DNA of 20,000 nt from an uncultured virus (IMG/VR IMGVR_UViG_3300011834_000039) (IMGVR_UViG_3300011834_000039); one strand, 5' to 3'; positions 1 through 20,000 are shown, counted from the first letter of the stretch. The notes: a model not told the origin generated them from the letters alone. Numbers and translations are program-made.

Positions 1-1
1 T

Positions 2-772
2 AAACACATCGTCGATGTCGCGGGCATTCATCATGCGACGACCGCGATAGTTGACACTCTCTGCAGCCAGATCGACGAGGCCCATGCCCATATATTGGCG
101 AGCGGCAGCGGACGGACCAGCCTGCGGCGTCGGTGCACCAAGGCCGTATGCCAGCGCCTCGATCTGGGCTGAGCGACGAGTGACCGCCTCATCGTGAACC
201 ACATCGACACGCACACGGCTGTCAGTCGGGCTCTGGCGCTCATTCGAGACCATGTGATCGAGAAGCAGGCTGCGGAACTGCTCGACCGGCGTACCGGAGC
301 GAACATGCTCTCGACCGAGATCCGGAAAACCGGAACGCGTAGCCAGATCCTCAATAGTGCTGGATCTCTCACGCTCGGCACTCACCGCCTCGTCGACTGC
401 GGCTCGAACGGACGGATCAACAGTCGGCGCGTTGCGCTGTTCGTTTTCCATCCGGGTAAGTTCAGCTCGGACCTGATCGGCTTCAGCCAAGATGTCCGCA
501 TGTTCCTGCTCGATTGCCCGAACCGCATCTTCATCGAGATCATCGGTAATACGGGCGCGAGTAGCTTCCGCACGGCCAGTAATTTCTTTCAGCTTCGAAC
601 GCAGGCCCAGCAAGGCAACGTTGGCACCGATCAGGTGCATTCCGTCAGGCTGTACGAAAGCACGATAATCGAGGGATGCTGCATGCGATGGATCTGCGGC
701 GAACAACGCCATAGCCAGACCGACGCAGAAAAATGCGGCGACGGTCGCGAAAATGTAAGCACCCTTTTTCAT
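2..772 (-). CDS. Major capsid protein, N-terminal part (runs off the left edge; absent from the ORF track)
   Basis: Manual translation from ATG 772 (upstream AAGGA SD): MKKGAYIFATVAAFFCVGLAMALFAADPSHAAS...AERERSSTIEDLA...YMGMGLVDLAAESV..., open to the window edge. Lies directly downstream of the prohead protease and has a charged coiled-coil, scaffold-like region. Confidence 0.8.
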   Translation of the reverse strand, partial: MKKGAYIFATVAAFFCVGLAMALFAADPSHAASLDYRAFVQPDGMHLIGANVALLGLRSKLKEITGRAEATRARITDDLDEDAVRAIEQEHADILAEADQVRAELTRMENEQRNAPTVDPSVRAAVDEAVSAERERSSTIEDLATRSGFPDLGREHVRSGTPVEQFRSLLLDHMVSNERQSPTDSRVRVDVVHDEAVTRRSAQIEALAYGLGAPTPQAGPSAAARQYMGMGLVDLAAESVNYRGRRMMNARDIDDVF

Positions 773-870
773 GGTGTGCGTTTCCTTCTATGTACCGGGC
801 AAAACAAGCGCCGTCGCCCTGCAACCCCGGAGAATTGCAGGCGGCAAACTGGAATTTGATGATTGCTGGA

Positions 871-1521
871 TTAGGCGAGGCGGCGGACGGCTTCGGCCAT
901 TCTCATTCGCGCTGAGGCCGCAAACGTCGAGACCGATTTTCGGTCGATCATGAGCGGGAACGTATCTGCGTGATTGCGAACCTGAGCGCCGGGATCTGCC
1001 GGAACCGTCACGAACGAAATTTCATTCGGCGTCCAACGCTCGACGAACACCTTTTCGACATCGCCCTTTTTCTGGGCTTCCTCAATACGGATCTTGTCAA
1101 TGGAATAGCCGACAGACACGTTCTTGATAATGCCATCGGAGACCAAGCCGAACATGCGGTCGGCGCGCTCGTCGATCCCGGCTTTTGGGAACCGGATCTT
1201 CGCTTTACCTTCACCGCCATCAACCCACGCCCGTTCGACAACCGCGACCTGCGAAAAGGTCGACCAGACAGAATGACTATCCAGAACCGGCGCACCTGCA
1301 TTCATCCGCGACAGGTCGATTGCCTTGTCGCTGACAAGCAGAATCTCATCGAAAGGAACCGTATCCCAACCGACATAACGGCGACGGCGAACCGGTGCGC
1401 CGGTAGTCCATACCAGATCCAGCGTGCGCGTTTCAGCATCGACACCGGAAGGAAGCAACCGGACCTCCTGCATCTGCATCGGCAGACTGTCCGGCATCTT
1501 GCGCAGGTTAAGTTTCGTCAT
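871..1521 (-). CDS. Prohead (maturation) protease, HK97-like
   Basis: GAPVLDSH, NVSVGY and WTPNEISFVTVPADPGA motifs. Probable start MTKLNL at 1521 with AAGGA SD; the ORF track extension to 1743 overlaps the portal. Confidence 0.9.
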   Translation of the reverse strand: MTKLNLRKMPDSLPMQMQEVRLLPSGVDAETRTLDLVWTTGAPVRRRRYVGWDTVPFDEILLVSDKAIDLSRMNAGAPVLDSHSVWSTFSQVAVVERAWVDGGEGKAKIRFPKAGIDERADRMFGLVSDGIIKNVSVGYSIDKIRIEEAQKKGDVEKVFVERWTPNEISFVTVPADPGAQVRNHADTFPLMIDRKSVSTFAASARMRMAEAVRRLA

Positions 1522-3045
1522 CGTTTTCGTCCTTCTCAGGAGGATCGTCGGTATCAACAGGTTGTTGAACCTGACCGGCCTGCGATATGCGGCGCGGGTC
1601 GCTGTCAAGGATAATACCGCGCTTGTCGAGCTTGGCATTGTCCGACTGGATTTCGTCCAGAACGTCATCAGTGTTTTCACCGGTCTCGGCGATTGCCGAT
1701 GAGAGTGAGCGGAAACCGGCGCGAACTTCCTTGATCCTGGCATTCACATCTTTCAGCGGGTCCGCCGAGTAGAAACGCGGCGGCGACCATTCAACCGCCA
1801 CTGTCGGAGTACTGATCTTCCCGGCGAGATAGGCAGCTTCACAGAACCAGTCCCACATCGGCTGCAACAGCATCGGTATGATGACCTGCCATTGCANNNN
1901 NNNNNNGAGATCATGCGCCGAAAGCCTTCCAGACCGATCTTGCTCGACGAGTAATTGACCTTGTCGAGGCGACCCGTCATCAGGGCATAGGGAACGCGCC
2001 AACCAGCTGAGATCGTATGCAGCATCGAAACTTTATAAGGATCGTAGCTGTCGGTTACGGCAGGCTGAGAGAATTTCATATCTCGACCGCCGACCGCATT
2101 GTAGAACATTCCCGGCGTGAACTTTTCGACACGCTGCCCGTGCACGTTGTAAATGCCCGGTGTTGTGGCTTCGCCATCCTTGCCGGTCAGCGGCAACCCT
2201 ATCGTGTCGTCAATGTCACCGCCGGTCATTACTCCGACAATGCAGGACTCGAGGCGCTTTCTGACAAGCTCTGACTGCTCATACTCGGCAAGGTCGAATG
2301 TATCGTCCATTGCTGGCGTCCCCCATGGAACGCCCCTGACTTGCGTGCGCTGTTTTTCGAAGACATGCGCAATATCAGCTGCCGGAACGGGCTTCGAAAC
2401 GATGGTCGATTGCGGGTCAAAAAAGCTGTTTCCGGGGTGAGACCCGAACATCCAATAGGCGCGCTTGCGGCCTATCGCATCGAACTCGATCCCCTGAATT
2501 GCCTTGCCGCCGCCAGATAACACCCCTTCCTTGGTACTATCGAGCAGATCCGATTCAATCACCTGCAGCTGCAGCGGAACCGGCAATCCATCTTCCAACC
2601 TGCGGCGGCGGCGACGTACAATACCGTCACCGCTTTCAAACATCTCTCGAACCGTCAGGGCAACGATGCCGTTGAAGTCGAGATCGCCATCAGCATCGCA
2701 AACCTTGCTCCATTCCTGGAACAGTTTGATTGCTTCCTTGTTCTTCGAGCGCGGGATAATGCCGTCGCCGATGGCATGGCTGACCAGCTCGGAGACAGCT
2801 TTCGCCGCATAGGGATTGTTGCGGACCAGATCCCGCATACGGTCGCGAAGCTTGCGACCGGCGCGAGCGATCTCGGCATCTGCCGATGTCGACTTTGCGC
2901 GACGGCCTGATTTCAGGCGATTGGTTTCCGCACCGGAATAGCTGCGCTGGACAATTTCCATTGCAGCGCGGTGACGGACACGACGCAGCCCCGCCTCCGG
3001 CGACACGTAGCCGATGGCCTTATCAAGAATGTTCCCAATGCCCAT
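1508..3045 (-). CDS. Portal protein, lambda family (frame broken only by the 10-N gap at 1897-1906)
   Basis: LRDRMRDLVRNNPYA, QVRGVPW and LTGRLDKVNYSS motifs, continuing after the gap in another frame as QWQVIIP...DPLKDVNA...LDSDPR. Confidence 0.95.
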
Positions 3046-3239
3046 TAGTCTAACGCCGCCAGAATAGTGCGAGGGCCGCGTGATTTACGGGCCCGAAGAT
3101 CCGCAAGCGCTTCCCGCATGTCTTTCAAGGAATGATATTCCACCTCACGGCGGGTGCCGCCTGAGTGGAATATGACTTTTTTTGCGCCGGCAAGAATTGC
3201 TTCCTCAAGCGCTGCGATCTGGTCGTCTATCGAAGCCAT
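3045..3239 (-). CDS. Head-tail joining protein, gpW-like
   Basis: MASIDDQIAALEEAILAGAKKV...REVEYHSLKDM; 64 aa immediately upstream of the portal with a TAATG overlap. Confidence 0.85.
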   Translation of the reverse strand: MASIDDQIAALEEAILAGAKKVIFHSGGTRREVEYHSLKDMREALADLRARKSRGPRTILAALD

Positions 3240-3247
3240 CGCGCCTA

Positions 3248-3424
3248 TCACTCCGCAAGATCATCGCCAGCGGTCAGCACGTCATCGACGATCCGCTTTG
3301 CTTTCTCGACTGTGTATGGCTCATCTCGATCAGTGAGAGCGCCGCCCATCGTCGCGAAATCAGCAGCAACTGCGACCGGTAGAGTTGCCGTGTCGTATGC
3401 AGCACGCAATAATTTGCCGAACAT
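3248..3424 (-). CDS. Small hypothetical phage protein (58 aa, below the ORF-track cutoff)
   Basis: GGAGA SD, then MFGKLLRAAYDTATLPVAVAADFATMGGALTDRDEPYTVEKAKRIVDDVLTAGDDLAE*. Fills the terL-gpW gap. Confidence 0.7.
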   Translation of the reverse strand: MFGKLLRAAYDTATLPVAVAADFATMGGALTDRDEPYTVEKAKRIVDDVLTAGDDLAE

Positions 3425-3472
3425 TGTCGTTCTCCAAACAGGTGGCCCATACGTCGAGCCGTTGCATTCTGG

Positions 3473-5290
3473 TTAAAGCCAATCCGAAGATGCAATTTCT
3501 GGTAACTTCGAAGCTGGTTTGATTTCCGGCGGCGTCGACAACTCACCCTCGCGGTGAGCCCAGTTCGCATTCACCATCTGGCGAGCGGCGAAGGCATAAA
3601 CCGTGCAGTCGAGAGCCTCGTGTCGTCGCCCTGGCACCGGAACGAATTGCCGGACCGTTTGTCCGCGCGAATATTTGACTACCAGTTGCTCGCCCACGAG
3701 CTGCTCAAACCAGACATCAGGCAGAGATTTCGAAAAACGCATGGAACTCGCACGCGCCAGCCGACCGAAAATGTGGCTCTTGATGCCGTCGACACCGACG
3801 ATGAACAGCTTGCCACCCTTTACAGTCGATTTGGATTTCTCAATCCAGGGCCGGTTGCCGCCCACACCCTTGATCGCAAACACGCGCCTGCGGAACCGTG
3901 GGAAAGCATAACGATAGACAGTTTCCATCGTTTCGCCGTCCGAGCTATCGATGCAGGTGGCATCGACCTTGATCTTGCCGCCGAGCGGATGATCCCATTG
4001 CGTGCCGAGCGCAACATCCAATTCAGACCAGGTCGCGTGATCGTCGTATCGACCCCAAATCACCTCATGTCCGAGGGCGTAAGGAATCCCCTCTTTGTCC
4101 CAACCTATGAAGGTGATTTCCAACCGATCATCCTGCACGTCAACGCCTGCGGTGATGATGAGAACCTGAACAGGAATGCCGGTCGTGGCCGTCGCATCGT
4201 CATCGTCTGGAGTTTCCGCAACCAGGCTGAAATCTTCGGCGCGGCTTGCAAGCTCGATATCATCCAGCTCGTCGGTGTTTTCCTTCCAGCCTTGCGCGAG
4301 GATCGTGTTGATGAACGTTTGAAGCTTCGACGGATCATTCTTCGCGCCGACAAACTCTTTCGCCAATCGCCCCCATGACGCATTCGGTAGTAGGGAAATC
4401 AGGGCGTTCATCCGAAACCCTGCATGGTCCTTTACTTCCGGTTTCAGTGCCCGCCAGCGACCATTCGCAACCATGCCGGGTTTATGGCGCTCATCGATAA
4501 CCGAGCCGCATTCCCGGCAGACATAGTAAGCTTTCTCCGGCTCACCTTCCGGCCATTGAATGTCGGACCACTGGATCTCGTGGAAGTGCCCGCACTCAGG
4601 GCAAGGCACCTCATAAATTCGCTTGTCAGACTGTTCATAGGATTGCAGCACATGGCTGGTTTCCTCATAAACCGGCGTCGACCCCATTACGATCTTGCGA
4701 TCCGCAAACGACAGGGTGCGGCGCTCTGCGAGCAGGATCGGCGACCCTTCCTTGGTCGCCGACATGCCGTCTGCCTCATCGATAAACAGGATGCGCACAT
4801 TATGGCGGCGCAAGTTGCGCGGTGCCTTTGCCGCAATGACTTTCAGAAAGCCGCCTGGAAAGCGCCGGGAAAGCAGAGTGTTTCTGCCGCCTTCATCGAC
4901 ATCGCCGGTCAACAATCCGTTGAGCGCTGGCGAGGCATCAAAGATCGGCTCGACATCCGAAACCATATAGTCGCGGCAGTCGGCCTCAGTCGGCAGGAGC
5001 GAAAGGATCGGCGACGGATCGTTCGAACAGAAACTGGCCATCGCGCTTGTCAGAAGCGTCGTGAAGCCGACGCGCACCGGCTTCACCAGTGTGACACGCT
5101 CAATCGCACTGTCGCCGATAGCGTCTGCAATCTCGCGCTGCGGTGGCCAGAGCCTGACACGACCAGTGAGGGACGACACACCCTCTGGGAGATAAACTGT
5201 CTGCTCAATCCAATCCGAGAGCTTCAGTTTCGGTGGCGGCGTCAGGGCTTCCCACACCGCCCGCCGCAAGATCGCCAGAGCCGTCGTCAT
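3473..5290 (-). CDS. terL: Terminase large subunit, lambda GpA family
   Basis: VKPVRVGFT Walker-A-like motif, ILFIDEAD Walker B, GSTP, CPECG/CRECG Zn motif, AGVDVQDDRLE and HEALDC nuclease motifs. Probable start MTTALA at 5290. Confidence 0.97.
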   Translation of the reverse strand: MTTALAILRRAVWEALTPPPKLKLSDWIEQTVYLPEGVSSLTGRVRLWPPQREIADAIGDSAIERVTLVKPVRVGFTTLLTSAMASFCSNDPSPILSLLPTEADCRDYMVSDVEPIFDASPALNGLLTGDVDEGGRNTLLSRRFPGGFLKVIAAKAPRNLRRHNVRILFIDEADGMSATKEGSPILLAERRTLSFADRKIVMGSTPVYEETSHVLQSYEQSDKRIYEVPCPECGHFHEIQWSDIQWPEGEPEKAYYVCRECGSVIDERHKPGMVANGRWRALKPEVKDHAGFRMNALISLLPNASWGRLAKEFVGAKNDPSKLQTFINTILAQGWKENTDELDDIELASRAEDFSLVAETPDDDDATATTGIPVQVLIITAGVDVQDDRLEITFIGWDKEGIPYALGHEVIWGRYDDHATWSELDVALGTQWDHPLGGKIKVDATCIDSSDGETMETVYRYAFPRFRRRVFAIKGVGGNRPWIEKSKSTVKGGKLFIVGVDGIKSHIFGRLARASSMRFSKSLPDVWFEQLVGEQLVVKYSRGQTVRQFVPVPGRRHEALDCTVYAFAARQMVNANWAHREGELSTPPEIKPASKLPEIASSDWL

Positions 5291-5939
5291 CGTCCTTTTC
5301 ACCAAGCTCTGTAAGTGCCGTGCGAATTTCCTCGTCGATCAGGTCGACATCGAAAGTGGTTAGGTGGGGCAGCATCTGGCGGCATCTGGATGGAACCGCC
5401 ATCATCACGTTTCGGACCCGTCGGGCTATCGAAACCCATTCATTGCGAACCTCGGCAATCGGGACCAGTTCCTTGCGCATTGCAGCATTGCGCAATGCTG
5501 CCTGGTCTGCCTGCTCTCGCGCCAGTCTCGCGCGTTCTGTTGCGAGCGTATCAACATTGTCACCGCCTCGACCTGCCGCGATCCCGCGCAGGTGCTCGCA
5601 ATAGAGCTGGACGGACTTGCGCAGGTCGAAGCGATTCCGACCTGTCTTCACGATGATTCCACGCTCGACGTAATCGGATATTGCCCGCTTCGAAACGCCC
5701 AGGATCTCTGCGAGATCCGCCGCTGTTATCTCGGCATCGTTTTCAGGCTGTTCGTCATCCTCAAGCGGCTCTTGCTCCGGCAAAAGCGGCTGCGCGGCCT
5801 GATCGACGTGCTTCTTGTGCGATTTGGCAGCAAAGCTGGGGCTGACACTGAACTTTTCCGCTGCCTGCCGGACGGTATGGCCTTCCTCAATGAAGGCTAT
5901 GACCTGCTGGCGCAGCTCGTCTGAATACCCTTTGGCCAT
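5205..5939 (-). CDS. terS: Terminase small subunit (Nu1-like) with an extra N-terminal HTH
   Basis: ITAADLAEILGVSKRAISDYVERG...FDLRKSVQLYC winged HTH plus ERARLAREQAD coiled coil; directly upstream of and overlapping terL. Confidence 0.88.
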   Translation of the reverse strand: MAKGYSDELRQQVIAFIEEGHTVRQAAEKFSVSPSFAAKSHKKHVDQAAQPLLPEQEPLEDDEQPENDAEITAADLAEILGVSKRAISDYVERGIIVKTGRNRFDLRKSVQLYCEHLRGIAAGRGGDNVDTLATERARLAREQADQAALRNAAMRKELVPIAEVRNEWVSIARRVRNVMMAVPSRCRQMLPHLTTFDVDLIDEEIRTALTELGEKDDDDGSGDLAAGGVGSPDAATETEALGLD

Positions 5940-5974
5940 GTGATTCCGATTCCATTCAAAGGGCGGTGGAATCC

Positions 5975-6052
5975 CCCTGTAAAAATTCGCAGAGACCGAA
6001 ATCCCGCAGTCGCGCTCACCCGCTCCGGTGATAGGCCCGGAAAAGGACCCAA
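5975..6052 (-). other. cos packaging site (cosQ/cosN-like)
   Basis: Minus strand reads GGGTCCTTTTCCGG-N15-GGGTGAGCGCGACTGCGGGATTTCG, parallel to lambda GGGTCCTTTCCGG...GGGCGGCGACCTCGCGGGTTTTCG, just upstream of terS. Confidence 0.75.
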
Positions 6053-6141
6053 TGGAGGGGGGATGGGGTCAGGGTCGGTCGGTCGGGTGCGCCCGCCCCC
6101 TCGACCCGCTCACCGGTCGAAGCGTTCACTCGTCCGATCTC

Positions 6142-6711
6142 CTAAGGCACCAGCTTCTTGAGCGCAGCGTCGACACGCTGTTGCAGCAAAGGTGCTGCTG
6201 TTCTCTCAAACGCCGATCTGGTTGCACCCTTGGTCATTTCCATCGGGATGAAAACGCCCGACCGGGTGTAGGTGATCTTGGTTCCAGACTTGTTCAGCCT
6301 ATGGAAAGCATGACCGTAAAACTTTGGAACGTTGACGCGACCGGGAAAGCGTCCGCCTTTCAGAAATGATCCCGCGAACAACTTCCGCTGCCCGAATGGC
6401 TTTGCGGAAACGCCTGCGCGTAACTCGCGAGGCGAAAGATATTTCAGACGAATATCGCCGCCTCGCGTCACCATTTCGTAGGAAAGCTTGCCCGGTCGAG
6501 CAACGCCCGGATCCCCGACCGCTTTGACGATAGTCTTGCGAGCCAGTCCCGTTTGCCTGGTCAGATTTCGAATAACCTGCGTCTTTGCCCGGTTGCCCAC
6601 CTGATTGACGATACGTGGCAGCACCGTCGGAAAGCGCGAATTGAGAACCGCTATCCTCGATCCGAATAACGAGAGGTGTTCGTCAGCCCACTTGGCCGTA
6701 ATCGTTGCCAT
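6142..6711 (-). CDS. Phage tail completion / minor tail protein Z-like
   Basis: Basic 189-aa protein (PRIVNQVGNRAKTQVIRNLTRQTGL..., FAGSF, GHAFHR) resembling gpZ-like proteins; family call is from recall only. Confidence 0.6.
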   Translation of the reverse strand: MATITAKWADEHLSLFGSRIAVLNSRFPTVLPRIVNQVGNRAKTQVIRNLTRQTGLARKTIVKAVGDPGVARPGKLSYEMVTRGGDIRLKYLSPRELRAGVSAKPFGQRKLFAGSFLKGGRFPGRVNVPKFYGHAFHRLNKSGTKITYTRSGVFIPMEMTKGATRSAFERTAAPLLQQRVDAALKKLVP

Positions 6712-6726
6712 GGTAGCAAATCCACG

Positions 6727-6855
6727 TCACTTGCAAGCACTGCTGCTGAGATAGTCATCCATCGTGCAGAAATGCTTTGCGCATCCACTCAGCGCGAAAG
6801 CCACCAGCAGCACTGCGATCAGGACAAACAGTCGATTGTCGATAGTTCTGATCAT
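6727..6855 (-). CDS. Small lipoprotein (42 aa, not in the ORF track)
   Basis: AAAGG SD, then MIRTIDNRLFVLIAVLLVAFALSGCAKHFCTMDDYLSSSACK*: hydrophobic h-region and lipobox LSG-C. Confidence 0.72.
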   Translation of the reverse strand: MIRTIDNRLFVLIAVLLVAFALSGCAKHFCTMDDYLSSSACK

Positions 6856-6893
6856 TGGCGCGGCCTTTCAACAAAACCGTTTATCCTTAGTAC

Positions 6894-6920
6894 AAACGAA
6901 AAGAGCGCCTTGCGGCGCTC
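6894..6920 (-). terminator. Intrinsic terminator upstream of the late genes (tR'-like)
   Basis: Minus strand GAGCGCC-GCAA-GGCGCTC (perfect 7-bp stem, GNRA loop) followed by TTTTCGTTT. Confidence 0.8.
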
Positions 6921-7090
6921 ATCGTTCGGTGAAGTCTGGACATAGCTTACGCACTGGCCCTGAATCGATGCCTGCCATTCTGGCGGTCAGGGCGGGGTCC
7001 GAGCGCGACCACCTCAGGAACTAGTCCCCACGTTTTACCGTGTATCGAGGTTCACTATTCATACCGGATCATCCCGTGAGCAGATTACGC

Positions 7091-7747
7091 TCACAAAGGT
7101 TCGAGAATTGCAATAGGCACGGTCATAGCCACTGGCCTGCCCATAATCGAAACCTCAATCACAACCAGACCGTTGCCTTTTGTTCCACCCGAAACCAGTT
7201 CTGCACGGCAACCGGCAAAAGGACCGTCGGCCACACGTGCCCATTTCACCCCGATAAACTTCCGGTGAAAATGCTCGTAATCATATTTACCATCTTCGGC
7301 TTTCGCTTTGAAAAGATATACCTTTTCGGCACTGACCAGAAATGGCGCTTCATATCCACCAAGGATCGAAACGACGTGATCGAAACTCAACAGACCGGCA
7401 AGGCATTCGTTCAAAACTGCACAGCGTACAAGCACGTAACCATTCATGACGGGCTGCTGCTTGGCCGGAATGACTCGATGCTGTCGACGAAGCACCGGCC
7501 CCATTTTCATGGGGACAAGTACTTCGATATTTTCTTTTTCGAGCGCTTCCCGCACCGAAAGTTCGCGTCCTGACACCACCTGTAGCACCAGCCAAGGAGA
7601 ATCATCGCCCACGCGATTCGCAGCCGCCGCCCTCATTCGAGCGACCCTGCGACGCTCAGCCAGCACCTTGTCGATAGCGCAAGCCTGCTCGAATGTCGGC
7701 TGTCTGGTGATAGCATCTGCAATCTGCTTTGCGTCAATTGCCATCAT
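7091..7747 (-). CDS. NusG-family transcription antitermination factor (phage paralogue)
   Basis: NGN domain (PWLVLQVVSGRE...PVMNGYVLV) and KOW domain (ARVADGPFAG...VSIMGRPV). Confidence 0.9.
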   Translation of the reverse strand: MMAIDAKQIADAITRQPTFEQACAIDKVLAERRRVARMRAAAANRVGDDSPWLVLQVVSGRELSVREALEKENIEVLVPMKMGPVLRRQHRVIPAKQQPVMNGYVLVRCAVLNECLAGLLSFDHVVSILGGYEAPFLVSAEKVYLFKAKAEDGKYDYEHFHRKFIGVKWARVADGPFAGCRAELVSGGTKGNGLVVIEVSIMGRPVAMTVPIAILEPL

Positions 7748-8906
7748 TTTCACCCAATCCCCTCAGTGCGATTTCGAAACCGTTCAAACCCTCCGGCCCA
7801 CCAGCCGGGAAATATGCCCACTCGGCGTTTCCGGGATCCGGGAACCATGGCCAACCCTGCTGGCTGTGAAAATCGGCCCACGCCTTCCATTCGTCGCCGC
7901 CAACGCGAACCTGCACGAGCAAATCCTTAATCGCCTGCAGGCGAGCTGGAACAAGCGCACCGCGCCCACCGGCTGCGCGCTCGAAAAGCTCATTCACTGC
8001 TGGAAAGCCCTGCTTGGCCTGCTTGTCGTGCAGCAGATATTCCTCGGAATAGCGCCCACTCTCCACCAAGCCACGTTCGATCTGGGTCAGGCCAACAACA
8101 CGGGTGGGGCCGTTCAGCAAAAGCTCATAGACCCTTGCACCCCACATCTTGCCCAAAGGCGCTGCCTGCGCAGATCCGGTCTGCTCTACCGTCGCCTTGG
8201 CTGGCAGCTTCTCCCAGCGTCTTTCGCGAAGATAAACCGCATAGGAGCAAACCAGCTTCCGGCCCGTCGCCTTTGCAGCCTCGACGTAGCGCGCAGCCTC
8301 GTCGACTGCGGCTTGACGTTCCTCTGGCGTCAGAGACAGCCAGACGCGGAAAGCCTCAGGCTCGCTATCGGAAATCGCCGTAGGCCAACCATGGAAACCA
8401 CGCTTGAACGAACGCTCGACAGATTTCCGGCTTTCCCTTCCATCGTCCTCATTCTCGCGCGCTCTCTCACCTAATGGTTTATCTAATGGTTCTATTACGG
8501 TTTGGGTGACACCGTGACACCCGTCGGCGTCGTCAATGTCACCCGTCGGTGCTTCCGTTGTCACGGGTGACACCGTGACACCCGTGACACCATGACACCC
8601 GTCGACAGCAGGTTTTCCCGCCTGCAAATTGTCCAATGCCCGCATATCGAAATCGTACCGCGTGGCCTGCCCCGGTCGCCCGCCGCCCTCGGCCACGACG
8701 ATCAGCAACCCTTCATCGACGAAGTCGCGCAGAAGACGCTGCACCGTGCGCTCGGATAGCTCCGTTTCAAGCGCAAGCCGTCCAACTGTAGGCCAGATCC
8801 CGCGCCCGTCATCGTCCGCGAAATCTGCCAGACGGATCGCGAGCATCTTGCGGCTGGGAGATCCAAGTTGCGCCTTGAACAGGCGCGACATGACAGCGAT
8901 GCTCAT
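7734..8906 (-). CDS. Phage replication initiator (lambda O-like, N-terminal HTH)
   Basis: KMLAIRLADFADDDGRGIWPTVGRLALETELSERTVQRLL HTH typical of phage initiators; internal iteron repeats. Confidence 0.8.
   Translation of the reverse strand: MSIAVMSRLFKAQLGSPSRKMLAIRLADFADDDGRGIWPTVGRLALETELSERTVQRLLRDFVDEGLLIVVAEGGGRPGQATRYDFDMRALDNLQAGKPAVDGCHGVTGVTVSPVTTEAPTGDIDDADGCHGVTQTVIEPLDKPLGERARENEDDGRESRKSVERSFKRGFHGWPTAISDSEPEAFRVWLSLTPEERQAAVDEAARYVEAAKATGRKLVCSYAVYLRERRWEKLPAKATVEQTGSAQAAPLGKMWGARVYELLLNGPTRVVGLTQIERGLVESGRYSEEYLLHDKQAKQGFPAVNELFERAAGGRGALVPARLQAIKDLLVQVRVGGDEWKAWADFHSQQGWPWFPDPGNAEWAYFPAGGPEGLNGFEIALRGLGENDGN
8471..8603. repeat. Iteron cluster, probable replication origin inside the initiator gene
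   Basis: 21-bp GGGTGACACCGTGACACCCGT at 8504-8524 and 8565-8585, further TGACACC units to about 8600, and an adjacent AT-richer CTAATGGTT repeated twice (8471, 8483). Confidence 0.78.
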
Positions 8907-9562
8907 TGTGCTGCCTCCAGATACTCAGCGGCAGGCAAACGCCCCCACTGGTCAGCCATAGCGGCTGCAATGCCTGTGAAAAACCGGCTGCGCTCGCGCC
9001 AACGGTCAGGACCTGGCGCCATACGATGCACGCGCGCCTCCCTGCCCTCGACGATGTCGGTCGCTGTCAACGGCGGAAGGTTACGCAGCCAGAAGCAGGT
9101 GCGCTTGACCTCACCATGGCCAAATTGCCAAGGATGGACGCTTTGGGCAGGCGGCGCATAGTTTGTGATGCGCGATTTTGCATGCTTGTGCATGACAGGA
9201 TTTTCGACGCAAACGCGGTGAATGGGAGCGTTCCAGAACGTTGAAAACAGCTCTGCCGCCTCATCCAGCTCGCGCCAGATCTGCTCGACCGTCTTGCCAC
9301 GCGGGGGCACCGTCAGCCAGCGAACGCCGGAATTGCAAAGCCGCGTGCATGGAGGATGCGCAACAATCAACAGATCCCAGCCATCATGGAGCAGATCCCG
9401 CGCATCACCGACAATATGCCGGTTTGTCCTGTCCTCAGCAGGTAGAAGATCGCACGACCATGCATCATGTCCCGCGTCGAGGAACGCATTGCGTACGGTG
9501 CCGGAAAACTCACAAGCCACGAGAACGCGCAACGGTTTTATCGTGCCAGAATTTGTCGTCAT
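8903..9562 (-). CDS. Short DNA cytosine-5 methyltransferase-like protein
   Basis: RVLVACEFSG (motif I-like), HPPCT (catalytic PC) and VENP (motif VI). Probable start MTTNSG at 9562 by TAATG coupling. Confidence 0.75.
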   Translation of the reverse strand: MTTNSGTIKPLRVLVACEFSGTVRNAFLDAGHDAWSCDLLPAEDRTNRHIVGDARDLLHDGWDLLIVAHPPCTRLCNSGVRWLTVPPRGKTVEQIWRELDEAAELFSTFWNAPIHRVCVENPVMHKHAKSRITNYAPPAQSVHPWQFGHGEVKRTCFWLRNLPPLTATDIVEGREARVHRMAPGPDRWRERSRFFTGIAAAMADQWGRLPAAEYLEAAQ

Positions 9563-10074
9563 TACCCCACCCTCAGCCACGCCTCAAAATCGGCGCGCAA
9601 ATCGCCCCACCGATCTGCTGCAGCGGCATCGCTATTCAGTTCTTTTCTTGATTTGATCCGCAGGACGGCGCGCAATGCATCTGCGGCAGCATCTGCCGTC
9701 AGAGGCCCCTCAGCGCCGTGCCGTTCTTCCAGATAGATCCGGAAGGAAGCCTGATCGCATTTCATGGCAGCTTCCGCCGCGAAGTCCTTCGAAACACGCT
9801 GCTTTTGCTGGATCGGCGCGGACTTACGTGATGCCGCAATTGCGCGGTCGACAAGCCCCAGCAAAAACCCGACCATATCCGGCGCGTTGACCAGAAAATC
9901 GATTTCATCCGGCGTTGCTACGGGATGAAAACCCGCAATTTCGATCAACTCGCCATTACGAGTTTTAGCTTCGACAAACGTCCTGTTGTCGACACAGCAA
10001 AGCTGCCAGCGGGCACCATCAAGCGCTCTAAACCGGTCCCGAATTTTTCGGAGTTCTACAGCCTCTGCACTCAT
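9562..10074 (-). CDS. Hypothetical phage protein
   Basis: Start MSAEAV at 10074 (ATGA overlap with the upstream gene); coupled at both ends. Confidence 0.75.
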   Translation of the reverse strand: MSAEAVELRKIRDRFRALDGARWQLCCVDNRTFVEAKTRNGELIEIAGFHPVATPDEIDFLVNAPDMVGFLLGLVDRAIAASRKSAPIQQKQRVSKDFAAEAAMKCDQASFRIYLEERHGAEGPLTADAAADALRAVLRIKSRKELNSDAAAADRWGDLRADFEAWLRVG

Positions 10075-10352
10075 GGCGTCGCCTGACCCGCGATGAGCAG
10101 CAACTGCCCCTCGGCATGCTTGAGCGCTGCACCTTTCAGGCTTCCCCTGTGGCGCGTCTGATGCATGGCAGCATAGAAACAAGCGAGATATTCGGCCCCT
10201 GCCGAGAAGCCGTGCCGTTCACACGAACTTTCCAGAACCGATCTGTATTTCAACATGATGGCTATCGGGCAGAGCAAAAGGATCTCAGCGCGCTCGGCGT
10301 CTGTGCCAGCATCGTGCATTGCGCGCAGAATGGGTAGCATCGTGTCACTCAT
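10071..10352 (-). CDS. Hypothetical phage protein
   Basis: 93 aa with ATGA overlaps on both sides. Confidence 0.75.
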   Translation of the reverse strand: MSDTMLPILRAMHDAGTDAERAEILLLCPIAIMLKYRSVLESSCERHGFSAGAEYLACFYAAMHQTRHRGSLKGAALKHAEGQLLLIAGQATP

Positions 10353-11035
10353 GCTGCCTCGCCCAACGGTACAATGATTGCTGGATCAGCTTCGATGCAA
10401 GCACGAGCGCGCAAAGTCCAGCAAATGCCGCGCGTTAAATCTCTCCCATTGGCAAGCCATCGCAAGGCATTAATCATGCTCGCGTTTGTGGGGCGCTTTC
10501 CGACCGGAATGGCCAACAAATTGCACAGATCGCGCAATTCCTCGTGCCAGAGAATTTGAAGCGCGGTGTCAGGCAGTGGAGCAAAATGCGCTTGCTGAGG
10601 GGTTTTCCATTTATCAAGCCAGTCATAGCCCCTGTTCATAGCCCGCGATTTTTGCGGGTAGCACCAAATATTGCTGGCATGTTTATAATGTTCTGGCCAA
10701 TCGTACCGAAAATATGCGCCGTCCCGCTCGAAATGGGCTGCATGCATATTGGTCGGATATTCAACGAGGAATTTCTCGTGCAACACGGCGAGCGCATGAT
10801 GCGAGACGCGCTGCATAGCGTTCATCTGGCTATCGAGCCGATCAAGCTTGTCTTTGGCCGACTTGATTTCAACCGCGATGATTTCAGCACGGTCTACTGC
10901 CATCACATCAATGCGGTTTCCGCCAAAAGAGGCATTAATTTCGTGGATGATGCGCGCGTCTGGTCGATGCTGGCGCAAAAAGGCCACAACAGCGTCACGA
11001 ATTTCACCCTCTGCAGAGGATCGATAAGCGGGCAT
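10349..11035 (-). CDS. PD-(D/E)xK nuclease-fold protein (MmcB/Sce7726-like)
   Basis: IIHEI...RIDVMAV...IIAVEIKSAKDKLDRLDSQ restriction-endonuclease-like motif. Confidence 0.7.
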   Translation of the reverse strand: MPAYRSSAEGEIRDAVVAFLRQHRPDARIIHEINASFGGNRIDVMAVDRAEIIAVEIKSAKDKLDRLDSQMNAMQRVSHHALAVLHEKFLVEYPTNMHAAHFERDGAYFRYDWPEHYKHASNIWCYPQKSRAMNRGYDWLDKWKTPQQAHFAPLPDTALQILWHEELRDLCNLLAIPVGKRPTNASMINALRWLANGRDLTRGICWTLRARACIEADPAIIVPLGEAA

Positions 11036-12342
11036 TATTCAGCCCTCCCATCGACTTCATATCCCCATACATCCCAGCCGGGGCGCTTGCGGCGCGCGTT
11101 CAATTCCAGCTTTGGGAGATCCGGATAAAATTTCTCGATCTGCTCGGCGAAATACTCCGGCTTGGCGGAGTGTTCGCCCTTCTTTTCGACATAGACCGTC
11201 GGCGGCAGCATTTCCGGCAACGGACACGCGACCTCGCCGCGCCGTCCGATCAGCAGTAGTTCATGCCGGTCCCTGCCCCAATAGCCGGTGCCGATATCGA
11301 CCTTGTCCCAAACCCAGTGATGCACATAGGTGAAGCCGCAAGCCTGCATAACCCGAAGCGAATCCAGCAACATCGGATTTGTAGCCCAAAGGAACAGTAC
11401 AGCAGGATGACTACCACCGATCAGCTCCACCATCTGGGCGACAATTTCGTCGGTGGTCATCGTCGGATAGTGATTCTCGGCACTCTTTTCGCGCCCTGTC
11501 ACTTCCGAATGAACCTGAAATTTCCATGCCGGATCTGCATAATACACCGGATAGAGCCGATCCAGCTTTGCCGGTGCCGTCGCCTTACCGCGCTCGGCGG
11601 TCAGTGCCATTTCCGTAAGTCTGACAGCGTGGCGCACCTTCTGTTGCTGGGCGCGAATGCTCTTGTTCTCGACTTTGATGCGCTTTTCTTCCGCCAGCGC
11701 ACCCTCGACCCACGCAATTTGCGCAACATCCGACGGCAGAGCCTTGAGGCGATCCAGCGTAACTCCATTATCGAGCCGGGTGCCCCGCAGCTTGTCGAGC
11801 GCCGCCTTGCAGATCTTCTCGCCGCGCTCGGCATCACGTCGAATGCTTCGTTCCGGCTTTCCCGTCAGCTCTGCTGTGGCGGCTACAAAGCTCTTGCGTT
11901 CCGACCGGTCGACCAAGTGGCCAACTTGGCCGCTTGATTTGCGGTCGCCACCGTGTCCCGTTTCCGGGTATTTCAGGAGGTAAAGTTCCTTGCGCCGGAA
12001 AACAAACATGGCGCGATCAGCTGGCGTCAGTTCGGCACGGGCAAGATTCTCGTCGATCTCCCAAAGCTCGGCATCGAGCGCGCTTTCTTTTCGCACAAAT
12101 GCCGAGATTTCCTCCCAGCCTATGGCAAGCGCAGCAGCCACCCGGTGGGCACCCGCCGACAAAATGTAAGGCGATGCGCCCTTGCGTTTGCTGTCGTTTG
12201 CCCGGACCGTGATCGGCGTCCGCAAACCCAGCTCAGCGAAGGAGGGCTTCAACGCCTCAACCTTCGCCGGATCCACATCGCGCAGGCGCTTGCCCGTATC
12301 GATATCGGCTATCCGGATCATTTCAGGTAATAGCGCGTCCAT
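11035..12342 (-). CDS. ParB/Srx N-terminal domain fused to an MT-A70 family N6-adenine methyltransferase
   Basis: GLRTPITV...LSAGAHRVAA...WEIDENLARAELTP (ParB-like) and YYADPAW, HYPTM, LFLWAT, GTGYWGR, HSAKP, GWDVWG (MT-A70). Probable start MDALLP at 12342. Confidence 0.9.
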   Translation of the reverse strand: MDALLPEMIRIADIDTGKRLRDVDPAKVEALKPSFAELGLRTPITVRANDSKRKGASPYILSAGAHRVAAALAIGWEEISAFVRKESALDAELWEIDENLARAELTPADRAMFVFRRKELYLLKYPETGHGGDRKSSGQVGHLVDRSERKSFVAATAELTGKPERSIRRDAERGEKICKAALDKLRGTRLDNGVTLDRLKALPSDVAQIAWVEGALAEEKRIKVENKSIRAQQQKVRHAVRLTEMALTAERGKATAPAKLDRLYPVYYADPAWKFQVHSEVTGREKSAENHYPTMTTDEIVAQMVELIGGSHPAVLFLWATNPMLLDSLRVMQACGFTYVHHWVWDKVDIGTGYWGRDRHELLLIGRRGEVACPLPEMLPPTVYVEKKGEHSAKPEYFAEQIEKFYPDLPKLELNARRKRPGWDVWGYEVDGRAE

Positions 12343-12343
12343 G

Positions 12344-12457
12344 TCACCGCCCCGCAAGAAACAGAAAGAAGATGAGAAAAGCCGCGACTGGTGACTCAGC
12401 AACCAACGCGGCACAAACGATCAGCGCGACCTCGCGCGGCTGGAAACGAGCGGTCAT
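12344..12457 (-). CDS. Small hydrophobic protein (37 aa, not in the ORF track)
   Basis: MTARFQPREVALIVCAALVAESPVAAFLIFFLFLAGR*; ATGA overlap with the upstream gene and fills the gap before the ParB/MT-A70 gene. Confidence 0.55.
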   Translation of the reverse strand: MTARFQPREVALIVCAALVAESPVAAFLIFFLFLAGR

Positions 12458-12720
12458 GGACCGATCCGCCGAAGCGGCTCCCTGCCATGCATCTTGCGAA
12501 AATCGTCGCGCAGCTCGGCCAGCTTTTCCCAGCCGGTGACCTGCCAGCGTCCATCAAACCGCTTGATGGCAAAGCGATTGCCCTTGCGCCGAACCTCGAC
12601 GCCAAACCCAAGCAGTTCATATTGCGTGGCATCAAAACTGGATCTGGCACCGGATTCGAAGCGACGAGGCCCGCCATTTGCAGCCAACCATTGCTCTACG
12701 AGTGAGGAAACAGCGGTCAT
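12454..12720 (-). CDS. Hypothetical phage protein
   Basis: 88 aa (VEQWLAANGGPRRFE...), ATGA-coupled to the CII-like gene. Confidence 0.75.
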   Translation of the reverse strand: MTAVSSLVEQWLAANGGPRRFESGARSSFDATQYELLGFGVEVRRKGNRFAIKRFDGRWQVTGWEKLAELRDDFRKMHGREPLRRIGP

Positions 12721-13193
12721 TTTCCTGCCTCCAGACGCAGCAATACGTCCTCCAGCGCTCGGATCGCCTCGCGTACTTCCTTGGTGATTTCCCGCTTTTC
12801 ACCCGCGTCAATGCGTCCATCTTCCAGCGCCGTAACGATGGATTTCGAAACGTCCATCGTCTCGGACATGACGCGGTGTGCATCCATTTCCGTGAGGGGC
12901 ACATTGTCGGGGGCTTTCATAGCCCCGGATGTTGCCGGGACAAGTTCATATCCGAGCAATCCGGCTGCGGCCTTTATGATCGTCGGTGTTTTCGCACGCC
13001 GGTCGACCTCGACCGCGACATCAATCGGCATGAAGCTGTCGGCATGTTCTTCGCCAAACGATGCGTACTTGGAAAGCGTCGACACGCCGACACGGGTAAA
13101 GGGCACGATGCAGGAAATGCCGCCCGACAGCATGTATGCGCCATCGGTAGCAGACTTGAGGGAACGCTGTTCTTGCTCGGAAATTGTGCGCAC
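12717..13193 (-). CDS. Phage regulatory protein, CII-like
   Basis: GTG start after AGGGG SD; RVGVSTLSKYAS HTH and ALEDGRIDAGE motif; position downstream of cro. Confidence 0.7.
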   Translation of the reverse strand: MRTISEQEQRSLKSATDGAYMLSGGISCIVPFTRVGVSTLSKYASFGEEHADSFMPIDVAVEVDRRAKTPTIIKAAAGLLGYELVPATSGAMKAPDNVPLTEMDAHRVMSETMDVSKSIVTALEDGRIDAGEKREITKEVREAIRALEDVLLRLEAGK

Positions 13194-13326
13194 GGAAACA
13201 CCCCTGAAAATTTCAAGGAAAAAAGTTCGTCAAAGGATTCGATGAAGTTGGTCAGCCCAGCCGGTACGACTGAGAAATCAGATTAACCAGGTGGCCCACA
13301 GGCTGAGGAAACGACCGATGAAGTCA

Positions 13327-13866
13327 TTACACCGCACTCCCCAGAACAGAGGATGCCGGGGCGCGTCCGGCGTCGTCCTTACGGCGCGCCCCGACATTTA
13401 CGCCCGATGGGAGGATATCAGGCGATTTCGAAACATCGGGGAGCACAGCAGAAGTATGAAATGCTGCACCCCCCTCACCGCCCGAGCCGGAGAAGTCGGG
13501 CGATTGGAAACTGGTTGCAGGAGCGGGATTCGAACCCGCGACCTGTTGGGTATGAACCAACTGAGCTACCGCTGCTCTATCCTGCGACAAAGAAGCTGGA
13601 GCGTCCGAGGGCGGCAGGGACGCTCCAGCATCGCCCGCAGAGGAACATGCGGGCGATACGAGAGGCGGACCAAAAACATCAGGGCGTAAAAGGTGACGGG
13701 AGATACCCGTCAGGCGCTCTACTTCCAATACGCGCTCCGGCGGCACGACAAACCACTGGTTTACCGCTTGAGGTGTAATGCGAAGCGCACGTGCCAATGA
13801 GCTGGCACCTTCTGCCCGTTCTTTAGCGGCCTCTAGGGCCTGATGCATTTCGTTTTTGTCAGCCAT
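13327..13866 (-). CDS. Cro/YdaS-like HTH regulator with a long low-complexity C-terminal extension
   Basis: GASSLARALRITPQAVNQW..VPPERVLEVERLTGISRHLLRPDVFG is a Cro/YdaS-type domain divergent from cI. Probable start ATG 13866; no in-frame stop until 13327. Confidence 0.85.
   Translation of the reverse strand: MADKNEMHQALEAAKERAEGASSLARALRITPQAVNQWFVVPPERVLEVERLTGISRHLLRPDVFGPPLVSPACSSAGDAGASLPPSDAPASLSQDRAAVAQLVHTQQVAGSNPAPATSFQSPDFSGSGGEGGAAFHTSAVLPDVSKSPDILPSGVNVGARRKDDAGRAPASSVLGSAV
13512..13586 (-). tRNA. tRNA-Met(CAU), initiator-like, with encoded CCA
   Basis: CGCAGGA TA GAGC AGCGGTA GCTC A GTTGG TTCATAC CCAAC AGGTC GCGGG TTCGAAT CCCGC TCCTGCA ACCA: complete 75-nt cloverleaf with C1:A72 mismatch and A11:U24. 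Confidence 0.95.
13587..13629 (-). terminator. Terminator-like hairpin (tR1-like position) just 5' of the tRNA
   Basis: Perfect 12-bp stem GCTGGAGCGTCC/GGACGCTCCAGC followed by TTCTTTGT on the minus strand. Confidence 0.5.
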
Positions 13867-13913
13867 GCTGATTTTTAAAGCATAGCTTTCATTGCAATGC
13901 AAGGAATTCTTAA
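13867..13913 (-). promoter_or_regulatory. PR-like promoter with two operator sites
   Basis: CTTGCA-N17-CTTTAA (rhizobial sigma70 consensus CTTGAC-N17-CTATAT); palindrome AAAGC-ATA-GCTTT at 13877-13889 and a degenerate copy at 13900-13912. Confidence 0.72.
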
Positions 13914-14645
13914 ATGGACGAAATTATCCACATTGAGTCACATCCCAATATGGATGAGACACAACTCGCTCTGAAAATCGGAACGGCTTTGCGGACTGCT
14001 AGAAAGCAGCGCGGCCTTGTCATGCGCGACATCGCACAGGCTGCGGGCGTGAGCACAGGTGCCGTGGGCAACTGGGAACGCGGCGCAAATGTCATGTCGA
14101 TGGAAAACTTGCAGGCCGTGGCGAGCTATCTTGAGATTGACCCCATCGCACTTAGCAAAGGCGATGTGAAATTCTTATCCGAGACGCAGCCGGTCTCGGA
14201 TGCTGAAATAATCTCGGATGCTGGCCACATTGACACCGGCCCACTTGATGTAGAGATCCTTGGCGTTGCAGTCGGCGGCGACGACGGTGACTTCACTCTT
14301 AATGGAGAAGTCTCTGGATACGCACGTCGCCCAGCAGGGATCGCGCACCTTAGAAAAGTATTTGCACTTCATGTTCTTAGCGACAGCATGGTTCCCCGGT
14401 ATGAACCCGGAGAACTGCTATATTGCGGCGGACGTGACGCCGTTTCTGGAGACGATGTAGTCATCGAAATGTTTCCAGAGCAAGGCGAAACCGTCGGCAA
14501 AGCATACATCAAAAGACTAGTGAAACGCTCGAAAACCGAAATTGTCTGCAAGCAGTACAACCCTGCAAAAGAACTTATCTTCGATCCATACGCCATCAAG
14601 AATATGTGGCGCGTGATACCTACGCGCGAGCTTCTCGGCTATTGA
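13914..14645 (+). CDS. cI: CI-like repressor (XRE HTH plus S24 peptidase domain)
   Basis: LRTARKQRGLVMRDIAQAAGVSTGAVGNWERG HTH; SDSMVPRY (catalytic Ser) and YIKRL (catalytic Lys). Alternative start at 13950. Confidence 0.93.
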   Translation: MDEIIHIESHPNMDETQLALKIGTALRTARKQRGLVMRDIAQAAGVSTGAVGNWERGANVMSMENLQAVASYLEIDPIALSKGDVKFLSETQPVSDAEIISDAGHIDTGPLDVEILGVAVGGDDGDFTLNGEVSGYARRPAGIAHLRKVFALHVLSDSMVPRYEPGELLYCGGRDAVSGDDVVIEMFPEQGETVGKAYIKRLVKRSKTEIVCKQYNPAKELIFDPYAIKNMWRVIPTRELLGY

Positions 14646-14901
14646 TTGCATAAGCTTCTGCATAAATTCGAGCAGTTGAACTGACGTACGTTGGGTTCAG
14701 GCTAATGTTGCGCCCTGGCAACCCTTCATCCCGGCAACCAGCACAAAATAACTTTAGTCCCAACTGACGAATCGTCGTTTTGGGACCTATGCCAACACGA
14801 TACAAATCGTGAGGCTTACGCCATCTGATACGCCCGCAATCTGCACACTCGATCTCAATTACCGACGTAGATCCTACGGTTGGCTCCTGCACACAAGACA
14901 T
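14620..14901 (-). CDS. Small Zn-finger-like protein (CADC...CAGC), convergent with cI
   Basis: Two CxxC pairs; ATG at 14901 (alternative GTG at 14913); preceded by a LexA box. Confidence 0.72.
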   Translation of the reverse strand: MSCVQEPTVGSTSVIEIECADCGRIRWRKPHDLYRVGIGPKTTIRQLGLKLFCAGCRDEGLPGRNISLNPTYVSSTARIYAEAYAINSREARA

Positions 14902-14916
14902 TCCACAAACCACCCT

Positions 14917-14931
14917 GTTCTAATTTTGTTC
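14917..14931. promoter_or_regulatory. Alphaproteobacterial LexA (SOS) box
   Basis: Exact GTTC-TAATTTT-GTTC (GTTC-N7-GTTC) in intergenic DNA, 15 bp upstream of the Zn-finger ATG. Confidence 0.75.
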
Positions 14932-14984
14932 TCACTATTGATTCTTTTTTCCGCCTTGTCGAATCGATTCTCACTTTTATAATT

Positions 14985-15027
14985 TTAAAGTATTGCTTGC
15001 ATTTTGTTGAAAGCGGTGCTTTATTTT
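14985..15027 (+). promoter_or_regulatory. PL-like promoter with two operator sites
   Basis: CTTGCA-N17-CTTTAT; palindrome AAAGC-GGT-GCTTT at 15010-15022 and AAAGT-ATT-GCTTG at 14987-14999; same 23-bp spacing as at PR. Confidence 0.75.
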
Positions 15028-15063
15028 TGCCATCCGATCTGAACCAGCTCAGACGTCGAAAGG

Positions 15064-15303
15064 ATGGAAACCATGATCCAGTATCAATCAGCACCAATTA
15101 CCACTGCAGCTCCTAGCTGCACCCAGAACATCATCGGCAAACTTGCCGATGCGATGCGGGAAATGGCTTTTTCCGGCCAGAACGTCACACCTGAAACGCT
15201 GGAAAGCCACGGGTTTACCCGTGAGGTTGTAGAGCGCTATGGCGCCCGCGCCACCGCCCTCGCCCGCCGCCGCTCAATCCGCAGGATCGAACGCTACATC
15301 TAA
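15064..15303 (+). CDS. Hypothetical protein, first gene of the PL-like operon
   Basis: 79 aa following the PL-like promoter; AAGGA SD suggests the start may be the second ATG at 15073. Confidence 0.75.
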   Translation: METMIQYQSAPITTAAPSCTQNIIGKLADAMREMAFSGQNVTPETLESHGFTREVVERYGARATALARRRSIRRIERYI

Positions 15304-15352
15304 GTAGCGCCGGTCCTTCCAGATCGTGGAGGGTGGCATGGTAAAAAACAGC

Positions 15353-15664
15353 TCAGCTAAAAACGAGACGGTAAAGCCCGAAGCAAAACAGGCCGATGCC
15401 GACAAGGCTAAGTGTCGTTCCGACAATCGTGAACCTGTGCGGGTTGCCCGTGATGGTGCCGACTGGCCTTCCAAAGTCATCGGAGTAGATCGACTGCTGT
15501 ATCTGACGATTCCGCATTTGTCCTACGCCATACAGGATCATGCCAAGGGCAATCAAAAAGGCGTTCTTATCGCTTGCGACAATGGATGGAACGCCCATCG
15601 CAACCCCAGCCACGACAAGCGCTATAGCCCATTGCGCATGATCGCGCAGTTCTTTGGCATCCAT
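15353..15664 (-). CDS. Small membrane protein (about 3 TM segments), antisense insertion
   Basis: Three hydrophobic stretches (WAIALVVAGVAMGV, AFLIALGMILYGV, IVGTTLSLVGIGLFCFGLY); probable start MDAKEL at 15664. Confidence 0.65.
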   Translation of the reverse strand: MDAKELRDHAQWAIALVVAGVAMGVPSIVASDKNAFLIALGMILYGVGQMRNRQIQQSIYSDDFGRPVGTITGNPHRFTIVGTTLSLVGIGLFCFGLYRLVFS

Positions 15665-15798
15665 AAACAACAGCCCGCCTTTGCAGAAATCCAAGTCCGG
15701 TTTCATTTGCAGTCAGATGGATCGTTTTGGCAAGAGGCGATCCTGCCGCCTGGATGGGTAGTGGTGGAGACGTGTTCAGGTAACGACGAGGCGTCATC

Positions 15799-15978
15799 AT
15801 GAACGATTACCCGAAAGATTCCGCTATCCGGAACGACCCTACGCTGATCGGCCAGATGGCCTATGAAGCATCGCTCGCAGCCTGCCCCCAATATCAGAAC
15901 GGCGACCCGCGACCATCATGGGCGCAACTCAGCGAGGCTGCACAGTGGTCTTGGTCGCGCTCGAAACAGCTTCCGTAA
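15799..15978 (+). CDS. Small hypothetical protein (59 aa, not in the ORF track)
   Basis: GAGG SD; MNDYPKDSAIRNDPTLIGQMAYEASLAACPQYQNGDPRPSWAQLSEAAQWSWSRSKQLP*. Confidence 0.65.
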   Translation: MNDYPKDSAIRNDPTLIGQMAYEASLAACPQYQNGDPRPSWAQLSEAAQWSWSRSKQLP

Positions 15979-16008
15979 GGACCAACGCCACACGGAAAGG
16001 ATTGTGAC

Positions 16009-16377
16009 ATGGCAGAGCACTTCAATATCAGCCCGCACATGACGGCAGCGGATTTCGATTGCCCGATCCGAAACACTTATCTCGGACAGGCGCATATCGC
16101 CGGAACGGGACCGGAAGGGACGACCTGCCGCCAGTGCAAGCACTGGGGAAAGACAAAGTTCATCAAAGATGAACACGGCAACTATGTCGAAAAGTTTGCC
16201 CCCCCCAAGCGGAATGGCAAAAAGCACAAGTTATTTCCGGGCGAGCCGAAAGACGCTTACTGCCTCAAACCCATCCTCAACAAAGCAAAGCGAGCCATCC
16301 CGCATCGCGCGTTGTCGTGCCGATTTTTCGAGCCGAGCGAGAACCCGATGCCTATTCTCACCGGTAAGGATGCGTAA
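16009..16377 (+). CDS. Hypothetical Cys-rich phage protein
   Basis: AAGGA SD; GPEGTTCRQCKHW...YC...SCRFFE. Confidence 0.78.
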   Translation: MAEHFNISPHMTAADFDCPIRNTYLGQAHIAGTGPEGTTCRQCKHWGKTKFIKDEHGNYVEKFAPPKRNGKKHKLFPGEPKDAYCLKPILNKAKRAIPHRALSCRFFEPSENPMPILTGKDA

Positions 16378-16379
16378 CC

Positions 16380-16538
16380 ATGCAGGATAATCACGAGTTT
16401 AAAACCGAGACAGGCGGCTTTCACTTGCCCACGGCATACCAGACCAATGACAGCGACCTGAAATACATGATCGTTCTGTCTACTCTGATTGCGTGCGTCG
16501 CCTGCGCAGCCATTCTGGCATCGCGAATTTTCGGCTGA
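16380..16538 (+). CDS. Small single-TM protein (52 aa, not in the ORF track)
   Basis: AAGGA SD; MQDNHEFKTETGGFHLPTAYQTNDSDLKYMIVLSTLIACVACAAILASRIFG*. Confidence 0.6.
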   Translation: MQDNHEFKTETGGFHLPTAYQTNDSDLKYMIVLSTLIACVACAAILASRIFG

Positions 16539-16551
16539 TCGACCGAATTTT

Positions 16552-16851
16552 ATGGCCCGTTGGTCAGATCAGGGAGAACGGCAGGCCATAGCGGACGAAA
16601 CCCGCGATGCCGTTCTCGATACGATCTTCAACCAGTGGCGCGAGATCCGCACATCCGGTGTGTCCGCCGAGGACGCCTTGGACGGCCTGACGGAAGGCCT
16701 ACTGGCAGCGGTCGCATCGCTCATCACCACAGTAACCGTACCGGAGAGGCGCGAGGCAATGCCGCGATTGGCGGCAAACCGATTGATTCATCAGTTCAAA
16801 ATCGCCCGCGAGAGGGAATTTAGCCACCATGACCAGCACGACCCAGCTTAA
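16552..16851 (+). CDS. Hypothetical phage protein
   Basis: Probable start MARWSD at 16552; helical 99-aa product in operon order. Confidence 0.65.
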   Translation: MARWSDQGERQAIADETRDAVLDTIFNQWREIRTSGVSAEDALDGLTEGLLAAVASLITTVTVPERREAMPRLAANRLIHQFKIAREREFSHHDQHDPA

Positions 16852-17653
16852 AGACAAGCCATTTATCGCAAGGTTTCGAGCCGACATCCTTTGGATGCTG
16901 GAGCCATTTGTCCATTATGGCCGGACACTTGAGGACACCCGAAAGAGCAAGCTCATTGTAGAACCTTGCGCCGTAGGCGGGTGCATGATTATCGCCGTCA
17001 ATAGCCACGGGATGGCGTTATTCCGCGATCCAGAAGGTAGCTGCTCAACATCAGCAGCAATCAACATTCCGTGCGATGCCTTTCCGGCTTGCGAACCCAA
17101 TCGCGGCATAAATCTCAAGTACTGTAACAATTCATACGATGTTCCTCTGCCGTCCTGGGCGCAACCGGATGAAGTATGGGTTCACGATTCCGGCATGTTC
17201 GTCATGACCAAAATGCGGCACCCTGACTGGGCCGATCAGGATCACGAATTTCAGCCGGTACTGTTTCAACGCACGGCCATGCCGGAGGGGATTCGAGACC
17301 TCGGTCACGACTACTTTGTCGAAAGCGAAATCGGGCTGAACTGGCGCAAGCCACTTTCACGGCTCGAACAGCAGCGCCCCATAAAAGTTGAGTTGATCAG
17401 CATCAACCCCTCTGTGTTGAGCCTGTATGAAAGGATTCACGGTCGCACCACCGAGCAGAGGCAGAAAGGAACACTTTTTCACGTCACGATACTTGGCGAT
17501 GATGAAAATCGCTGCGACGGCCTCTTGCTGGAAATCGACGAGACGCCGGACTTCTTTGGCGTTTGCATGCCAATGCGCGGCCCGTCTGCCCTCGCCAAAA
17601 TACCAGATTGGGCAACAAAGCGCGTACACGATGCGCCGGGAGAGCGGCAATGA
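16829..17653 (+). CDS. Hypothetical protein, possibly a sliding-clamp-like fold
   Basis: 274 aa with GAGGGA SD; IIAVNSHGMAL, INPSVL and FFGVCMPMR echo DnaN motifs. Confidence 0.75.
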   Translation: MTSTTQLKDKPFIARFRADILWMLEPFVHYGRTLEDTRKSKLIVEPCAVGGCMIIAVNSHGMALFRDPEGSCSTSAAINIPCDAFPACEPNRGINLKYCNNSYDVPLPSWAQPDEVWVHDSGMFVMTKMRHPDWADQDHEFQPVLFQRTAMPEGIRDLGHDYFVESEIGLNWRKPLSRLEQQRPIKVELISINPSVLSLYERIHGRTTEQRQKGTLFHVTILGDDENRCDGLLLEIDETPDFFGVCMPMRGPSALAKIPDWATKRVHDAPGERQ

Positions 17654-18759
17654 CTCGCGCTCCGATCAACATCAACATCTACGATAGTCATTTTGGCATC
17701 TGGCAGGATAACGCCCAGGACCCGACATTTAATGAGGAAGTTTTTCAGCCGATCCTGAAAAGCTTTCAGAAACGAGGATGGCGAGTAACGGCAGATCCGC
17801 AGGTCTGCAAGCATCATCGGCGCATTTCCAAAAGCTATCGGATTGCCGCGAAAGGTCAGTTGCGCGCTGAAATCAAGATCTGCGGACGCTGCATTGAACT
17901 CGAATTTTGGTCTGAGGCCGCGACACCCGGCACGAACAGAAACGGCCCGCGTTACGAGTTCGATAAGTTGGAGCGTATGCCGTATCTCGACCGTCAGCGC
18001 ACGCGACTGGAATTTCGTCGCCTGCTAGCTTGGCTTGAAAATCTGGCCCCAGTTTCGGTTTCCTACCGGGACAAGACTGGTCTTTCCCCCATGGAGAGAA
18101 TCCAGAAGGACTACGCGGAAAGCTGGCATACAGTCAAAGAACTCGGACGCCCTACGTGGAGCGGCGACTACAACCGCAAATCCGCCGATGGTCACTTGCT
18201 CGACCAAGGCCAGACTGTCTGGTTTCGAGGTGATTGCGGGCGCTATTTGCGCGGAGCAGCGTATTTCAACATCAACAGTATGTGGTGGGTGACCGCAGGC
18301 GGATCTCTGCGCAACAAATCCTCTATCGATCTCTATGCCAGCCAACCTGCTGACCTGCGCTCTAAAGTTCAGCGCCGCACCCGACGCGAACGCTTGGAAG
18401 CTGAATTGCGAAAGGCCATCGTCAATCGCAACTATCGGCGGGCAGAGACACTTGATCACATGCTGTTCGATGGGCAGCCCATCTACCTGATCTGGTCGCG
18501 GAAGAACGGCGCGTATTACCGCACAAACTACAGCGGCTACTCCAGCTCGAAATCGGGTGCTGGAAAATACACCCGTGCCGAAGCCGAGGCCGAGGTGCGC
18601 CGCGTTCCGCACATTCTGGAAGCTCACGGCGACAATGGCGAAATCATCAATTTGGAGAAGCAGCATGAGCATGGCCGAATTGCGCGCCGCCAACGTCGCC
18701 CGCGATCAGGAATGGAATACCGGCAGCGAACGTGTGTCGATGACATTTCGCGCTACTGA
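17650..18759 (+). CDS. Hypothetical phage protein (369 aa)
   Basis: Start MTRAPI by ATGA overlap; C-terminal YLIWS...GAYYR.N.SGY....AGKYT..EA module recalled from other phage proteins. Confidence 0.8.
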   Translation: MTRAPININIYDSHFGIWQDNAQDPTFNEEVFQPILKSFQKRGWRVTADPQVCKHHRRISKSYRIAAKGQLRAEIKICGRCIELEFWSEAATPGTNRNGPRYEFDKLERMPYLDRQRTRLEFRRLLAWLENLAPVSVSYRDKTGLSPMERIQKDYAESWHTVKELGRPTWSGDYNRKSADGHLLDQGQTVWFRGDCGRYLRGAAYFNINSMWWVTAGGSLRNKSSIDLYASQPADLRSKVQRRTRRERLEAELRKAIVNRNYRRAETLDHMLFDGQPIYLIWSRKNGAYYRTNYSGYSSSKSGAGKYTRAEAEAEVRRVPHILEAHGDNGEIINLEKQHEHGRIARRQRRPRSGMEYRQRTCVDDISRY

Positions 18760-19162
18760 GCTTGCCGGTGAAGTCGGTGAGGCCTGCAACGTCATCAAGA
18801 AGCTGGAACGTGAGCGCATCGGGCTTGTAGGATCCCGCGACACGAAAGAGCATCTTGCCGAGGAACTGGCAGATATTGTCATCTGCACAGACCTTGTCGC
18901 GATGGATGCCGGCATTGATCTGGACGTTGCAATTGCCGCCAAGTTCAACGCCACGAGCGAGAAGAACGGACTGGCGACTCGCCTTTCGATTCCCGCACCC
19001 GCGACGACACTTCCTTTCGAAGCAACACCAGAAATGGTCAAAGCCGCGCTCGATCTTGTTTGGGAGGAAAGCGAGACACATGACGATCTCGTTAGTCGAT
19101 TGTGGCGCGCTATGGCAGCAGCTGTGGTAGCGCCCAACCCAAACGGGGCCGATTATGGCTGA
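18665..19162 (+). CDS. MazG-like nucleotide pyrophosphohydrolase
   Basis: ELAGEVGEACNVIKK...HLAEELADIVI metal-binding motif; GGAGA SD before ATG 18665. Confidence 0.85.
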   Translation: MSMAELRAANVARDQEWNTGSERVSMTFRATELAGEVGEACNVIKKLERERIGLVGSRDTKEHLAEELADIVICTDLVAMDAGIDLDVAIAAKFNATSEKNGLATRLSIPAPATTLPFEATPEMVKAALDLVWEESETHDDLVSRLWRAMAAAVVAPNPNGADYG

Positions 19163-19388
19163 TGAGTTTTCTGGTCAATCGTTACCCATCACGCGAGAGC
19201 GCATTGAACGGGCCATGGACGCGCTTGCTCGGTGGATGGTGCGGCTCGGGCCAGATGGCGTGAAATGCCTCCCTATATATGAACGCCTTGAGCGGGAGCT
19301 GGAGGCGCTTTCATCCACGGAAAGCAAAATGGCGGAGATCTTCGCTCGCGCTAAACGATCGAAACAAGCAGCGATGTTATCCAATTAG
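19155..19388 (+). CDS. Hypothetical phage protein
   Basis: 77 aa overlapping the MazG-like stop; ITRERIERAMD...LPIYERLERELE. Confidence 0.7.
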   Translation: MADEFSGQSLPITRERIERAMDALARWMVRLGPDGVKCLPIYERLERELEALSSTESKMAEIFARAKRSKQAAMLSN

Positions 19389-20000
19389 CGTGGCGCCGTT
19401 GCCATTATCCGGCTCGCTCAACTGGGCTTGGAGTAGATCAGCGAGATATGCTTCCATAGGATTGAGATCGAGGTTGCCTGCATGCCAGACGCGGTCCGTT
19501 TCGCGTAGGGCCTCGTAATATGGCTGTCGATTCTCTCGAATACGTTCCGGCACTATTTTTTTGCCCGGCAATAATACCCCAGATCTCGCACATAGAAGAT
19601 AATAACAAACAGCTCGCGCAGTACGTCCGTTGCCTTCAATGAATGGATGAATCCAATTGAGGCGCCACAATCCGTAACCAGCAAGCTGTGTAGGTGTAAG
19701 ATTGTGCCAGTTCTCATGAATAAATGAAACAAACCTATCCATCAGTTCAGGAACATTGTCAAAATGCGGAGGAATATGGTTGCCAACGTATATTGGCTCT
19801 TCTCTGAATCTGCCGCCGAACTGAGAAATACCGGCCACTGCAGCATGATTAAGCGCCCAAAGCATATACTTATCGAAAGCCTGCGGACCCTGCGCAATGC
19901 CTATTTCAATGAAATTTGTTAGGAGATCATATTGGCGAAGCAGATTCTTCTCAAGCAACGCTTCGTACAGGTCGGGATTTTGGTTTTCAGTAACTAACAT
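19377..20000 (-). CDS. Fic-family protein (start at the window edge, so possibly incomplete)
   Basis: Canonical HPFIEGNGRTAR motif; visibly more AT-rich than the flanking genes. Confidence 0.92.
   Translation of the reverse strand: MLVTENQNPDLYEALLEKNLLRQYDLLTNFIEIGIAQGPQAFDKYMLWALNHAAVAGISQFGGRFREEPIYVGNHIPPHFDNVPELMDRFVSFIHENWHNLTPTQLAGYGLWRLNWIHPFIEGNGRTARAVCYYLLCARSGVLLPGKKIVPERIRENRQPYYEALRETDRVWHAGNLDLNPMEAYLADLLQAQLSEPDNGNGATLIG

Follow-up and report, generated by a model that had tools for sequence, protein, structure and literature searches.

The window, that is, the whole stretch of 20,000 nucleotides from an uncultured virus that was analyzed, is part of a lambdoid-type provirus. 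On its minus strand, a cro-like gene is followed by a cassette composed of a tRNA gene and six hairpins, and then by a cII-like gene, a ParB-methyltransferase gene, a methyltransferase gene and an O-like replication initiator gene; genes for a Q-like antiterminator, terminase, portal and protease/capsid proteins lie further downstream. With cro, the cassette, cII, replication, the Q-like antiterminator and packaging in this order, the location of the cassette is the early rightward operon of a lambdoid-type prophage. One of the early genes (11035-12414, minus strand) encodes a protein of 459 amino acids in which a ParB N-terminal domain is fused to an MT-A70 methyltransferase. A promoter scan of positions 12500-14800 returned no promoter-like site, and a terminator scan of the same region returned one terminator-like site, unrelated to the cassette. 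The elements of the locus are the following:

13914..14645, plus strand: cI-like repressor gene, divergent from cro (Pfam HTH_3 and Peptidase_S24; PHROG transcriptional repressor)
13327..13866, minus strand: cro-like ORF of 179 codons and a TAA, spanning the whole cassette (ORF call, translation)
13666..13824, minus strand: Cro/YdaS DNA-binding domain, amino acids 15-67 (PF15943, 50.8 bits; PF14549, 31.3 bits)
13628..13659, minus strand: hairpin H1, whose first TCG is the conserved left edge of the cassette and always a whole codon (local folding)
about 13595..13629, minus strand: hairpin H2, with a GC-rich stem of 10-12 bp and a loop of 11 nt (local folding; covariation)
13587..13594, minus strand: T-rich spacer TTCTTTGT between H2 and tRNA position 1 (sequence)
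13512..13586, minus strand: tRNA-Met(CAT) with encoded CCA (ARAGORN; Rfam RF00005, 64.6 bits against a gathering cut-off of 29)
13477..13504, minus strand: hairpin H3 (local folding)
13438..13474, minus strand: hairpin H4 (local folding)
13421..13498, minus strand: segment of 78 nt (26 codons) with H3 and H4, flanked by the direct repeat AATCGCC (relatives; joint 13420/13499)
13401..13424, minus strand: hairpin H5 (local folding; alignment of relatives)
13353..13397, minus strand: hairpin H6, 17 pairs (local folding; alignment of relatives)
13337..13342, minus strand: Shine-Dalgarno-like GGGGAG, 9 nt before the restart ATG (sequence; relatives)
13283..13327, minus strand: mini-ORF of 14 codons, whose ATG (13327-13325) overlaps the TAA at 13329-13327; relatives have this ORF too, with the same ACGPP ending
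12717..13193, minus strand: cII-like activator gene with a GTG start (Pfam Phage_CP76; PHROG CII-like)

The open frame of the cro-like gene extends over positions 13327-13902 of the minus strand, and from the ATG at 13866 it encodes 179 amino acids before the TAA at 13329-13327. Both Pfam matches exceed their gathering cut-offs (30 for PF15943 and 30.2 for PF14549) and are limited to amino acids 15-67, the remainder of the ORF corresponding to the hairpins and the tRNA. As expected of the Cro/YdaS family, the gene is divergent from a cI-like repressor and lies upstream of cII; members of this family are also expected to be short proteins that end near the domain, which does not hold for an ORF of 179 amino acids. 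In distant Cro relatives without the cassette, the stop codon is located 1-16 amino acids past the matched domain, and in 13 of 30 such genes it overlaps or abuts an ATG, so that tight spacing to the next start looks ancestral. According to the original prediction, no stop follows the Cro domain and the frame remains open through the tRNA and all six hairpins, and this was confirmed by the ORF call, Pfam, ARAGORN, Rfam and folding. In the window alone, 112 stop-free codons are obtained with P = 0.10 by Markov resampling, and three of the six frames are free of stops across this stretch. Since these values are compatible with chance, the question is settled by comparison with relatives, and it is solely from this comparison that the open frame would draw its significance.

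Two TAG triplets, at tRNA positions 8-10 and 19-21, leave only one of the three frames of the tRNA gene open. The cloverleaf is kept in the alignment, where sequence groups differ by paired changes in the stems of the D, anticodon and T arms, and in the Rfam scan no family besides tRNA reached the threshold. Bacterial initiator tRNA-fMet is marked by a mismatch at 1:72, by A11:U24 and by three G:C pairs closing the anticodon stem. The window tRNA has a C1xA72 mismatch, A11:T24 and two of the three G:C pairs beside the anticodon loop; all three pairs are present at the base of the anticodon stem in the relatives of group B (e.g. L058 and L062). By these marks the phage tRNA-Met is a candidate for the initiator type, and it may supply or replace initiator tRNA in infection. 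No close counterpart was present among the host tRNAs recovered, and BLAST comparisons were uninformative for its identity, as the matches to host tRNAs covered only the T-arm of Pro, Ser and Trp tRNAs, and those to E. coli were to a plasmid tRNA-Asn. When three host genomes were searched with the tRNA, one full-length copy per genome was found.

Local folding placed two hairpins before the tRNA and four after it, at positions almost identical to those claimed previously. The six stems contain eight G-U pairs on the minus strand. The folding energy is -161.4 kcal/mol for the minus strand versus -141.6 kcal/mol for the plus strand, and comparison of the whole-region fold with shuffled sequences gives z = -6.9 and z = -5.95, respectively. 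In alignments of 21-24 sequences, pairs altered on both sides (e.g. CG to UA and GC to AU) are present in H2, H5 and H6, and many one-sided changes produce a G-U pair on the cro strand, where the opposite strand would have a C-A mismatch. These compensatory and G-U-preserving changes support the earlier proposal that the RNA of the cro strand is selected, and they point to an RNA structure under selection on this strand. The 78-nt unit with H3 and H4 is carried by the window, L055 and L063 and is missing from most relatives, its gain or loss amounting to exactly 26 codons.

H2 followed by TTCTTTGT looks like a terminator, and TTCTTTGT would form the 5' leader of an RNase P substrate. Compared with an intrinsic terminator, the element has a GC-rich stem of 10-12 bp and the T-rich spacer, but its loop has 11 nt; it was not reported by the terminator scan because the loop limit of the scan was 8 nt. 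In some relatives the T-tract after H2 is short or poor (e.g. ATCT and ATTC). A canonical terminator, with a stem and T7, lies inside the ORF that spans the tRNA in L019, a locus of the second architecture described below.

A protein search revealed many proteins of 130-180 amino acids with a common tail. As such a search is biased, finding open frames only, it was not used for counts, and DNA collections were scanned instead with a pattern of the tRNA only. These scans yielded four loci in species genomes, 19 in viral contigs and 12 in metagenome contigs, i.e. 36 loci with the window, corresponding to 25 unique sequences; since the close relatives have a common ancestry, the loci do not amount to 36 independent trials, and independence applies rather to about 7-9 gene junctions, some 13 indel classes and two architectures. 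The closest record to the window is a provirus with 93-96% identity across the cassette region. The prophages with the cassette are of a Brucella/Ochrobactrum type, and the named genomes in which it was found belong to Brucella (formerly Ochrobactrum) tritici, B. pecoris and, in addition, two Rhizobiales. In contigs of four public runs, the variants of this DNA were the short form without the 78 nt, a form with another upstream gene, and one replacement of 896 letters.

In all 36 loci, the only stop-free frame of the tRNA stays open over 92 or more codons on the upstream side and 56 or more on the downstream side. At each of the 23 unique direct junctions, no stop separates a small gene in the cro position from H1, which is entered in codon phase 0; the initial TCG of H1 is a whole codon every time. 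A stop right after the Cro domain in close relatives had been set beforehand as the finding that would speak against the original prediction; the alignment of cro loci that it called for revealed no such stop in nine of nine close relatives or at any of the 23 unique direct junctions. The 23 junction genes fall into seven clusters, mutually unrelated by BLASTP (E<1e-3). Eight types of upstream gene were compared with Pfam: four were above the curated cut-off (three HTH_3 and one YdaS), two had HTH/Cro matches below the cut-off only, and two had no match at E<=0.01. The cassette can be closely aligned across loci whose upstream genes are unrelated, and a swapping of modules at the H1 edge is expected to leave just such unrelated genes in front of a conserved cassette. 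This edge, as a point where unrelated immunity genes are swapped, bears on the recombination of phage modules.

The alignment of the cassette itself contains 14 gap classes, 13 of which are multiples of three (lengths of 3, 6, 9 and 78 nt), and the single other class is located past H6, beyond the end of homology. Among 24 sequences, stop sites were absent from frame 0 and numbered three in frame +1 and 14 in frame +2, 15 of them being polymorphic. When the 190 variant alleles were placed randomly, 3.6 stop gains were expected in frame 0, with P(0) = 0.0185, a modest result if this test is taken alone. Variable columns are distributed over the three codon positions as 14:13:18 in H1-H2 and 24:25:26 after the tRNA. 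This even spread indicates that the frame is kept and the peptide is not, and the tail peptide varies freely between groups. The codon-aligned antisense frame is likewise open in most sequences, and part of the openness may stem from composition and hairpin symmetry. That frame was also considered as an antisense gene and rejected: it is interrupted within the cassette in at least four of 25 sequences, its start and end are not conserved, and we read it as a by-product.

It is necessary to mention two exceptions, both of which count against the interpretation that we favor below; in both, the open frame upstream of the tRNA is merely the antisense of another gene. In L054 (seven loci with one sequence), the gene in the cro position stops about 380 nt upstream, and a gene on the opposite strand intervenes. 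In L059, an insert of about 600 nt with two genes separates H2 from the tRNA, and the gene in the cro position reads through H1-H2 and stops on ATGA. In L059, at 740-880 and around the tRNA, each edge of the insert carries a copy of the first 6-7 tRNA bases, which looks like the trace of something that integrated into the 5' end of the tRNA.

The far end of the long ORF is equally regular. Its stop codon overlaps an ATG in all 25 unique sequences (ATGA or TGATG in 14, TAATG in eight and ATGGCTGA in three), and just upstream of this ATG a purine-rich, Shine-Dalgarno-like run (GGGGAG, GGAGG or GAGG) is present in 19 of the 21 aligned sequences, the two others being L053 and L054, whose own stop codon lies beyond the end of their alignment. 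The restart ATG of other variants opens a membrane-like protein of 83 amino acids; in the window only the 14-codon ORF is coupled, and it ends 88 nt before cII, which we count against the favored interpretation. The mini-ORF ends with ACGPP, one variable residue and the stop, and is followed by a conserved stretch (13194-13282, minus strand) with two TTGAC-like repeats before the start of cII, which could be a promoter or a regulator-binding site. In L061, L076 and L085, the mini-ORF is followed by a canonical intrinsic terminator (GC stem, TTTT loop and T-run) directly before the next ribosome-binding site, and this looks like a tR1-style element.

A broader tRNA pattern retrieved 60 viral loci, which included 37 unique ones not obtained before, and revealed a second architecture, which includes L019 (Cro identity of 51%). 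Here the cro-like gene has its own stop codon, within ATGA, and a relay ORF of 64-125 amino acids, which starts at the overlapping ATG, crosses the tRNA in the same tRNA frame. This arrangement is found downstream of at least six different genes. When 62 unique loci were scored for an ORF that starts upstream and runs across the tRNA, all 31 that have a cII-like gene downstream had one, against 20 of the 31 in other contexts. The criterion is lenient and the base rate, judged by the latter value, high, but the result shows that members of this tRNA family also occur without a covering ORF. The anatomy of the cassette and the constraints on its evolution, as described up to this point, are observed in the loci themselves.

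Since both architectures carry ribosomes from a cro-like gene across the tRNA cassette, we take the passage of ribosomes as the selected property. The interpretation that we favor, and consider somewhat more probable than not on the basis of the sequence comparisons, is that the tRNA and the hairpins form a translated, structured cassette in which ribosome passage, and not the peptide, is selected. We infer the translation itself, the RNA processing and the regulatory consequence as follows. A ribosome would begin at the cro-like gene, pass the DNA-binding domain without stopping, melt H1, H2, the tRNA sequence and H3-H6, and terminate at the TAA at 13329-13327, where the overlapping ATG with its Shine-Dalgarno-like run would permit a restart. 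Probably, this passage would serve to cover with ribosomes a stretch of about 340 nt of RNA that is terminator-like and folds strongly, so that transcription and translation on the cII side would depend on the translation of cro. Folding of the tRNA and its excision by RNase P would be possible only on RNA vacated by ribosomes, and, as a side effect, transcripts cut at the tRNA would leave a hairpin-capped cro message without a stop codon.

Several known arrangements share parts of this organization. In translational coupling, as known from phage and bacterial operons with ATGA or TAATG overlaps, translation restarts on an overlapping ATG, and the cassette resembles it in that the long ORF ends on such an ATG, preceded by a Shine-Dalgarno-like run, in each of the 25 sequences, and in that the cro-like gene of the second architecture is linked by ATGA; here, however, a ribosome would have to traverse hairpins and an entire tRNA gene, about 340 nt in all, before it reaches this ATG, and in the window the restart leads into an ORF of only 14 codons. 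In attenuation of the pyrBI type, a leader ORF runs through a terminator hairpin, and a closely following ribosome suppresses termination. The cassette ORF similarly covers terminator-like hairpins (H2 with its T-run in the window, and the stem with T7 in L019), but it is the regulator gene itself and no short leader, and termination is putative in this case. The region between cro and cII is where nutR and tR1 of phage lambda and putR of HK022 are located, and translation into nutR is harmful in lambda. The cassette shares this operon position and the structured RNA downstream of cro; in contrast to nutR, translation through it appears to be conserved, as judged from the frame, and only the tRNA reaches the Rfam threshold. 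Finally, tRNA genes serve as processing punctuation in mRNAs, as in the mitochondrial punctuation model and the tRNA-tufB operon. The tRNA of the cassette likewise has a protein gene on either side within one polycistronic transcript, but whereas the known tRNAs are located between ORFs, this one is located inside an ORF and in frame.

An extension of the favored interpretation, which we put forward tentatively and regard as doubtful, is that a functional tRNA gene of the initiator type is placed in frame within a translated ORF in order to make ribosome traffic and the maturation of the tRNA mutually exclusive, which would form a translation-sensing switch at the lysis-lysogeny decision. As long as cro is translated, the tRNA would be unable to fold and ribosomes would be relayed to the cII side. 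If initiation drops, through starvation or an attack on the host initiator tRNA, the cassette would fold; RNase P would then free the phage tRNA and sever cro from cII, and the stop-less cro message would be directed to tmRNA. The position between cro and cII is where lambda-type phages balance lysis and lysogeny, and the cassette may tie this balance to the translation state of the cell.

The original prediction placed its emphasis on the last of these events. As a selected function, cleavage by RNase P or termination after H2 would generate a cro mRNA without a stop, and Cro would be tagged by tmRNA and degraded, its level being tied to tRNA processing or to ribosome-rescue capacity in the manner of arfA and brfA. 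The accessible sections of the source on these two genes describe a stem-loop or terminator inside the ORF, a non-stop mRNA and control by tmRNA (PMC8012679), which provides a precedent. The cassette ORF is similar in that stem-loops and a probable RNA cleavage site precede its stop (H1, H2, the spacer and the 5' end of the tRNA). No stop intervenes between the Cro domain and the tRNA at any of the 23 unique direct junctions, and H2 with TTCTTTGT, immediately 5' of tRNA position 1, would cap the 3' end of the cut message. Such a function would, however, require a stop-less stretch only before the tRNA, so that the constraints after the tRNA go beyond it; it neither needs nor predicts a conserved frame there or an overlap of stop and start at the far end. 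In arfA and brfA, as far as the accessible sections of the source go, the part of the ORF after the hairpin is dispensable, whereas here the frame after the tRNA is constrained and ends on a restart site. In the second architecture, moreover, the cro-like gene has its own stop and would escape tagging, yet an ORF across the tRNA is kept, and some relatives have only a short or poor T-tract after H2. The conserved frame after the tRNA, the restart overlap in 25 of 25 sequences and the second architecture thus leave tagging by tmRNA unsupported as the main purpose of the arrangement, for which we consider it unlikely; a non-stop effect on transcripts cut at the tRNA is possible as a side effect.

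Also improbable in our judgment, but a fair rival, is that the cassette is a tolerated in-frame insertion, i.e. a selfish or merely useful insert of tRNA and palindromes at the 3' end of cro with no regulatory role, of which only the in-frame, stop-free copies survive, the others being polar on downstream genes. Such an origin would agree with the short Cro relatives without the cassette, which end 1-16 amino acids past the domain with 13 of 30 stops at or on an ATG, and with the two-hairpin unit of 78 nt that is gained or lost between direct repeats. In-frame palindromic elements are known, since the Rickettsia palindromic elements (RPEs) are described, in the accessible part of the source, as in-frame insertions of hairpin-forming repeats into protein genes (PMC10969869). 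The cassette resembles RPEs, as presented in that part, in being palindromic DNA within an ORF, compatible with translation, with a unit that comes and goes in frame; unlike them, it occupies a fixed position in the operon, carries a tRNA gene and gives no sign of adding a conserved peptide. RPEs and MITEs are also expected in many copies dispersed over unrelated genes of a genome, whereas the cassette is not dispersed, as judged from a search of three host genomes with its tRNA, each of which gave one full-length match. Its fixed position and its covarying, conserved hairpins argue for a function rather than for a parasite, and the core prediction of the insertion, selection for the passage of ribosomes, is common to the interpretation that we favor.

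That the extension is a protein tail with a function of its own, such as a degron on Cro or a disordered linker, and that the RNA structures merely share its DNA, seems to us very unlikely. The frame is conserved, and Ser, Pro, Ala and Gly abound in the tail as they do in disordered regions; against this, substitutions are flat over the codon positions, the peptide varies freely among groups, one and the same tail stands behind seven unrelated DNA-binding genes, and in the second architecture it is a separate ORF. Least probable, and strongly disfavored, is chance, by which the cro stop would have been lost in GC-rich, stop-poor palindromic DNA and this state inherited by the relatives: the value of P of about 0.10, the three open frames of six and the antisense frame open in most relatives would agree with it, but seven unrelated upstream families all enter in phase and stop-less, 13 of 14 indel classes are multiples of three, new stops arise in frames +1 and +2 and never in frame 0, stop and ATG overlap in 25 of 25 sequences, and the antisense frame, broken in at least four of 25, has no conserved ends. 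The simple loss of the cro stop in GC-rich DNA, which had been offered as the alternative to the original prediction, is rejected, since in none of the close relatives is the Cro domain directly followed by a stop.

In searches of open-access text, no report of a translated phage ORF containing a tRNA gene was found. In the accessible sections of the BiPBO1 paper, a tRNA is mentioned solely as an attachment site (PMC4729917), and those of the Patience paper present embedded out-of-frame ORFs and no tRNA within an ORF (PMC4324244). The cassette, as we interpret it, would be a conserved same-strand overlap of a tRNA gene and a translated reading frame.

The arrangement has a consequence for annotation, as databases carry proteins with a translated tRNA and other pipelines will truncate the ORF at the tRNA. 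At least 48 cluster representatives, of 98-314 amino acids, are present in protein databases, and among the 22 inspected there are proteins with a C-terminal part that is the translated tRNA and hairpins, joined to unrelated N-terminal domains. Among public proteins named "Cro/CI family" or "helix-turn-helix", there are chimeras whose C-terminal 60-110 residues are translated tRNA and hairpins, and these deserve a flag in annotation.

Among 50,697 records of isolated phages, 22 matched the 2-kb region, and in the 20 matches listed the similarity comprised only the tRNA, with at most 85% identity. The best match was Ochrobactrum phage POI1126, whose tRNA is found in a different context, beside capsid genes. 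This tRNA (L003:2315-2585; 84.7% identity), the most similar one in an isolated phage, is partly covered by the hypothetical ORF gp08, which extends over the first 15 bases of the tRNA and stops within it.
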